Below, in pieces: positions 1 to 64,000 of a DNA stretch of 64,000 nucleotides. Source of the stretch: an uncultured bacterium. Lineage in GTDB: Bacteria > Verrucomicrobiota > Verrucomicrobiia > Verrucomicrobiales > DEV007. The stretch covers positions 320,001 to 384,000 of the forward strand of contig CAXBMO010000003.1 of the NCBI GenBank assembly GCA_963977015.1, given 5' to 3'. The notes under the pieces are model-generated. The model saw only the letters and a program-made list of their open reading frames with translations. It was not told where the DNA came from and did not search any database. The position numbers and the translations under genes are program-made. The number at the start of each line of letters is the position of its first letter. Within the stretch, counting starts at the first letter, position 1.

Positions 1-2
1 TT

Positions 3-1289
3 TTCTTTGCGACGCGCAGTCTTCCCTGGTGGCTCAGGCTCGGATTTTGCCTCTTTTTCGGGGTGGTCGGATCTTACAGCGCGATTCATGCCCTCGCAAT
101 TTGGCCAGCGGTACTGATCCTCCAACTTCTCTCAGGAAATGCAGGCAGGATCTGGCATCGATTCTTATTTGTCGTGGTTTGGCTGGCGGTGGGCTCCTTT
201 GTTTTTATCGATTACTTCTCGACGGCGAATCCCGACGGCAGCCGATCCTTCACCGCAGCGGAGCAAGTTCAAAATATTGATGTTGAAACGGAGATTACCG
301 AATGGTTTTCCCTATCGGGAGACCTGATTCTGCGAGGCTGGCAACCGCCAGAACAGCGAGAGTTCTTTGTGATTCCCGGATTGATCGTCGTAAGCCTGTT
401 TCTCCTTTGCGCGATCGGATGGCTCATGTCGTCGTTGGGAAGGAGTCGGACGTTGCTTTGGAATCGCTGCCTACCCTGGGTGGGAATAGGCGCATCATGC
501 CTTCTGGGCGCAATGTTGATTAGCGTCCTGATTGATTCATCCCAAGCCTCGAACACAGGTCTGGACTTCTCTCTGGTATTGATGCCGACCTTGATCAGCA
601 TTGTGGCTCTGTTCACCATCCTGACCACGGACAAAGTTCAACGGTCTCCGCAATCCAGCATTTCAGACCATCTCCCAATCTGGTGGGCCACCGCCGTATG
701 CGGAGTCCTCCTTCATCAGGGTGGAGCTTGGTATCAGGGATATTGGATGATTAACGATGTTCAGGCGGATCGGCTGAAAACGCGCTCACAATTGGTGTTT
801 CTCGACGTTCACCCTCCCCAGGAACTCTTTGGGTTCGGCACGAAAGACCTGTCGGTGGCAACGAAGCGAGCCCACTTCTTGGATCAGAACAAATACTTGA
901 AGCCGGCACTTTTTCCAAATTTGAGGATGGAACCTTTTTCCCTCGAAACCGAGCCACTCAGCAGTGAACAGGCCGAGCTCTACGTGCCGGAAATTGAGGG
1001 AAACACTCTCCATTTTCGGGGAATCGCCGAAATTCCCGGATTTCAATCCCGCCCGGCGGATTTGGTCGCCATGGTTCGGCAGCTTCCTCAAGATGGCGTT
1101 CGGGAGATTCTAAAACTGGCCAAAGCAAGCGAATTAGGCCCGCGAGCCTGGGAGCTCAGCATCTCAAACAGCCTCAATGACACCCTTGAATTCTGGGTGC
1201 TCGACATGGCAACGATGAAAGCTTTTCCAATCGGAAAACAATACTCAAAACGCGATGGCATACCGGTTTTGGAAAGCTTTGCGTTTTAA
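3..1289 (+). CDS. Polytopic membrane protein with C-terminal soluble domain, 5'-truncated by the window edge; function unknown
   Basis: Frame is open from position 3 (FFATRSLPWWLRLGF...). Several hydrophobic segments are followed by a hydrophilic ~170-aa tail. Confidence 0.7.
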   Translation, partial: FFATRSLPWWLRLGFCLFFGVVGSYSAIHALAIWPAVLILQLLSGNAGRIWHRFLFVVVWLAVGSFVFIDYFSTANPDGSRSFTAAEQVQNIDVETEITEWFSLSGDLILRGWQPPEQREFFVIPGLIVVSLFLLCAIGWLMSSLGRSRTLLWNRCLPWVGIGASCLLGAMLISVLIDSSQASNTGLDFSLVLMPTLISIVALFTILTTDKVQRSPQSSISDHLPIWWATAVCGVLLHQGGAWYQGYWMINDVQADRLKTRSQLVFLDVHPPQELFGFGTKDLSVATKRAHFLDQNKYLKPALFPNLRMEPFSLETEPLSSEQAELYVPEIEGNTLHFRGIAEIPGFQSRPADLVAMVRQLPQDGVREILKLAKASELGPRAWELSISNSLNDTLEFWVLDMATMKAFPIGKQYSKRDGIPVLESFAF

Positions 1290-1320
1290 CGCCTCTTCCT
1301 AACCCCAGAGAACCATTCAC

Positions 1321-1354
1321 AAAAAACCTCGACCACCCAAACGGTAGTCGAGGT
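1321..1354 (-). terminator. Intrinsic terminator of the HU gene
   Basis: Minus strand reads ACCUCGACUACC-GUUUG-GGUGGUCGAGGU-UUUUU: a 12-bp stem with one G-U pair plus a U tract, ~30 nt after the HU stop. Confidence 0.85.
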
Positions 1355-1384
1355 CATCCAAAAAGGATTGGTCGAAGCCGTGGC

Positions 1385-1705
1385 TTAAACCATGTCTTTA
1401 AGGGCCTTAAGAGGACGAACCTTCACAACCTTGCCGGCTGGCTTCGCTGCGATTTCCATTGGCTCGCCTGTACGAGGATTGACGCCCATGCGCTTTTTCG
1501 TCGCCGGCTTCTTCTTAACTTCAATCTTCAACAATCCCGGAAGCGTGAAGCTACCTGGTCCGCGCTTGCTGATGCTCTTGTTGATGAGGTTACCCAATTC
1601 ATCCAAAACACCGTTCACATCCGCTTTGGTAAGCCCTGTGGTTTCGGCGAGTGATGTGACGATCTCAGATTTCGTCGGCTCTTTTTTTGCAGCTGCAGTA
1701 GCCAT
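1385..1705 (-). CDS. hup: HU/IHF-family histone-like DNA-binding protein
   Basis: TKSEIV..LAE.TGLTKADV, FTLPGLLKIEVKKKPA, GVNPRTGEPMEIAAKP, VKVRPLKALKDMV. Start moved to the ATG at 1705 (MATAAAKK). Confidence 0.92.
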   Translation of the reverse strand: MATAAAKKEPTKSEIVTSLAETTGLTKADVNGVLDELGNLINKSISKRGPGSFTLPGLLKIEVKKKPATKKRMGVNPRTGEPMEIAAKPAGKVVKVRPLKALKDMV

Positions 1706-2203
1706 GTTATTATCTAGTATGTGGTTAGGGAATCCATCTCCAGCACTACTTCGTGCAATGCTAGTGTGGTTTGAAGGCTCATAATATCCTCCGGCCGCAT
1801 CGTCAATGCGATTTGCTGTTTTTTTAGCGACAAAACTGGGACACCTCCTGGAGCCAGCCTGGCCATTCTGACGCGATTGGGAATCACAGTTGCAGGAATT
1901 CAGCCCATCCTTCCCTAACAAATCGCCTTTTGGGACCGTTCAACGAAGCGGACCGATTGAAGTTGGATTTCCGTCCCTACCCCAAAAGTATTGCAGGTTT
2001 AGTGATTCTGATCTATCATTCTCTATTGCCTTATTGTCGGACATTTCTACAACAATCGGAAACTTTCCGTCTAAACCGCAACAACTAATGTCTGCCCCTA
2101 AACCCCCCTTCCATTCAATCATCGCTGCAAAATCTGGCTTCACAAAACATCCCATCTTCATCAATCAGCCCGAAGGGAGAAACGGGGGCAGAAACTGATC
2201 ACA

Positions 2204-3232
2204 ATGCAGTTTCCAAATTACAACCGTCTGGCCGCGCTGCCGTTTCTGGACCGTCTCCTTCCAAACTGGCAGGAGAACAGGCCTTCCTCGGAAGATAGCC
2301 AGAATAAACGAGGTGAACGCCCCAAAATTGGACTGGCACTCAGTTCTGGTGGCGCAAAAGGACTAACCCATATCGGAGTCATTCAAGTCCTGGAGGAACA
2401 TCAGATTCCCATCGACATGATTGCCGGCACCAGCATGGGCTCCTACATTGGAGCCTGCTGGGCGAGCGGCTTAACGGGGAAGGAAATGGAAACCCTGGCG
2501 GGCGAAATCCAGACTCCCAGGGACCGGATTCACCTTTTGGATCCCGTGTTTCCACCAAGGAAGGGATTTCTCCGGGGTCACAAGGTTCGCAAACGACTTC
2601 AGAAGTCCATTGGTGAGCGCGATTTCTCGGAATTGAAAATTCCATTGGCAGTCATCGCGACTGAGATGGGAACCTACCGGTCTCATGTGATTAAAACCGG
2701 CAATGTGGCTGACGCCGTCCACGCCAGTTCCGCCATTCCCGGAATCTGTTGGCCCGTGGAAATTGATGGATCGCTCTTTGTTGATGGCGGCGTCGCGAAT
2801 CCATTGCCCGTCAATGCACTCCTTGAAGCCGGAATGGATTTCATTATCGCCGTAAACGTCATACCATCCGTCTCCCAGCTCCAAGCGGAAAAGGTTCGCG
2901 CAGCTGAGTCTGAACCCCCTGTAAGCGGGTTGCGCCGCGTGTCCCGGTGGTTCAATAAGCATTTCAACTACTTCGCCGCTGGCAACATTCTCGACACCTT
3001 AAGGAGTTCTGCATTGGGTGCCCAAATTCGGGTTGCCGAGTTCAGTGGCGAACAGGCACATGTCCACCTGCGCCCGTCCCTCTGCACCGGCGATTGGCAC
3101 GATTACCACAACTCAGGAAAGTACATCCAAGCAGGACGGGAGTGTGCCGAAGCCCATTTGAACGAAATTCTGGCACTTTTAGAAGAGCCCACCTCGCCCA
3201 ATCCCTCCAACCCAAAGTTGAACCATGCTTAA
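2204..3232 (+). CDS. Patatin-like phospholipase (RssA/NTE type)
   Basis: Oxyanion loop LALSSGGAKG, nucleophile elbow GTSMG, ASSAIPG, catalytic Asp in VDGGV.NP.P. Confidence 0.9.
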   Translation: MQFPNYNRLAALPFLDRLLPNWQENRPSSEDSQNKRGERPKIGLALSSGGAKGLTHIGVIQVLEEHQIPIDMIAGTSMGSYIGACWASGLTGKEMETLAGEIQTPRDRIHLLDPVFPPRKGFLRGHKVRKRLQKSIGERDFSELKIPLAVIATEMGTYRSHVIKTGNVADAVHASSAIPGICWPVEIDGSLFVDGGVANPLPVNALLEAGMDFIIAVNVIPSVSQLQAEKVRAAESEPPVSGLRRVSRWFNKHFNYFAAGNILDTLRSSALGAQIRVAEFSGEQAHVHLRPSLCTGDWHDYHNSGKYIQAGRECAEAHLNEILALLEEPTSPNPSNPKLNHA

Positions 3233-4757
3233 GCCTCTTGATTCATTGATCAGTAAACGTTGGGATTCCTGTCCACCAGAACTGCTGCGGAATTGGCAAA
3301 TCGATCGGTTTCGCCGCTACCTGAGGGATACCGTGCTCCCATTCTCCAAACACTATCGAGAGCTGGAGATCGAACCAAACGACCTTCGTTCGTTTGATGA
3401 TCTGGCCAAGCTTCCGTTTACCCAAAAGCGTCACCTGATCCCAACTGAAGAAGCGCCCAACCGCCCAAGGGACTTTGTTTTGATCCCCGATAAGGATGTG
3501 CTCAAGAGGCGCCCGTCAACCTTAACGAAAGCGTTGTTCATGGGAAAAGGACGGGTCGAGCGGGACTTTGAACGGGAATTCCGACCCATCATGATGACTA
3601 GTACCACGGGGAGATCGACCGAACCCGTTCCTTTTCTCTATACTGCCCATGATCTGGAGAACCTGAAGACATCCGGGATTCGTCTCATGCAAATTTGCGA
3701 CTCCAGAAAGGAGTTTCGCCATATGAACCTCTTTCCCTTTGCGCCGCACCTCGCCTTTTGGCAGACGCACTACGCGGGGATAGGCTTTAACACCTTCAAC
3801 ATCGATACCGGCGGTGGGCGGGGTATGGGCACGGACGCGAGCGTCTCACTCATGGGCCGCATCAAACCCGATGCCATCATCGGAATGCCCACCTTTATTT
3901 ATCACGTGCTCCAACAGGCCGTGGAAGAGGGGCTTACCTGGAAAAACCTTCAAAAAGTCGTCCTCGGAGGTGAAAAAGTTCCCAATGGTATGCGCCGAAA
4001 ACTCAAGGCGCTAGCGGCCGAACTCGGTTCCGGGAAGGTTGATGTTTTGGCGACCTACGGGTTTACGGAAGCAAAGACGGCATGGCCCGAATGCCCAAAC
4101 CCAAGCGGCGAGTCAACCGGCTATCATCTTTCGCCGGATTTGGGAATCGTTGAGATCATTGATCCGGAAACCGGAACCCCGGTCGGAGAGAACTCGCCCG
4201 GTGAGATTGTCTATTCCCCTTTGAATGCCCGGGGATCTGTAGTAATCCGCTATCGAACAGGTGACGAAATCAGCGGTGGGCTTACCCACGAACCCTGCCC
4301 TTCTTGTGGTCGAAGTGTCCCCAGACTCATTGGAAACATTTCCCGTGTCAGTGACTACCGCCGCCTGCGGATCGGGAAGCTGAAGGGAACGCTGGTGAAC
4401 TTCAACGAACTTGAACACATTCTCGATGATATCGATGAAATCGGAACCTGGCAGATGGAGATCCGAAACGTCAATGACGACCCGTTGGCCGGCGACGAAA
4501 TCATCGTGCACGTTTGTCGCAATCCCAGACTCCGAAACATCAAAAGGGACTCTCTCAATGCGATGATCAGACGCCGCTTTCAAGTCGGTGCGGAAATATC
4601 ACCGAATCGGATCGAGTTTCATTCCGCGGCTCAGATCCGCGATAAACAAGGCGTCGGCGAGAATCTAAAGGAAGAGAAAGTGATCGATTTAAGGGTCCAA
4701 GATCAACATTTGGACAGAAAGAATAAGATCTTGTCAAACCAGCCTATTTCGAGGTAA
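3225..4757 (+). CDS. Phenylacetate-CoA ligase (PaaK)-like adenylate-forming enzyme
   Basis: DLAKLPFTQK, variant P-loop TSTTGRSTEP, GGEK, TYGFTE, VEIIDPETG, GEIV, RYRTGD, CPSCGR. Overlaps the patatin gene by 8 nt. Confidence 0.85.
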   Translation: MLKPLDSLISKRWDSCPPELLRNWQIDRFRRYLRDTVLPFSKHYRELEIEPNDLRSFDDLAKLPFTQKRHLIPTEEAPNRPRDFVLIPDKDVLKRRPSTLTKALFMGKGRVERDFEREFRPIMMTSTTGRSTEPVPFLYTAHDLENLKTSGIRLMQICDSRKEFRHMNLFPFAPHLAFWQTHYAGIGFNTFNIDTGGGRGMGTDASVSLMGRIKPDAIIGMPTFIYHVLQQAVEEGLTWKNLQKVVLGGEKVPNGMRRKLKALAAELGSGKVDVLATYGFTEAKTAWPECPNPSGESTGYHLSPDLGIVEIIDPETGTPVGENSPGEIVYSPLNARGSVVIRYRTGDEISGGLTHEPCPSCGRSVPRLIGNISRVSDYRRLRIGKLKGTLVNFNELEHILDDIDEIGTWQMEIRNVNDDPLAGDEIIVHVCRNPRLRNIKRDSLNAMIRRRFQVGAEISPNRIEFHSAAQIRDKQGVGENLKEEKVIDLRVQDQHLDRKNKILSNQPISR

Positions 4758-4787
4758 GTTTAGTGACCTGAAACTTACGTCGAAATC

Positions 4788-5711
4788 ATGGAAACGAACG
4801 CCCAAGAAGCAGATAGAGAGCTTCTCTTACGCTACGAGCGTGCTGCAAAACAGTTGGAACCTTGGAAGTTGGCGATCGATTCAATCGACGATCTGAGCCA
4901 GAAAGAGCTGGCCAATGGCCGCTTTTCCAAGATCGAGAAATTGGCGACCTACGTCTCCGAGCGTCTTTCTGATTTGAGTTTTGCCCGTGAGAACGGCCTC
5001 GACTATTTGTGTCGAGACGCGGCAAACAAAGTCGACGAATTTGAGCGCGAAATCCTGAAGTTGCGCAACGACTACAACATGACGGCGACGACGCCGACCG
5101 ATACGGCGCCGACCAAGAACGCGTCACGACCATCCGCCCTTCAGGATATGCGGGCGGCCTCGAGTGTTTCCGCGTCTTTAGCGCCACCATCAAATTCCAC
5201 GGCCCCGGGCAGAAGTTCCGTCATTCAGGAAATGAAAGCCAAAGCAGCAACCGGCTCCGTCCAAATATCGACCTCTCAGTTCGCCGAAGTCGCCAACGAG
5301 GTGCAACGCTGGGCGGCTTCCTTGGAGAGTTTCTCTCAACAGATTCGAGACTTGGAAAAAAATGTCAACATTGGCAATTCCCCGTCCGATCGTCGCCGTC
5401 GAATTGTTGACCTTCAGTCTAGGCATCGCAAAGCCATGGAACGAATCGGCCGCTGCCGCGGATGGGTTCGCACCGGAGTCACCAGACTGGCTTCAACCAA
5501 GGATTGGCAAAGGGACTTTGAGATGGCACGGGACGAAGTTTCCAACTTGGGCGACATTCTCGATCGCTTGAACACTCCCAGCTCTACGATTTCTCCACCA
5601 CCCGTCCCTTCGAAAAAGCCCGAAGTGAAGACGGTTCCGATTGGAAGGGGGAGCAAGGCAAAGATCCGCCCTTCGATCGGGCTGGCGCCCTCCGACTTTG
5701 AGAACAATTAG
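4788..5711 (+). CDS. Hypothetical helical/coiled-coil protein with S/T/P/A-rich linker
   Basis: 307-aa ORF 30 nt after the ligase. Two charged amphipathic helical regions are separated by a low-complexity linker. Confidence 0.7.
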   Translation: METNAQEADRELLLRYERAAKQLEPWKLAIDSIDDLSQKELANGRFSKIEKLATYVSERLSDLSFARENGLDYLCRDAANKVDEFEREILKLRNDYNMTATTPTDTAPTKNASRPSALQDMRAASSVSASLAPPSNSTAPGRSSVIQEMKAKAATGSVQISTSQFAEVANEVQRWAASLESFSQQIRDLEKNVNIGNSPSDRRRRIVDLQSRHRKAMERIGRCRGWVRTGVTRLASTKDWQRDFEMARDEVSNLGDILDRLNTPSSTISPPPVPSKKPEVKTVPIGRGSKAKIRPSIGLAPSDFENN

Positions 5712-5763
5712 GCGAGGCTGAGACTGAATCTGACCTTCCGGCCGAAGGACTTGTTTAGTCTTC

Positions 5764-6336
5764 TCAGTCCATTTCCCGCGATCTCGGTTCGCGCTGAACC
5801 GTGCTGGCGCTCGAAGGACAGGTCACAAACGGTCCTCCCGCGAGAGGAGCTTCCCCGGTGAATGCCACGTCTGGAAGGTCGCTTTCCTTGCCCGCCAAGG
5901 GGAAATCTTTGCGGAGGGGATAAAAGGGATAACCGTCCCACATCAAAATTCGCCGCAAATCCGGATGTCCTTCGAACTTGAGGCCCATCATGTCGTAGAT
6001 TTCTCGCTCATGCCAATCTGCGGTGGCCCAAAGATCAGAAACCGTTTGGACAGTTCCTTCATCTTCCGAGACGGCGAATCGAACGCGGAGATGAGCTTTG
6101 GTGCTGTAAGAATATAGCTCATAGACCATCTCAAACCGTGGTTCCTGGCCAAAATGATCAAGGCTGCTGATATCAACCATACAATCAAACGCCAACTCAT
6201 CGCGGCAGTACTTAAGAATGGCTTTTCCCGATGAAGGATCGACCACGACCGTCTGTTCCCCGCGAAAATCGACGGTCTTCTGAATAGCGGTCCCAAATTG
6301 GGATTTAAGGGCGTCTACAACTTCTGATGCAGTCAT
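5764..6336 (-). CDS. nuoC: NADH-quinone oxidoreductase subunit C
   Basis: RFEMVYEL, ADWHEREIYDMMGLKFEGHPDLRRIL, PLRKDFPL. Confidence 0.95.
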   Translation of the reverse strand: MTASEVVDALKSQFGTAIQKTVDFRGEQTVVVDPSSGKAILKYCRDELAFDCMVDISSLDHFGQEPRFEMVYELYSYSTKAHLRVRFAVSEDEGTVQTVSDLWATADWHEREIYDMMGLKFEGHPDLRRILMWDGYPFYPLRKDFPLAGKESDLPDVAFTGEAPLAGGPFVTCPSSASTVQREPRSREMD

Positions 6337-6341
6337 CTGCG

Positions 6342-6878
6342 TTAGGCTTTGAGTTCCTCAAGTAGAGCTTTTTTCTGATCCACAAACGAAGTCTCTGATT
6401 CGATTTTTTGCTGAAGTCTCATGAGACCTTCCAAGAGAGCTTCTGGCCGTGGAGGACAACCTGAAATGTAGACATCCACGGGGATCAATTGGTCGATGCC
6501 TTGAAGCACCGCGTAGCTCCGATACATGCCACCGCTGGACGCACAAGCTCCCATCGCAATGCACCACTTTGGCTCTGCCATCTGATCCCAGATGCGTTTC
6601 ACCGCGAGAGCCATCTTGTAAGTCACCGTTCCAGAAACAATCATCACATCCGATTGCCGAGGTGAAAACCGCATCGCTTCCGAACCGAAACGCGCAATGT
6701 CATACCGAGCTGCGCCGGCGGCCATCAGCTCAATTGCGCAACAGGCAAGTCCCATCGGCATTGGCCACAGAGAGTTTTTCCGCATCCAGTTAATCGCCGT
6801 GTCCAACCTCGTGAAGATGATGTTGTTTTCGGCCTTCGTATCGAAGGAAAGCGGGGAGTTGGTTAGATCTTTCTCCAT
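6342..6878 (-). CDS. nuoB: NADH-quinone oxidoreductase subunit B
   Basis: [43 protein letters not shown] (N2 cluster ligands). Confidence 0.97.
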
Positions 6879-6969
6879 ACTAGAGGGTGCGGAAATTCAA
6901 GTTCCAACAGCCTATGATTGGGACGACTGGCTGCAAGCCGACTTTGTGAATTTTTTCACAAGCTCGGAA

Positions 6970-8067
6970 TTACCTTTGGAACGCATGATTGGCATAACTC
7001 TGCTCAGCGGTACTGAACCACTGTGACGAGGCCTCTTTAAACGCCTTCCAGTGCTCATAGACACGCTTGTAGTCTGAATTGGAGGCGGCAAGTTCTGCAT
7101 GAAGCTTTTCCGATTCTTTTTCAGCAGCCGCCATGATATCCGCGCTGAACGGGCGCAGGTTCACGCCTTTTTCGATCAATTCCTGTAACGCCTGGGGATT
7201 CTTGGCATCGTAAGATTCCAACATGGTCGAAGATGATTCGGCGCAGGCCGCTTCAAGTGCTGCTTGATACGAAGTTGGCAACTCTTCCCAAAACGTTTTG
7301 TTCACGTAGATGCTGATGTTCGCACCCGGCTCCCACCATCCGGGATAATAATAGTTCTTCGCGACCTGCCAGAACCCCAGTTTCTGATCGTCATACGGGC
7401 CAACCCATTCTGCGGCATCGATCGCGCCTCGTTCCAGTGCTGGATAGACTTCACCACCTTGAAGAACCTGAACGGTTACACCCAGACGATCCATAATTTC
7501 GCCTCCTAACCCTGGAATTCGCATGACCAATCCCTGCAGATCCTGAAGCGAATTGATCTCCTTGCGAAACCAACCGCCCATTTGCTGGCCGGTATTGCCG
7601 CCCGCAAACGACTTGATGTTAAACTGGGCGAGAATCTCGTTCATCAACTCCAAACCTCCTGCCTGGTTGAGCCAGGCGTTCTGTTGACGGGCGGTAAGTC
7701 CAAAAGGAACCGCCGTCTCAAACGCGAGCGCCGGGTGTTTGCCTTTGTAGTAGTAGGCAGCCGTATGGCCAATCTCGACACCACCTCCTGAAACGGCGTC
7801 CATCACCTCCCCGCCAGGAACGAGTTCTCCGGCAGGGTAAACCTCGATCTCAAAAAATCCGTCCGTCAGTTGAGCAACTCTGGTCGCCATCTTCTCGGCA
7901 AATCCGTAGATCGTGTCAAGTGAGCGCGGATAACTGGAGGCCAATTTCCAGCGGATTCGTTTCCGTTCTTGGGTTCCCGCTCCGTTTTCTTCCGAGCCAC
8001 AACTGGTCAAGGCGGCCCCTGCTGCAGAACTCGCACCGAGCCCGGAAACAAATTTTCTTCGATTCAT
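6970..8067 (-). CDS. TRAP transporter substrate-binding protein (DctP/TakP type), Tat-exported lipoprotein
   Basis: MNRRKFV twin-arginine signal followed by LTSC lipobox; GNTGQQMGGWFRKEI, MRIPG, ALERGAIDAAEWVGPYDD, YYYPGWWEP. Confidence 0.92.
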   Translation of the reverse strand: MNRRKFVSGLGASSAAGAALTSCGSEENGAGTQERKRIRWKLASSYPRSLDTIYGFAEKMATRVAQLTDGFFEIEVYPAGELVPGGEVMDAVSGGGVEIGHTAAYYYKGKHPALAFETAVPFGLTARQQNAWLNQAGGLELMNEILAQFNIKSFAGGNTGQQMGGWFRKEINSLQDLQGLVMRIPGLGGEIMDRLGVTVQVLQGGEVYPALERGAIDAAEWVGPYDDQKLGFWQVAKNYYYPGWWEPGANISIYVNKTFWEELPTSYQAALEAACAESSSTMLESYDAKNPQALQELIEKGVNLRPFSADIMAAAEKESEKLHAELAASNSDYKRVYEHWKAFKEASSQWFSTAEQSYANHAFQR

Positions 8068-8136
8068 ACGTGTGTCTTCGTGCCATAGAGACACCGAGGC
8101 ACCAACGCAAGAGAAACTCGGCTGACAGGTAACCCT

Positions 8137-8505
8137 TTAACTCCACTCGTGCCCACAACTGCGGCAACAGAGATGAATTGGATCACCCGATTTTTGCATC
8201 AAGCGAAAACGCGGCTCCAACGGGAAATAGAGGTCCCGTTCATCATCCTCCACAGCCGGGTGCACATCTTGCGAACTGCATTCCGGGCACTGCAGCACAT
8301 CGTCCTCCGCCATCTTCTCTTGAACAATATCTGCCAGTAACCGCATCGCGTCCTCGATCTGCCGATCGGACACAAACAAATTATAAATCGTGTCTCCCGA
8401 TGCCGTGTGATCACCGGTGAGGCCGGTCCGAATCCTTTGCTGCTCCATTCTCCCCGCAACGGTCTCGGCCGAGCTTTCGCGATGAAAAATTGCTAAATGC
8501 TGCAT
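8137..8505 (-). CDS. Small protein with DUF2007-like (putative signal-transducing) N-terminal domain and C-terminal zinc ribbon
   Basis: N-terminal pattern F....A..V...M....I...L.V...Q...A..LL, then CPEC...CRSCGHEW. Confidence 0.7.
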   Translation of the reverse strand: MQHLAIFHRESSAETVAGRMEQQRIRTGLTGDHTASGDTIYNLFVSDRQIEDAMRLLADIVQEKMAEDDVLQCPECSSQDVHPAVEDDERDLYFPLEPRFRLMQKSGDPIHLCCRSCGHEWS

Positions 8506-8560
8506 GATTCTTTTGGGTTGTTTTCCTACCTATTTAACTAGTCTTTATCCCATCTTGTAA

Positions 8561-8576
8561 AGCTAAATTCGTGCCA
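8561..8576 (-). promoter_or_regulatory. Putative sigma54 (-24/-12) promoter
   Basis: Minus strand TGGCACGAATTTAGCT versus consensus TGGCACG-N4-TTGCW (one mismatch, GG-N10-GC spacing exact), 55 nt upstream of the ATG at 8505. Confidence 0.7.
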
Positions 8577-9032
8577 TCACCGAATCGAACCTCAAAGCTC
8601 TTCTTTTTGAGCCGTTTTAAGCGCTCAAAGCCCTCCTGCCGTTGACACTTATTATGACGGTTTTGAAACTTTTAGCTTAGTCCTTTTGCTTGTTTGCTCA
8701 GTTCCTTGCCGATCCGTCGCGTCTTCGGCGCTGTTTTCCTGCCGCTACGGTCCCTTTTTCCTTCTCAGATTCACGAGAACCCCAAGGTTGAAGCGCGCCC
8801 TACCTATCATCACCACAATTTGCCAGGAAATCACAAATTTTGGAGGACAATCGCCAGTTTTAAGCGAGGATAATGACGCCCGAAGTGGCTGCTGAGCGAG
8901 ACTAGATTTCCTTTCGCGGAACGATGTTGCCTGCCTCAGAAATGAGTTCACCATCATCACCCGGACTTTAACAATGAAGGTCATACCAGCAGTCCTTCGG
9001 GTATTTTTGTTTGAGCTTTTGCTCCAACGCTC

Positions 9033-11717
9033 TTGAGACGGATTTTGACTGCGGCAACCGACATCCAACTCCATCCTGACGGGACGGTTTCACTCCCCAA
9101 TCAACTGGAGCTGGGCGATTCCATTTATGGTTCGTTCAAAAAGGGACTTCCAACCGGCATCATCGCCCTCGCCTCAACAAACACGGGGTCCGCTATTCCA
9201 CCGTTCCTGGGCTTTTGGCGCAATTTTGGCAGGGATTACCTCACAGAGCTTTGCCATCGCGGTAGCGGGGATCCCGAAATGTGGGAACCGGTTCCACTTC
9301 CAACAAAAGGAGAATTGGCGAAATGGGTGGAGATGGTTCCTCCCGCTCCTGGTGGAGAATATGTGAGTGCGGAGTTTCTCTCGAACCTCTGGACGTTTCT
9401 CAACCACCTGGTTGCAGGCGAAACGAAACAAGGAAAGACGCTCAGCCGATGGTTGGAAGAGAGGAACCCACTTTGGAAGCAAATCGGCCGGGTCACCTTC
9501 CATCTCGCCGAGAATCCACGGGACGAGGAAAAGCCCTTTGCTTTCCTCGCGACCTACACTCACCGCTTGAGTTCTCAGAGTAAATTGCAGTATTTGCCTC
9601 TCGGAAACGCGATCAAAAGATTCGGCGAGAAGAAGGATCAAAAGCTCTTGAAATCGATTCTCGCACCACTTCGCGAAGCCGCACAGCTGAGTCCATTCGT
9701 CAGGGGATTAGTTGAGTCGAAAGAGGTTTTTCAAGCCCTGGCCTGGAGCCCTGATCAGGCGTTTCAGTTTCTCGAGTGCATTCCGACCGTTGAGGAATGT
9801 GGCATCACCGCAAAGGTCCCCGACTGGTGGAAAGCCGGACGGCCCTCTCGCCCGAAAGTGTCGGTTCAACTGGATGCCAAAAGCCTTTCCCTCGGAGGCA
9901 TACAAAGCCTACTTTCGTTTCGAATCGACAAGACTCTTGACGGCGAAAAATTGACCGACAAGGAGTGGGAGAAACTGGTAAATGCCAGTTCTGGCCTTGT
10001 TTCCATCAAGGGACAGTGGGTCGAGGTGGACGCGGCAAAACTCGAACAGGCGTTGGAGCACTGGAAGAAAGTGGAGCAGGCTCGCGCGGTGGCGGGAATC
10101 TCGTTCGCGCAAGGTATGCGGATGCTTGCAGGCTTTCGCCAATCGGATTTCGCCAAGCCCGACCCATCATCGGTGAAAAACCTTGGAGAGTGGACGGATG
10201 TCGTTCCTCAGAAAGGGCTCAAGGAGTTGCTTACTCAAATCCGCGATCCGAAAAACAGGCCGAAAGTTCCGCCAAATGAGGACCTCCAAGCAACTCTTCG
10301 CCCCTATCAGGAGACGGGAGTCGACTGGCTTTGCCTGATGCGAAAATTGGGCCTTGGCGCGTGTCTGGCGGATGACATGGGGCTCGGGAAGACGATTCAG
10401 GTCATTGCTGCATTCCTTCACGAAAAACGGACGCAGCAGAAACCCAATTTGCTGATCGTCCCCGCATCCTTGTTGGGAAACTGGCGCAATGAGATTCGGC
10501 AGTTTGCACCGTCTCTACGCGTCTTTTACGCCCACCCTTCCATGTCCAGCAAAGAAGAGTTACAGTCGCCGCGCTTCGGGAACATCGACCTCGTCATTTC
10601 GACTTTCAGCATGATGACCCGGCTTCCATCGATCGTAGAAGGTCATTGGAATATCTTGGCCATCGATGAGGCGCAGGCATTGAAAAACCCCGCCTCCACT
10701 CAGACTCAAGCGGCAAAGGCCCTCAACTCTCAACATCGCATCGCGCTGACCGGCACCCCAATCGAGAACAGCATCACCGATCTCTGGTCCCTGTTTGATT
10801 TTCTTAATCCCGGCCTTCTCGGGACTGCCGCCGAATTCAAGACCTCGATCAAGAACCTGAGTTTGAAAGCGGAAGGATACAGTCCGATCAGACGCTTGAT
10901 TGCTCCTTTCATTTTGAGGCGATTGAAAACCGACAGAACCATCATTGCCGACCTTCCTGACAAACTGGAGGTGAACGCGCTTTGCCCCCTAAGCAAAGGT
11001 CAGACCGCCATCTACCAACAGAACGTCAGGCAACTCGCGAAAGATTTGAGCGCGCCCGAGAGCAGCGGCATTCAGCGAAAGGGACTCGTCCTGAGTTACC
11101 TGATGAAATTCAAGCAGATCTGTGATCATCCGGGACTGTTGACCGGCAGTGGAAATTTCGAAGAAAAGCACAGTGGCAAATTCCAGCGTCTTCGGGTGAT
11201 TGCAGAGGAACTGTTTTCGCGGGGAGAAAAGGTCCTTATTTTCACCCAGTTCCGGGAAATGGCGGATCCACTGACTGAATTTTTGGACTCGATCGCTCCA
11301 GGGCCCGGATTGACCCTACACGGCGGAACAACGGTCAAAAAGCGGCAAGAGTTGGTACGGAAGTTTCAGGAACCCGACGGACCACCATTCTTTGTCATCT
11401 CCCTCAAGGCAGGCGGAACGGGACTCAATTTGACCGCAGCCTCCCACGTAATTCATTTCGACCGCTGGTGGAACCCTTCCGTCGAAAATCAGGCTACGGA
11501 TCGCGCATTCAGAATCGGGCAAAAACGGAACGTCTTCGTCCACAAATTCGTTTGTCCCGGCACAATTGAAGAGAAGATCGATCGGCTCATTGCCGCGAAA
11601 ACGGAAATAGCGGAGGAACTTGTTGGCCAGCCATCCGCTCAAGCAAACCTCATGGAGATGAGTGATGCGGAACTCTTGGACTTCGTAGCGTTGGATCTGC
11701 GTTCGGTTTTCTCATGA
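9033..11717 (+). CDS. SNF2-family (SWI2/SNF2) helicase-like ATPase
   Basis: LRPYQETG, LADDMGLGKTIQ, IDEAQALKN, LTGTPIEN, FILRRLK, FTQF, SLKAGGTGLNLT, FDRWWNPSVENQATDRAFRIGQ. Start (TTG) uncertain. Confidence 0.93.
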   Translation: MRRILTAATDIQLHPDGTVSLPNQLELGDSIYGSFKKGLPTGIIALASTNTGSAIPPFLGFWRNFGRDYLTELCHRGSGDPEMWEPVPLPTKGELAKWVEMVPPAPGGEYVSAEFLSNLWTFLNHLVAGETKQGKTLSRWLEERNPLWKQIGRVTFHLAENPRDEEKPFAFLATYTHRLSSQSKLQYLPLGNAIKRFGEKKDQKLLKSILAPLREAAQLSPFVRGLVESKEVFQALAWSPDQAFQFLECIPTVEECGITAKVPDWWKAGRPSRPKVSVQLDAKSLSLGGIQSLLSFRIDKTLDGEKLTDKEWEKLVNASSGLVSIKGQWVEVDAAKLEQALEHWKKVEQARAVAGISFAQGMRMLAGFRQSDFAKPDPSSVKNLGEWTDVVPQKGLKELLTQIRDPKNRPKVPPNEDLQATLRPYQETGVDWLCLMRKLGLGACLADDMGLGKTIQVIAAFLHEKRTQQKPNLLIVPASLLGNWRNEIRQFAPSLRVFYAHPSMSSKEELQSPRFGNIDLVISTFSMMTRLPSIVEGHWNILAIDEAQALKNPASTQTQAAKALNSQHRIALTGTPIENSITDLWSLFDFLNPGLLGTAAEFKTSIKNLSLKAEGYSPIRRLIAPFILRRLKTDRTIIADLPDKLEVNALCPLSKGQTAIYQQNVRQLAKDLSAPESSGIQRKGLVLSYLMKFKQICDHPGLLTGSGNFEEKHSGKFQRLRVIAEELFSRGEKVLIFTQFREMADPLTEFLDSIAPGPGLTLHGGTTVKKRQELVRKFQEPDGPPFFVISLKAGGTGLNLTAASHVIHFDRWWNPSVENQATDRAFRIGQKRNVFVHKFVCPGTIEEKIDRLIAAKTEIAEELVGQPSAQANLMEMSDAELLDFVALDLRSVFS

Positions 11718-11773
11718 TCAACTGAGATTCCGCAGTTTTTTTTTTCAGCATGGTTCCCACCAGAATTCCATGC

Positions 11774-12154
11774 TTATCCGTCGACGGTTCCGCCCCCGGT
11801 CACCTCATCCGAATAGGTGTTGATCCGAGCGATAATCTCATCCATATCCCGGTCATCGATCTCGAAATTCTTCAGAGCGCTAAACAAGTGGTCCACAAAC
11901 TTCTGAACGTGTTTGGTGCGAATCCCCCTCCCCTGGTGAGCCTCGGAAATCGATTTACCCGTAAATTTGGCAGGTCCATCAATCGCCGCCGCGATGAATT
12001 CCCGAAACATGCTTCGCTGATGACTCATGTCGCTCTTGGTGAAAAACGCCGCGAGTTCGGGGTCGAGCACAATTCGCTCGTAAAAATCATCGATCAGACG
12101 TTCTACGGTCGATTCACCACCAATGCGGTCATAGAGGGTAATGTTTTCGCTCAC
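11774..12154 (-). CDS. Group I truncated hemoglobin (2/2 globin, GlbN-like)
   Basis: TLYDRIGG, FY (Tyr B10), DPELAAFF (Phe CD1), HQ (E7), GP..FTGK, AH (proximal His F8). Confidence 0.88.
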   Translation of the reverse strand: MSENITLYDRIGGESTVERLIDDFYERIVLDPELAAFFTKSDMSHQRSMFREFIAAAIDGPAKFTGKSISEAHQGRGIRTKHVQKFVDHLFSALKNFEIDDRDMDEIIARINTYSDEVTGGGTVDG

Positions 12155-12365
12155 AATACAAACTTTACGCGTGGTTCGTCCAGGTGCTGCCCGTTTCTTG
12201 GCAATTTCCGACCCTCTTTTTCCTCACTTCGCTTTCGGGGATTTTTTGGCCTTCCCCAAGCTGCTTCGGCTAAGCAATGGACAAAGAGAGCGGCATTGAT
12301 CCAAGAAATGCGTAAGTATGTTCTCCTCTGTCCCCACCAATTGGAACGACCCAACCATTTTCCTG

Positions 12366-13784
12366 ATGAAGCCCCTTCTCACACTTTTTCTCTATTCGGT
12401 ATTTCTCGCCTCGTCATTCGGCTTTGAACAGGCCCATTCCGAGCTCGATCAAATCCTGGGGACGCACGTCGATTCCGGCTTGGTTGACTACGAGGCCATT
12501 CACGAGTCGCCCGAACAACTCAACCAATACTTGGCTTCGGTCGCAAAGGTCACGACCCAGGAATTTGAGCAGTGGAGCCGCGATGAACAGCTTGCTTTTC
12601 TCATCAACGTCTACAACGCGGCGACGCTCCATCTCATTGTGGCCCATTACCCGACCTCCAGCATCAAGCAAATCCCAGATCAATGGGACCTGGAGCACAT
12701 TGCCCTCTTCGGGGGAATGGTGTCTCTCAATAACGTGGAGCATGAGTTGATCCGGGCGCGGTTCGACGATGCCCGCGCCCACTACGCCCTGGTCTGCGCC
12801 GCCCTGAGTTGTCCCCCGCTTCGTGCCGAAGCCTATGTTGCGTCGAAACTTGACGCGCAGCTGGACGATCAAGGGACGATCTTCTTTTCTCAGGCCAACA
12901 AGAATTTCGTCAGCGACGATGGAACGCTTCACCTCTCACCAATTCTCAATTGGTTCACCGAAGACTTCGTGGACTCCGAGTCTGAATTGGCCAGCTACGC
13001 CAAGAAGTGGTTGCCCAAAGAGGCAGCTTCCAAGATTGATCCTGAAAAGCCCGTTCAATTCACCTTTTACGATTGGGGATTGAACCAAAAGGGTGCTGTA
13101 ACCGCGGAAACCGCTCCCAGTGGAATCCAAGCAAAAATCCTAACCGGCCTGCAATTCATCGACAACCTCGGCACGATCAAAGCGGTCGTCTACGGCCTCG
13201 CCTACATCGGCCTTTCCCTGGCCTTCGTTTCTGCCGGAATGCTCACCATCGCTGGTGGTTTCTTTTTTGGCCCAGTCTGGGGAACCGTCATTGTGTCGCT
13301 GGTTTCCACAACCGCTGCTGCCTTGGCCTTTCTGATCAGCCGATACCTTGCCCGGGGCTTCATTGAAAAACGGATTGAAGGAAACGAGAAATTTGCGGCG
13401 GTGGACCGGGCGGTTGGCCGCGAAGGATGGAAAATCGTCGGGCTGACGAGACTATCGCCATTGTTCCCCTTCGTTTTCCTGAACTACGCCTACGGGCTCA
13501 CCAAGGTAAAATTTCCCCACTACGTTCTGGCCTCATGGCTCACCATGCTACCAGGAACCATCGTCTATGTCTGGATTGGTTCACTGGCGAAAAACCTGAC
13601 CACCATCGCGGCTGGAGGAGGCGCCGGTTCAACGCCCAAACTGATTCTCAGTATCATCGGAATCGCCGCCACTTTTGCCGTGACCGCCTACGTGACAAAA
13701 CTGGCTCGAAAAGCGCTGAACGAGAAGGTTGGAGCGGACGAAGTTCGTGAAGATGGGGGAGATTCGGTTCCAAGCCCTTCCTGA
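12366..13784 (+). CDS. Fusion of a secreted DUF547 domain and a VTT/DedA (TVP38/TMEM64) membrane domain
   Basis: Signal peptide MKPLLTLFL...; DUF547 motifs G.VDY, LAFLINVYNA, HYALVCAALSCPPL, YDWGLN; then GFFFGPVWG, AFLISRY, LTRLSPLFPF..NYAYG, TMLPG. Confidence 0.85.
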   Translation: MKPLLTLFLYSVFLASSFGFEQAHSELDQILGTHVDSGLVDYEAIHESPEQLNQYLASVAKVTTQEFEQWSRDEQLAFLINVYNAATLHLIVAHYPTSSIKQIPDQWDLEHIALFGGMVSLNNVEHELIRARFDDARAHYALVCAALSCPPLRAEAYVASKLDAQLDDQGTIFFSQANKNFVSDDGTLHLSPILNWFTEDFVDSESELASYAKKWLPKEAASKIDPEKPVQFTFYDWGLNQKGAVTAETAPSGIQAKILTGLQFIDNLGTIKAVVYGLAYIGLSLAFVSAGMLTIAGGFFFGPVWGTVIVSLVSTTAAALAFLISRYLARGFIEKRIEGNEKFAAVDRAVGREGWKIVGLTRLSPLFPFVFLNYAYGLTKVKFPHYVLASWLTMLPGTIVYVWIGSLAKNLTTIAAGGGAGSTPKLILSIIGIAATFAVTAYVTKLARKALNEKVGADEVREDGGDSVPSPS

Positions 13785-13867
13785 GGACAAGCCAGAACCT
13801 AACAGGGTGCCGGAACTTGCGATTTGATGATTGAATACTCTGCTGGGCCGATCGAGACTAAGCATCG

Positions 13868-14332
13868 ATGAATTTTCGCTTTGTAGGTCTCACTGGAATC
13901 GTGGTTACGGCCTTAACTTTATGTTCTTGTCTGACCTCCGAACCGCGGGCTGATGTTCAGGTCACGCCCGGCACCAAGCTGGGGGACTATCAAATCGTCT
14001 ATTTTGTGTTTGAAGACGCCTGGGCTGCGAATCACAGCATCGTGCAACTCCTGCAACAGGAATTTCAGCGACGCTCTTTTGCGATCAAGGTAGGGCCACC
14101 GTTGGAAGAGGATAAGTCAATTTCGACGGTGCTCCGGCTGAAACACGCGGGCGAAAACAAGGATTCCCAAAAAGGAAGTGTCACCAGCCTTCGCTATCTC
14201 CGCTTCGATCTCACGGATGCATCGAGCGGCAAATTGCTTGCTTCCGTCAATCGGGATCATGGATCCGATATGGATCCCATTGAACAAAAGCTGTTTGCAA
14301 AAGCACTCGTGGACGACCTTTTGGACGGCTGA
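13868..14332 (+). CDS. Hypothetical lipoprotein
   Basis: Signal peptide ending LTLCSC (lipobox-like); 154 aa. Confidence 0.65.
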   Translation: MNFRFVGLTGIVVTALTLCSCLTSEPRADVQVTPGTKLGDYQIVYFVFEDAWAANHSIVQLLQQEFQRRSFAIKVGPPLEEDKSISTVLRLKHAGENKDSQKGSVTSLRYLRFDLTDASSGKLLASVNRDHGSDMDPIEQKLFAKALVDDLLDG

Positions 14333-14793
14333 TGAGAACTGGTTGGCTTACCCTCCTGACACAACTGGTTCGCGGCCATCAGGTGGCTTCAGGCATCGCC
14401 GAAGAAGAGAGGTTTCCCAACGGAACCCTCGCGATGCAACTCCCGCACTTTGAGCAACGAGGTTTGGACCTGACGTCATTTTACAAGGGCACCTTGAACC
14501 TCTCCATCGCTCCAAAGCAGTTTCGTATTCTTGAAACCACCCATTGCTTTGAAGACGTGAAATGGGCGAGCAATGAACCCGCCGAGAACTTCTGGTTTCT
14601 CGATTGTCGGGTTGGTCTGAACCTGGAGGATTTTGTCGATGGATACATCTACTATCCGGATCCCGAAACCAAGCCGTGCCACTTCCAACCACCCAATGTG
14701 CTGGAAGTAATTGCCCCGGAACTACCAGATGTAAACTACGGCGACTCCATCTGGCTGGCGATTCGCCGCAACCAAATTGAGATCACGGATTGA
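14332..14793 (+). CDS. Protein resembling archaeal CTP-dependent riboflavin kinase (RIFT-barrel)
   Basis: LVRG..VASG, FYKGTLNL, VDGYIYYP, H..., LEVIAP, YGDSI. Coupled to the upstream gene by a TGATG overlap. Confidence 0.6.
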   Translation: MRTGWLTLLTQLVRGHQVASGIAEEERFPNGTLAMQLPHFEQRGLDLTSFYKGTLNLSIAPKQFRILETTHCFEDVKWASNEPAENFWFLDCRVGLNLEDFVDGYIYYPDPETKPCHFQPPNVLEVIAPELPDVNYGDSIWLAIRRNQIEITD

Positions 14794-14876
14794 GGCCGGC
14801 TGTTCGCGAAAGGACGGGAACTTCTCATCCGAACCTTGCTATCTCGCGGATGTTTGGCTGAGTCTGGCTCCCACCC

Positions 14877-16328
14877 GTGAATCCGTCCGACTTTTCCAAC
14901 TCTCCAACACAATCCAGCTACGATGCTGTGATTGTCGGCTCAGGTCCCAACGGCCTCGCGGCTGCCATTCACCTTGCCCAGAACGGTGCGCAAGTGTTGG
15001 TGGTCGAAGCGAAGTCAACACCGGGCGGAGGAATGCGCACGGCGGAACTCACCCTTCCAGGATATCTGCACGATGTTTGCGCCGCGATTCATCCCATGGG
15101 GATCGCCTCCCCCTTTCTCAAGTCGTTGGATTTGGAGGCCCACGGGCTGGTCTGGGCTCAGCCAACTTATCCGGTGGTTCAACCGATGGATGACGGAAAA
15201 GCCGTCGTTCACGAACGCAGCGTTGCCGATACGGCGGCCAGACTTGGTCCCGATCGGGACACCTATCAAAAACTCTTCACGCCCCTGACCGAAGATTCGG
15301 AGAAACTTTATCATTCGCTCCTTGGGCCACTCAGCATTCCACGGCATCCCTTCGCAATGCTGAAGTTTGCCCGGCACGCCCTGAAATCCGCCCGGCAATT
15401 GGCCGATCGCAGTTTCAAAACTCCGGAAGCGAAAGCGCTCTTTTCCGGCCATGCGGCGCACTCGGTTCAGCCCCTGGAGAATACCGCGACCGCGGCGGTC
15501 GGGATGATGTTGGGCGTTAGTGCGCACAGCGTGGGTTGGCCGGTTGCCGTTGGGGGAACACAGAGTATCACCCGGGCGTTGCTCTCGATTTTGCGGGGTT
15601 TGGGTGGTGAGATCATCTGCGAGACCTCCGTTTCGGCGCTTGAAGCTCTCCCCAAGGCCAAGGCCTATCTGTTCGACACCTCTCCAAGGGCGATGTCGGA
15701 GATCTGCCACTCTCAATTTCCCGAAGGATACCGCGATCGATTGAAGTCCTATCGATACGGTCCCGGAGTGTTCAAGGTCGACTGGGCGCTGAACGAGCCG
15801 ATTCCATGGACCAATGCCGAGGCCAGATTGACGGCGTGCCTTCACGTCGGAGGAACGTTTGATGAGGTGGCGGACGCAGAAAGAGAATGCTGGCAAGGTC
15901 ACCACTCCCGCCGCCCATTCCTGATTCTGGCGCAACCCACCGTTGTCGATCCCAGTCGCGCGCCCGAAGGGAAACACACCGCGTGGGCCTACTGCCACGT
16001 ACCAAATGGTTCCACCGTCGACATGCAGGCACGGATTGAGGAGCAAGTGGAACGTTTTGCGCCAGGCTTCCGCGATTGCATCCTGGAATCCCACACCATG
16101 ATGACGACCGATGTTGAGGCCTATAACCCCAATTACATTGGTGGCGATGTCATCGGCGGCGTCCAGGATTTGGGTCAGCTTTATACCCGCCCTGTGGCCC
16201 GGTTGAATCCCTACACGACGCCGGCGAAAAACATTTTTCTGTGTTCGGCATCCACACCTCCGGGAGCAGGCGTCCACGGGATGTGCGGCTATCACGCAGC
16301 CAAAACAGCGCTGAAGCGCATCCAATAG
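14877..16328 (+). CDS. FAD-dependent oxidoreductase of the phytoene dehydrogenase-related family
   Basis: VIVGSGPNGLAAA, GGGMRT.E.TLPG..HDVCAAIHP, DPSRAP.GKH, FAPGFRD, LCSASTPPGAGVHGMCG. Confidence 0.9.
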   Translation: MNPSDFSNSPTQSSYDAVIVGSGPNGLAAAIHLAQNGAQVLVVEAKSTPGGGMRTAELTLPGYLHDVCAAIHPMGIASPFLKSLDLEAHGLVWAQPTYPVVQPMDDGKAVVHERSVADTAARLGPDRDTYQKLFTPLTEDSEKLYHSLLGPLSIPRHPFAMLKFARHALKSARQLADRSFKTPEAKALFSGHAAHSVQPLENTATAAVGMMLGVSAHSVGWPVAVGGTQSITRALLSILRGLGGEIICETSVSALEALPKAKAYLFDTSPRAMSEICHSQFPEGYRDRLKSYRYGPGVFKVDWALNEPIPWTNAEARLTACLHVGGTFDEVADAERECWQGHHSRRPFLILAQPTVVDPSRAPEGKHTAWAYCHVPNGSTVDMQARIEEQVERFAPGFRDCILESHTMMTTDVEAYNPNYIGGDVIGGVQDLGQLYTRPVARLNPYTTPAKNIFLCSASTPPGAGVHGMCGYHAAKTALKRIQ

Positions 16329-16340
16329 TCTTTCGCAAAT

Positions 16341-17657
16341 CTATCCGAGGGACAAGGGACCACCCGCGCAGTGTTTTTCCGTCCCAAACGTGGAAATGTT
16401 GTGCCCCATGGACTGAGCGACCGACAGCCAAAGCCGGTTGTGCTCAGCTTTGTCGAATCGTAAATGGCGCCCCATTTTGAATCCGTGAGCCTTTCCGCCA
16501 AGCAACACGAACGGAATATTTTCCAGGGTATGCGAGTTCCCTTTACCCAACTCGTTGAGCCAAACGATCAACGTATGATCCAACATGGAGCCATCGGCAC
16601 CGGGTTCCGGAGTTTTCGCGAGGCGCTCGGTCAGGTAGGCAAGCTCATTGCTGAACCATCGATTAATTTTCACGAGCTTCTCCTGGGCCTCCTCTTTCCC
16701 GTCCGGCTCGTGAGAGAGACCGTGGTGGCCTTCGGTAATTCCGAGCCATTGCATGCGGGCCTGACCGACTGAACGCATGTACTGCAGGGTGCCAATCCGA
16801 GTCATGTCGTTGGCCATGGCATTGACCAAAAGATCAATCTGCATCCGGCTGATCTGCGGGGTGTTGTCGTTCACTAGTTCAATATCCGGATCAATATCGG
16901 GCATGGGGTGCGCCAACTCGGTGTCGCCATCGACCTGCTGAAGTTCCGACTCCATCTCACGAACCAGCGTCAAATGCTGGTCGAGCAGAGCCCGATCTTC
17001 ACTTCCCAACCGTCCCGCTACTCGCTTGAGATCTTCCCTCACGCCATCCAGAACGCTGACCAGGCTTTCCTTGTCCTGCATCTTCCCATAAAGCCTTCCC
17101 ATCATTTGTTCCGGGTCGTTGATTGGTGCGACAGGCTTATTGGCCCCTTGATAGCTCATTCGCGTCCATGGATCCGCACGATTCGGGACGGCAACTCCAA
17201 ACTCCAATGATCCAAACCGCGTCCTCGTCTCGTCACGACTTTGCAGAAACTTGCGGAGTTCCTGATCGATGGAAATTCCGCTCGCCCATCCCGCCGGCGT
17301 GTCGGAACCACCCTGAATATTTCCCGGGAGCAACTCGGTTCCGGTCAACAAACAACTCATCCCGCGCATGTGACGATCGCCGTCCCCGCCAACCTTGTTG
17401 GAGATGCCATTGAGGATCAACATCTGATCCTTGAACCGGGCAAGCGGCTCCAAAATGCGTCTCGGCTGAAAATCAGGACCTTCACCATCAGGCCAGAACT
17501 CCGACGGGATGGTTCCGTTCGGGGAGAACATGATGATCAGGCGTTGCTTCGGCTTTGCGCTCGCGGCATTCAGCCCCGGCAAACCGGTCAAGAACGGCAA
17601 GGTTCCGGCAGAGACGCCGAGATTACGCAGGAATTGGCGGCGATTGGTGGTCGTCAT
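16341..17657 (-). CDS. DUF1552 (HXXSHH-family) Tat-exported protein
   Basis: NRRQFLR Tat signal, [34 protein letters not shown]. Start set at MTTTNRRQ. Confidence 0.85.
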
Positions 17658-17659
17658 TT

Positions 17660-19963
17660 CTAAGTGGGAGGTTGGGCAGATTCGATTTGGTGGCAGGCAG
17701 CAAAGGCTGCAATCTTTACGAGCAGGAGCCGCATATCGTAACCGCTCCACTGAAACTCTTGTTCCAAAATCTGGGGCAAATCCGGTCGATACGCAGCGAC
17801 GGGTTGCTTCACGCTGTGGTGGAAAAGCTGGCGAATAAACGCACGATGGCCAGCTGGGCTGGTTGCCGCGTATTCGGCGACATCGCGCGCCCCTTTCAGC
17901 CGGATGGTCTCTCCGGAATCCGTCACGAAGTCGCTGGCTGGGTTAATCGGCTTGTTGAGCTTTTCGTCCCGGGTACGCCACTGGCCGATGGCGTCGTAGT
18001 TTTCCAGGCTGAAACCCAGAGGATTAATCGACGAATGGCAGGCCATACAGGCTTTGCTGCGGGTTAACTCGGTCACTTTTTCGCGCATCGTCAAATGCGG
18101 GTCAAACTCGGCGTCCTCAAACGCAATGGCTTCCGGTGGTGGCTTCAGGGTTCTTCCCACGATGTTCCGCGTCAAAAACACGCCCCGATGAATCGGCGAT
18201 GTGTCATTGTGATAGGCAAACGCAGTGAGGAGGTAGGGATGGGTCACGATTCCAGAACGCTGCCGGGGATCCATCTTCACCTTCGTAAATCCGCGCCCCT
18301 GGTGGTCGTTCCCATAAACCGGAGCGAGCCGCTCGTTGATGAAGAGGTAATCCGCCAACAGGAGCTGACGAAAGTCCGCTTTCTCGCCCCAAAAAACGTC
18401 CTCGATGAAGAGATTGAGAGACGTCCGCAAATCCGCCATGATCTCCGGGGCAAACTCGGGAAACAACTTGCTGTCACGAGTGACGTCTCTCGCTCGTTCC
18501 AACTCCAACCAATGATGGAAAAACTCCTGAAGTTTGGCCTTCGATCTCACGCTATAGAGCATCCTCCAGGCTTCGTCTTCAATCTGTTTCCAGGTTTTCA
18601 GCTTGCCCTGGCTCGCCTTTTTCATGAGTTCGCGATCAGGAACGGAATCCCAAATCGCCAACGCCAATCGACTGGCCACATCCCAATCGTTGGGTTCTCC
18701 AGCTTCCGCCAAGGTCGGATAGAGAAATTGCGGTGAGGTGAGCGACATCATCATGCTCCGTTTCGCGGCCTGCTCAAGACTCTCCGCACTCTCAAACCAG
18801 CGATCCACATAAGTTTTGCGCTGGGTTTCCGTCAGCGGCTTCCGAAGGGCAGCCTGAGCCAAGTTTTCGCAATACTTCCGCACTTTCTCCGGACGATCCG
18901 GAGCTCCCGCCTTCGTCCCAGCGAGGCGGTCGAGTCGCCGCAACACATGATCAGCCGCCTGCATTGCACCGGCATTGACCGCTTCCATCCATGTTCGCGA
19001 CACTGAAATTCCCCGCTCATAACCATAGCTCCGGTCATCTGCGGGAAACGGAACATCCACGATCATCATTTCCTGGTTCCAACCCGGTGAAAGCACACGA
19101 TTCGGAATCGTCTCCTTGACGCCGTGCGGCGGCTTCCAGAGGAGTTCAATGGACGCGGATTTCTCCTTGTAGCTGAAGAACTCAACCTTGATGAAATAAG
19201 GCCGATCTCCCAACAAATAGAGACTCCCTTGCTCCTCCCTGACCTCTTCGCCGGAACTGACCCAGGCGTCGATGACGTGGCGTTCGTAATCGTTGCCGTT
19301 CACCCAGAGCCGGGCCCCGTTTTTCGTTCGCAGCATGAACTCGTAAACCCCGGTTTCCTCCGCGAGAAGAACGCCTTCCCAACGAACCGAAAACTCTTCT
19401 GAACCCATCTTCTCTGGATCGGGACTCTGCTCTCCAAAATCAAATTTCAGCACTGGATCGAGCCGCTTGAAGGTGTCCGTTCCGAGCTTCTCCTTCTCAC
19501 CGCGAAACTTTCGCGTCCCAAAATAGCGCCCGGTCAATCCCCGCTCTTTGGGATACCCGCTCATGTGATCATTGAACGGCAAGCCAATCAGATCCGCGAC
19601 TGAACGTCGATATTGCGGAACCGTGAGTCGGCTGAGTTCCATTTTCGGGGGATGATTCCGAACCTGCGCCTCCGGGGAATAGAACGCGTGAAAAATATAG
19701 TCCGCCACCGTCTTGGCGTTATCACCGACACAGGCGTCCTCATCGTCTTCCGGCATGGTCCGCTCGATCCGGCGGGTCAGAGACGCCAAGTCACGGTTTC
19801 CGTAAAGTGGATCGTCAGCCAACCCATCGACGCCTTCCCCCATTTCACCATGGCATTCCACGCACTGTTTTTCATAGATCACAGCACCCGGATGCTCTGC
19901 CCGGACGAATCCGATCAGGGCGAAAATGAAGAACGTGGCGGTGGCAGGGAGGCGTCTGGGCAT
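17660..19963 (-). CDS. PVC-type cytochrome c / PA14 / DUF1587-1595-1592-1588 multidomain protein
   Basis: Signal peptide, [21 protein letters not shown]14-like GRYF...FSVRWEG...[56 protein letters not shown]. Confidence 0.85.
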
Positions 19964-20055
19964 GACTCAGCTTGGGACTACCAGAGCCCGTCAGCTGCTC
20001 AAAATCAGTCGAAAAATCAAACCACGACTACGGAGAGGGACACTCTGAATTGTAA

Positions 20056-21744
20056 TCAAAGGTCCGTCACGGCACCCAGGCTTGCTGAGGTCACCAACTT
20101 TGCGTACTTGGCAAGAACGCCACGTTTGTATTTCGGATCCGGGGCCTGAAACTTCGCCTTGCGACTCTCCATTTCCGCTTCGTCGACGTGAAGTGTCATC
20201 TCGTGATTGACCGCATCAATCGTAATTTCGTCCCCATTTTGAATCAGTCCAATCGGACCGCCTTCAAAGGCTTCAGGCGTCACATGGCCCACCACAAATC
20301 CGTGACTACCGCCGGAAAACCTTCCATCGGTAATGAGCGCGACTTCCTTGCCGAGTCCCCGGCCCATAATGGCACCGGTTGGCCCCAACATTTCCCGCAT
20401 CCCTGGGCCACCTTTGGGGCCTTCATAACGGATAACGATCACGTCCCCACTCACCACCGTTCCATCCAGAATCGCCTTCATGGCCGATTCCTCAGAGTCG
20501 AAGCACCGGGCTTTGCCGGTGAACTTTTCGCCCTCTTTGCCACTGATTTTCGCCACCGCGCCGGTTGGAGCGAGGTTCCCATAGAGAATCACCAAATGGC
20601 CCTCCTTCTTAATGGGATTGTCGAACCCCCGAACCACGGTCTGGCCTTCCGGGTAATCTGGAGAAACTTTTTCGAGATTCTCACCCATGGTCTTGCCGGT
20701 AACCGTCAGGCAATCCCCATGGATCAACCCTTCGTCGAGCAGTCTCCGCATCAGCGGAAGTGTTCCGCCAATTTCGACCAGCTTCATCATGACGTGTTGC
20801 CCGCTTGGTTTTAGATCGGCCAACACCGGGGTCTTGGCGCCGATCCGAGTAAAATCGTCAATCGTCAGTTCCACGCCTGCGGCGGAGGCCATCGCCAGCA
20901 AATGGAGGACCGCATTGGTTGAGCCACCGAGTGCTGTGATCAACGTGATCGCATTCTCAAACGCTTCGCGAGTCATGATGTCGCGCGGCCGAATGCTCTT
21001 CTCAATCATGTTCATCACGGCAACTCCGGAATCAAAACAATCCATCATCTTCTCGTCCCCAACGGCGGATTGCGCGGAACTGTTCGGCAAACTCATGCCC
21101 AAAGCCTCAATCGCACTCGCCATCGTATTGGCGGTGTACATACCACCGCACGAACCGGGTCCGGGGATCGCCGTCTCCGTCACTCCCTGCAGCGCTTCGT
21201 CGGAGATCAGGCCTCCGGAATGCTTGCCAATCGCCTCGAAGACCGAAACGATATCAACATCATTGTCTTCAAAACATCCGGGTTTGATGGTCCCTCCATA
21301 GACAAAAATTCCCGGCCGGTTCAGCCGCGCCAGCGCCATGAGACAACCCGGCATATTCTTGTCACATCCTCCAATCGCCACCACGCCATCCATTCCCTCA
21401 CATCCAGCTACCGTTTCGATCGAATCCGCGATCACTTCCCGTGAAACCAGCGAATACTTCATCCCTTCGGTCCCCATCGAGATCCCGTCGGAAATGGTGA
21501 TCGTGTTGAAAACCACCGACTTCCCGCCACTCGCGTCCACTCCTTTTCCAGCCTCTTCCGCCAGGCGATTGATGTGCATGTTGCAGGGGGTGACCATGCT
21601 CCAGGTGCTGGCGACCCCAATCTGGGACTTCTCAAAGTCTTCCGTCTTGAAACCAACGGGATAAAGCATCGCCCGACTCGCAGCGCGGTCGGGTCCATCG
21701 AGCATCGGGCCAGAAAACTGGCGATGGGCAGATTGATCACTCAT
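20056..21744 (-). CDS. ilvD: Dihydroxy-acid dehydratase
   Basis: [72 protein letters not shown]. Confidence 0.97.
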
Positions 21745-21789
21745 AAGGGCGTGAATGTGGGTCAGGACGAGGCGGTTTCCAATTGGAAA

Positions 21790-22461
21790 TTAGCTTGCGA
21801 CGTAAATCGATGAGATTCCTCCGGTTAACGGAATCGACGCCGCCGAAACAAAGCCGGCCTCCTTCAACAAGTCTTCCATCTCGGCACCGGAAGGAAAGCG
21901 CTCAATCGATTCGGAGAGATACTCGTAGGCACCACGGTTGCCCGCGATCGCCCCAGCCAGTTTTGGCAACACGTGATGAAGATAGGCACGATAGGGCCCT
22001 CTCATCAGCCCCTCCGGGAGCGAAAAATCGAGAATCACGAGACTGCCCCCAGGCCGAATCACGCGCCTCATTTCTTTGGCGGCCCCGACCCAGGATTCCA
22101 TGTTACGGAGACCAAAGGCAACGGTGACTGCGTCAAACTCACCTTCGCCGAAGGGCAGGTTCATCGCGTCTGCTACCATCGTGTTAGGCACTCCTGCCTT
22201 CGTTGCGACTTCCAACATCTCCGGACAGAAATCGGTCGCTGTAATTTCGGTATTCGGGCAGAATTTCCCGATTTCCAAGGCAAGATCACCGGTCCCCGTC
22301 GCCACATCGAGCAAGCTCCCGGGATTCAGTCCCCGAACGATTTTGGCGACGCGCTTGCGCCACAACACATCAATACCCAGGCTCAAGACATGATTCGCCA
22401 ACACATAACGTGGAGCGATGGAAGCAAACGCAGCTTGAACGAACTTTGGATCTTGAGACAT
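21790..22461 (-). CDS. ubiE: UbiE/MenG-family quinone C-methyltransferase
   Basis: F.SIAPRY...N.VLSLG....WR, LDVATGTGD, DF...ML, DA.NLPF, AFGLRN, AYEYL.ESI..FP. Confidence 0.9.
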   Translation of the reverse strand: MSQDPKFVQAAFASIAPRYVLANHVLSLGIDVLWRKRVAKIVRGLNPGSLLDVATGTGDLALEIGKFCPNTEITATDFCPEMLEVATKAGVPNTMVADAMNLPFGEGEFDAVTVAFGLRNMESWVGAAKEMRRVIRPGGSLVILDFSLPEGLMRGPYRAYLHHVLPKLAGAIAGNRGAYEYLSESIERFPSGAEMEDLLKEAGFVSAASIPLTGGISSIYVAS

Positions 22462-22525
22462 GGGTCGGTAGCTTGCAGACGGTTACGAATCAGCAGCCCA
22501 CTCCGAAACCGACGATCCGCTTTAC

Positions 22526-23239
22526 CTAAGCTCCACGAAGTCTGGAAACTTCGGGCAGGCTCAGCATTTTTTCGACGATCTCGCTTCGTTCACCATTTTT
22601 CAATTCGGAAGCGGTCACCGCTTTATCGAGATTGAAACGGCCGGATTTGGTCCGGCGAAGACGGCTGAGGTGTGCGCCACATCCCAGTTTTTGCCCAATG
22701 TCGTGAGCGTAGGTCCGGACGTAGAATCCCTTGGTGCAAACCACGCGGAAATCGATCTCAGGGAGCTCAATTCGCGTGATCTCATAGCTGTAAATGTGAA
22801 CCAATCGCGGATCACGCTTCACCTCCTGTCCCTTGCGGGCCAACTTGTACAAGGGCACTCCGTCCTTCTTGATCGCGCTGACCATGGGAGGAATTTGGTA
22901 AAAATCGCCCTTAAACTCCTCGAACACGTCGATGATTTCCTGTTCGGTGAGTTCGGGCACCTCCGCTTCCTCCGTCACTTCGCCTTCCTTGTCCTGGGTC
23001 GAGGTTGAGACTCCGAGCGTGATCGTACCCACGTATTCCTTGTCTTCGGACATGAGCAGTTCACTGATCTTGGTGCCACGTCCCAATACGAGCAGCAAAA
23101 GTCCGGTTGCCATGGGGTCGAGTGTTCCACAATGACCGATTTTCTTCATTCCCAACGTTTTGCGCGCAATCGCTACCACGTCGTGAGAAGTCATATTTGG
23201 CTCTTTGTCTACAATGAGAACTCCGTCAACTGGTTCCAT
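22526..23239 (-). CDS. truB: tRNA pseudouridine(55) synthase
   Basis: DKE..MTSHDVV, GHCGTLDPMATG, Q.PP.VSAIK.DG.PLYKLAR.G, CTKGFYVR, LRRT. Confidence 0.96.
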   Translation of the reverse strand: MEPVDGVLIVDKEPNMTSHDVVAIARKTLGMKKIGHCGTLDPMATGLLLLVLGRGTKISELLMSEDKEYVGTITLGVSTSTQDKEGEVTEEAEVPELTEQEIIDVFEEFKGDFYQIPPMVSAIKKDGVPLYKLARKGQEVKRDPRLVHIYSYEITRIELPEIDFRVVCTKGFYVRTYAHDIGQKLGCGAHLSRLRRTKSGRFNLDKAVTASELKNGERSEIVEKMLSLPEVSRLRGA

Positions 23240-23240
23240 C

Positions 23241-24230
23241 TTAATCTAAATGTGTTTGGGCTACTTTGATAAATTGTTCGGCGACATTGTCGATCTGCCC
23301 GGAAATTCGAGCACCGGCCGCCAGCTTATGCCCGCCCCCACCAAATTCCTGACAAATCTCGGATACATTCGCAGCGTCCGACTTCGATCGCGCGCTGACT
23401 CGAATGGTGCCGTCCCCGACCTCCTCGAAGGCGATCGCGACAACAACGCCATTGATCGCTCTCAGATGTTCGATCAGACCTTCCGTGTCTCCGCCTTCAA
23501 TCTTCAGTTCCTCCAATTTGTCGCGGCGAAGTTTCCAGGAGGCGATTCTACCGTCAGCGCTCCTCGTCAACGAATCAATCAGCGCACCGAGAAGCTCGAG
23601 TCGCCGATAGGGATAGTTCTGGTAAATTTGGGATGAAAGCCACCCGATATCAGCACCAGCGCCAAGGAGTTTTGCCGAGATCTCGAGCGTCCGAGCAGTT
23701 GTATTCGGATACTGAAAGGAGCCGGTATCGGTTACGATGGCCGTCCACAAGCTATCCCGTCCCTGCGGTGAAAGCGTCCAACCTTCCTGATCGATCAACT
23801 CAAAGACGGTTTGGCCCGTCGCCGGGCTCTGGTCATCAACGTAGTTGAGGTCTCCATACCGCTCGTTGCTGATGTGGTGATCCATCACTATCACCTGACC
23901 TGGATTTCCGATGATGTTCCATACCCTCTCACCCACGCGCTTTGCATCGGCGGTATCCAACGCCACAAAAACGTCTGGATTCAGCGGTTCCGTGATTTCC
24001 TCTGGTTTGCGGATCTCCGAAACTCCCTCGAGAAACTCATAGTTTGCCGGGATATCGTCCTGATTCAGCATCACCACCTCTTTTCCCGCACCTTTCAACG
24101 CTTCCCCCAACCCAATCAGGGAGCCAATCGCATCGCCATCAGGTCGGGCGTGACTCGCAAGGGCAATGCGTTTTGCAGAACGCAGCCTTTCACCAATGGT
24201 TTTAAGAAGCTCTGGAAGACTCTCGCTCAC
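23241..24230 (-). CDS. nrnA: DHH/DHHA1 phosphoesterase (NrnA, oligoribonuclease/pAp phosphatase)
   Basis: H.RPDGDAIGS, DT, DHH, TDTGSFQY, SARS, FGGGGHKLAAG; usual position between rbfA and truB. Confidence 0.9.
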   Translation of the reverse strand: MSESLPELLKTIGERLRSAKRIALASHARPDGDAIGSLIGLGEALKGAGKEVVMLNQDDIPANYEFLEGVSEIRKPEEITEPLNPDVFVALDTADAKRVGERVWNIIGNPGQVIVMDHHISNERYGDLNYVDDQSPATGQTVFELIDQEGWTLSPQGRDSLWTAIVTDTGSFQYPNTTARTLEISAKLLGAGADIGWLSSQIYQNYPYRRLELLGALIDSLTRSADGRIASWKLRRDKLEELKIEGGDTEGLIEHLRAINGVVVAIAFEEVGDGTIRVSARSKSDAANVSEICQEFGGGGHKLAAGARISGQIDNVAEQFIKVAQTHLD

Positions 24231-24604
24231 AGTTCGATATCGTCCTCTCCAAGCGGTTCCAGCTGATCTGGAATCTCGATACCATCGATCAGGTCAACGA
24301 CGTCAACACCACGCTTTACGGAGTCATCATGCTGAAAATGAAGTTGTGGCGTGTTCTTCAGCACCACACGCTTCGTCAACTTCTGCTGAATCAATCCACG
24401 GCTTTCATTCAGCTTATCGATGATCTTATCCTCGCGCCCGCTGGCGCCCAAGGTGCTGACAAAGACGTGCCCCTTGCGCAAATCCGGCGTGAGATCGACA
24501 TCATTGATGGTTACGAGGGCACCGCCAAATTCGAAATCACGACTGATCACGGTACTGATTTCACGGCGAAGCAATTCACGAACACGAAGAAGACGCTGAG
24601 ACAT
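24227..24604 (-). CDS. rbfA: 30S ribosome-binding factor A
   Basis: R..RV.ELL.REIS, VTI..V.LTPDL, TPQL.F..D.S; follows infB. Start set at MSQRLL. Confidence 0.93.
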   Translation of the reverse strand: MSQRLLRVRELLRREISTVISRDFEFGGALVTINDVDLTPDLRKGHVFVSTLGASGREDKIIDKLNESRGLIQQKLTKRVVLKNTPQLHFQHDDSVKRGVDVVDLIDGIEIPDQLEPLGEDDIEL

Positions 24605-24690
24605 AACAATCGCTATTGTAGATTTCGAAGTCGTTCCGCCTGGAGCCAAGCCTTTGGATCCAGACCAACGGTGGATGAGAGAGACTTACT

Positions 24691-26814
24691 TTAAAGCGTC
24701 TGCTCTACTTTCTCCAACTCATAGCACTCAATAACGTCACCCTCCTCATAATCATTGAAATTCCCCAAGCGAATTCCGCATTCCAGACCGTTCTTCACCT
24801 CGTTCACGTCATCTTTGAAGCGTTTCAACGTCTGAACACCCCCATCGTAGACTTGCTGACGGTCCCGGAGAACGCGAGCACGTCCGGACCGCAGAATCTT
24901 ACCTTTGGTCACTTGGCAGCCAGCGACTCGTCCGCCGGTCAACTTGAAGACCTGAAGCACCTTCGCGTAGCCAAGATTCGATTCACGGGTCTCCGGATCC
25001 AGCATTCCAACCATCGCCTCTTTGACCTGATCGATCAGTTCATAGATGATGGAGAACAGCTTCACTTGAACACCTTCACGCTTGGCGACCTTGACGGCAT
25101 TCCCTTCGAGCTTGGTGTTGAAACCGATAATCACCGCATCGGAAGCACTGCCAAGTAAAACGTCGCCTTCGGTAATCGGCCCCGCGGCTGAATGGATGAT
25201 ATCGAGATTAATTTTGTCGCTCTCGATCAGCTTCAGCGCGCCAATGATCGCTTCACCAGACCCGGCGACATCCGTCTTCAAGACCAGCTTCAGAATCTTC
25301 TTCTGACCTTCCGCCATTTCGCCAAAGAAGGACTCCAACGTGGAGTGAACCGGCTTTTCCAACTTATTGAGGCGCTGTGCGTCCAGCCTCTCTTCACTGA
25401 GCTTCTTCGCATTCCGCTCGTTGTCCATTTGAACCAACTCATCGCCAACGGCGGGAACGCCACTGAAGCCAAGAACCTCAACCGGGGTCGAAGGACCAGC
25501 TTTCTTGACCGGTTTCCCCTTGTCGTCGAGCATCGACTTCACCTTGCCACTGTAGTTTCCACAGATGAACGGCGTTCCGACCTTAAGGGTGCCGCTTTGC
25601 ACGATGACACTGGTCATGACTCCACGACCTTGCTCCATTCGTGCCTCGATCACCGCAGCGCGAGCATTGCCCTTGGGATCAGCCTTCAATTCCAGCACTT
25701 CTGATTGAAGCGAAATCATCTCCAGAAGATCATCCAGACCAATCCGCTCCGTTGCAGAAACATCAACGCAGATGGTCTTTCCACCCCATTCCTCCGGCTG
25801 AAGATCGTATTCGGACAATTGCTGCTTCACCCGGTTGGGGTCGGCAGTCGGCAAATCGACCTTGTTCACCGCAACAATGATTTCAACTCCTGCCGCTTTG
25901 GCGTGATTGATTGCCTCCACCGTTGTTGGCATGATGCCGTCGTTCGCGGCGACAACCAGAACGACGATATCGGTCACATTCGCACCACGAGCACGCATTT
26001 CGGTGAACGCAGCGTGACCGGGAGTATCGATAAACGTGATCGGCTTTCCGTTGTGCTCCACTGAATAGGCTGCGATGTGCTGGGTAATCCCCCCAGCCTC
26101 ACCATCAACGACTTTCGCGCTACGAATTGCATCCAAAAGCGAGGTCTTGCCATGGTCCACGTGTCCCATGACCGTCACGATCGGAGGACGAAATTCGAGC
26201 TTTTCCTCTTCAGGTTCCGGTTCGGGTTCCGGTTCCGCGATCACCTCCTCTTCCTTGTGGACACCGGCGCCTTTCTCGCGTTTTTCGCGTTCAAATAGGA
26301 ATCCGTGCTTTTCGCAAATCTGGGCAACCACATCAGGCTCGACCGACTGGTTCTGATTGGCAAAGACATCCAGTTCCATCAGATCCTGGATGATCTTAAA
26401 CGGCTTCAAGCCCAAGGAATCCGCCAAGTCCTTAACGATGATCGGCGGTTTCAGCTGGACGACTTTCTGACCTTCGTCATTCGTCTCGACCGCAACCGGT
26501 TCCTCTTCCTTCGGCTCAACAACTTTCTTCTTCTTTACCCCTCCGCCTTTGCCGATCTTTTGGAACACCGACGCATCCTCTTTGGCGGCGATAGCCTTTT
26601 TTACGACCGGCTTTTCTTCATCATCAATCCCCAAATCCAAGGCCTCTTTTTTGGCCTCAGAGACGACCTTGCCCCCCATTTTCGACTTCTCGACCGCTGC
26701 ATTCGTCTCCCCTCCGGACTGCGTCTTTGTCGCTTTTTGCGCAGTCTTCTTTGAACTCGCCTTAGTGGCGGGTTTGTCGGATATCAGATCGAGAGCTACT
26801 TTCTTTTTCGCCAT
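24691..26814 (-). CDS. infB: Translation initiation factor IF-2
   Basis: [60 protein letters not shown]. Confidence 0.98.
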
Positions 26815-26889
26815 GCGGAATTTTTCGTGGATAAAGGGGTGTTTGGGAAGGGATGGGGGAATCGTTCATCGTAAGCGCGGATTGTCCGG

Positions 26890-28161
26890 TTACGAATCGC
26901 TGGGAGACAGTTGATCGAGAGCGTAGATTTGCTCGGCCTTTTTCACAATATCCCCCGCAACAGTTTCTTCGACTTCAAGAATGCCGGAAACGTCTTCAGC
27001 ATCCATTTGGGACAGCAGTTCCAGGGTGGTTACCCCACCTCGAACCAGGCCCATGGCCATCTCTTCCTCCATCCCAAGTTGATTCACAAAGATGCTTGCG
27101 GCATCAGCAACCCGAGCTTCAAACTGCTCGTGTTCGCTTTCGTCCTTCTCGACCTTGACGTCCCAACCGATCAATCGCGACGTCAGTCGCGCATTTTGAC
27201 CGTGCCGACCGATGGCGCGTGAAAGCTCTTCTTCGTCGACTGTGACTCGAACGGTCCTGTTTTCCTCATCCAACTCAATCGTTCTGAGCTTGGCGGGTTT
27301 CAGGGCATCTTTGACAAATTCACGAACGTTGTCGCTCCAACGAATGATATCGACTTTTTCGTTATTCAGCTCGCGAACGATGTTCTTCACCCGAGCGCCA
27401 CGAAGACCAACGCAGGCACCGACAGGATCGACTTTTTCATCATCACTGTGAACGGCAACTTTGGTTCGGTAGCCGGCTTCGCGGGCAATGCCCTTCACTT
27501 CAACCGTCCGGTCCGCGATCTCGCTGACCTCAGATTCAAAGAGGCGTCGCACAAAATTGGGATGACTCCGCGACAGGATGATTTCCGGTCCCCGGGCACC
27601 ATTATCAACCGCCAAAACATAGGCGCGAATTCGATCGCCGATGTTGTAATCCTCGGTCTTCACCCGCTCGCGCGACGGCATCGTCCCTTCAAAACGGCCC
27701 AAATCAACCATCACATCGGAACGTTCGAACCGACGAACGGTTCCGCCAACGATGTCTCCGGCGCGATCCTTGAACTCGTCATAGATCATCGCCTTCTCGG
27801 CCTGGCGAAGACGCTGCATCATCGCCTGCTTCGCCGCCTGCGCAGCAATCCGTCCAAAATCTTTCGGCGTGATCTCTACGTCGATCTCGTCTCCCAACTC
27901 GGCACCGGGTTGGATTTTTTTCGCCGTACTGATTGAAATCTCGTCGTAAGGAGCCACAACTTCCTCAACCGCAATGAGCTTTGCAATCGCGCTGATTTTC
28001 CCCTTGTTCGGGTCAACCTCGATGCGTAATTCACGAGCCGGTCCAATGCTCTTGCGTGACGCTGATAACAACGCCTGCTGGATGGCGTCGACCATGGTTT
28101 CCCGGTCGATCCCTTTTTCCTTTTCGTAATACTCAAAAAGCGTTAGAAGCTCGCTAGTCAT
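26890..28161 (-). CDS. nusA: Transcription termination/antitermination factor NusA
   Basis: FGRIAAQAAKQ, S1 domain, ILSRSHP, AREAGYRTKVAV, DPVGACVG.RG.RV, AIGRHGQNARL. Confidence 0.98.
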   Translation of the reverse strand: MTSELLTLFEYYEKEKGIDRETMVDAIQQALLSASRKSIGPARELRIEVDPNKGKISAIAKLIAVEEVVAPYDEISISTAKKIQPGAELGDEIDVEITPKDFGRIAAQAAKQAMMQRLRQAEKAMIYDEFKDRAGDIVGGTVRRFERSDVMVDLGRFEGTMPSRERVKTEDYNIGDRIRAYVLAVDNGARGPEIILSRSHPNFVRRLFESEVSEIADRTVEVKGIAREAGYRTKVAVHSDDEKVDPVGACVGLRGARVKNIVRELNNEKVDIIRWSDNVREFVKDALKPAKLRTIELDEENRTVRVTVDEEELSRAIGRHGQNARLTSRLIGWDVKVEKDESEHEQFEARVADAASIFVNQLGMEEEMAMGLVRGGVTTLELLSQMDAEDVSGILEVEETVAGDIVKKAEQIYALDQLSPSDS

Positions 28162-28184
28162 TTTTATAAGTTTTTCTTTCCGAC

Positions 28185-28215
28185 AAAAAAGGGCGGGAAC
28201 CTACAGTCCACGCCC
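28185..28215 (-). terminator. Leader terminator/attenuator upstream of nusA (rimP-leader type)
   Basis: Minus strand GGGCGUGGAC-UGUAG-GUUCCCGCCC-UUUUUU, ending ~24 nt before the nusA ATG. The upstream gene is divergent, so it cannot be a 3' terminator. Confidence 0.75.
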
Positions 28216-28305
28216 AACTTGATCCCAAAAAGAAATTTGGTTGCGTCAGTGCTTAGTCTTCGCAGATTGGCACCATAACGGTATTGCAAAGGGTCGCAAC
28301 CAGTT

Positions 28306-28977
28306 TTGAACTTAGAATTCTCCAACTTCTCCACGATCCTTTTTGATGCCGCGGGAACCCTCTTTGAGCTCCGCGAATCCGTTGGGCAAGGCTACGCGAA
28401 AGTTGCAACCGAGTTTGATTTGGAACTCTGTCCTGATTTGACCGAACTCGCCTTTCGCAAGCATTTCCGGGCGATGCCATCTCCCTACCCTAGCGAATCA
28501 ACCGATCCAGAACAGGATTGGTGGTCTGAGCTGGTCGACCGAGTCTTGATGGAACAACAGATTGAGACTCCTGGCGGCTTTTTTACCGCACTTTGGGAGC
28601 ACTATGCCGCAGCCTCGACCTGGAAACTGTTTCCCGAAGTTCCCGAGGTGCTTTCAACACTTCAAGAAAAGAACATTCAGATGATTCTCGTGACCAATTT
28701 TGACGAGCGTATTTTCCCGATTCTTTCCGGGCTCGAGGTCATCGACTATTTTGGCGATGATGTGGTGACCTCAGCCAGCGCCCGATGCCGCAAACCTGAA
28801 TCGGCAATTTTCCAACAAGCCGTGGCAAAGTCGTCGAATGGTCCCATTCTGCATGTTGGAGACGAACGAAAAGCTGATTGGGAAGGGGCAAGAGCAGCCG
28901 GCATCGAGGCATTTGAACTGGAACGACCGAAGAATTGCCTTCGAGATCTGATTCGCACTCAGCAGACCGAAGGCTGA
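28306..28977 (+). CDS. HAD-superfamily hydrolase (subfamily IA, REG-2-like)
   Basis: FDAAGTL, TNFD.R, KPE.AIF, HVGD...D..GA..AG. Confidence 0.88.
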   Translation: MNLEFSNFSTILFDAAGTLFELRESVGQGYAKVATEFDLELCPDLTELAFRKHFRAMPSPYPSESTDPEQDWWSELVDRVLMEQQIETPGGFFTALWEHYAAASTWKLFPEVPEVLSTLQEKNIQMILVTNFDERIFPILSGLEVIDYFGDDVVTSASARCRKPESAIFQQAVAKSSNGPILHVGDERKADWEGARAAGIEAFELERPKNCLRDLIRTQQTEG

Positions 28978-29154
28978 ACAGTAGAAATACGCCGCATCCA
29001 GTCGGATTGCCTGGGAATTGTCAGCCGATCAACACAAAGCAAGGAATCCACGCATTGATCGCTTGCGTTTTAAGGATTGTCAGACATTCTGTTTTGGCTT
29101 TTTCCCATGAAACTTGCGCTCCATCATGGTTACTCTCGCAGCACCGGCACTAAG

Positions 29155-29211
29155 ATGACGACCTCCCGTGCGTTTGTCATCGCAGGTCCATTTTTCCATC
29201 GAGCCAGGTAG
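29155..29211 (+). CDS. Putative leader peptide (uORF) MTTSRAFVIAGPFFHRAR
   Basis: 18-codon ATG..TAG ORF ending 34 nt before a strong terminator that precedes the MFS gene. Confidence 0.45.
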   Translation: MTTSRAFVIAGPFFHRAR

Positions 29212-29245
29212 AAGCCCCCACGAAATCCAATTTCTCGAATTTTCC

Positions 29246-29281
29246 GCCCCGCTCGTTTCCTCACGAGCGGGGCTTTTTTTT
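29246..29281 (+). terminator. Intrinsic terminator directly upstream of the MFS gene (probable attenuator)
   Basis: GCCCCGCTCGT-TTCCTC-ACGAGCGGGGC-TTTTTTTT: perfect 11-bp stem plus U8, 14 nt before the MFS start. Confidence 0.9.
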
Positions 29282-29295
29282 GCCGAATCACCCCT

Positions 29296-30522
29296 TTGAC
29301 CACCCCTGACACAACCTTCCTCGAAGAGCTCAAAAGCCTCTCTCGCCCGGTGCGAATCTTGGCGATGGGCACGTTTGTGGACCGCTTTGGAGCCTACATT
29401 TACCCATTTCTTGTGCTCTTCTTAACCGACCAGGGTTTGAGCAAGGAATCAGCCGGATTCGGAATGGCTTGCGTTGGCATCGGAGGCCTTGGCGCCGGCT
29501 GGCTGGGTGGTTACCTTTCAGATTTAATTGGAAGAAGGAAAACCATCGCCATTTCGATGATTGGCGGGGGCTTTTTCGCCATATCCCTGTATCTCGCAAC
29601 CATCTACGCCACTCAACTAGGCGGATATTGGGCCACCTTTGTGGCGGCAGGTCTCTACGGATTGGTCCGTGGAATGTATCACCCGGCAAGCAGTTCACTG
29701 GTCGCTGACATTGTCCCGCCAAAAAACCGGGTGGCTGCCTTTGCGCTCCTTCGTTTTGCAATCAACCTCGGTTTCGCCCTCGGAATGATGCTCGGAGGTC
29801 ATCTGGCGGAAATTTCGTTCCTGATCCTGTTCCTCCTCGATACAACGACCTCGGTCATCTTTGGCATTGCCGCCGTGTTTTTCCTGCCTCAAGGCATTCG
29901 ATCCGAACGATCGCAGGCCAGCTGGATTCCTGCCCTTAAGGTGATGAAAGGTTCCAGAGCATTCCTTCTCGTTTTCATCAATGCGGGGATTCTTGCAATT
30001 GTGTTCGTTCAGATGGGATCTTCGTTTGCAGTCCATCTTCGGGACGGGAATTACGGGTTGAAACTCTATGGGTGGCTCATGGCATTCAATGGGCTTTTAA
30101 TCGTGTTTCTCGAAATGCCAATCAGCGCCTGGACTCGGAGATTTTCCGCTCCACACATGATTGCCCTGGGATCGCTGCTCGCCGGGCTCGGTTTCGCGAC
30201 CAATGCCTTTGCGGTGACCTGGATCGGCTTCTCGTTGGCGATGTTTACGTTCACTGTCGGGGAGATGATCTCGATGCCTGTGCAGGGCGCCTACGTCTCC
30301 CAACTCGCGCCAGAATCGATGAGGGGACGCTTCAACGGGGCGATCGGTTTCGCCTGGTCCGGGGCCAATGTTGTCGGCCCGATCCTTGGCTTGTGGCTAC
30401 TCGGCTTAGGATTCGAAGTCCTTTGTCTCACGATTTTCTGCCTGAACACGGCGAGCGCATTGATGCTAGTCCTCCGGCCAACCACCGCCCCCGCCCCCCA
30501 ACCGAGCCAAGTCGAGGGTTAG
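29296..30522 (+). CDS. MFS transporter (MdtH-like drug/metabolite exporter)
   Basis: About 12 hydrophobic segments; motif A GGYLSDLIGRRK, NLGFALG, T.GEMI, AP..MRGR.NG. Confidence 0.9.
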   Translation: MTTPDTTFLEELKSLSRPVRILAMGTFVDRFGAYIYPFLVLFLTDQGLSKESAGFGMACVGIGGLGAGWLGGYLSDLIGRRKTIAISMIGGGFFAISLYLATIYATQLGGYWATFVAAGLYGLVRGMYHPASSSLVADIVPPKNRVAAFALLRFAINLGFALGMMLGGHLAEISFLILFLLDTTTSVIFGIAAVFFLPQGIRSERSQASWIPALKVMKGSRAFLLVFINAGILAIVFVQMGSSFAVHLRDGNYGLKLYGWLMAFNGLLIVFLEMPISAWTRRFSAPHMIALGSLLAGLGFATNAFAVTWIGFSLAMFTFTVGEMISMPVQGAYVSQLAPESMRGRFNGAIGFAWSGANVVGPILGLWLLGLGFEVLCLTIFCLNTASALMLVLRPTTAPAPQPSQVEG

Positions 30523-30638
30523 GCAGGTTTTCGGGAAAAGTGTGGCATTTCCTTCGAATTTGTTAGACAACTCTTTGTGACTTTTTCGGCCATTTCAAGG
30601 GTCCAACAGGGCGGTGACGTGTTTTTACTTTGGAATGA

Positions 30639-30668
30639 TTGACAAAGTCACCATCGGCCAGCTAGCTT
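30639..30668 (+). promoter_or_regulatory. Putative sigma70 promoter of the pil/gsp cluster
   Basis: TTGACA-N18-TAGCTT, ~80 nt upstream of the first ATPase. Confidence 0.55.
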
Positions 30669-30749
30669 TCGGGTCCCTTTCCGCGGAGCTCCAGTTGTTG
30701 CAAGGCCTGCGGAAGGGGAAATCACGATAACGACCATCCCCACACAGCC

Positions 30750-32441
30750 TTGTATTCCAACCAAGAATTCCTCCTTACCCTGCTGCAAGAGAATGGGTCC
30801 GTAGATCAGTCGCTACTTGATCTCGCATCACAGCATCGACGGAATGTTGAGACTCCAGTTCAGACTCTCTTGAGGATTGGGCAGCTTACCGAAGAAACGG
30901 TCGCTCAAACTCTGGCGTTCGCCTCAAACATGGAGACCGTCGATCTCAATCAGTATCCGATTGATGAGAATGTCGTTAAAATTGTCACGGCAGCCGACTG
31001 CATCCGCTACCGGATGCTTCCATTGGCGTTTGATGGCACGAATTTGATCGTGGCGGTTGGCGATCCCATGAATATGGAGACCCTTGACAGTCTCCAACAC
31101 GTCCTTCCCTACCCTCCCGAGTTTGTCTGTGCCCAGATTGGCCAGATCAACAAATGCATCGCGGACTACTTTGCCGGCGAGATTGACGGAGAACTCGCCA
31201 AGCAGATCGACACGAATGCAGTTTCGGTAAAGGGAAACATGGATGAGGGCGCTCCCGTGTCTGGTGAAGATGCGCCCATCATCAACTTGGTAAACCAACT
31301 CTTGGCGGATGCCTTCCAAAACCGGGCCAGTGACATTCACGTCGAGCCACTGGAGAAAGAGGTTCGAATTCGTTATCGGATTGACGGTGCGCTTCATCAC
31401 ATGGCCAGCCACCCGTCGAAGCTCCTCCCGTCCATCGTCGCCCGGATCAAGATCATGACCGGGTCGATGTCGATCGCGGAAAAACGAATCCCCCAGGATG
31501 GACGAATCCAAGCCAACATGGGGAATCGGGAACTGGATTTGCGGGTAAGCACGATCCCGACCAGTTGCGGAGAATCCATCGTCATGCGGATTCTCGATAA
31601 GAACTCCCTGTTGCTGGGCCTTCCCCAACTTGGATTTTTCACGGACGACCAGGAAAACTTCGATCGCCTCATTCGCCTTCCTGACGGGATTATCCTCGTA
31701 ACCGGACCGACCGGTTCCGGTAAAACGACGACGCTTTACGCCTGTCTGAACGAGATCAACAAGCCTGACCGCAAGATTATCACGGTTGAGGATCCGGTCG
31801 AATACCAGCTCTCCGGAATCAACCAGGTGATGGTTAAGGAGGACATCGGCATGACGTTCCATGCCGCGCTTCGCTCCATTCTGCGGCAAGCACCCAACAT
31901 CATCATGATTGGTGAGATTCGCGACCTGGAAACCGCAACGATTGCCATCAACGCCTCGCTCACCGGTCACCTGGTCTTCTCGACACTCCACACGAACGAT
32001 GCGCCTGGAGCTGTCGCTCGATTGGAAGACATCGGCGTAAAACGGTTCCTGATTTCTTCGGCGGTGCGTTCGATCATGGCGCAACGCCTGGTCCGCCTCC
32101 TTTGTGACGAATGCAAAAAGCCGGGAGGATTGACCGATTCCGAGATGAGGCGACTCAATTTGGATGCGCAGCAGGTTGGTCACGCAGACGTCCGAGTCCC
32201 CGGCGGTTGCCGGGAATGTCGAAATACCGGTTACCGGAGCCGGAAAGGGATTTTTGAAATTCTCAACATCACTGATGACATCGCCAGAATGATCAATGAT
32301 GACCTAACCACGACACAGCTTCGAAAACGGGCACGGGAACAGGGAATGCGAACCCTTCGCGAGGACGGAATTCGAAAAGTCCTCGCTGGAATCACCTCAG
32401 CGTCAGAAATCGTGCGTGTAACCATGGCAGACAGCGATTGA
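30750..32441 (+). CDS. pilB: Type IV pilus/T2SS assembly ATPase (PilB/GspE family), copy 1
   Basis: ASDIHVEP, RIPQDGR, GPTGSGKTTT, TVEDPVEY, LRQAPNIIMIGEIRD, GHLVFSTLHTND, CDEC...CREC zinc motif. Confidence 0.92.
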   Translation: MYSNQEFLLTLLQENGSVDQSLLDLASQHRRNVETPVQTLLRIGQLTEETVAQTLAFASNMETVDLNQYPIDENVVKIVTAADCIRYRMLPLAFDGTNLIVAVGDPMNMETLDSLQHVLPYPPEFVCAQIGQINKCIADYFAGEIDGELAKQIDTNAVSVKGNMDEGAPVSGEDAPIINLVNQLLADAFQNRASDIHVEPLEKEVRIRYRIDGALHHMASHPSKLLPSIVARIKIMTGSMSIAEKRIPQDGRIQANMGNRELDLRVSTIPTSCGESIVMRILDKNSLLLGLPQLGFFTDDQENFDRLIRLPDGIILVTGPTGSGKTTTLYACLNEINKPDRKIITVEDPVEYQLSGINQVMVKEDIGMTFHAALRSILRQAPNIIMIGEIRDLETATIAINASLTGHLVFSTLHTNDAPGAVARLEDIGVKRFLISSAVRSIMAQRLVRLLCDECKKPGGLTDSEMRRLNLDAQQVGHADVRVPGGCRECRNTGYRSRKGIFEILNITDDIARMINDDLTTTQLRKRAREQGMRTLREDGIRKVLAGITSASEIVRVTMADSD

Positions 32442-32481
32442 TCATCCCCACCACTCCCCACTTTCGAAGAGCAATTTTTTC

Positions 32482-34152
32482 ATGAACGCACCTACCATTA
32501 TCGACCTCCTGATCAGCCGCGATCTCATCGACGCCGCTCAGGGTGAAGACATTCTCAGCCAGTCCATGGGCTCGGAGAAGAGTGTCGTCGAAATCGTTGA
32601 AGACTATGGAATCCTCAACGCGGATGCCCTCTACAACATGATTGCGGAGGATATCGGCGGGGTCTATTTCGACCTCAGTGAGTTTGAGCCGTCCGCCCAG
32701 ATTCTCGGGATTATTCCTCCCGGCACCGCCCGTCTTCACGAGGCATTCCCGATCCAGTTCGACGAGACCGCGCTTTACGTGGCCTTGGCGAACCCTCTCG
32801 ACCCCAACGTGGTCGACGATCTCCGCTTCACCTTGAATCAGGAAATCCGGGTGGTGGTGGCGAATCCCGCCCGAATTCGGGAGCTGATCAACACCTTCTA
32901 TGCTGACGCCGGCCCCTCGGACATCAACGACGTACTTTCCGAGCTGGGCAGCCCTGGCGGGGATCTTTCCGCCGATGACCTCGAAGCTGAAGCCAACTCC
33001 GCCCCGATCATTCGCTACGTTGACCTTGTGCTCCTGCAGGCAATTAAGGAGCGAGCCAGCGACATCCACTTCGAGCCCTTCGAAGATGACTTCAAAATTC
33101 GATACCGGGTTGATGGTGCGCTCTACGAAATGGCGCCTCCGCCACAACACCTTCAACTGACCATTTCTTCTCGGATCAAAGTCATGGCCAACCTCAATAT
33201 TGCGGAACGCCGAGTTCCCCAGGATGGCCGGATTATGATGACGATCGCGGGGCAGGCGGTCGATTTGCGGGTTTCGACTCTTCCGACCCAGTTTGGAGAA
33301 TCGATCGTGCTTCGTGTTCTTGACCGGAGTTCCGTAAACCTGGATTTGGAGAATCTGAATCTACCGGGTTATGTTTCGGAATACATCGAGGAAACGATTT
33401 TGAAGCCGAATGGCATCTTCATCTGCACCGGACCCACCGGTGCCGGAAAGACCACCACGCTCTACGCCTGCCTCCGGAAGATTAACACGCTCGATACCAA
33501 GATCCTGACGGCCGAAGACCCGGTTGAGTACGACATTGATGGAATTATCCAGGTTCCAGTCCAGGAAGCCATTGACCTCACCTTTGCACGCGTCTTGCGG
33601 GCCTTCCTTCGCCAGGACCCGGACCGGATTCTCGTCGGGGAGATGCGCGACCTGGAAACCGCCCAAATTGCGATTCAGGCATCCCTGACCGGTCACCTGG
33701 TATTCTCAACCCTTCATACCAATGATGCCCCCGGAGCGGTGACCCGACTCGTCGATATGGGTTGTGAGCCCTTCCTGGTGGCAGCAACGATGGAGGGAGT
33801 GCTTGCCCAGCGCCTGCTGAGAACCGTGTGTCCCGACTGTCGTGTTCCGTATCAACCGACCGAAGCCCTTCTCGGAAAACTCGGCCTCAAACCGCACGAG
33901 ATCGGCAACAACCAATTCTACACCGGCGCAGGTTGTAATACCTGTAACGAAACCGGCTACAAAGGGCGCCAGGGCCTTTTTGAGTTGCTGGATATGAGTG
34001 ATCCCTTGCGGGACTTGGTGACGCAGCGAGTCGGCACGTTGGTTCTCAAACAAAAAGCCGTGGAAATGGGAATGAAAACGCTTCGGGAAGATGGCCTGCG
34101 CTGTATTTTTGAGGGCATCACCACGATCGAAGAGGTCCTCAAATACACTTAA
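32482..34152 (+). CDS. pilB: Type IV pilus/T2SS assembly ATPase (PilB/GspE family), copy 2
   Basis: ASDIHFEP, RVPQDGR, GPTGAGKTTT, TAEDPVEY, LRQDPDRILVGEMRD, GHLVFSTLHTND, CPDC...CNTC. Confidence 0.92.
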   Translation: MNAPTIIDLLISRDLIDAAQGEDILSQSMGSEKSVVEIVEDYGILNADALYNMIAEDIGGVYFDLSEFEPSAQILGIIPPGTARLHEAFPIQFDETALYVALANPLDPNVVDDLRFTLNQEIRVVVANPARIRELINTFYADAGPSDINDVLSELGSPGGDLSADDLEAEANSAPIIRYVDLVLLQAIKERASDIHFEPFEDDFKIRYRVDGALYEMAPPPQHLQLTISSRIKVMANLNIAERRVPQDGRIMMTIAGQAVDLRVSTLPTQFGESIVLRVLDRSSVNLDLENLNLPGYVSEYIEETILKPNGIFICTGPTGAGKTTTLYACLRKINTLDTKILTAEDPVEYDIDGIIQVPVQEAIDLTFARVLRAFLRQDPDRILVGEMRDLETAQIAIQASLTGHLVFSTLHTNDAPGAVTRLVDMGCEPFLVAATMEGVLAQRLLRTVCPDCRVPYQPTEALLGKLGLKPHEIGNNQFYTGAGCNTCNETGYKGRQGLFELLDMSDPLRDLVTQRVGTLVLKQKAVEMGMKTLREDGLRCIFEGITTIEEVLKYT

Positions 34153-34322
34153 GAGACATTTTCCGCCGCGAACCGAGATCTGATTTCCGCTGAAATTGCA
34201 CCATTTAACCCGTTGCAATCTTTCAGGTCATTCTGAATTTATCCCGGAATATCATTTACTTCCTGCTAGGACATTTTGTATTTTTCACTGTAAATACCTC
34301 TAAATCCCGGAACTAGACACCC

Positions 34323-35597
34323 ATGCCCAATTTCGAATACATCGCCCTCGACGCGAAAGGTCAGGAAACGACTGGCACCATTTCAGCGGCAAACGAGGCG
34401 GATGCCTATACCCAACTTCGCCGGAATGGATTGTATCCCACCAAAGTTGGTGAGCAGTCGAAAGGGGGTGTCGGTGGTCAGGCAAAACGGAAGGCAAAAT
34501 CAGCTCAGAAAAAGCGTGCCGCCGGTCGAAAAAAATCCAGTGGAAGCGTTACCCAAAAGACGCTGATGCTTTTTACCCGGCAACTTGCGACTCTGGTCGA
34601 TGCCGGCCTGCCCCTCCTCAAAGGATTGACGGTCCTCGGTGATCAGGAGAAAAACCCCAACATGCGAAGCGCCATCAACACCCTGGCGGACAGCGTCCAA
34701 ACGGGTTCGACGTTTTCGGAAAGTCTTGGGCAGCACCCAAAAATCTTCAACAAGCTCTACGTCAACATGGTGAAGGCTGGTGAGCTTGGTGGTGTCTTGG
34801 AAGTGGTCCTTAATCGACTCGCGGAATATCAGGAAAAGGCCCAAAAACTGAAGAACAAGATCGTCGCCGCGATGGTGTATCCGGTCATCGTGATGATTAT
34901 CGCGGTCGGTATCATTATTTTCCTGCTTACTTTCATCGTTCCCAAGTTTCAGAAGATTTTTGACGAAATGCTTGGCGGCAAAGCGCTTCCACCTGTGACG
35001 CAATTTGTCATCAACGCGTCCGATCTCGTACAGAACAATATCATTGTGCTGATTGGGGGTGTTCTCGTCCTTTTTGCCCTCTGGAAATTGGTGCAGGCGA
35101 CCAAAGGCGGTCGGCGCGTGATTGATCAGCTCAAACTCAAGATTCCCGTATTTGGGCCGGTTCAACAGAAAACGGCCATTGCGCGGTTTTCGCGCACGCT
35201 CGGAACCCTCGTCAGCAGTGGTGTGCCCATTCTTCAGGCCTTGAACATTACTCGCGACACGGCCGGAAACGTGGTGGTGTCCAACGCGATTGACAAGGTT
35301 CACGAAGCAGTTCGCGAGGGTGAGTCGATCGTTCATCCACTGGAGGCAAGCCGAGTTTTCCCTCCGATGGTGATCAGTATGGTTCAGGTGGGTGAAGAAA
35401 CCGGACAGTTGCCGGATATGTTGATGAAAATTGCCGATGTCTATGACGACGAAGTTGATACGGCGGTAGCCGGCCTTACCTCGATGTTGGAGCCAATCAT
35501 GATCGTTATTCTTGCACTGGTAGTTGGAACGGTTGTGATGGCATTGTTTCTTCCACTGGTCAGCATTATCACCAACCTGCAAAACCAGGCGGGATAA
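34323..35597 (+). CDS. pilC: Type IV pilus/T2SS platform protein (PilC/GspF)
   Basis: FTRQLATLVDAGLPL, MVKAGELGG.L, AMVYP, VPKF, FSRTLGTL.SSGVPIL, VGEETG.L, LEP, ALFLPL. Confidence 0.94.
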   Translation: MPNFEYIALDAKGQETTGTISAANEADAYTQLRRNGLYPTKVGEQSKGGVGGQAKRKAKSAQKKRAAGRKKSSGSVTQKTLMLFTRQLATLVDAGLPLLKGLTVLGDQEKNPNMRSAINTLADSVQTGSTFSESLGQHPKIFNKLYVNMVKAGELGGVLEVVLNRLAEYQEKAQKLKNKIVAAMVYPVIVMIIAVGIIIFLLTFIVPKFQKIFDEMLGGKALPPVTQFVINASDLVQNNIIVLIGGVLVLFALWKLVQATKGGRRVIDQLKLKIPVFGPVQQKTAIARFSRTLGTLVSSGVPILQALNITRDTAGNVVVSNAIDKVHEAVREGESIVHPLEASRVFPPMVISMVQVGEETGQLPDMLMKIADVYDDEVDTAVAGLTSMLEPIMIVILALVVGTVVMALFLPLVSIITNLQNQAG

Positions 35598-35624
35598 AAC
35601 CCAACCCCTCAGACCTCCCCTCTT

Positions 35625-36224
35625 ATGAAAATCGTAAGCAATAGCCAACAATGCCACCGAGGATGGACGCTCACGGAACTTCTCTTCGTGATGCTCATCA
35701 TGATCGGACTGGCAGGATTGGTCGCCGGTTCGATTGGCCCCGTAAAAAACAGGGTGACCCGCTATCAAGCAAGTGCCCAACTCGGGATGTTGGCGACTGG
35801 ATTGGCGGACTATAACTCCGAATATGGCGGTTTTCCGATCTGCGAAGACTTGGCGGATAGTGGAAACATCCTTTACAAAACCTTGTTTGGTGATTTTGAC
35901 GAGTCGGGCAAACCGGACTGGCTGGCGACCGACAAAAACGATGGTGCCGTCAAAACGTTTGTCACCAAACTCCAGCCCCACCCCAATGTTCTAGACTCAG
36001 ATCCCGAGACGCTCCCTCAAGGAACGACCTATGTTCTGGATTTGGATAATGGGCTTACGGTCGTGGATCCGTGGAATATGCCTCTGGGCTACATCAACTT
36101 CCGGAAAGGCCAGAATTCGCAGGTTCCGAACGGTGGGGGTGCCAAGAATCCCACCTACGACCTCTGGAGTTTCGGCAACGACCAGTCTTTCAAGAACGAG
36201 GCGACGTGGATCACCAATTGGTAA
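35625..36224 (+). CDS. Type IV pilin/pseudopilin (GspG-like)
   Basis: Class III signal RG|WTLTELLFVMLIMIGLAGLV with Glu+5; Y..EYG.FP, DPW..P..Y, YDLWSFG.D, ITNW. Confidence 0.85.
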   Translation: MKIVSNSQQCHRGWTLTELLFVMLIMIGLAGLVAGSIGPVKNRVTRYQASAQLGMLATGLADYNSEYGGFPICEDLADSGNILYKTLFGDFDESGKPDWLATDKNDGAVKTFVTKLQPHPNVLDSDPETLPQGTTYVLDLDNGLTVVDPWNMPLGYINFRKGQNSQVPNGGGAKNPTYDLWSFGNDQSFKNEATWITNW

Positions 36225-36291
36225 CGCGCAGATCGGGTAAGGCGTAACGAATTTCGAGCTTTTCGAATGTCGGCCAAGCGGTTTCCGCTCC

Positions 36292-37710
36292 CTACGAATA
36301 GCTTTTTCGCATGTGGCTGGGAAGAATGTCCAATTCTTCCCGGTATTTGGCGACGGTTCTGCGGGCAATCTTGATTCCCTTTTCCTCGAGCGCCTTTACG
36401 ATCGCCTGATCGCTGAGAGGTTTGTGAGGATCTTCTTCCGCTACAATTTCCGCGATCGTATCTTTCACGCTCGTGTTCGCGACACTCTCGCCACTGTCGG
36501 TCTGGTAACCAGTGGTAAAGAAGAACTTCATATCGAGAACACCCTGAGGGGTCGAAATAAACTTCCCGGCAATGGCACGACTGACCGTCGTCTCGTGAAC
36601 GCCAACGGCTTCCGCCACTTGCGCCATGTTCATGGGATGAAGATGCGCACGACCTTTGTCAAAGAAATCGACTTGTCGAATGACAATTTCTCCGGCGATC
36701 CGGCGGATGGTGTCCTGCCGTTGCTGGATGCTTTGAATTAAACTGCGACCGCTCCGAATCTTATCCTTGATGTAGCTTCGAACCTCCCGTTGGTCCCCTT
36801 TTTCCGCCATCATGTCCTTATAGGTGTTGCTGATTCGCAACCTGGGAACCTGTTCGTTGTTCAACCGGATCTGATAGTTCCCGTCCTCATCGACTTCGAC
36901 GAAAACATCCGGAGTGATAAAGCGATTATCTCCACTCTCGAAGAGTCGCCCCGGCTTGGGATCCAGCCGGCCGATGGTTTCCGCCGCCTGACTCACCTGC
37001 TCAGCAGTTACGCCCAGTTTTTTGGCAATCTGCGGGAAACGGCGCTTCGCAAGATCTGGGAGATGATCGTTGATAATTCGGTATTCGAGCCCAAACGGCT
37101 TTCCGCTGCGTTCAAGCTGGGCAATCAGGCATTCCCCCAGAGATTCCGCCCCTACCCCGGCAGGCTCAAAGGACTGGATAATGCTCTTGGCATTTACCAG
37201 GTCTTCCAGCGGGATTCCATTGCTTAAACTTAGTTCCTCAACCCCAATTTGGAGAAAACCGTTCTCGTCAAGATTGCCGATCAACATCTCCGCCATGCTT
37301 CTTGCCGGCTCCTCAATCCCCTCGGTGCTCAATTGCTCCAGCAAGCTCTCCTGAAGGGTTACCGGTCGGACCAGCGAGTCGAACATAAATTGGCGTTTTT
37401 CCTCATCGGCGGCGCTGCGTTGACTGACCTTGCGCGATTGGGCCATGTACTCCCGCCACTCATCGTCCATTTGCGAAAGCTTGGAAAACTCCTCCTCAAA
37501 CCCCTCATCGTCTTCGTTGAGATTCTGATCCTCAATCGAAATATCGGAAGTTTCATCCTCCAGGACCGGATTCGCGTTCAACTCCTGTTGGACCAAAGTA
37601 CGCAGCTCCAAAGTGGCAGCCTGCAAGATCTGCAGACTCTGCTGCATTTGCGGGGCGAGCTTCTGGGATTGTTTGAGCTCAGGCCGTTGAGAGAAGCCGG
37701 TTGATGACAT
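36292..37710 (-). CDS. rpoN: RNA polymerase sigma-54 factor
   Basis: L.PQMQQSL.ILQ, NPVLE, GNLDENGFL, EPAGVGA..L.ECL, HETTVSRA, PLSDQ, RpoN box ARRTVAKYRE. Start set at MSSTG. Confidence 0.97.
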   Translation of the reverse strand: MSSTGFSQRPELKQSQKLAPQMQQSLQILQAATLELRTLVQQELNANPVLEDETSDISIEDQNLNEDDEGFEEEFSKLSQMDDEWREYMAQSRKVSQRSAADEEKRQFMFDSLVRPVTLQESLLEQLSTEGIEEPARSMAEMLIGNLDENGFLQIGVEELSLSNGIPLEDLVNAKSIIQSFEPAGVGAESLGECLIAQLERSGKPFGLEYRIINDHLPDLAKRRFPQIAKKLGVTAEQVSQAAETIGRLDPKPGRLFESGDNRFITPDVFVEVDEDGNYQIRLNNEQVPRLRISNTYKDMMAEKGDQREVRSYIKDKIRSGRSLIQSIQQRQDTIRRIAGEIVIRQVDFFDKGRAHLHPMNMAQVAEAVGVHETTVSRAIAGKFISTPQGVLDMKFFFTTGYQTDSGESVANTSVKDTIAEIVAEEDPHKPLSDQAIVKALEEKGIKIARRTVAKYREELDILPSHMRKSYS

Positions 37711-37797
37711 TAAGGAAAGGTTGTTCGCAGATTCAACATATCTCAAGCATTTTTCGGGCCAACCTTACCAAAAAACATCCCTTGCGGACTAAACGGG

Positions 37798-38352
37798 ATG
37801 ATAGAGTATTCAATAATGTTTAATTCGTTCGATCCGGAAGACCCCCTTTCAGTAACCAAAACGGATGATCACTTTATGGGGGAGGCTCTCCGGCAAGCTC
37901 AGCTTGCGTACAAGGCCACAGAAGTGCCGGTTGGAGCCGTAATTATCCATGAAGGCCGGGTCATCGCACGGGGCTACAATCAGGTTGAACTCCTCAAGGA
38001 TGCCACGGCTCATGCTGAGATGCTCGCCCTGACTTCCGCTCAATCCGCAATCGGTGACTGGCGGTTGACCGACTGTGACCTCTTCGTGACCAAAGAACCA
38101 TGTCCCATGTGCGCCGGGGCCATTGTCCATTGCCGGATCAGACGAGTCATCTTCGGTTGTTCTGACGCCAAGGGAGGCGCTGCAGGTGGGCTCCTCAACT
38201 TGCTACAGGAGCCTTCTCTAAACCATCAGAGCGAAATTACCCCCGGTGTCCGAGAAGAAGAGTCTGTCGCCATGTTGAAGTCGTTTTTCGCAGAGGCACG
38301 CCAGCGAAGCAAGGCCGACAAGGGCCAACCTCCTTTTACGTCGGCAAACTAA
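37798..38352 (+). CDS. tadA: tRNA adenosine(34) deaminase
   Basis: EVPVGAVI, DATAHAE, WRL, EPCPMCAGA, LNH, L..FF...R. Start may be at 37816. Confidence 0.93.
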   Translation: MIEYSIMFNSFDPEDPLSVTKTDDHFMGEALRQAQLAYKATEVPVGAVIIHEGRVIARGYNQVELLKDATAHAEMLALTSAQSAIGDWRLTDCDLFVTKEPCPMCAGAIVHCRIRRVIFGCSDAKGGAAGGLLNLLQEPSLNHQSEITPGVREEESVAMLKSFFAEARQRSKADKGQPPFTSAN

Positions 38353-38738
38353 ACCGGAGCCGGCGGCAACGACGCCAACGGAGTTGCTTTTTCCCGCAGT
38401 TCCTTCACAAAGCGGTTCTTTTTGTCCACCAAGATCGCCTTTGGCTCGATTGGTTTTTCAGAAAAACAAAAACCGATAATGATGATTTCCTCTCCTGCGT
38501 TGATCAAGTGAGCGGCGGCACCATTCATCCCAATTCGCCCACTCTCCCTTTCACCTTCGATCACGTAAGTCTCTAATCGCGCACCGGAAGTGTTGCTGAC
38601 GACCAATACTTTTTGACCTGGCCAGAACCCTGCGCGTTCCATCAGGTCCACGTCAATGGTGATGCTACCCACGTAGTTGACATCCGCCTCAGTGACGGTG
38701 GCTTGGTGAATTTTGCCTTGGAGTACTTCGCGAAACAT
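38349..38738 (-). CDS. panD: Aspartate 1-decarboxylase proenzyme
   Basis: KIHQATVT, YVG|SITID self-cleavage site, G.RLETYVI, NGAAA. Start set at MFREVL. Confidence 0.95.
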   Translation of the reverse strand: MFREVLQGKIHQATVTEADVNYVGSITIDVDLMERAGFWPGQKVLVVSNTSGARLETYVIEGERESGRIGMNGAAAHLINAGEEIIIIGFCFSEKPIEPKAILVDKKNRFVKELREKATPLASLPPAPV

Positions 38739-38856
38739 CAAAAGATGCAGTTTGAGATGAAAAACAAGCATTACGGTCCAATCAGATGCTGGTGAAATCA
38801 ACTCTTAAGGGCAATGCTGACACAGGTGAGACATCAAGCACTGCTTTTCGGCCCCA

Positions 38857-41800
38857 TCAAAGTAGTTCTTCGATTTTGGACCCAACGGCTTCTGCGGCAA
38901 CTTCCAGGGAATCCGAACCACGCAGCGAAACCACCCTCAATCCGCCGCTGATGCACTTGGACCACCCTAGATCTGAGTTCTCGGCTCTGAAAAACGACTT
39001 GGAAGCCCCCAACCTCAAGAGGGCAACATTCCCCGCATAGGATTCATCGAGATGCTCTTCGTCGAGCAGATACTGAATTCTGGCGAGCTTTTTCATTTTC
39101 TTCCAAACGCCAGCCACCTGCTTGTATTTCGCAGGCACATTCGCACCAATCCCCTCCCTTTTCGACAATCCGCCAAACCACCTTCGCCCGATCGAGGCAA
39201 ATCTCGGTTGAGCTTCAATGGGAATCACCAGGGGGACCTCTCGACCACCTTCCCGCAGTTGGCGCGCCATCTCGACTGCAACTCTCCCGCCAAAACCGAT
39301 TCCGCCAATCGAAACCGGCCCATCCCCAATTTGGGTTTGGATTTCAGACGCATAGTGCCTCGCCATGGAGCGAACGTCTCCGAATTCCTCAAAACCGCTC
39401 AAAGCGCGACTCGCAACGGCAAAAACCGGCCTCTCCGGTGAAACTGATGCAGCAATCCGCGAATAAATCCCCAACGCTCCCAGCCCCAGATCATGGATGA
39501 GAACGAGAGGGACTTTGCTTCCACCTTCCCTCAGCGGGATCAACCCAGACCAGTTGGATAGAGTATCGTCATAGCTTTTCAGGAACTGGCGTAATTCTGC
39601 GATGGTTTCCCGCGACCTCACCTCTTTGATTGAGACTTTCCGCTTCAACTGGTGGGTAAACGCAACCACCATTGCGGCAAGTCCATCCAGATCTCCTCCC
39701 AGTTCCGAGAATCGGAGGGTTTGATCTGACGGAACACCGCCAAGAATCTGTCCCCAAATAACGCCAACCTCCTTATCCAGATCCTCCCGTATCCTTCGCC
39801 TTCCGGTTCCGGGGGCTCTCTTTTTCGACAAATCAGACGCTGCGGGGCTGACTTTTTCAGAAGCCGTTTCCTCCTCCACCGCAGGTGACTCCAACAGTTC
39901 CACAGGTTTGTTTTTTTCCTGCTTCAACTCGGCGAATTCCAGATTCCCGCTTGGCATCCATCTCCCGGCAGTTTTCGCGACAAACCATCGTTCCCCCTTT
40001 ACCTCCACAATCGAACTCTGATCAGATTTCGATGAATCGGAATAGGCTTTGGCGATTGAGATTCCTCCAAACCACACCCTCCCCCACACGCCCAAGGGAA
40101 GAAGTTTTCCTGCCGAGTTTCGAACTTCCACCCGGGTGTTGTCCATGGGCTTGCCGAAGGACACTGGCGCCCCTGAATCACCGACTTCCACCGTATCAAA
40201 GGTGCTGGCGATTCCGGCCGTTTCCGTCTCTCCGTAGTAGGCGATCAACGTGGAATCCGGTATCCATTTCCGGAAATCCAGGACACCTTCGGTTTTCGGG
40301 CTCCCGTAAACAAACCAATGTCGCATGTTGACCAGATCCAATGCTTCCTCTTGTTGAATCGCCCTGATTAACGGTGCCAGCATCGCGTCGTCGGAAAACA
40401 TTCTCGAAACCCGATTGTTGATCAGAATCCGGATCAGATTCTCAGGATGGGTGACCGTTTTTCGATCGACGAGAACCACGGGAATTCCCTCGAGAAGCGG
40501 CACCAGTAGTTCGTAAATGAAATGGTGGGAGGCTGGCGAATGGTGGGCGCAGGCAGTTTGGCCGATTCTGAAAGGGTAGACACGCCAAAACCACGCAAAC
40601 CGATTGATCAAGGCTCGGTGGGAGATTTTGACGTAAGAATCATCAGACAACCTCAGAACCAAGGCCGTGGCGTCGGGCAGAATGGATACGGCACTGGCGG
40701 AATCGGAGTCGCGCTTTGAAAATGGGCGAAGCTTTTCGAGACTCAACCGCTTCGCGGGAAACTCCCTCACAACTGGAGCCGTTTGATCATGAATCCAAAC
40801 GACCGGCTGGAGATCCTCAAGAATTCCCCGAACGCCATCGGTCGCCTTACTTCCGTCAATGGGAACGACCGCCGCCCCGATTTTCCATATCGCGAGAAAG
40901 CTCGCCACCAGATCAAGCGAACGTTCTGCCGATATCGCAATATTTTGGCCCGCTGAAGCCCCCATGCTCCGCAATTGAACCGCGATCTGATTCACCCGGG
41001 TATTCAGCTTGTTGTAGGAGGCGTTTCCCTGGTTATCAACCAACGCCGTGGTCGCCGGCCGAAGCTCGTATCGGGCTTCAAAAAGCTGATGAATCGTTCT
41101 TCCGCGAAAGTCGCTCAACCGCTCCGTCTCATTCCATTCCGAGAGACTTTCCCGCTCATTCTCAGTGAGAAACTCAACGTCAACAATGGGCCGGTCCGGA
41201 TCAGAGGATAGCCAGGCCGCCAACGTCACGAGATGGCCCATGATGCGATTGGCGCCCCCTCTCGAGAACCGAAAGGTATTGTATTGGAGCGAAAGCCCGC
41301 TCTTTGCTGACCACGAAAAGGCGAGATCGCACCCTGCGGATGAAATTCTGGAGGCTGGGTATTCCCCAAACACGACGGACATCGCCGGACGTAACTTGGA
41401 GATATCTCTGGCTGCCATCTCCTCCAGCAACTCTCTCGACGGACTCGAACGCGAAACCAATCCGGGTTTTTCCAACAGATCCCGGAAGCTCGTCCGATGA
41501 TCGAAGGTTGATTGGACGACTGCAGTGGCAGAAACAAATCCAAGAATCAAATCGGCAATCGGGTCTTCGCAGCGCGGGCGAGTCAAGGGTTGGTCCGAAC
41601 TTGTCCCCATTGCTATCTGCTCGGTTTCCTGACCGTAACCGATCAACAGCGCCAAAACCAACGCCTCCCAAAGTTCGGCCAGCGAACGATTCACCTCCTC
41701 AGCAAACGCGATCATCAGTGGCTCAATTCCCGCTTCCAGCCGTCGCTCCACCTTGGCAAAGTGAAATCCATCACCCGGCTTCGCGGGGAGATCAAACGGG

Positions 41801-41904
41801 AGATTGATCGCGCTTTCGTCGGTGCACAGCTTCTGCTGCCAATAAGCATCGGCGACACTTTCAGAAACGATTTCAGGATTGGTGGGTAACGGACTTTCAG
41901 TCAT
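38857..41904 (-). CDS. NRPS-like protein (partial C - A core - T - TE) with degenerate catalytic motifs
   Basis: YWQQKL..LPFD, LILGF, L.YNT.RF, FLT..ER..L.EWNET, SY..LN..VNQIA..L, WKIGAAVVPID, SHRAL, YG.TE, GKP..NT, F.ELGGD, L.PLR.GG...PL.LIH, A.EMARQL. Active-site residues are absent (see findings). Confidence 0.85.
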   Translation of the reverse strand: MTESPLPTNPEIVSESVADAYWQQKLCTDESAINLPFDLPAKPGDGFHFAKVERRLEAGIEPLMIAFAEEVNRSLAELWEALVLALLIGYGQETEQIAMGTSSDQPLTRPRCEDPIADLILGFVSATAVVQSTFDHRTSFRDLLEKPGLVSRSSPSRELLEEMAARDISKLRPAMSVVFGEYPASRISSAGCDLAFSWSAKSGLSLQYNTFRFSRGGANRIMGHLVTLAAWLSSDPDRPIVDVEFLTENERESLSEWNETERLSDFRGRTIHQLFEARYELRPATTALVDNQGNASYNKLNTRVNQIAVQLRSMGASAGQNIAISAERSLDLVASFLAIWKIGAAVVPIDGSKATDGVRGILEDLQPVVWIHDQTAPVVREFPAKRLSLEKLRPFSKRDSDSASAVSILPDATALVLRLSDDSYVKISHRALINRFAWFWRVYPFRIGQTACAHHSPASHHFIYELLVPLLEGIPVVLVDRKTVTHPENLIRILINNRVSRMFSDDAMLAPLIRAIQQEEALDLVNMRHWFVYGSPKTEGVLDFRKWIPDSTLIAYYGETETAGIASTFDTVEVGDSGAPVSFGKPMDNTRVEVRNSAGKLLPLGVWGRVWFGGISIAKAYSDSSKSDQSSIVEVKGERWFVAKTAGRWMPSGNLEFAELKQEKNKPVELLESPAVEEETASEKVSPAASDLSKKRAPGTGRRRIREDLDKEVGVIWGQILGGVPSDQTLRFSELGGDLDGLAAMVVAFTHQLKRKVSIKEVRSRETIAELRQFLKSYDDTLSNWSGLIPLREGGSKVPLVLIHDLGLGALGIYSRIAASVSPERPVFAVASRALSGFEEFGDVRSMARHYASEIQTQIGDGPVSIGGIGFGGRVAVEMARQLREGGREVPLVIPIEAQPRFASIGRRWFGGLSKREGIGANVPAKYKQVAGVWKKMKKLARIQYLLDEEHLDESYAGNVALLRLGASKSFFRAENSDLGWSKCISGGLRVVSLRGSDSLEVAAEAVGSKIEELL

Positions 41905-42109
41905 TGCGACGCTGCATCGCGACAATTATGGACTACTGGAGTGGGTTGGATTGGCGATTGGCGGAAATTACTCACTAATGGGATGATTTTCCACCGGCAG
42001 ACGAGAGTTTCGCCGGAACGGACGCGATGTGCACTCTCGCGAGGCAGGATCGCTCGTTCTTTCTTCCACTTAGACGATGATCAACCCCGATCAGTCGCGA
42101 TTTTCTCCG

Positions 42110-42442
42110 TCACTTCCGAGGCATCTTCAAGACGACCGAAAGGAGCCAACATTGGATCAACCAAATCGGGCAAAACACAGATGTCGGGCCGGGAAATGGC
42201 ACCTTCCTGAATCCAGGCAACCATCGTGGATTGGGGTCCCCCGAATGGCGCTGACTGATTTCAAATCGATTTCCAATTCGGCGTGTGTCATAGCCAATCG
42301 CAACGCAACTTCGCTCAAACGAAAGGATCGCTGCTTTCTCTCCGAACGGAACGATCACGGCAATCCAGCCATCGCTTGTCTTGAAGGCCAGAATCGCAAG
42401 AAACACCATCAGGCCAATGACCATGGAACGGCGATAGGTCAC
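42110..42442 (-). CDS. Small hypothetical membrane protein
   Basis: GTG start overlaps the purD stop (GTGA); hydrophobic N- and C-terminal segments. Confidence 0.4.
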   Translation of the reverse strand: MTYRRSMVIGLMVFLAILAFKTSDGWIAVIVPFGEKAAILSFERSCVAIGYDTRRIGNRFEISQRHSGDPNPRWLPGFRKVPFPGPTSVFCPIWLIQCWLLSVVLKMPRK

Positions 42443-43692
42443 CCGAAATGCAACCTTCCGATGTCCGAGCGACGTTGGCAGCCCGGAAAATCCACTTTAC
42501 CAGCTTCACGATAAACTTTAGTCACGGCTTCCTCGCGGCTCTTCCCGGACGCGACGACGGCAAGCACCCGGCCTCCGTTCGTTTCGTAGTTTCCTTCGGG
42601 ATTCTTTCGCGTCCCCGCATGGTAGATGCGACTCCCCTCAACGTCCCGCAACCCTGAAATCACGTCGCCCGACCGAGACGATTCTGGATATCCGGCGGAT
42701 GCCAAAATCAGGCAAACGCTCCAATCATCGGAAAAACTGATCTGATCGGGTTCGAGATTTCCCTTCGCTGCATTCAACAGGTATTGGCTGAAGTTCCCGG
42801 AAACCAAGGGCATCACGGCCTGGGCCTCCGGATCGCCAAACCGGCAGTTGTATTCCAGCATCTTGGGCCCTGCGTTGGTCAGCATCAGCCCAAAATAGAG
42901 AAACCCACAGTAGTTGAGTCCATCAGCTTCCAGTCCCTCGATCGTCGGTTTGACCACAGTTTGATCGATCTCCCGGAGCATCGACTCGTCAATCAAGCCT
43001 GTGCGGCAAGATACGGCCCCCATTCCTCCAGTGTTTGGTCCCTGGTCACCATCGCCGATTCGCTTGTAGTCCCGCGCCGGAGCAAGAATTTGATAATCCG
43101 GGCCACTCACCGCCACAAAGATCGAGATTTCGGGTCCTTCCAAAAACTCTTCCACGAGAACCTTCCCCTCCCCAAACTCACCGTTGATGAAAACGCGTTC
43201 GAGAAAGGAGTCCGCTGACGCCTCGTCTGGACAGATCGCGACCCCTTTCCCCGCGGCCAATCCATCGAACTTCAAAACCGTGGGATAGCTGGAAATGGCT
43301 TCCTTGGCAGCCTGAAAGGAATCCGCCATCGCATAACCGCCGGTCGGAATTCCATGCTTGACCATAAACTGCTTTGCAAAATCCTTACTCGCCTCAAGTT
43401 GAGCAGCTGCTTTGGGCGGCCCCCAGCAAGGCACTCCGATCGACTGACAAACTGCCGCCAGCCCCTCATCCTTCACCAGGTAACTCTCTTCACCAGCGAC
43501 ACATAGGTCGATGGAATTTGCGCGCATAAACTCGCCCAAGCTGCTCAATCCGTCCGCCTCAACCGGCTTCGCAATCTGAAAGATCGCATCACTTCCCGGA
43601 AATGAGTAAATCTCCGTTTCGGTTGGAGATTCATGGATTGCGGTGATCAACGCATGTTCGCGTCCGCCTTTGCCTACTACCAAAATTTTCAT
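42439..43692 (-). CDS. purD: Phosphoribosylamine-glycine ligase
   Basis: G.GGREHAL, LEASK.FAK, K.DGLAAGKGV, EEFL.GPE, GPNTGGMGA, EYNCRFGDPE, GGRVL. Confidence 0.97.
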   Translation of the reverse strand: MKILVVGKGGREHALITAIHESPTETEIYSFPGSDAIFQIAKPVEADGLSSLGEFMRANSIDLCVAGEESYLVKDEGLAAVCQSIGVPCWGPPKAAAQLEASKDFAKQFMVKHGIPTGGYAMADSFQAAKEAISSYPTVLKFDGLAAGKGVAICPDEASADSFLERVFINGEFGEGKVLVEEFLEGPEISIFVAVSGPDYQILAPARDYKRIGDGDQGPNTGGMGAVSCRTGLIDESMLREIDQTVVKPTIEGLEADGLNYCGFLYFGLMLTNAGPKMLEYNCRFGDPEAQAVMPLVSGNFSQYLLNAAKGNLEPDQISFSDDWSVCLILASAGYPESSRSGDVISGLRDVEGSRIYHAGTRKNPEGNYETNGGRVLAVVASGKSREEAVTKVYREAGKVDFPGCQRRSDIGRLHFG

Positions 43693-45665
43693 GATTTCAC
43701 TCCGACTTCAGATTGAACCTGACTGAGCCAACGATCGTAGGGCCTTTGGTCTTCATTCTGTTCGATGAAGTTTACAAAGGCCTGGTTCACAACCCGAAAG
43801 CCACCCGGCGTCGGATAATTGCCGGTAAAATACCAGTCCCCATATTCCCTCCCCATCTCTCCGCGCATCGCCTCTTGGAGGTTCCCTATTTTCTGGAAGA
43901 TCAGAACGACTTCCTTGTCCCATTCCGGATCATCCGGAGTGACCCCCTTCGCCATTGCCTTGGAAATTTCCTCAGGAGTGAAGGGTTTGTAAATTTCCTT
44001 CACGAAGTTTCGTTTCTCACACTCATCACTTTCCAGAGCGGATTTACAGGCAATGTAGGTTTCGGCAATGATGTGCCCTTGATCCGTATCGAGCAGCAGA
44101 TCAATCGTGGCTGAAAAGGCGAGAAATTTCCCCAACTCGCTCATATCGATACCGTAACAGTCCGGAAACCGAATCTGAGGCGCGGTTGAAACAACCACGA
44201 TTTTGCGTGGCTTCAACCGCCCGAGAATCCCGATCAAAGACTCCTTCAACGTCGTGCCCCGGACGATCGAGTCGTCGAGCGCGACCAGCGTATCCACCCG
44301 TTTAATCTGACCGTAGGTGATGTCGTAGCCGAGGGCCACCATCTCGTTGCGTCCCTTTTCGCCACTGATGAACGTGCGGAACCGCTCGTCCTTGTGAGCC
44401 AACTTCTCTCCCTTTGGCCAGGGGCGGTCGATCAACTCATCCAACATTTGTTCCGCAGTGCCTTCCTCCATCGCAGCCGCGAGATCCTTTCGCAATTGCT
44501 GGCGCCGGCGACGGTTGAGTTCATCCATCATCCCGAGGTATCCGGTTTCGGCCGTGTTGGGAATAAAGGTGAACACCGCTTCGCCAAAGCCGCCTCCAAT
44601 CTCTTCCAGCACTTGATCCACGAGGGCTGCCCCCATGGCCTTCCGTTCGCGGTAAATGTCATGATCACTTCCGCGGCTGAAGTAGATCCGCTCAAAAGAG
44701 CAGGGCAAGCGCTCGCTCGGCTCCGTGAATTGTTCGATCCTGAAATCTCCTTCTTCGGTGTTTTTGATCGAAGCGACGTGACCAGGCTCCAGTTCCTGAA
44801 TTTCTCCCAAAGGCTTGTCAAAAACCGTCATCAACGGAGGCCTTTCCGACGCGAAGGCGATGACCTCATCATCCACGAAATAGTGACAGGGCCGAATTCC
44901 GTTGGGATCCCGCATCACAAATCCATCGCCGTTCCCCACCGCACCGGCAATCGTGTAACCGCCGTCCCAGTCCCTCGCCGCATTCTCCAGCACTTTGCGA
45001 ACGCAAAGTTCTTCGCTGATCCGGTCCGGAATGGTCGCACCGGGAAGCTCATTCTGATAGCGGTGATAAACCGCGTCGTGAGCTTGATCGAGATAGAAGC
45101 CAATATCTTCGAGCACGACCTGGGTATCGATATCCTGAAAGGGATGCTGACCGCGATTCACCATCGCCGTCTTCAATTCGCCAACATTGGTCATGTTGAA
45201 GTTCCCCAACAGCATCAAGGACTTCGTCTTCCAGTTCGATTCCCTTACTTGCGGATGGCAGAACTTCTTGTTCGAGGATCCACCGGATGTTGAATAGCGG
45301 AGGTGGCCGAACAGGTTCTCGCCACCGAACGCAAAGTAGCGCTTTACGCTTTCCGGACGGTCTTTGCTGATCTTTCCGTCTCGCTTCAGTCCACGATACT
45401 CCTTCAGGATATCGCCAAAGACGGGGCCCAACGCGTCCCGCTTCGCGGATCGCTCGTGAAACATGTAACGCTGGCCGTGGTCGACATTGACCTTACAACA
45501 GCCAAACCCGACGCCGTCATGGCCGCGGTTGCGCTGTTTTTGGAGGAGGAAGAAAAGCTTCTTCAGCCCCCAAAGTGGGTCACCGTACTTCTCGGTGTAA
45601 TAGCTGTGGGGCTTGCGGAGCCTGACATAGGCAATCCCGCATTCGTGCTTGATTGGGTCGCTCAT
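43689..45665 (-). CDS. purF: Amidophosphoribosyltransferase (long form)
   Basis: MSDPIKHE|CG Ntn nucleophile, RGHDG, GHLRYST, RDPNGIRP, ASE, CSFERIYFSR, PRPP loop LDDSIVRGTT, CYGIDM. Confidence 0.93.
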   Translation of the reverse strand: MSDPIKHECGIAYVRLRKPHSYYTEKYGDPLWGLKKLFFLLQKQRNRGHDGVGFGCCKVNVDHGQRYMFHERSAKRDALGPVFGDILKEYRGLKRDGKISKDRPESVKRYFAFGGENLFGHLRYSTSGGSSNKKFCHPQVRESNWKTKSLMLLGNFNMTNVGELKTAMVNRGQHPFQDIDTQVVLEDIGFYLDQAHDAVYHRYQNELPGATIPDRISEELCVRKVLENAARDWDGGYTIAGAVGNGDGFVMRDPNGIRPCHYFVDDEVIAFASERPPLMTVFDKPLGEIQELEPGHVASIKNTEEGDFRIEQFTEPSERLPCSFERIYFSRGSDHDIYRERKAMGAALVDQVLEEIGGGFGEAVFTFIPNTAETGYLGMMDELNRRRRQQLRKDLAAAMEEGTAEQMLDELIDRPWPKGEKLAHKDERFRTFISGEKGRNEMVALGYDITYGQIKRVDTLVALDDSIVRGTTLKESLIGILGRLKPRKIVVVSTAPQIRFPDCYGIDMSELGKFLAFSATIDLLLDTDQGHIIAETYIACKSALESDECEKRNFVKEIYKPFTPEEISKAMAKGVTPDDPEWDKEVVLIFQKIGNLQEAMRGEMGREYGDWYFTGNYPTPGGFRVVNQAFVNFIEQNEDQRPYDRWLSQVQSEVGVKS

Positions 45666-45747
45666 TGCGAAGGTTGAGTGGGCTGCCTCCGAATAAGTGA
45701 AAACCGCTCAACCTGCAAACGGCAATTCCAACGGAAAAATCGCTTGT

Positions 45748-46734
45748 TCACCCTGCGAAATCGACCCTGACCTTACCTGAATCGTTCACCTCTCCGAGAT
45801 TCACGGCACCCGGCCCGCAGGACAAGGCGGCACCCGCTTGTTCTGGTGGCACGATCGCCACCCAACCGAATCCGAGATTGAACGTATTTGCGACATCGCT
45901 TTTGTCGCAATGGGCCAAAACTTTCGGCACGGCTCCCAATTCCCAGGCCGGAACCGACAAATCCGCGCCAAGGTTTCCAAAAAGACGCTCCAAATTCTCC
46001 GGCAATCCTCCTCCGGTAATGTGGGCAAACGCCCGGGCCTGAATCTCAGCCTCCTTCAGGCTTTGCACCACATCGTGATAAAGCCGCGTTGGCGCCAGCA
46101 GGTTCCGAATCTCCTCATCGCTAAACTGGGTCGCGTTTTCCCGCAGCACCCGGCGAACCAGACTCCAACCATTGGCGTGAAACCCGTCGGAGGCGTATCC
46201 GATCACCACATCTCCAATTCTGATTTGGCGGGGATCCAGCAAATTCTCTTTCTCGGCCGCACCAATACAAAATCCAGAGAGTTCGATCACTCCATCCGGA
46301 ACGATTCCCGGCATTTCCGCGGTCTCTCCACCTGCCAGGATACAATCGCAACTTTCGAGATACTCCACCATTCCCGCGACAAGCCGGGTGATCTTCTTGG
46401 GCTCCAGCTTGGCAATTCCAATGTAATCCAGAAAAAGCAGCGGATCACCACCGGTCGTCAGAATGTCGTTCACACTCATCGCGACCAGGTCCTTCCCCGC
46501 AGCCTCCAAGAGGTCATGGGCGAGAAGGAGCTCCAATTTGGTTCCAACTCCATCACAACCAGTCACGATGACCGGAGCGTTGTATCCTGAAAGGTCATAA
46601 CTCGCGGCGAACAACCCGAAAGCCTGATGTAATTGACGGTTCTTTTGGGTACGCTGGCAGAGCTCGCCAATATCGCCGACAATTTCAGCCGCTTCATGGA
46701 TATCGACTCCCGCGTCTTTGTAAGTGAGGGACAT
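45748..46734 (-). CDS. purM: Phosphoribosylformylglycinamidine cyclo-ligase (AIR synthase)
   Basis: YKDAGVDI, DGVGTK, DLVAMSVND, FLDY, GGETAEMPG, G.H.NG.SL.R, AHITGGG..EN, TFN.G. Start set at MSLTY. Confidence 0.96.
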   Translation of the reverse strand: MSLTYKDAGVDIHEAAEIVGDIGELCQRTQKNRQLHQAFGLFAASYDLSGYNAPVIVTGCDGVGTKLELLLAHDLLEAAGKDLVAMSVNDILTTGGDPLLFLDYIGIAKLEPKKITRLVAGMVEYLESCDCILAGGETAEMPGIVPDGVIELSGFCIGAAEKENLLDPRQIRIGDVVIGYASDGFHANGWSLVRRVLRENATQFSDEEIRNLLAPTRLYHDVVQSLKEAEIQARAFAHITGGGLPENLERLFGNLGADLSVPAWELGAVPKVLAHCDKSDVANTFNLGFGWVAIVPPEQAGAALSCGPGAVNLGEVNDSGKVRVDFAG

Positions 46735-46817
46735 GAGGCGAACGGAATTCATAACGCCGTAAAGTCCAGCGCGAAATCTTGGGTTGAAGTGACTTTCCGC
46801 TTCCGCCATCGGTAGTT

Positions 46818-47672
46818 GTGCCCGCCGAAACAGGAACATCGTTCGCGTTTTCGCTCGAATCCGAGATGTGGAAGATCAATCACGAGCGATGTGGGCTCCT
46901 GTTCGGCCCAGCTGCGGCCATTCTCCAAATCGCCCACCCGCGAATCGCGCAGGGCGTGGCCGATCACAGCGATTTCGAATTCGACACGGTTGGCCGACTC
47001 AGGCGAACCCTGGCATCCACCAATCGGATCGCATTTGGCACGATCAAGGATGCCGAACATACCAAAGAACGGCTGAAAAGCGTCCACCAGCAGGTTCAGG
47101 GAAGAACTTCGGATACCATGGAAGGTCCACCAAGCTATTCTGCCTTTGAGCCCGACTTATTGCTATGGGTTCTCGGGACGTTGATCATGGCGGCGCTTCA
47201 AGGCCATGAACTCGCGCGAGGTCCTCTCCCCGCCGACCGGAAGGATGGCTTTTACCATGATATGCGTAGATTCGGCACCTATTTTGGGTTGAAGAAGGAC
47301 TTTGGCCCCTCCGACTTCAGGGCGTTTCAGGATTACTACCAAGAGATGCTGTCCGGAGATTTACTTGGCAGCCACCCTCTCTGCGAGAAATTGACTCACT
47401 CAATCGTTTACCCCGAGGACTCGCTGGAGACCAAGGTTCTCGGTCAGGTTTTGGCCTTTCTCCCCATTGAGACTCTCCCCGCTGACCTGCTCCCACGCCT
47501 GGGCCTGGCATCAACTCGTTCGACAAGGATCAAATTTCGCTTCCTGAAAAAACTTCTCCCATCTATTTATACGGCAATCCCGAAGATACTTCGCTTGTAT
47601 CCAGAGTCGCAAGAACGCCTGAAACGCGAACACGAGCCCCAATCATTTCGAACATCCCATCCTACCAAATGA
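46818..47672 (+). CDS. DUF2236 / MpaB-like oxygenase-family protein
   Basis: G.AA.LQIAHP.IA.GV.DHS.F, RL.RT, H..V.G, YSA..PDLLLWV..TL. Confidence 0.85.
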   Translation: MPAETGTSFAFSLESEMWKINHERCGLLFGPAAAILQIAHPRIAQGVADHSDFEFDTVGRLRRTLASTNRIAFGTIKDAEHTKERLKSVHQQVQGRTSDTMEGPPSYSAFEPDLLLWVLGTLIMAALQGHELARGPLPADRKDGFYHDMRRFGTYFGLKKDFGPSDFRAFQDYYQEMLSGDLLGSHPLCEKLTHSIVYPEDSLETKVLGQVLAFLPIETLPADLLPRLGLASTRSTRIKFRFLKKLLPSIYTAIPKILRLYPESQERLKREHEPQSFRTSHPTK

Positions 47673-48940
47673 CCAAAAGCCCTATGAACCGCCTCCTTTG
47701 CCTGTTCCTCTCCCTCACTCCGTGGCTCGCCTCAGCGGAATGGACCCAATTCCGTGGATCCGGCGGGCAGGGACATGTCGAAGAAGGTGCACAGCTTCCC
47801 CTGGAGTGGAGTGCGGAGAAAAACGTGACTTGGCGGGTGGATCTCCCAGGCAAAGGGTGGTCTTCACCGATCGTCCATCAGGGAAAAATTTACCTCACCG
47901 CAGCCATCGCGGAAACCCGTGACCAGGATCGCACAGGGGTAGACCGCTCCTTGGTTACCATCGCTCTCGATGCCAAGAGTGGCGAAATCCTCTGGCAAAC
48001 CCAGGTCTTTCAGCAAGACGGCGCACGGGAGGCAAGGATCCACAAGAAGAACAGCCATGCCTCCTCCACTCCAATCATTGCCTGGGATCATTTGTTTGTT
48101 CACTTTGGCCATCAGGGAACCGCCTGCCTCAACCTCGACGGTAAAGTCTTGTGGACAAACCAAGACCTGACCTACAAGCCCGTTCACGGAAATGGGGGCT
48201 CACCAATTGTGGTGGGCGACAAGCTCATTTTCAGCTGTGACGGTCCGCCAGATCCTTTCGTGGCGGCATTACACGTCAAAACCGGTCGCGTTGCCTGGAA
48301 AACCCCACGAAACACCAAAGCGAGTAAGAAATTCTCGTTCTGCACCCCAATCCTCCTGGACGTTGACGGCCGTAAAGAGGTCATCCTTCCGGGAAGCGGT
48401 AGCGTCTTTGCCTACGACCCACAAACTGGTGCAGAGTTGTGGCGATCGGGTTACGGTGAGGGCTATAGCGTTGTGCCTCGACCGGTCTTTGGACATGGGC
48501 TGATTTTCGCCAGCAGCGGTTACGACCGCCCAGCGATCTACGCCGTTCATCCCGGCGGAAGTGGGGATGTTACCAAGTCCCATATCGAATGGGCACACAC
48601 CGCAAAAGGCGCCCCACGCAACGCTTCGCCACTCCTTGTTGGTGATGAACTCTATCTTTTCGACGACAAGGGAATTGGTAGCTGCCTTGACGCAAAAACG
48701 GGTGACGTTCACTGGCAGGAACGTGTCGGAAGCGACATGTCAGCATCGCCGATCCACTCCAATGGCAAAATCTATGCTCTCGATGAGCAAGGCACGACCT
48801 ACGTAATTGAGGCCGGGACGGATTTCAACCTGCTCGCCGAAAATGCATTGGAAGAACGGACTCTCGCGTCTTTCGGGGTTGATGGAGACGCGCTACTCAT
48901 TCGGACCGAAACCGGGCTATTTCGGATCGAGGAGCGTTAG
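47669..48940 (+). CDS. Secreted PQQ-binding-like beta-propeller protein
   Basis: Signal peptide; W.QFRG..G.G, LP.EW, W...LPG.G.SSP, repeated L/VD..TG...W blades. Confidence 0.88.
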   Translation: MTKSPMNRLLCLFLSLTPWLASAEWTQFRGSGGQGHVEEGAQLPLEWSAEKNVTWRVDLPGKGWSSPIVHQGKIYLTAAIAETRDQDRTGVDRSLVTIALDAKSGEILWQTQVFQQDGAREARIHKKNSHASSTPIIAWDHLFVHFGHQGTACLNLDGKVLWTNQDLTYKPVHGNGGSPIVVGDKLIFSCDGPPDPFVAALHVKTGRVAWKTPRNTKASKKFSFCTPILLDVDGRKEVILPGSGSVFAYDPQTGAELWRSGYGEGYSVVPRPVFGHGLIFASSGYDRPAIYAVHPGGSGDVTKSHIEWAHTAKGAPRNASPLLVGDELYLFDDKGIGSCLDAKTGDVHWQERVGSDMSASPIHSNGKIYALDEQGTTYVIEAGTDFNLLAENALEERTLASFGVDGDALLIRTETGLFRIEER

Positions 48941-48948
48941 ACGCCTTC

Positions 48949-49311
48949 CTACCGAACAAAATACGTGTAGTGGGCTGAGACGGTGGAAACAACCCCCACT
49001 CCACCCACCAGAAAAAGGCCCAGCCCCGTCGCAATTGCCGGAAGACAGTCCACTCTCCGCAACATTGCCAATCGCACGGGTGAAGCGATCGCCACAGCCA
49101 ACGCGATTCCCACGAAGAGCAATTGCGCCGCTCCCCCAATCAAAAAGCCGACAATCCCAATTCCCAACGGCGTCAAAACTCCGACACGGAACCAAGGGCC
49201 ATCTTCAGCCAGTTGAGTTGCCACCATCAGCATCGCTCCGGAAAGCCCCAGAAAGACGGAAAGAACAGCGACGATCGAAAGCAAGAGCTCGGGCCAGGTG
49301 ATGAAGTCCAT
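48949..49311 (-). CDS. Small hypothetical membrane protein (~4 TM)
   Basis: 120-aa, highly hydrophobic ORF filling the gap between two plus-strand genes. Confidence 0.55.
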   Translation of the reverse strand: MDFITWPELLLSIVAVLSVFLGLSGAMLMVATQLAEDGPWFRVGVLTPLGIGIVGFLIGGAAQLLFVGIALAVAIASPVRLAMLRRVDCLPAIATGLGLFLVGGVGVVSTVSAHYTYFVR

Positions 49312-49460
49312 AGAAGGATTGGAAACTATCGATTCGTCTCGTTGCGTCTAGTCAGAATGGTTCAAATCTCACCGATTTCCCTGGCTGCAGATTCCACACG
49401 CTCATCCCGTGAACTTCCGCGGATTTGCATTATGATGAAAGGGAGATTTCCGTCAGGCTC

Positions 49461-50171
49461 ATGCAATCCAACGAGATCATCGTTTATGACAATGTAGATG
49501 AGTGCCCCTACCTTCCGAAAACGATGGCTCGGATGCCGCTTCGTCGACCGACGAAGAAACTAACAGGCCCCCAATTCGATCAACGAATGTTCGAGGGTGA
49601 CCGCCGCTACGGGCGCTTTCTCTATCGAACGGCCTGTGGCGACTGTCAGGCTTGCGAGCCAATCCGAATTTCGATCAGGGATTTTAAGCCGAACAAAACT
49701 CAAAGACGCACCCTGACCCGAGGAAACGCTCAATTTTTAACCGTGGTTCAGACTCCAGTGGTCGATTCCGAACATGTCGCCCTCTACAATGACCACAGTG
49801 ATCGGAAGGGGCTGAATTCGCACTCCAAAACGACAAGCGCCTACGACTACAAGATGTTTCTTGCCGATACGTGCTGCGATACGTTCGAGTTTTCCTACTA
49901 CCACGAAGGGAAACTGATTGGCGTCTCCATAGCGGACCGGGGAAGCACCTGTCTTTCTGCGGTTTATTGCTTTTACGACCTCGACTTCGCGAAACTCAGC
50001 CCCGGAACCTTCTCCGTGCTCAAGCAGATTGAGAAGTGCGCGGATTGGAATCTAGAATTTCTATATCTTGGCTACTACGTCGCGGAGAATGCTCACATGA
50101 ACTACAAGGCTTCGTTTTACCCTCACCAACGCCTGATTGACGGCGAATGGAGGGAATTTAAGAAAAATTAG
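49461..50171 (+). CDS. bpt: ATE1-like aminoacyl-tRNA-protein transferase (Bpt, Asp/Glu leucyltransferase / 'arginyltransferase')
   Basis: CPYLP, G.RR.G...YR..C..C.AC..IRI, F.P.K.Q.R, LSAVY.FYD, SPGT.S.L.QI, YLGYYV....M.YK..F.P. Confidence 0.9.
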   Translation: MQSNEIIVYDNVDECPYLPKTMARMPLRRPTKKLTGPQFDQRMFEGDRRYGRFLYRTACGDCQACEPIRISIRDFKPNKTQRRTLTRGNAQFLTVVQTPVVDSEHVALYNDHSDRKGLNSHSKTTSAYDYKMFLADTCCDTFEFSYYHEGKLIGVSIADRGSTCLSAVYCFYDLDFAKLSPGTFSVLKQIEKCADWNLEFLYLGYYVAENAHMNYKASFYPHQRLIDGEWREFKKN

Positions 50172-50243
50172 AATGCGGAGCTGTCCATGATCAGTCCTAA
50201 TTGGACTTTCACGTTCCCTTTTCGTAAACTGACAAAACCAACC

Positions 50244-52838
50244 ATGCGCCGAAGGACAAAAACCGTACTATGGATGTTCGCCATCCTGGTGCTGCTCGTG
50301 GGTTGGGCCGCCTACTACGTCCAGGATAAAGGCTTTACCCATCAGTGGCGCGACATGATCATGTCGGAGTTCGAAAAGCGCGGGGTTCATGCGACCATTC
50401 GCCGCCTGAATCTCGACCCCTTGCGGGGGTTGATCGCCCGCGACGTGGCCGTGTATGAGGATCCCGAACACAAGATTCTCTTGATGTCGATTTCCCAGAT
50501 CGCGCTCGATATCGATCCCGTTAAGCTCCTGTCAGGCAGCCAATCGATGCGAGCATTCGAAGTTCGCAATGCCCAGGTCACCATTCCTCTCGATCCGCAA
50601 CGCAAACACAAGGGCGAGCAACTGAAACTCGACAATCTGAGTGCCCGGACACTGATGAGGCCCGACCACATCGAGATTGTGCGGGCCCAGGCGATCCTTG
50701 AGGGACTTGAGGTCAGCGTTTCCGGTTCGCTTTTTAGGCCGGGCGACGTTCAGGAAACACCTGAGAAGGAAGCTGAAGACAAAAAGGAACCTGCGGAGGT
50801 CAAACCAACCGATAACAAAGATCACCTCAAGATTCTTCGGGATCGTCGCCAATCCATTGCCTCGGTCCTGGATTATCTCAAACGCTTCGAGTTTTCTGAC
50901 GAAGCCAAGCCCACTCTGGAAGTGCGGGTGGATGGGGACATGGCCAACCTTCCTGAGTTGCGGGCGGCGGGAGATTTGAAGTCCGGGCCATTCCGCTATG
51001 CGGGTCATTCCAATGAGGCTGTTCACGCTCAATTTGAGTGGGCAAACGAGCGGCTCATCGTTCACGAGCTCAACCTCGAAGATCGATTTGGGAAGCTGCT
51101 TTCGCGGATGGAATACGATCCCAGCGAAAAAATACTCGGGTTCTCGCTCAAAAGCTCGACCGACCTTCACGGACAACTTTCGGCAGCTTTCCGTGCCCCC
51201 CGCTTGGGGGAAGTCGTCTTTTATCGCCCTCCCCTTATCGAAGCCAGCGGCACCTGTCGGCTCGATGGGGAGTTTTCGTGGGAAAATATGCCGCTCGACA
51301 TCATCGGCAGCGTCCGGTCCGACCACCTGACCAGCCGCGGCGTGATTTTTGAGGCGATGAGTTTCGATTTCAGCGCAAATGGACGCGAGCTGTACATCCG
51401 CAATGGGCGGATTGAACACAAAACCGGCGTCCTGGATTGTCACATTTTACGCGACTCCAATGGTGTCCGTTTTCGATCAACGGCTCAGCTCGACCCCACC
51501 ATTTTCAAGCCCTTCGTCAGGCTGAAGGGAAATGAGAACTTCCTGAACCGTTGGTCTTTCAACAACGATTCCGGAATTTACATCAAGTTTCAGGGAAACG
51601 GCCCATCGCTGGATCCCACTACCTGGTCCAGCACCGGGGTGATTGATCTGCGAAATTGCCAACTCAATGGACACCCCATCAGCGAGTTGCAATGTGAACT
51701 GCAATTTGAGGGCAACGTCCACGAATACAGGAACGTCGTGATCAGTCGTCCCGAAGGCTCCGTCACCGGTGAACACATCATCTTCGATCATGGCTCCCAA
51801 ACTTGCTACCTGGAGGATGTCGCCGGAAAAGTGCTGCCGGTTCACGCCGTGGGTTGGTTTGCGCCAAAAGCAGCCCAACAGCTCCTGGTCTACGATTTTG
51901 CCGAGCCGCCGGAATTCTCGATTGAGGGAACGATCGACTGTCGGCCCGGCTCCGAACTCGCCCGGTCCACCGCGCGGCACGATTATGAATTCTCCTTCAA
52001 GAGCGATGCCGATGCGAGTTACGAACTCTTTGGTCAGGTGATGCAATTGTCCGCTCCATCCGGCACGGTCCAGATTAAGGAGAACTCCATCCTGCTCTCA
52101 GATTTCAAGACCGGCACACTCGGAGGCGACATCTCGGCATCGGTCGTTCTGACAGACATCCATCGTGTGATCGGGTATGAAGTCGACCTCGGTGTCAACA
52201 ACATCGATTTCCGCCAATTGGCAGAACTCTACAGCAGTTACAAGGAGACGGAAGGCCATCTCAGCGGCACGATGAGATTTGAAGGAAAGGGAATCGGCAT
52301 TGAGCACCTCAAGGCCACCGGTTCGGCTGTGATTGTCGATGGAAACGTTTTCTCGATACCGGCCTTTGGCCCTCTCTCCAAGCCGATTCAGGAAGTTCTT
52401 CCCAAACTTCATGGCGATTTTTCCGTCGCCCGCGAAGCCAATCTCGCGTTTGAGATCGCCGATTCGAAGTTTTATACCCGCGACTTTCAGGCCAAGACCA
52501 ATACCTTCCAGATGAAGGGGTCCGGCTCCGTCGATTTGGTAACCCAGGAGTTGGACTTTGAGGCCGGTCTCAACCTCAGGGGCGCCCCGGGTCTGCTTTT
52601 TGCTCCGGTCGCGAAATTGCTGGTTTTTAAGGGTGAGGGCAGTGTATCCCAGCCCACTTGGCGAGCCAAAAATATGCCGGGGATGGTCACCAACAAGGCC
52701 TTGAAAGAATTGGGCGACATCACCGAGAATGCACTGCGAAAAGCCGGCGAGCTCCATTTGGGCCCTGATAAGGACCGGAAGGACGACCCGGAACGACGCG
52801 ACCGATTCCGAAACAAAGCCGAGAATCCAACCGATTGA
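50244..52838 (+). CDS. AsmA-like family envelope protein (beta-taco bridge-like lipid transfer protein)
   Basis: Single N-terminal TM anchor, long beta-rich body, C-terminal G.GSVDL...LDF and F.GEG...PTW. Confidence 0.7.
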   Translation: MRRRTKTVLWMFAILVLLVGWAAYYVQDKGFTHQWRDMIMSEFEKRGVHATIRRLNLDPLRGLIARDVAVYEDPEHKILLMSISQIALDIDPVKLLSGSQSMRAFEVRNAQVTIPLDPQRKHKGEQLKLDNLSARTLMRPDHIEIVRAQAILEGLEVSVSGSLFRPGDVQETPEKEAEDKKEPAEVKPTDNKDHLKILRDRRQSIASVLDYLKRFEFSDEAKPTLEVRVDGDMANLPELRAAGDLKSGPFRYAGHSNEAVHAQFEWANERLIVHELNLEDRFGKLLSRMEYDPSEKILGFSLKSSTDLHGQLSAAFRAPRLGEVVFYRPPLIEASGTCRLDGEFSWENMPLDIIGSVRSDHLTSRGVIFEAMSFDFSANGRELYIRNGRIEHKTGVLDCHILRDSNGVRFRSTAQLDPTIFKPFVRLKGNENFLNRWSFNNDSGIYIKFQGNGPSLDPTTWSSTGVIDLRNCQLNGHPISELQCELQFEGNVHEYRNVVISRPEGSVTGEHIIFDHGSQTCYLEDVAGKVLPVHAVGWFAPKAAQQLLVYDFAEPPEFSIEGTIDCRPGSELARSTARHDYEFSFKSDADASYELFGQVMQLSAPSGTVQIKENSILLSDFKTGTLGGDISASVVLTDIHRVIGYEVDLGVNNIDFRQLAELYSSYKETEGHLSGTMRFEGKGIGIEHLKATGSAVIVDGNVFSIPAFGPLSKPIQEVLPKLHGDFSVAREANLAFEIADSKFYTRDFQAKTNTFQMKGSGSVDLVTQELDFEAGLNLRGAPGLLFAPVAKLLVFKGEGSVSQPTWRAKNMPGMVTNKALKELGDITENALRKAGELHLGPDKDRKDDPERRDRFRNKAENPTD

Positions 52839-52851
52839 CCGGTCGGCAGCT

Positions 52852-55299
52852 TCAGGGCGCCACCGGGCGAAATGGCCATTCGGGAGAACCTTTGGGATCT
52901 GGAAGCGAAGGGCTTTTTCCCAACGCGAAATCCTCCGGCTGCAGATCCGCATTTTTCCAATAGTCGGGTTCCCTGATAAACCCAAAAAAGCTCGGATAGA
53001 AAGGATCCGCGTATGCCACATCGGCTTCTTCCGGCACTTTGACTCCAGTTAAATGAAGAGCCGCGTTCACAATCAACCGACGGAGGTCCTCACTGACGAG
53101 ATCAACCGCAGCACCTGCGGTGGTGCAGAAGGAAGTGCCTTCGGTACCGCCGGGAGACACATAGGGGTGAAGCCAAGCAAAGGCTTGCATGGGATCGTTC
53201 TTCGGACCGGAAACCATTGGCGACTTGGGATCCAAGCTTTCGGTTACCGCGCCTCTCATCAGAATAGTGTCTACATCAGTCAGATTTTTGACGCCATAAA
53301 CATCGCTTGGCGCGAAAACATCTTCGACGCCACGCAAAATCGGATGGTCCGCATTCGCTCTTTCGATCACGCCTCTCGCCCCTTGGCGCTTATGAACACC
53401 ATGGTGATTCACCCACTGTTCTCCCAGCACTTTTCTTCCCCATTCTCCATATCCAATGGAGTCCCCAAATTTATTTCCGCCATTGAACGCGTGCGTCGCC
53501 GTACGAATTCCAATAATGGGCTTCCCAGCGTCCATATATTGCGTGAGGTAGACAGCCTGGTCGGCATCAGGACGGCGGAACCGCGTTCCAATGATCATCA
53601 AATCCGCACTAACCAGGGCATCCAGCCCTCGCAGGCCCGTCGGATTGTTCGGATCGATATACCGTCCATCTTCGCTCATGGAAAACACCACCGTGCATCG
53701 ATAGCCAAACTTTTGGCTGAGGATTTTCGCCAACATCGGCATCGCCTCTTCGGAGCGATATTCCTCGTCCCCGGCGACCAAAACGACATGCTTTCCGGAA
53801 CCGGGCCCGCTCGCTCCTGGTTCAATCACCAAGGTGCCTTTCGCGTTCGACGTCACGGTTGCTTCACCATCGGTTTTTGCGGTCCAGTAAATCTGGTCGT
53901 CGACCAAGTCTTGATAGTAGTTCTCCAGCTTCTTGGCCAATTGATCCAACGGCGCTTCTGGTGACGCCAGCTTATCCTCTGATTCATCGACATCCGAAAC
54001 CAGGTTGTAGATCTCGAAGGAATCGAAGGGAGTCGATCGAATCAACATTTCGTCCTTTGAGGTGAGAAATTCCCGTCGCCCAAGATCTTTGAGACGGCCA
54101 AGAATCTTCCAATCCCCATCACGCAGCGCAACGCGGGATTCGTTGAGTGCGTTGTAATAACACCAGGCCAGCGGCTTCTCCCGCTTAACCGCTTTCCCCG
54201 ACAGCGCAGGCAAAAAATCAGCACCATCCAACTCCAGGCCTTCCGGAACTTTTCCGCCGGCCAACTTCGTGAAAGTCGGAAGAAAATCCAAGGAACAAAC
54301 CGGAGTCTTCACGGTTTGTCCGGCTTTGATCTTCTCGGGCCATCGCATGATACCCGCCACGCGATATCCCGCTTCGTGGGTATGTAGTTTCATGCCTCGA
54401 AGTTCTCCAGGCACACCGTAACTCCGTTTGGCGGATCGATACCGATTCAGCGTTTCCGGACCATTGTCTGAGGTGAAAACGACCAACGTATTGTCCCGAT
54501 AGCCAAGAGCTCCCAACTCAGCCAGGAGTTTGCCTGTGGCCAAATCCAAGTTCTCGACATTGGCGAAATACTGAGCCTCGTCTTCATTCTTCGCCACCTT
54601 TTGATACTTGGCGACGAGATCCGGAGGGGACGCGACGGGCTCATGCGGTTCATGAAACGCCATGTAGAGAAAGAAGGGCTTCTCCTTGTCCGCCGAATGG
54701 TGCTCCCGCAGCCAACCAATTGCTTCATCAGCCACAATCTGGCAGGCATAGCCATTGATCGGACCGACCTGCTCACCGTTCCTCACAAAGTTCACCGGGT
54801 TTTCGTGGGATGGAGCTGCATTGTTCTGCGTGGCAAACCAATGATCGAAACCAAAGTCTCCGGGCTGCGGTTGCCCTGGGTCGTTGAACTTGCTGTTGCA
54901 ATGCCATTTCCCGCTCATGCAGGTCGCATAACCCGCATCTTTCAAAACTGCGGCGATGGTGACCTCATCTTCCCGCATGTGGGCCATCGTGCGATCATGG
55001 CGCTTCTCATTGTAAGGCGGAATCCAATCATAAATTCCTGCCCGGTTTGGCGTTCTTCCCGTCAACAGTCCAACCCGGGATGGCGAACAAACGGGTGCTG
55101 CGGAATAGAAATCGGTGAAGCGAATTCCATCACCCGCCATTTGATCGAGATGCGGAGTGCGGGTATGCGGGTGCCCATAACAGGACAAATCTCCGTACCC
55201 AAGATCATCGCAAAGGATGACAACGATGTTTGGCTGATTGGCCGACAGGGCCTGACACCATAGAGCGAACAATGAAGCGCAAAGCACGAAGGGTTTCAT
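52852..55299 (-). CDS. Sulfatase (S1, FGly-type) fused to a ThuA-like (class I GATase-like) domain
   Basis: PNIV.I..DDLGYGD, CSPSR.GLLTG, GKWH, TSDNG, EAG.RV; C-terminal VLVAGDEEYRSEE, GIRTATHAF, HPILRGV, LIVNAA. Start set at MKPFV. Confidence 0.88.
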   Translation of the reverse strand: MKPFVLCASLFALWCQALSANQPNIVVILCDDLGYGDLSCYGHPHTRTPHLDQMAGDGIRFTDFYSAAPVCSPSRVGLLTGRTPNRAGIYDWIPPYNEKRHDRTMAHMREDEVTIAAVLKDAGYATCMSGKWHCNSKFNDPGQPQPGDFGFDHWFATQNNAAPSHENPVNFVRNGEQVGPINGYACQIVADEAIGWLREHHSADKEKPFFLYMAFHEPHEPVASPPDLVAKYQKVAKNEDEAQYFANVENLDLATGKLLAELGALGYRDNTLVVFTSDNGPETLNRYRSAKRSYGVPGELRGMKLHTHEAGYRVAGIMRWPEKIKAGQTVKTPVCSLDFLPTFTKLAGGKVPEGLELDGADFLPALSGKAVKREKPLAWCYYNALNESRVALRDGDWKILGRLKDLGRREFLTSKDEMLIRSTPFDSFEIYNLVSDVDESEDKLASPEAPLDQLAKKLENYYQDLVDDQIYWTAKTDGEATVTSNAKGTLVIEPGASGPGSGKHVVLVAGDEEYRSEEAMPMLAKILSQKFGYRCTVVFSMSEDGRYIDPNNPTGLRGLDALVSADLMIIGTRFRRPDADQAVYLTQYMDAGKPIIGIRTATHAFNGGNKFGDSIGYGEWGRKVLGEQWVNHHGVHKRQGARGVIERANADHPILRGVEDVFAPSDVYGVKNLTDVDTILMRGAVTESLDPKSPMVSGPKNDPMQAFAWLHPYVSPGGTEGTSFCTTAGAAVDLVSEDLRRLIVNAALHLTGVKVPEEADVAYADPFYPSFFGFIREPDYWKNADLQPEDFALGKSPSLPDPKGSPEWPFRPVAP

Positions 55300-55351
55300 G
55301 ATTCTTAGCTGAGCGAGAATCCCGCTGCCGTCAATGACCATCCGCCTTCTC

Positions 55352-55381
55352 TTGACACTCCCCCTACCTTCAATGCAAACT
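55352..55381 (+). promoter_or_regulatory. Possible sigma70 promoter
   Basis: TTGACA-N18-CAAACT, 8 nt before the GTG at 55390 (near-leaderless transcript if real). Confidence 0.35.
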
Positions 55382-55389
55382 GTAGGACC

Positions 55390-56199
55390 GTGAGTGAGTC
55401 GATTGACAAGCGCCTTTACGCAATCATGTGGCCGAACAAAGCCTTGGTCGCATCTATGTTAGGTCCCAAGGACTTTGGAAGCCACTACGCAATCGGCAGT
55501 TCCCGTTACTACCACGGCATTATCGTCTTCGCCGAAATCGACCCCACCTATCGGCACGACTATTTTCCGATCGACCGATTGATGGATGAAGTGAAGCCAA
55601 AGATCGACGGCAGTCCGAAGCGAACCAAATTTGTGAGTTGTTACCGCGTGTTGGAGCATCTCGACTTTTCCGCATTCGGCGACCTCTACATCACTTCGGT
55701 GGAAGGGAAGTCGCTCTGTCTGAAGAAGGCTCCCTACGACAAGCAGCACGACGCCGGTTATTTGCGGACCTTCCAGGAAATTACCCCACTGACATCCATT
55801 GTGCTCAGCCACATGACACCACCGGAGTTCGGCCAATACATTACCGACCCCCAGCAGCCGAAAGGCGCGCCCAAGGTGATGTTCAGCCAGATCGATCTCG
55901 ATGTCGACGCCTTCCTCCGAATGTTGGAAGCCAATCCGTTTCACGATTCCCCGATCCCGAACATTCATCCCACGAAGCTCCGGGACCAGATTATGGCTAT
56001 CAAGGGGCACCCGGAAAAGCGAGTCAAAGGGATCAGCCTCGACAGCATTTTTGGTCGTGTTTCCTTCACGCGCTATCGAACCGGGTTCTGGTTTGCCTCA
56101 CAGGAAGAGTTGCTGTTTTACCCGGTTCCGGATGAAGAGCAGCTTCGAACCTCTCACTATGATTGGTTTCGATCGCTCGAAGGTCAGGGCATCGCCTAG
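55390..56199 (+). CDS. Hypothetical protein with an internal two-fold duplication
   Basis: 269-aa ORF; residues 8-51 align without gaps to residues 126-169. Confidence 0.8.
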   Translation: MSESIDKRLYAIMWPNKALVASMLGPKDFGSHYAIGSSRYYHGIIVFAEIDPTYRHDYFPIDRLMDEVKPKIDGSPKRTKFVSCYRVLEHLDFSAFGDLYITSVEGKSLCLKKAPYDKQHDAGYLRTFQEITPLTSIVLSHMTPPEFGQYITDPQQPKGAPKVMFSQIDLDVDAFLRMLEANPFHDSPIPNIHPTKLRDQIMAIKGHPEKRVKGISLDSIFGRVSFTRYRTGFWFASQEELLFYPVPDEEQLRTSHYDWFRSLEGQGIA

Positions 56200-56264
56200 G
56201 TTTCATCCCTCCCTCGTAAACCGTCCGGTTGCGAATTCCACTGACACGGTTTAGGGACTTTGGC

Positions 56265-57752
56265 ATGAAAGCCCCCTTTTTCTGGATTGCGTGCCTTGCT
56301 GTGATCTCCCCTTCAGCATTCGCAGAATCGAAGCCGAACATTGTTTTCATCCTGGCTGACGACCTGGGCTACCGCGAGTTGGGCTCCTACGGGCAGGAAA
56401 AGATCAAAACTCCCAGAATTGATCAACTGGCGAAGGAAGGAATGCGATTCACCCGCGCTTACTCAGGCAACGCGGTCTGTGCTCCTTCGCGGTGCGTCCT
56501 GATGACCGGCAAGCATCCCGGGAAGGCCATCGTGCGAAGCAACAAATCGATGAAGCCGGAAGGTCAGTTCCCCATCGCCAAGGAGGAGGTCACCATCGCG
56601 GAGTTGCTTGAGCCGGATGGTTACGTCTGCGGAGCATTCGGGAAATGGGGCCTCGGCCCAACCGGATCCACCGGAGATCCCAACGATCAGGGGTTCGCGC
56701 AATTCTTCGGTTACAATTGCCAAGGGAAGGCGCACACCTACTACCCGGCAACGCTCTGGAGCAATCGCGAGAAAATTTCACTCAACAATGAACCACCTGT
56801 CCCCGGTCACGCATCGCTTCCAGAAGGCAGCGACCCGTCCGATCCCAACAGCTACGAGGTTTTCAAAGGTCAAGACTATGCGCCGGACCGCATCAACCAG
56901 GCCGCCCTCCAGTTCATCAAGGACCATCACGAGCAGCCCTTCTTCCTCTACTACCCTACCATTATTCCCCACGTCGCCTTGCACGTGCCCGATGAGGAAT
57001 TGGAACCCTATCTGGCGCAAAACTGGGAAGACCCTCCATTCACCCGTGATGGCGGCTACGGATACACACCTCACTTCACCCCCCGAGCTGCCTACGCCGC
57101 GATGATCACGCGAATGGACTCTTATATTGGAAAGGTTCTGGATCTCCTTGAGGAGCTCAAGCTGGCCGACAACACCATCGTCATCTTCACTTCCGACAAC
57201 GGGACCACCCATCTCAAAGACGAAGTGGACTACGACTTCTTCGCCAGCGTTGGCGAGTTGCGGGGCCTCAAAGGATCCTTGTATGAAGGCGGCATTCGCG
57301 TTCCTCAGATTGTGAAGTGGCCCGGTAAGATACCCGCAGGTTCGGTGACGGATCTCGTCACCGGTTTCGAGGACTGGCTTCCCACCTTGGTCGACATCGT
57401 CGATGGAGAGAGCGAGGTCCCCTCTGGAATCTGTGGAATGAGCATCAAACCAACGCTTCTCGGCAATCCGCAGCCGCAACGACCCTTTCTGTATCGCGAA
57501 TTCACCGGCTATGGCGGTCAGCAGGCGCTTTGGTTGGGCCAGAAATGGAAGGCGACGAGGCAGAACATTCTGCGCAAAAAATCAGATCCGCTCGAGATCG
57601 AACTCTACGATCTGGAAACCGACGAATCGGAAACCACAAATGTCGCCGAGCAGTATCCGGAAATTGTCGATCGCGTTCGGAAAATCATGGCTCAGGAACA
57701 CACGATTTCCGAGGTGTTCCCGCTCCCTCCGGTGGATAAGCTTTCGCGGTGA
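56265..57752 (+). CDS. Arylsulfatase-family sulfatase (S1)
   Basis: Signal peptide; PNIVFILADDLGY, CAPSR.VLMTG, GKWGL, PH, TSDNG, GLKGSLYEGGIRVP, ELYDL..D..E..NVA. Confidence 0.93.
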   Translation: MKAPFFWIACLAVISPSAFAESKPNIVFILADDLGYRELGSYGQEKIKTPRIDQLAKEGMRFTRAYSGNAVCAPSRCVLMTGKHPGKAIVRSNKSMKPEGQFPIAKEEVTIAELLEPDGYVCGAFGKWGLGPTGSTGDPNDQGFAQFFGYNCQGKAHTYYPATLWSNREKISLNNEPPVPGHASLPEGSDPSDPNSYEVFKGQDYAPDRINQAALQFIKDHHEQPFFLYYPTIIPHVALHVPDEELEPYLAQNWEDPPFTRDGGYGYTPHFTPRAAYAAMITRMDSYIGKVLDLLEELKLADNTIVIFTSDNGTTHLKDEVDYDFFASVGELRGLKGSLYEGGIRVPQIVKWPGKIPAGSVTDLVTGFEDWLPTLVDIVDGESEVPSGICGMSIKPTLLGNPQPQRPFLYREFTGYGGQQALWLGQKWKATRQNILRKKSDPLEIELYDLETDESETTNVAEQYPEIVDRVRKIMAQEHTISEVFPLPPVDKLSR

Positions 57753-57787
57753 TTGCGAACCAGCCCCGATTGCACTAACATTGTCGC

Positions 57788-58951
57788 ATGGTTTTCGGCC
57801 TCGGCCCGGGAAATCGTTGCCCGCACATTCTCGTTTTCTCGGTCCTCATTCTCATTACCTTGGGAATGGTGATGCTTGCCTCGACGTCTGCGTTTCAAGC
57901 CAACGTCGATGCCGATGACCTGTACTTTGAGGTCAAGCGGCAAGCTCTTTGGGGTGTTGCGGGAATCTCCGTTGCCCTTTTCTTTGCCCAAATCGACTAT
58001 CGGCGGATTCAGAATTGGATTTGGCCCGTCTACGCGGTCGCCGCAGTCCTGCTCATCGCGTGTTTCATTCCCGCAATTGGGCAAGAGATCAATGGGGAGC
58101 GGCGCTGGATTAATTCAGCGTTCATCGGCATCAATTTCCGGGTTCAGCCGTCCGAATTTGCCAAACTCGTCCTGATCGCGACTTTGGCGACCTGGTTTGC
58201 AAGGTACTCCAACTCGATTCACGACGTTCGCCTTGGCTTCCTTTTTCCAACCGTCATTGCCGGTTTCATCCTCGCCCTAATCGCCGCAGAGGTTGATATC
58301 GGAACAACGGCTGTCCTCACGGGGGTGGTATTCGCCCTGATGTTTATCGCCGGCTGCAATCGAAGACTTCTTTTTGGGGGGGCAATCGCGGCCACCCTGG
58401 GCCTTGCGACCCTGGTGGCGTTGGTGCCGGGCCGAATGACCCGCGTCATGGCAATTCTGAAGCCCGAGGAGCACGAACACGGGGTTGGATTGCAACAGAA
58501 CATGGCAAAACTGGCGCTTGGTTCAGGAGGCGTCGACGGAATGGGCCTGGGAGAAGGAAGTCTCAAGATGCTCTACATGCCGTTTGCCCACACCGACTTC
58601 ATCTTCCCCATGATCGGCGAAGAGTTGGGACTGGTTGGGACCCTTACGGTTCTTGCCTGTTTCGCAGGATTTGCCTGGTCTGGAACGGTCATTTCCCAAC
58701 GAGCCCCCGATTCGTTTGGAAGACTGCTCGGGATTGGCATCGTTCTCTGCGTTTCCATTCAGGCCGCCCTCAACATTGCCGTCACGACGGCGGTATTTCC
58801 CAACACCGGGCTTCCGCTCCCCTTTGTCAGCTATGGCGGGTCGAACCTGATTTGTTCGTTGATGGGGGTCGGCATCCTCCTGAGCATCCATCGCCAAAGC
58901 CCGAAATCGTTCTCCCCCCATTCGGACGCCGTTTTTGCACCCCGAATTTAG
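57788..58951 (+). CDS. ftsW: SEDS peptidoglycan polymerase FtsW
   Basis: NG.RRW, QPSEFAKL, D.GT, GSGG..G.G.G, P.AHTDFIF..IGEELG, PNTGLPLPFVSYGGS; directly upstream of murG. Confidence 0.92.
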   Translation: MVFGLGPGNRCPHILVFSVLILITLGMVMLASTSAFQANVDADDLYFEVKRQALWGVAGISVALFFAQIDYRRIQNWIWPVYAVAAVLLIACFIPAIGQEINGERRWINSAFIGINFRVQPSEFAKLVLIATLATWFARYSNSIHDVRLGFLFPTVIAGFILALIAAEVDIGTTAVLTGVVFALMFIAGCNRRLLFGGAIAATLGLATLVALVPGRMTRVMAILKPEEHEHGVGLQQNMAKLALGSGGVDGMGLGEGSLKMLYMPFAHTDFIFPMIGEELGLVGTLTVLACFAGFAWSGTVISQRAPDSFGRLLGIGIVLCVSIQAALNIAVTTAVFPNTGLPLPFVSYGGSNLICSLMGVGILLSIHRQSPKSFSPHSDAVFAPRI

Positions 58952-59068
58952 CTGGATTGCCCGAAAGGTGTTTGAAATCCCGCGCGTATCCTAGCCAACC
59001 CAAAATTCGACGACAATCGGAGTTGGATTTTTTCGATTCTGAATCAGTTTGCGCAGAATTTTTCTTTC

Positions 59069-60178
59069 ATGTCAGAACCAACATCCAGCGGAGCCGTTTT
59101 GATCGCGTGTGGTGGAACCGGAGGCCATTTGTTCCCCGGAATCGCCATCGCGGAAAAACTCAAGGCGCGAGGAATCGACGTCATTCTCCTGATTTCCGAG
59201 AAGCAGATCGACACCGTTGCCAGCAAGGGCTACGCCGACCGGTTCCGATTTGAGCGGATTCCAAGTGTGGCCATGCCCAAACCATGGTCGCCGAAGATGA
59301 TCCCGTTCCTGTTGAATTTGAGGGCGGCGATCTCCAAATCGCGAAAGCTGATCCGCGAAATCGGCGCAACTCATGTGATTGGAATGGGAGGCTTTACCTC
59401 GACGGCTCCCTTGATTGCCGCGAAAAAGGAAGGTTGCGTGGGATTGATCCACGAATCAAACGCGATCCCCGGACGCGCGAATCGTTTGAACGCAAAGATC
59501 GCAACCTGGGCGTTGGTTGGATGGGACGCCTGCGCCAAGCATTTTCCGGAAGGCAAGGCCAAGGTGGTCGGCACCCCGGTGCGTTCATCCCTCTATGACT
59601 TGCCGGACAAAGCCATCGCGCGCCAGCATTTCGGGCTCAACTCCGGCCGCTTCACGCTCTTCGTAATGGGCGGCAGCCAGGGAGCTCGCGGAATCAATGA
59701 AGCGGTAACCGGCATGCTCGAATACTTTGATCCAGAGCTTTGCCAGTTTCTCCACATTGCGGGAGCAACGGACATTGAGGTGGTCCAGGAAGCCTACAAG
59801 AGCGCCAACGTGACGGCGCATGTGATCCCGTTTCTGAGTGAAATGGAGTGGGCCTATGCCGCCTCCGACCTGATTGTCTGCCGCTCCGGAGCGTCCAGTT
59901 TGACCGAAATGTCAGTGGTGGGACTCCCCGGCATTCTGGTTCCCTATCCTCACGCCGCCGACGATCACCAAAACCGGAATGCCGATATTTTCGAAGAAGA
60001 AGGGGCCTGCATGGTGATCCAACAAGCAGACTTGAAGCCATTGGAACTGGCGGAGATTGTGGCAAGTTTAGGGAATGATCCGAATCGCCTCCAACAGATG
60101 TCCGAGAAGATTCGAAGCTTAGCCCCACAGAACCCTGCAGACGCAATTTGCGATTTGATTGAAAACCAGACGCCTTGA
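59069..60178 (+). CDS. murG: Lipid II GlcNAc transferase MurG
   Basis: GGTGGHLFP, GGF.S, HESN..PG.AN, G.PVR, GGSQGA, CRSGAS, PYP.AADDHQ..NA. Confidence 0.96.
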   Translation: MSEPTSSGAVLIACGGTGGHLFPGIAIAEKLKARGIDVILLISEKQIDTVASKGYADRFRFERIPSVAMPKPWSPKMIPFLLNLRAAISKSRKLIREIGATHVIGMGGFTSTAPLIAAKKEGCVGLIHESNAIPGRANRLNAKIATWALVGWDACAKHFPEGKAKVVGTPVRSSLYDLPDKAIARQHFGLNSGRFTLFVMGGSQGARGINEAVTGMLEYFDPELCQFLHIAGATDIEVVQEAYKSANVTAHVIPFLSEMEWAYAASDLIVCRSGASSLTEMSVVGLPGILVPYPHAADDHQNRNADIFEEEGACMVIQQADLKPLELAEIVASLGNDPNRLQQMSEKIRSLAPQNPADAICDLIENQTP

Positions 60179-62475
60179 GCACAGAAACAACTCTCCAAAA
60201 CCTTCGCGAACCGAGCGACCCGATCCGCATTCACCTCATCGGGGTGGCCGGCTCAGGAATGAGCGGGTTGGCGTCATTACTGATGGGAATGGGCCACCAG
60301 GTCAGCGGCTCCGATCGCGTCTCGACCCTCGAAACCGAGCGATTGACCTCCGTCGGCCTGAAATTTCACTCTCCACAATCCGCCGAGGAAGTTGAGGGGG
60401 CGCAAATGGTGATCTATTCATCGGCGATCAAGCCCGGAAACCCGGCTTTTGATGCGGCAACCGAAAAGGGGTTACCACTCGTGAAGCGAGCGGAAGCCCT
60501 CGCCGCAATCATGGATCAGCGGAAAGGGATCGTGGTCGCAGGAACTCACGGAAAGACCACCACCTCCGCCATGGCGGCGCACGTCTTGCGAAGTGGCGGG
60601 CTTAAGCCCTCCCACTACGTCGGGGCCGAAATCCCGTTGCTGGGCACCAATGCGCATTGGGAGCCGGAAACCGAGTATCTGATTGCCGAGGGCGACGAAA
60701 GCGATGGGACCCTGGCGCTGTTTCGCCCGGAGCACGCCATCATCCTCAACATTGAAGAGGAGCACCTCGATTTCTACGACGGCATCGATCAGATCAACGC
60801 GGTCTTCAAGAAGCTCCTCAGCCAAACGCGCGACTTTTTCATTTACTGCGGAAGTGACGCCGGCGCGAAGGCGGTCTGCAGTGGTTTGGAAGGCGGGATT
60901 TCCTATGGATGGGAAGATTGCGATTATACCGTCGCCAACATTCAGGAAAAGCGCGGCAGCAGTTCCTTTCACGTGCTGAAGAACGGCACGGACCTGGGAG
61001 AGATTGAGTTGAGCATCCCCGGATTGCACAATGTCCTCAATGCCATGAGCGTCATTGCCTTGGCCAGCGAACTCGGAGTTACATTTGGAGTGATCAAAGC
61101 AGCTCTGGGGACCTTTCGCGGGGCAAAACGCCGTTTCGAACGCAAGTTTCAATCTGAACACTATCGGCTATTCGACGATTACGGTCATCACCCCTCGGAG
61201 ATTTCCGCGACGCTCCAAACCGCTCGTTCCTTGCAACCCAAGCGCCTTCTCTGCGCGTTCCAACCGCATCGCTACTCCCGAACCCAACTGCTCCGCGATG
61301 ACTTTGGCCGGGCCTTCGATCAAGTCGATGAACTCGTCGTCACCGATATCTATCCAGCGAGCGAGAAACCCATTCCCGGCATCACCGGGAACACCATTTG
61401 CGAAGCCGTTCAGGAGTTTGGGAGCTCAACGGTCCGGTCCATTCCCAGCAAGACCGAAGCGCGGCTCGCTCTCGGAAACCAGCTTCGTCCCGGTGATCTC
61501 CTGATGAGTCTCGGCGCTGGTGATATCCACGAAATCACCACCAAATTGGCCAAGGACCTGGAAACCCTTTCCAAGCTTGAATCCGCCCTCGACGAACCCG
61601 ATTCCACCTTGCGGCTCTATGAGCCGATGAACCGCCACACCACCATTCGGATCGGCGGTCCGGCTCAATTTTGGATTGAGCCCATGACGGTTGCGGGATT
61701 CGCCCGATTAACCAAATACTGCCGCGAAAACGAGCTTCCGATGCGCGTGGTGGGCCGCGGCTCCAATCTGCTCGTTCGCGATGGCGGTATCCCCGGTGTC
61801 GTCGTTCATCCGTTGAAAGGCGATTTTGCCCGGGTCGAAGTCGAAGGCGAAATGATCGAGGCGGGCGTCGGTGCAAGGTTGAAGCGGATTGCTTCTGCGG
61901 CCCTGACCGCCGAGTTGACCGGATTCGAATGGATGGAAGGCATTCCGGGAAATGTGGGAGGCAGTATTCGGATGAATGCCGGCGCGATGGGAACAGAAAC
62001 GTTCGACCAGGTTGTGAGTGTGACGTTCATCGACTCGGAAGGCGAGATTCGAACCAAAATGGCCGACGATATCGATTTTCACTATCGCAGCGTGCCCGAA
62101 TTCACGGACAATTTCATCGTTTCCGCCGTCTTTCGAGGCACGAAGGGAAACCGGTCGGAGATTGACGAAAAGCTGGCGGAATCCAAACACCACCGGAAGA
62201 GTTCCCAACCCATCGCCGCGAGCGCCGGATGCATCTTTAAGAACCCGGAAGTGTGCGGAGCGGGCAAACTGGTCGATGATTTGGGACTGAAAGACACGAG
62301 TGTCGGGAAGGCCCGGGTGTCCGATGTTCACGGAAATTTCATCGTCAATGACGGCGGAGCGACTGCCGCGGAAGTTCTGGAGTTGATTGGAAAGATCCAG
62401 AAGAAAGCCAAGGATGAACGCGGCGTAACCCTAGAAACAGAAGTTCAAATCCTCGGTACTGACGAAACATTTTAG
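60175..62475 (+). CDS. murC: Bifunctional MurC-MurB fusion (UDP-MurNAc-L-Ala ligase + UDP-N-acetylenolpyruvoylglucosamine reductase)
   Basis: MurC: HLIGVAGSGMSG, GTHGKTTT, EGDESD, DDYGHHP.E, FQPHRYSRT, GAGDI. MurB: HTTIRIGGPA, G.GSNLL, GIPG.VGG..MNAGA, YR.., SAGCIFKNP, H.NFIVN, LETEV. Confidence 0.96.
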   Translation: MSTETTLQNLREPSDPIRIHLIGVAGSGMSGLASLLMGMGHQVSGSDRVSTLETERLTSVGLKFHSPQSAEEVEGAQMVIYSSAIKPGNPAFDAATEKGLPLVKRAEALAAIMDQRKGIVVAGTHGKTTTSAMAAHVLRSGGLKPSHYVGAEIPLLGTNAHWEPETEYLIAEGDESDGTLALFRPEHAIILNIEEEHLDFYDGIDQINAVFKKLLSQTRDFFIYCGSDAGAKAVCSGLEGGISYGWEDCDYTVANIQEKRGSSSFHVLKNGTDLGEIELSIPGLHNVLNAMSVIALASELGVTFGVIKAALGTFRGAKRRFERKFQSEHYRLFDDYGHHPSEISATLQTARSLQPKRLLCAFQPHRYSRTQLLRDDFGRAFDQVDELVVTDIYPASEKPIPGITGNTICEAVQEFGSSTVRSIPSKTEARLALGNQLRPGDLLMSLGAGDIHEITTKLAKDLETLSKLESALDEPDSTLRLYEPMNRHTTIRIGGPAQFWIEPMTVAGFARLTKYCRENELPMRVVGRGSNLLVRDGGIPGVVVHPLKGDFARVEVEGEMIEAGVGARLKRIASAALTAELTGFEWMEGIPGNVGGSIRMNAGAMGTETFDQVVSVTFIDSEGEIRTKMADDIDFHYRSVPEFTDNFIVSAVFRGTKGNRSEIDEKLAESKHHRKSSQPIAASAGCIFKNPEVCGAGKLVDDLGLKDTSVGKARVSDVHGNFIVNDGGATAAEVLELIGKIQKKAKDERGVTLETEVQILGTDETF

Positions 62476-62480
62476 CCACT

Positions 62481-63401
62481 ATGACTGAATTTCGAAAACT
62501 CAAGATCGCGGTACTTGCCGGCGGTCCAGGATCCGAACGAGAAGTGTCGTTAGCCTCCGGCAACGCAGTTCTCGAAGCCCTCAACACCCGGTGTGACGAT
62601 GTCTGCCTGGTGGATGTCACAACGCATTCGGTAGACCTTCCCGCCGGGACCGATCTCGCCTTTAACGTGATTCACGGCACCTTTGGGGAGGACGGTGAAC
62701 TCCAAAGTCAGCTGGATAAAGCCGGAGTTCCCTACACCGGCGCTGGAGCCGAAAGCAGTCGCCTCGCGTTCGACAAGATCAAGAGCAAGGATCGCTTCGT
62801 GGAGTGCGGCGTGGCCACTCCGACCCATCAACTTGTGGAAGTCGCCAAGGCAGACGAAGCGCAGGTCGATTTGCCCTGCGTCGTCAAGCCTCCTCGCGAG
62901 GGTTCGAGTGTTGGCGTTCACATCGTCGACTCGACCGAGAAATGGAAGGAGGCGGTTGCCGACGCCGGAAAGTATGGTGACACCCTGCTCGTTGAACAGT
63001 TTGTGAAGGGGAAAGAGTTGACGGTTGGGGTGCTGAAAGACCAACCGCTGCCCATCATTCATATCCAGCCGCGGTCCGGGTTTTATGATATGAGCAACAA
63101 ATATCCCTGGATGAACCAGGGAGGTGGAACCGATTATTTTTGTCCCGCCGATCTCAACCCCGAGATCACTCAGGCCGTTCAGGAGGAGGCCTTGAAGGCC
63201 CATCGGTCGTTGGAAATTGAGGTCTACTCCCGCGTCGATATTCTCCTCGACGAGGATGACCGGTTTTACGTGCTCGAAGTGAATACGATCCCGGGAATGA
63301 CCGCGAGCAGCCTTCTCCCAAAAGCAGCGAAAGCGGTGGGGATCTCGTTCGACGAACTCTGTGTCCAGATCGGCGAGGAGTCGCTGCGACTGCGTGGTTG
63401 A
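62481..63401 (+). CDS. ddl: D-alanine-D-alanine ligase
   Basis: GG.G.EREVS, HG..GEDG, KP..EGSS.G, FYD...KY, RVD, LEVNTIPGMT. Confidence 0.96.
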   Translation: MTEFRKLKIAVLAGGPGSEREVSLASGNAVLEALNTRCDDVCLVDVTTHSVDLPAGTDLAFNVIHGTFGEDGELQSQLDKAGVPYTGAGAESSRLAFDKIKSKDRFVECGVATPTHQLVEVAKADEAQVDLPCVVKPPREGSSVGVHIVDSTEKWKEAVADAGKYGDTLLVEQFVKGKELTVGVLKDQPLPIIHIQPRSGFYDMSNKYPWMNQGGGTDYFCPADLNPEITQAVQEEALKAHRSLEIEVYSRVDILLDEDDRFYVLEVNTIPGMTASSLLPKAAKAVGISFDELCVQIGEESLRLRG

Positions 63402-63402
63402 A

Positions 63403-63999
63403 TCAGACGAGATATCCCGCAATTTCGTCCGCCACCATCATTCCACTCAACGTCAGTCGAACACGCCCCTCGGCAACGACGATGAGATTTTCGTCGGAAA
63501 GATGCTTCAGAAATTCCCCGTCGAATTCCGGAACGGGAAGGCCAGTTTGAGTTCGCAATCCCAGCGCCACTCGCTCCAGACGTTGATCCTCCTCGCTCAG
63601 GATCTCCACTTCATCCAGCGCGTGCCCGACCTTGGCGACCATCTCAACATAGGTTTCGGTGTTCGCGACATTCTTCGATCGCTCGCCGCAAATGGTTGAA
63701 ACCGCGCTCGGACCGATCCCAAGATAGTCCGCGCCGCTCCAATAGGCCTGGTTGTGGAGGCTTCGACTGTCCGGTTTGGCATAATTGGAGACCTCATAGT
63801 GCTCAAAACCGGCTGATTCGAGGACTTCGTGCGCCAAGGCAAAATACTCGGCATCCCGGTCAGGATCCTGACTCCACTCCCCTTCCTCAAATCGGCTCAG
63901 GAACTCCGTGTCCTCCTCGTAGGTCAGGTTGTAGGTCGAAATGTGGTCCGGCTCCAAGGCGATGGCCTGCTCCAGAGAGGCCCGCCACGAATCCAGGCT
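63403..63999 (-). CDS. hemW: Radical SAM heme chaperone HemW (HemN-like), C-terminal part; 5' end lies beyond the window
   Basis: PDHISTYNLT.E..T, GFEHYEVSNYA, HN.AYW...YLGIGPSA, LGLR...G; frame open to the window end. Confidence 0.9.
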   Translation of the reverse strand, partial: SLDSWRASLEQAIALEPDHISTYNLTYEEDTEFLSRFEEGEWSQDPDRDAEYFALAHEVLESAGFEHYEVSNYAKPDSRSLHNQAYWSGADYLGIGPSAVSTICGERSKNVANTETYVEMVAKVGHALDEVEILSEEDQRLERVALGLRTQTGLPVPEFDGEFLKHLSDENLIVVAEGRVRLTLSGMMVADEIAGYLV

Positions 64000-64000
64000 T

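Follow-up and report, generated by a model that had tools for sequence, protein, structure and literature searches.

Can a protein that preserves the architecture of a nonribosomal peptide synthetase (NRPS) and has lost its catalytic residues be maintained by selection, and in what role? The question is raised by a gene in a 64,000-nucleotide stretch of DNA (the window) from a marine Verrucomicrobiales bacterium, where the minus strand carries an uninterrupted ORF of 1015 aa plus stop (38857..41904, from the ORF list and its translation) that starts at ATG 41904 or at TTG 41925 and ends with a stop codon at 38857–38859. A first-pass annotation of the window had read this ORF as an intact, NRPS-shaped protein with every catalytic site missing that may be retained for a non-catalytic role. 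A metagenome scan with the gene returned a single marine contig, 100% identical and with the same context, and an assembly artefact was rejected because contigs are identical in three runs from one study and a ∼98% variant is present in a run of a second study. No RNA run was among the sequencing runs listed for this stretch. On the evidence presented here, the ORF very probably encodes a selectively maintained NRPS-derived pseudoenzyme, i.e. a conserved non-synthetase derivative under selection.

The fold order of the 1015-aa protein is that of an NRPS termination module from which the first half of the condensation (C) domain is missing. As placed by alignments, Pfam matches and a motif table, it comprises a C-domain C-terminal lobe (residues ∼16–262, 41119..41859), an A-core (residues 266–660, 39925..41109), a charged linker in place of the A-sub domain with motifs A8–A10 (residues 661–705, 39790..39924), a PCP-like four-helix domain (residues 706–780, 39565..39789) and a thioesterase-like (TE-like) alpha/beta-hydrolase domain (residues 781–1015, 38860..39564), all encoded on the minus strand. 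The match to Pfam AMP-binding (PF00501; 3.4e-41, 141.8 bits versus a gathering threshold of 29.9) makes the protein, by homology, a member of the ANL superfamily, and Pfam Thioesterase is matched at 1.5e-10. Pfam Condensation is matched over profile positions 404–455 of 456 only, at 26.2 bits and thus below the cut-off of 30.6, NCBIfam TIGR01733 likewise stays below its cut-off (141 versus 317 bits), and no Pfam PP-binding match is reported for the protein. The Pfam and NCBIfam scans of the full protein gave NRPS domains only, with no GNAT fold or PanZ homology, and an atlas search with the C-lobe gave condensation-domain clusters only. In agreement with these assignments, a PDB sequence search recovered solved NRPSs at 1e-30 to 1e-54, with LgrA as the best match (3e-54). 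All four domains are predicted to be ordered in the AlphaFold2 model (mean pLDDT 77.8; C-lobe 80–90), and the linker (residues 660–706, ∼45 residues) is predicted to be disordered (pLDDT 24–30). The top Foldseek matches for this model are the termination modules EntF, AB3403 and SrfA-C (E 1e-51 to 1e-53).

Alignment of the window protein with three ordinary C-A-PCP-TE synthetases (P0008, P0021 and P0011) reproduced each of the six losses that the first-pass annotation had listed for it. The protein indeed starts in the middle of the condensation domain, at the YWxxL that follows motif C4, and the N-lobe with HHxxxDG is absent; ∼230 alignment columns of the three references are missing here from all family members, the 200 bp 5′ of the gene cannot encode an N-lobe, and the next upstream ORF is unrelated. 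Within the A-core, the P-loop YTSGSTGxPKG of the references corresponds to LRLSDDS with a 5-residue deletion (residues 409–428, 40621..40680), and the A7 motif Y(R/K)TGD reads FVAKTAG. The A8–A10 region with its Lys is lost as well, ∼110 A-sub residues being replaced by a stretch of ∼45 residues, a gap that is seen against the family members G002, P0004 and P0005 as well as against the references. The carrier motif GG(H/N)S reads GGDL, with L739 (39688..39690) at the serine position, and the TE motif G(F/W/Y)S(S/M/F)GG reads GIGFGG, with G870 (39295..39297) in place of the nucleophile position; the TE His falls in a 3-residue deletion, and Glu occupies the Asp position of the triad. A seventh loss, beyond those listed earlier, concerns the A4 FD motif, where the window protein has a His in line with the Asp of the references (GrsA Asp235 as numbered in a review, PMC11253843). 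Because there is no carrier Ser, TE triad or active-site lobe of the C domain, the loading, carrying and releasing of an aminoacyl thioester should be gone, and in the window subclade (P0001–P0003) the loss of chemistry is extended by the absence of the P-loop and the A-sub domain. We infer from these aligned residues that the ancestral catalytic activity is absent. Measured against a functional NRPS module, the protein retains the fold and domain order and lacks the C, A, carrier and TE sites; as in a pseudoenzyme, catalytic residues are lost with the fold kept, and purifying selection is apparent in several lineages.

These losses are shared by a family of seven members at 33–63% identity, each with an intact ORF. 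Orthologs with intact motifs, which would have pointed to recent decay of this copy, were not seen: the carrier Ser, TE Ser, TE His and C-domain N-lobe are missing in 7/7 members (motif table, inclusive of the ortholog in genome G027). The carrier Ser position is occupied by L/L/I/L/I/H/L and the TE Ser position by G/Y/H/R/Y/Y/Y, Asp is absent from all seven where the references have the Asp of their FD motif, and no conserved replacement Ser or His at the carrier or TE sites is seen in the family alignment. An A-sub domain with TGD and the A10 Lys is kept in the more distant members G002 and P0004, together with a Ser/Thr/Gly-rich P-loop remnant, and on the strength of these motifs the two may retain some adenylate chemistry. 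The earlier statement that every catalytic site is missing is therefore strictly true only for the window subclade. Per domain, identity to real NRPSs is only 19–26%, and three real NRPSs are mutually 43–50% identical. The C-lobe is the best-conserved domain at deep divergence (between-subclade mean identity 40.8%), and it is here that invariant motifs without counterpart in real NRPSs concentrate in the family alignment (RPRCEDPIADLxLGF, AGCDLAF and QYNTFRxSRxGAxRxxGH). The family is rare, being found in 4/134 genomes of the host's bacterial family and in no further species among 185,579. When the family profile was run against protein representatives, the best 150 were mostly multi-module NRPSs of 4100–7900 aa, and P0001 and P0004 were the only recognisable family members among them.

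The genomic setting had been described as purMFD followed by the NRPS-like gene and panD, co-oriented and with no biosynthetic cluster. In agreement, purM, a purF-like gene, purD and panD are all on the minus strand with no biosynthetic genes nearby; purD and the gene are, however, separated by orf110 (42110..42442, minus strand), which encodes 110 aa of no known family. This ORF is conserved (pN 0.21 versus pS 0.78; tblastn identities of 66, 54 and 51% in G003, G002 and G001, respectively), and it was rejected as a partner of the NRPS-derived protein, because G001 has it but no NRPS-like gene and it is not found in G027. Downstream, panD (aspartate 1-decarboxylase; 38349..38738, minus strand; TIGR00223, 118.3 bits versus a cut-off of 106) lies 118 bp from the gene. 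It is the single PF02261 match in the window genome (G000), with panC elsewhere, and its product aligns with the canonical G24-S25 cleavage site and T57. A scan of the interval between the gene and panD gave no promoter-like sites and no terminator, Rfam had no match with E ≤ 0.1, and the two genes are probably co-transcribed.

The adjacency to panD extends beyond the window. In 3/3 genomes with assembled downstream DNA, panD is directly 3′ of the gene (118 bp in G000, 27 bp in G027, and at a contig end in G003), and this in two different genomic surroundings, as the G027 pair is flanked by other genes on either outer side. These three genomes span the deepest split of the family (34–35% identity). 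Of the synteny that the first-pass annotation proposed to follow, panD adjacency is thus preserved across the deepest split, whereas that with purD is confined to the genus. In G001, a congener whose genome is 87% complete, purF-purD-orf110 is kept and the locus lacks the NRPS-like gene as well as panD, consistent with the gene and panD moving as a unit. G001 has no ortholog of the NRPS-derived protein but still encodes a canonical PanD (84% identity), which implies that PanD does not need this protein. In a five-sequence alignment, no PanD residues distinguish genomes with the gene from those without it. An uncontrolled complex prediction of PanD with the C-lobe/A-core (residues 16–660) and the PCP-like domain (residues 703–785) scored 0.01 versus a mark of 0.32 and speaks neither for nor against an interaction.

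The substitution pattern bears directly on whether the protein is retained or decaying. Relative to the G003 ortholog (63% identity), the gene has a pN of 0.24 and a pS of 0.76 (saturated), and by domain the pN is 0.18 for the C-lobe, 0.24 for the A-core, 0.096 for the PCP-like domain, 0.31 for the TE-like domain and 0.51 for the linker. The value for the PCP-like domain is the lowest in the protein (cf. 0.11 for purD), whereas that of the linker indicates that it is unconstrained. In the ∼98% identical strain (run X2), 28 codons are changed, 18 synonymously and 10 nonsynonymously, with 0 indels in the gene; the binomial probability of seeing no more than 10 nonsynonymous changes is 1.3e-5 when 75% are expected to be nonsynonymous. 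Neutral evolution is thus not seen, with pN/pS well below 1 against G003 and 18 synonymous versus 10 nonsynonymous changes between strains. A decaying NRPS relic, possibly of a two-gene cassette of a beta-alanine NRPS and panD, in which stops have not yet been acquired, would account for the loss of all classical sites, the occurrence in merely 4/134 genomes and the absence of the gene from the congener G001. Such decay is highly improbable in view of the ORFs that remain intact in 7/7 members at 33–63% identity, the strong constraint on amino-acid change at long and short time scales, the new invariant motifs that have arisen and a model that folds with confidence (AlphaFold2). Selection against polar effects on panD may explain why there are no stops, but not the missense deficit. 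The proposal that the protein is retained is accordingly borne out by losses shared among seven intact members and by constraint at both time scales.

What the retained protein does is less certain. In the explanation that we favour, a complete NRPS termination module (C-A-PCP-TE) would have become a pseudoenzyme by keeping its four folds and losing its chemistry, and the gene would have been inherited as a pair with the downstream housekeeping gene panD. The protein, which we infer to be expressed, would act non-catalytically in beta-alanine/pantothenate/CoA metabolism, most plausibly by partnering or regulating PanD as a ligand-binding protein, and it would re-use the pockets that used to accommodate amino acid, adenine nucleotide and phosphopantetheine arm. 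A panD-linked role, argued from adjacency only in three genomes of one bacterial family, is plausible and falls slightly short of an even chance; its more specific form, in which the module has turned into a free-standing sensor/regulator of primary metabolism, with CoA, 4′-phosphopantetheine or beta-alanine bound in the fossil pockets and PanD under its control, is distinctly unlikely. The same evidence of selection and fold retention would equally suit a non-catalytic scaffold or binding protein unrelated to PanD, e.g. a partner of the ∼4000-aa NRPS that is encoded at another site in the genome, or of other machinery, for which the panD adjacency is merely inherited gene order. In keeping with this, the window genome encodes a single large NRPS, in an ORF of 4023 aa on contig C13, and PanD of G001 is unchanged without the gene. 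Matches in ORFs of ∼4000 aa are, however, listed for many genomes of the bacterial family that lack the gene (e.g. G001, G004, G017, G025 and G028), which shows that the large NRPS does not depend on the NRPS-derived protein. The gene is also still paired with panD in G027, where the outer neighbours on each side are others. A role apart from PanD is on balance doubtful. Alternatively, the old sites may be dead and a new catalytic site have arisen, or a carrier-independent reaction may still be performed by the members that bear an A-sub domain. Invariant polar residues do cluster in the family-specific motifs of the C-lobe, with Cys112, Asp114, Asp118, Cys192, Asp193 and His224 as the candidate site, and G002 and P0004 keep the A7 TGD, the A10 Lys and the Ser/Thr/Gly-rich P-loop remnant. 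Adenylation as the common reaction is contradicted by the deletion of the whole A-sub domain in the window subclade, which means that it cannot be the shared function, and we know of no enzyme that uses a lone C-lobe; new catalysis in either form, candidate site included, is unlikely.

The old amino-acid pocket was examined for signs of an ancestral beta-alanine specificity. In A domains for beta-alanine, the anchoring Asp may stand one position later than usual. The pocket positions aligned to 235 and 236 read H/S/I/V/V/A/S and H/E/H/E/D/D/V in the seven members (V-D in P0004, A-D in P0005, V-E in G002 and S-E in P0002) and are not conserved in the family, a variability that argues against a single conserved ligand in this pocket. 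VinN-type domains for beta-amino acids use an Asp equivalent to D235, according to section 2.3 of the review cited above (PMC11253843), and in the texts consulted no support was found for the shifted Asp as a hallmark of beta-alanine A domains. Among 16 NRPS loci of relatives (L005–L020), 13 have an ordinary FD/DAS, two (L007 and L016) are unaligned at this point and L011 gave no match; panD is absent from the short flanks of these loci. An ancestral beta-alanine specificity of the family is, on these pocket residues, an unconfirmed lead.

A literature search found no free-standing module in which the functions of C, A, PCP and TE are all lost and which is nonetheless under selection at the amino-acid level beside a housekeeping gene; combining pseudoenzyme with nonribosomal peptide synthetase or NRPS gave nothing relevant, and related phrases led to engineering or cluster papers. 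The case concerns a very small uncultured clade, known here from sequences and a predicted structure. It suggests that megasynthetase architecture could be recycled for non-biosynthetic roles, and that NRPS-like calls in genome mining may be non-producers. The window protein has the same domain order and folds as EntF (5ja1/5ja2), AB3403 (4zxh) and SrfA-C (2vsq), and differs from them in being without the HHxxxDG N-lobe, P-loop, A-sub domain, carrier Ser and TE Ser/His; unlike NRPS termination modules, it has no biosynthetic genes around it. Dead single domains within working assembly lines are already known. The X domain of glycopeptide NRPSs, a C domain in degenerate form, recruits P450 enzymes; it has lost catalysis and serves as a protein-binding platform. 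It is a single dead domain in an active assembly line and a biosynthetic cluster, whereas the window module is entirely dead, free-standing and located among housekeeping genes. A parallel in terms of the hypothesis is PanZ/PanM, a CoA-sensing GNAT protein of Enterobacterales that is not known to have acetyltransferase activity. PanZ/PanM has an enzyme fold, binds PanD in a CoA-dependent manner and promotes its activation (PMC4410942, PMC3473359, PMC3496974). The likeness is one of hypothesis, as the window gene is tied to panD through adjacency alone, and a GNAT protein of ∼130 aa and an unrelated NRPS module of 1015 aa would be analogues, not relatives; unlike the PanZ setting, canonical PanD occurs here also without the window protein, in the congener G001. 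Should the PanD link prove real, it would provide a testable route to the control of beta-alanine/pantothenate supply outside enterobacteria, and if the sensor reading were true, the window protein would be an independently evolved, non-enterobacterial equivalent of the feedback that PanZ/PanM exerts on vitamin-B5 synthesis.

The NRPS-like gene (window positions 38857–41904, minus strand) is a single ORF of 1015 codons without interruption. Pfam models for AMP-binding (3.4e-41) and Thioesterase (1.5e-10) match its product, Condensation matches over just its last ~50 profile positions and under the family cut-off, and the NRPS models of NCBIfam score far under their cut-offs (e.g. TIGR01733, 141 bits vs 317). 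The closest solved structures are NRPS modules, with LgrA first (3e-54). An AlphaFold2 run on a 9-row alignment gave a mean pLDDT of 77.8 with all four domains ordered and disorder only in the N-terminal 15 residues, the 660–706 linker and a few loops; the top Foldseek matches are the termination modules EntF, AB3403 and SrfA-C (E 1e-51 to 1e-53). The first-pass annotation had described an intact NRPS-shaped protein devoid of catalytic sites, and alignment with three ordinary C-A-PCP-TE synthetases from a homology search (P0008, P0021 and P0011) bears out every point that it listed. The protein begins at the YWxxL position past motif C4 and the HHxxxDG lobe of the condensation domain is absent; the 200 bp upstream cannot encode this N-lobe, and the neighbouring ORF on that side is unrelated. 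The P-loop YTSGSTGxPKG reads LRLSDDS with a 5-residue deletion, the TGD of A7 reads AKTAG, and about 45 residues stand in place of the A-sub domain. The carrier motif GGxS reads GGDL, the thioesterase (TE) elbow GxSxGG reads GIGFGG, the TE His falls within a 3-residue deletion, and the TE Asp position is Glu. A further loss, beyond those first listed, is the Asp of the references' FD motif, which aligns with His (Asp235 of GrsA in the numbering of review PMC11253843). As judged from these alignments, the protein is predicted to be incapable of NRPS chemistry.

A word-indexed protein search returned five relatives, namely P0002 and P0003 (62–63% identity), P0004 and P0005 (35–37%) and the partial P0006, and genome searches located orthologs in the congeners G003 (the source of P0002) and G002 (42% identity, 1079 aa, open at the contig end), as well as in G027, a member of the same bacterial family, where the gene is divided between two contig ends with an overlap of about 45 residues (78–80% identity to P0005). 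P0006 appears to be this same G027 gene with a later start call and, so counted, there are seven distinct members. Intact motifs in close orthologs would have spoken for a private defect of this copy; instead, all seven lack the N-lobe and the TE His, and all have replaced the carrier Ser (L, L, I, L, I, H, L) and the TE Ser (G, Y, H, R, Y, Y, Y). None carries Asp at the FD-aligned position. The A-sub domain with TGD and the A10 Lys is kept in G002 and P0004; it is present in P0005 and G027 with the A10 Lys changed to Glu in both and the A7 Asp to Met and Glu, respectively; and it is entirely deleted in the window's subclade (P0001, the window's protein, to P0003). Aligned in this way, the catalytic losses are graded across the family. 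The family has in turn acquired invariant motifs without counterpart in real NRPSs, three of them in the C-lobe (RPRCEDPIADLxLGF, AGCDLAF and QYNTFRxSRxGAxRxxGH) and one, WxWRxxP, in the A-core.

The protein family is rare: among 134 species genomes from the bacterial family, 4 have a member (three of the four genomes of the window's genus and one genome of one other genus); a genome search did not find it in the congener G001 (87% complete). A pattern scan of 185,579 species, one genome each, matched only the same three other genomes, recorded as Verrucomicrobiota or Verrucomicrobiales MAGs. A metagenome scan gave one marine contig, identical. When 1.84 billion representatives were searched with a profile, the matches listed were dominated by giant NRPSs and included no new members.

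On the minus strand of the window the order is purM, a divergent purF-like gene, purD, orf110, the NRPS-like gene and, after a gap of 118 bp, panD, past which lie a convergent deaminase gene and rpoN. The order purF-purD-orf110-NRPS-like recurs in G003, whose contig stops after residue 38 of the panD that follows, and in G002, with purM ahead of it and the contig end behind. In G027, panD lies 27 bp past the NRPS-like stop, the pair is flanked by different genes, with a divergent hybrid histidine kinase at one end and a BNR-repeat gene at the opposite end, and purF-purD are located elsewhere. G001 retains purF-purD-orf110 and lacks both the NRPS-like gene and panD at the locus, its panD standing alone on another contig; in G017 and G028, family relatives without the NRPS-like gene, panD is away from the pur genes. 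Thus, panD adjoins the NRPS-like gene in all three genomes with downstream DNA, across the deepest split of the family, and comparison of loci identifies these two genes as the unit that stays together. No terminator-like site was found between them in a terminator scan, and they are probably transcribed together. The window's panD scores above the panD equivalog cut-off, is the sole PF02261 gene of its genome and encodes the canonical G24-S25 cleavage site and T57; panC is on a separate contig. The panD start is probably ATG 38738, as homology and the G24-S25 numbering favour it over TTG 38801, where the mechanical ORF begins (extra stretch 38739–38801, minus strand). Upstream, orf110 (42110–42442, minus strand; 110 aa) belongs to no known family, overlaps the purD stop and has a hydrophobic N-terminal stretch; it also follows purD in G003 (66%), G002 (54%) and G001 (51%). 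Its pN of 0.21 against pS of 0.78 indicates that it is probably a real small gene, and its presence in G001 makes it independent of the NRPS-like gene. The purF-like gene (43689–45665, minus strand; 658 aa) scores 98.6 bits with TIGR01134 (cut-off 350) and only weakly with Pfam GATase models; its product is a divergent amidophosphoribosyltransferase-like protein, 69–88% conserved in relatives.

Against the G003 ortholog the whole gene has pN 0.24 and pS 0.76 (saturated), with pN of 0.18 in the C-lobe, 0.24 in the A-core, 0.096 in the PCP-like, 0.31 in the TE-like domain and 0.51 in the linker that replaces A-sub (neighbouring purD, 0.11). Constraint is strongest on the PCP-like domain within the genus and on the C-lobe across the family. 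A ~98% identical strain in X2, a public run of a different study, allowed an independent short-term test: 28 codons differ in the contig-covered parts of the gene, 18 synonymously and 10 nonsynonymously, without indels (P = 1.3e-5 for ≤10 of 28, assuming 75% of random changes to be nonsynonymous). Depths are low (3–7) and individual differences may be errors, but errors would raise the nonsynonymous count rather than lower it. The same strain carries a 7-bp insertion, GATTGGC, at 41948, 5′ of the NRPS-like gene, within a short CCAATC-type repeat of the putative promoter region. Selection against polar effects on panD could account for the absence of stops alone and is insufficient for the missense deficit. 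Both time scales thus argue against neutrality and, together with losses common to seven members, lead us to reject decay, which we regard as highly improbable; the earlier suggestion of a pseudoenzyme that is kept rather than decaying gains support. That the gene encodes a conserved non-synthetase derivative is held with high confidence.

As the gene travels with housekeeping panD, probably in one transcript, we tentatively propose a panD-linked role, which would lie in β-alanine/pantothenate/CoA metabolism. In the most concrete form of this proposal, the protein may sense a metabolite of the pathway and act on PanD as its regulator or partner; an NRPS module would bring ready-made binding sites for the pieces of CoA and its precursors, namely an amino acid, an adenine nucleotide and the arm of phosphopantetheine. 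PanZ/PanM, a GNAT-fold protein not known to have acetyltransferase activity, is the PanD regulator of enterobacteria. Three papers (PMC4410942, PMC3473359 and PMC3496974) describe its CoA-dependent binding to PanD and promotion of PanD activation. Against a PanD partner, a congener's PanD is 84% identical though the partner is absent, no partner-specific residues were seen in the PanD alignment, and the old amino-acid pocket varies within the family. A scaffold without relation to PanD is a rather unlikely, though the nearest, competitor. A neo-enzyme could draw on the new invariant Cys, Asp and His of the C-lobe or, in members that keep A-sub, on residual adenylation; we consider this improbable. 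The panD-linked role is kept as our working proposal.

Other NRPS genes also occur in the bacterial family. In many of its genomes, whether or not they have the pseudo-NRPS, one NRPS ORF of some 4000 aa was matched (contig C13:80434–81777 of the window's genome, and relatives; open frames of 3985–4056 aa). Some relatives have stretches in which free-standing single-module NRPS genes, each about 1100–1270 aa long, follow one another (G026, C13:952888–960976; G007, C150, C215 and C260); these give the nearest matches outside the pseudo-NRPS family (25–30% identity), with ordinary FD motifs where alignable. No account of a conserved NRPS module that stands alone and is inactive throughout turned up in our search of open-access full text and bioRxiv. 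On sequence grounds, these proteins of marine Verrucomicrobiales make up a small but real family of NRPS-derived pseudoenzymes, not described before and tied to panD by position. Individual dead domains are known within working assembly lines, e.g. the X domain of glycopeptide synthetases. The NRPS-like protein has descent and fold in common with an NRPS termination module, whereas it departs from working NRPSs in each functional feature tested.
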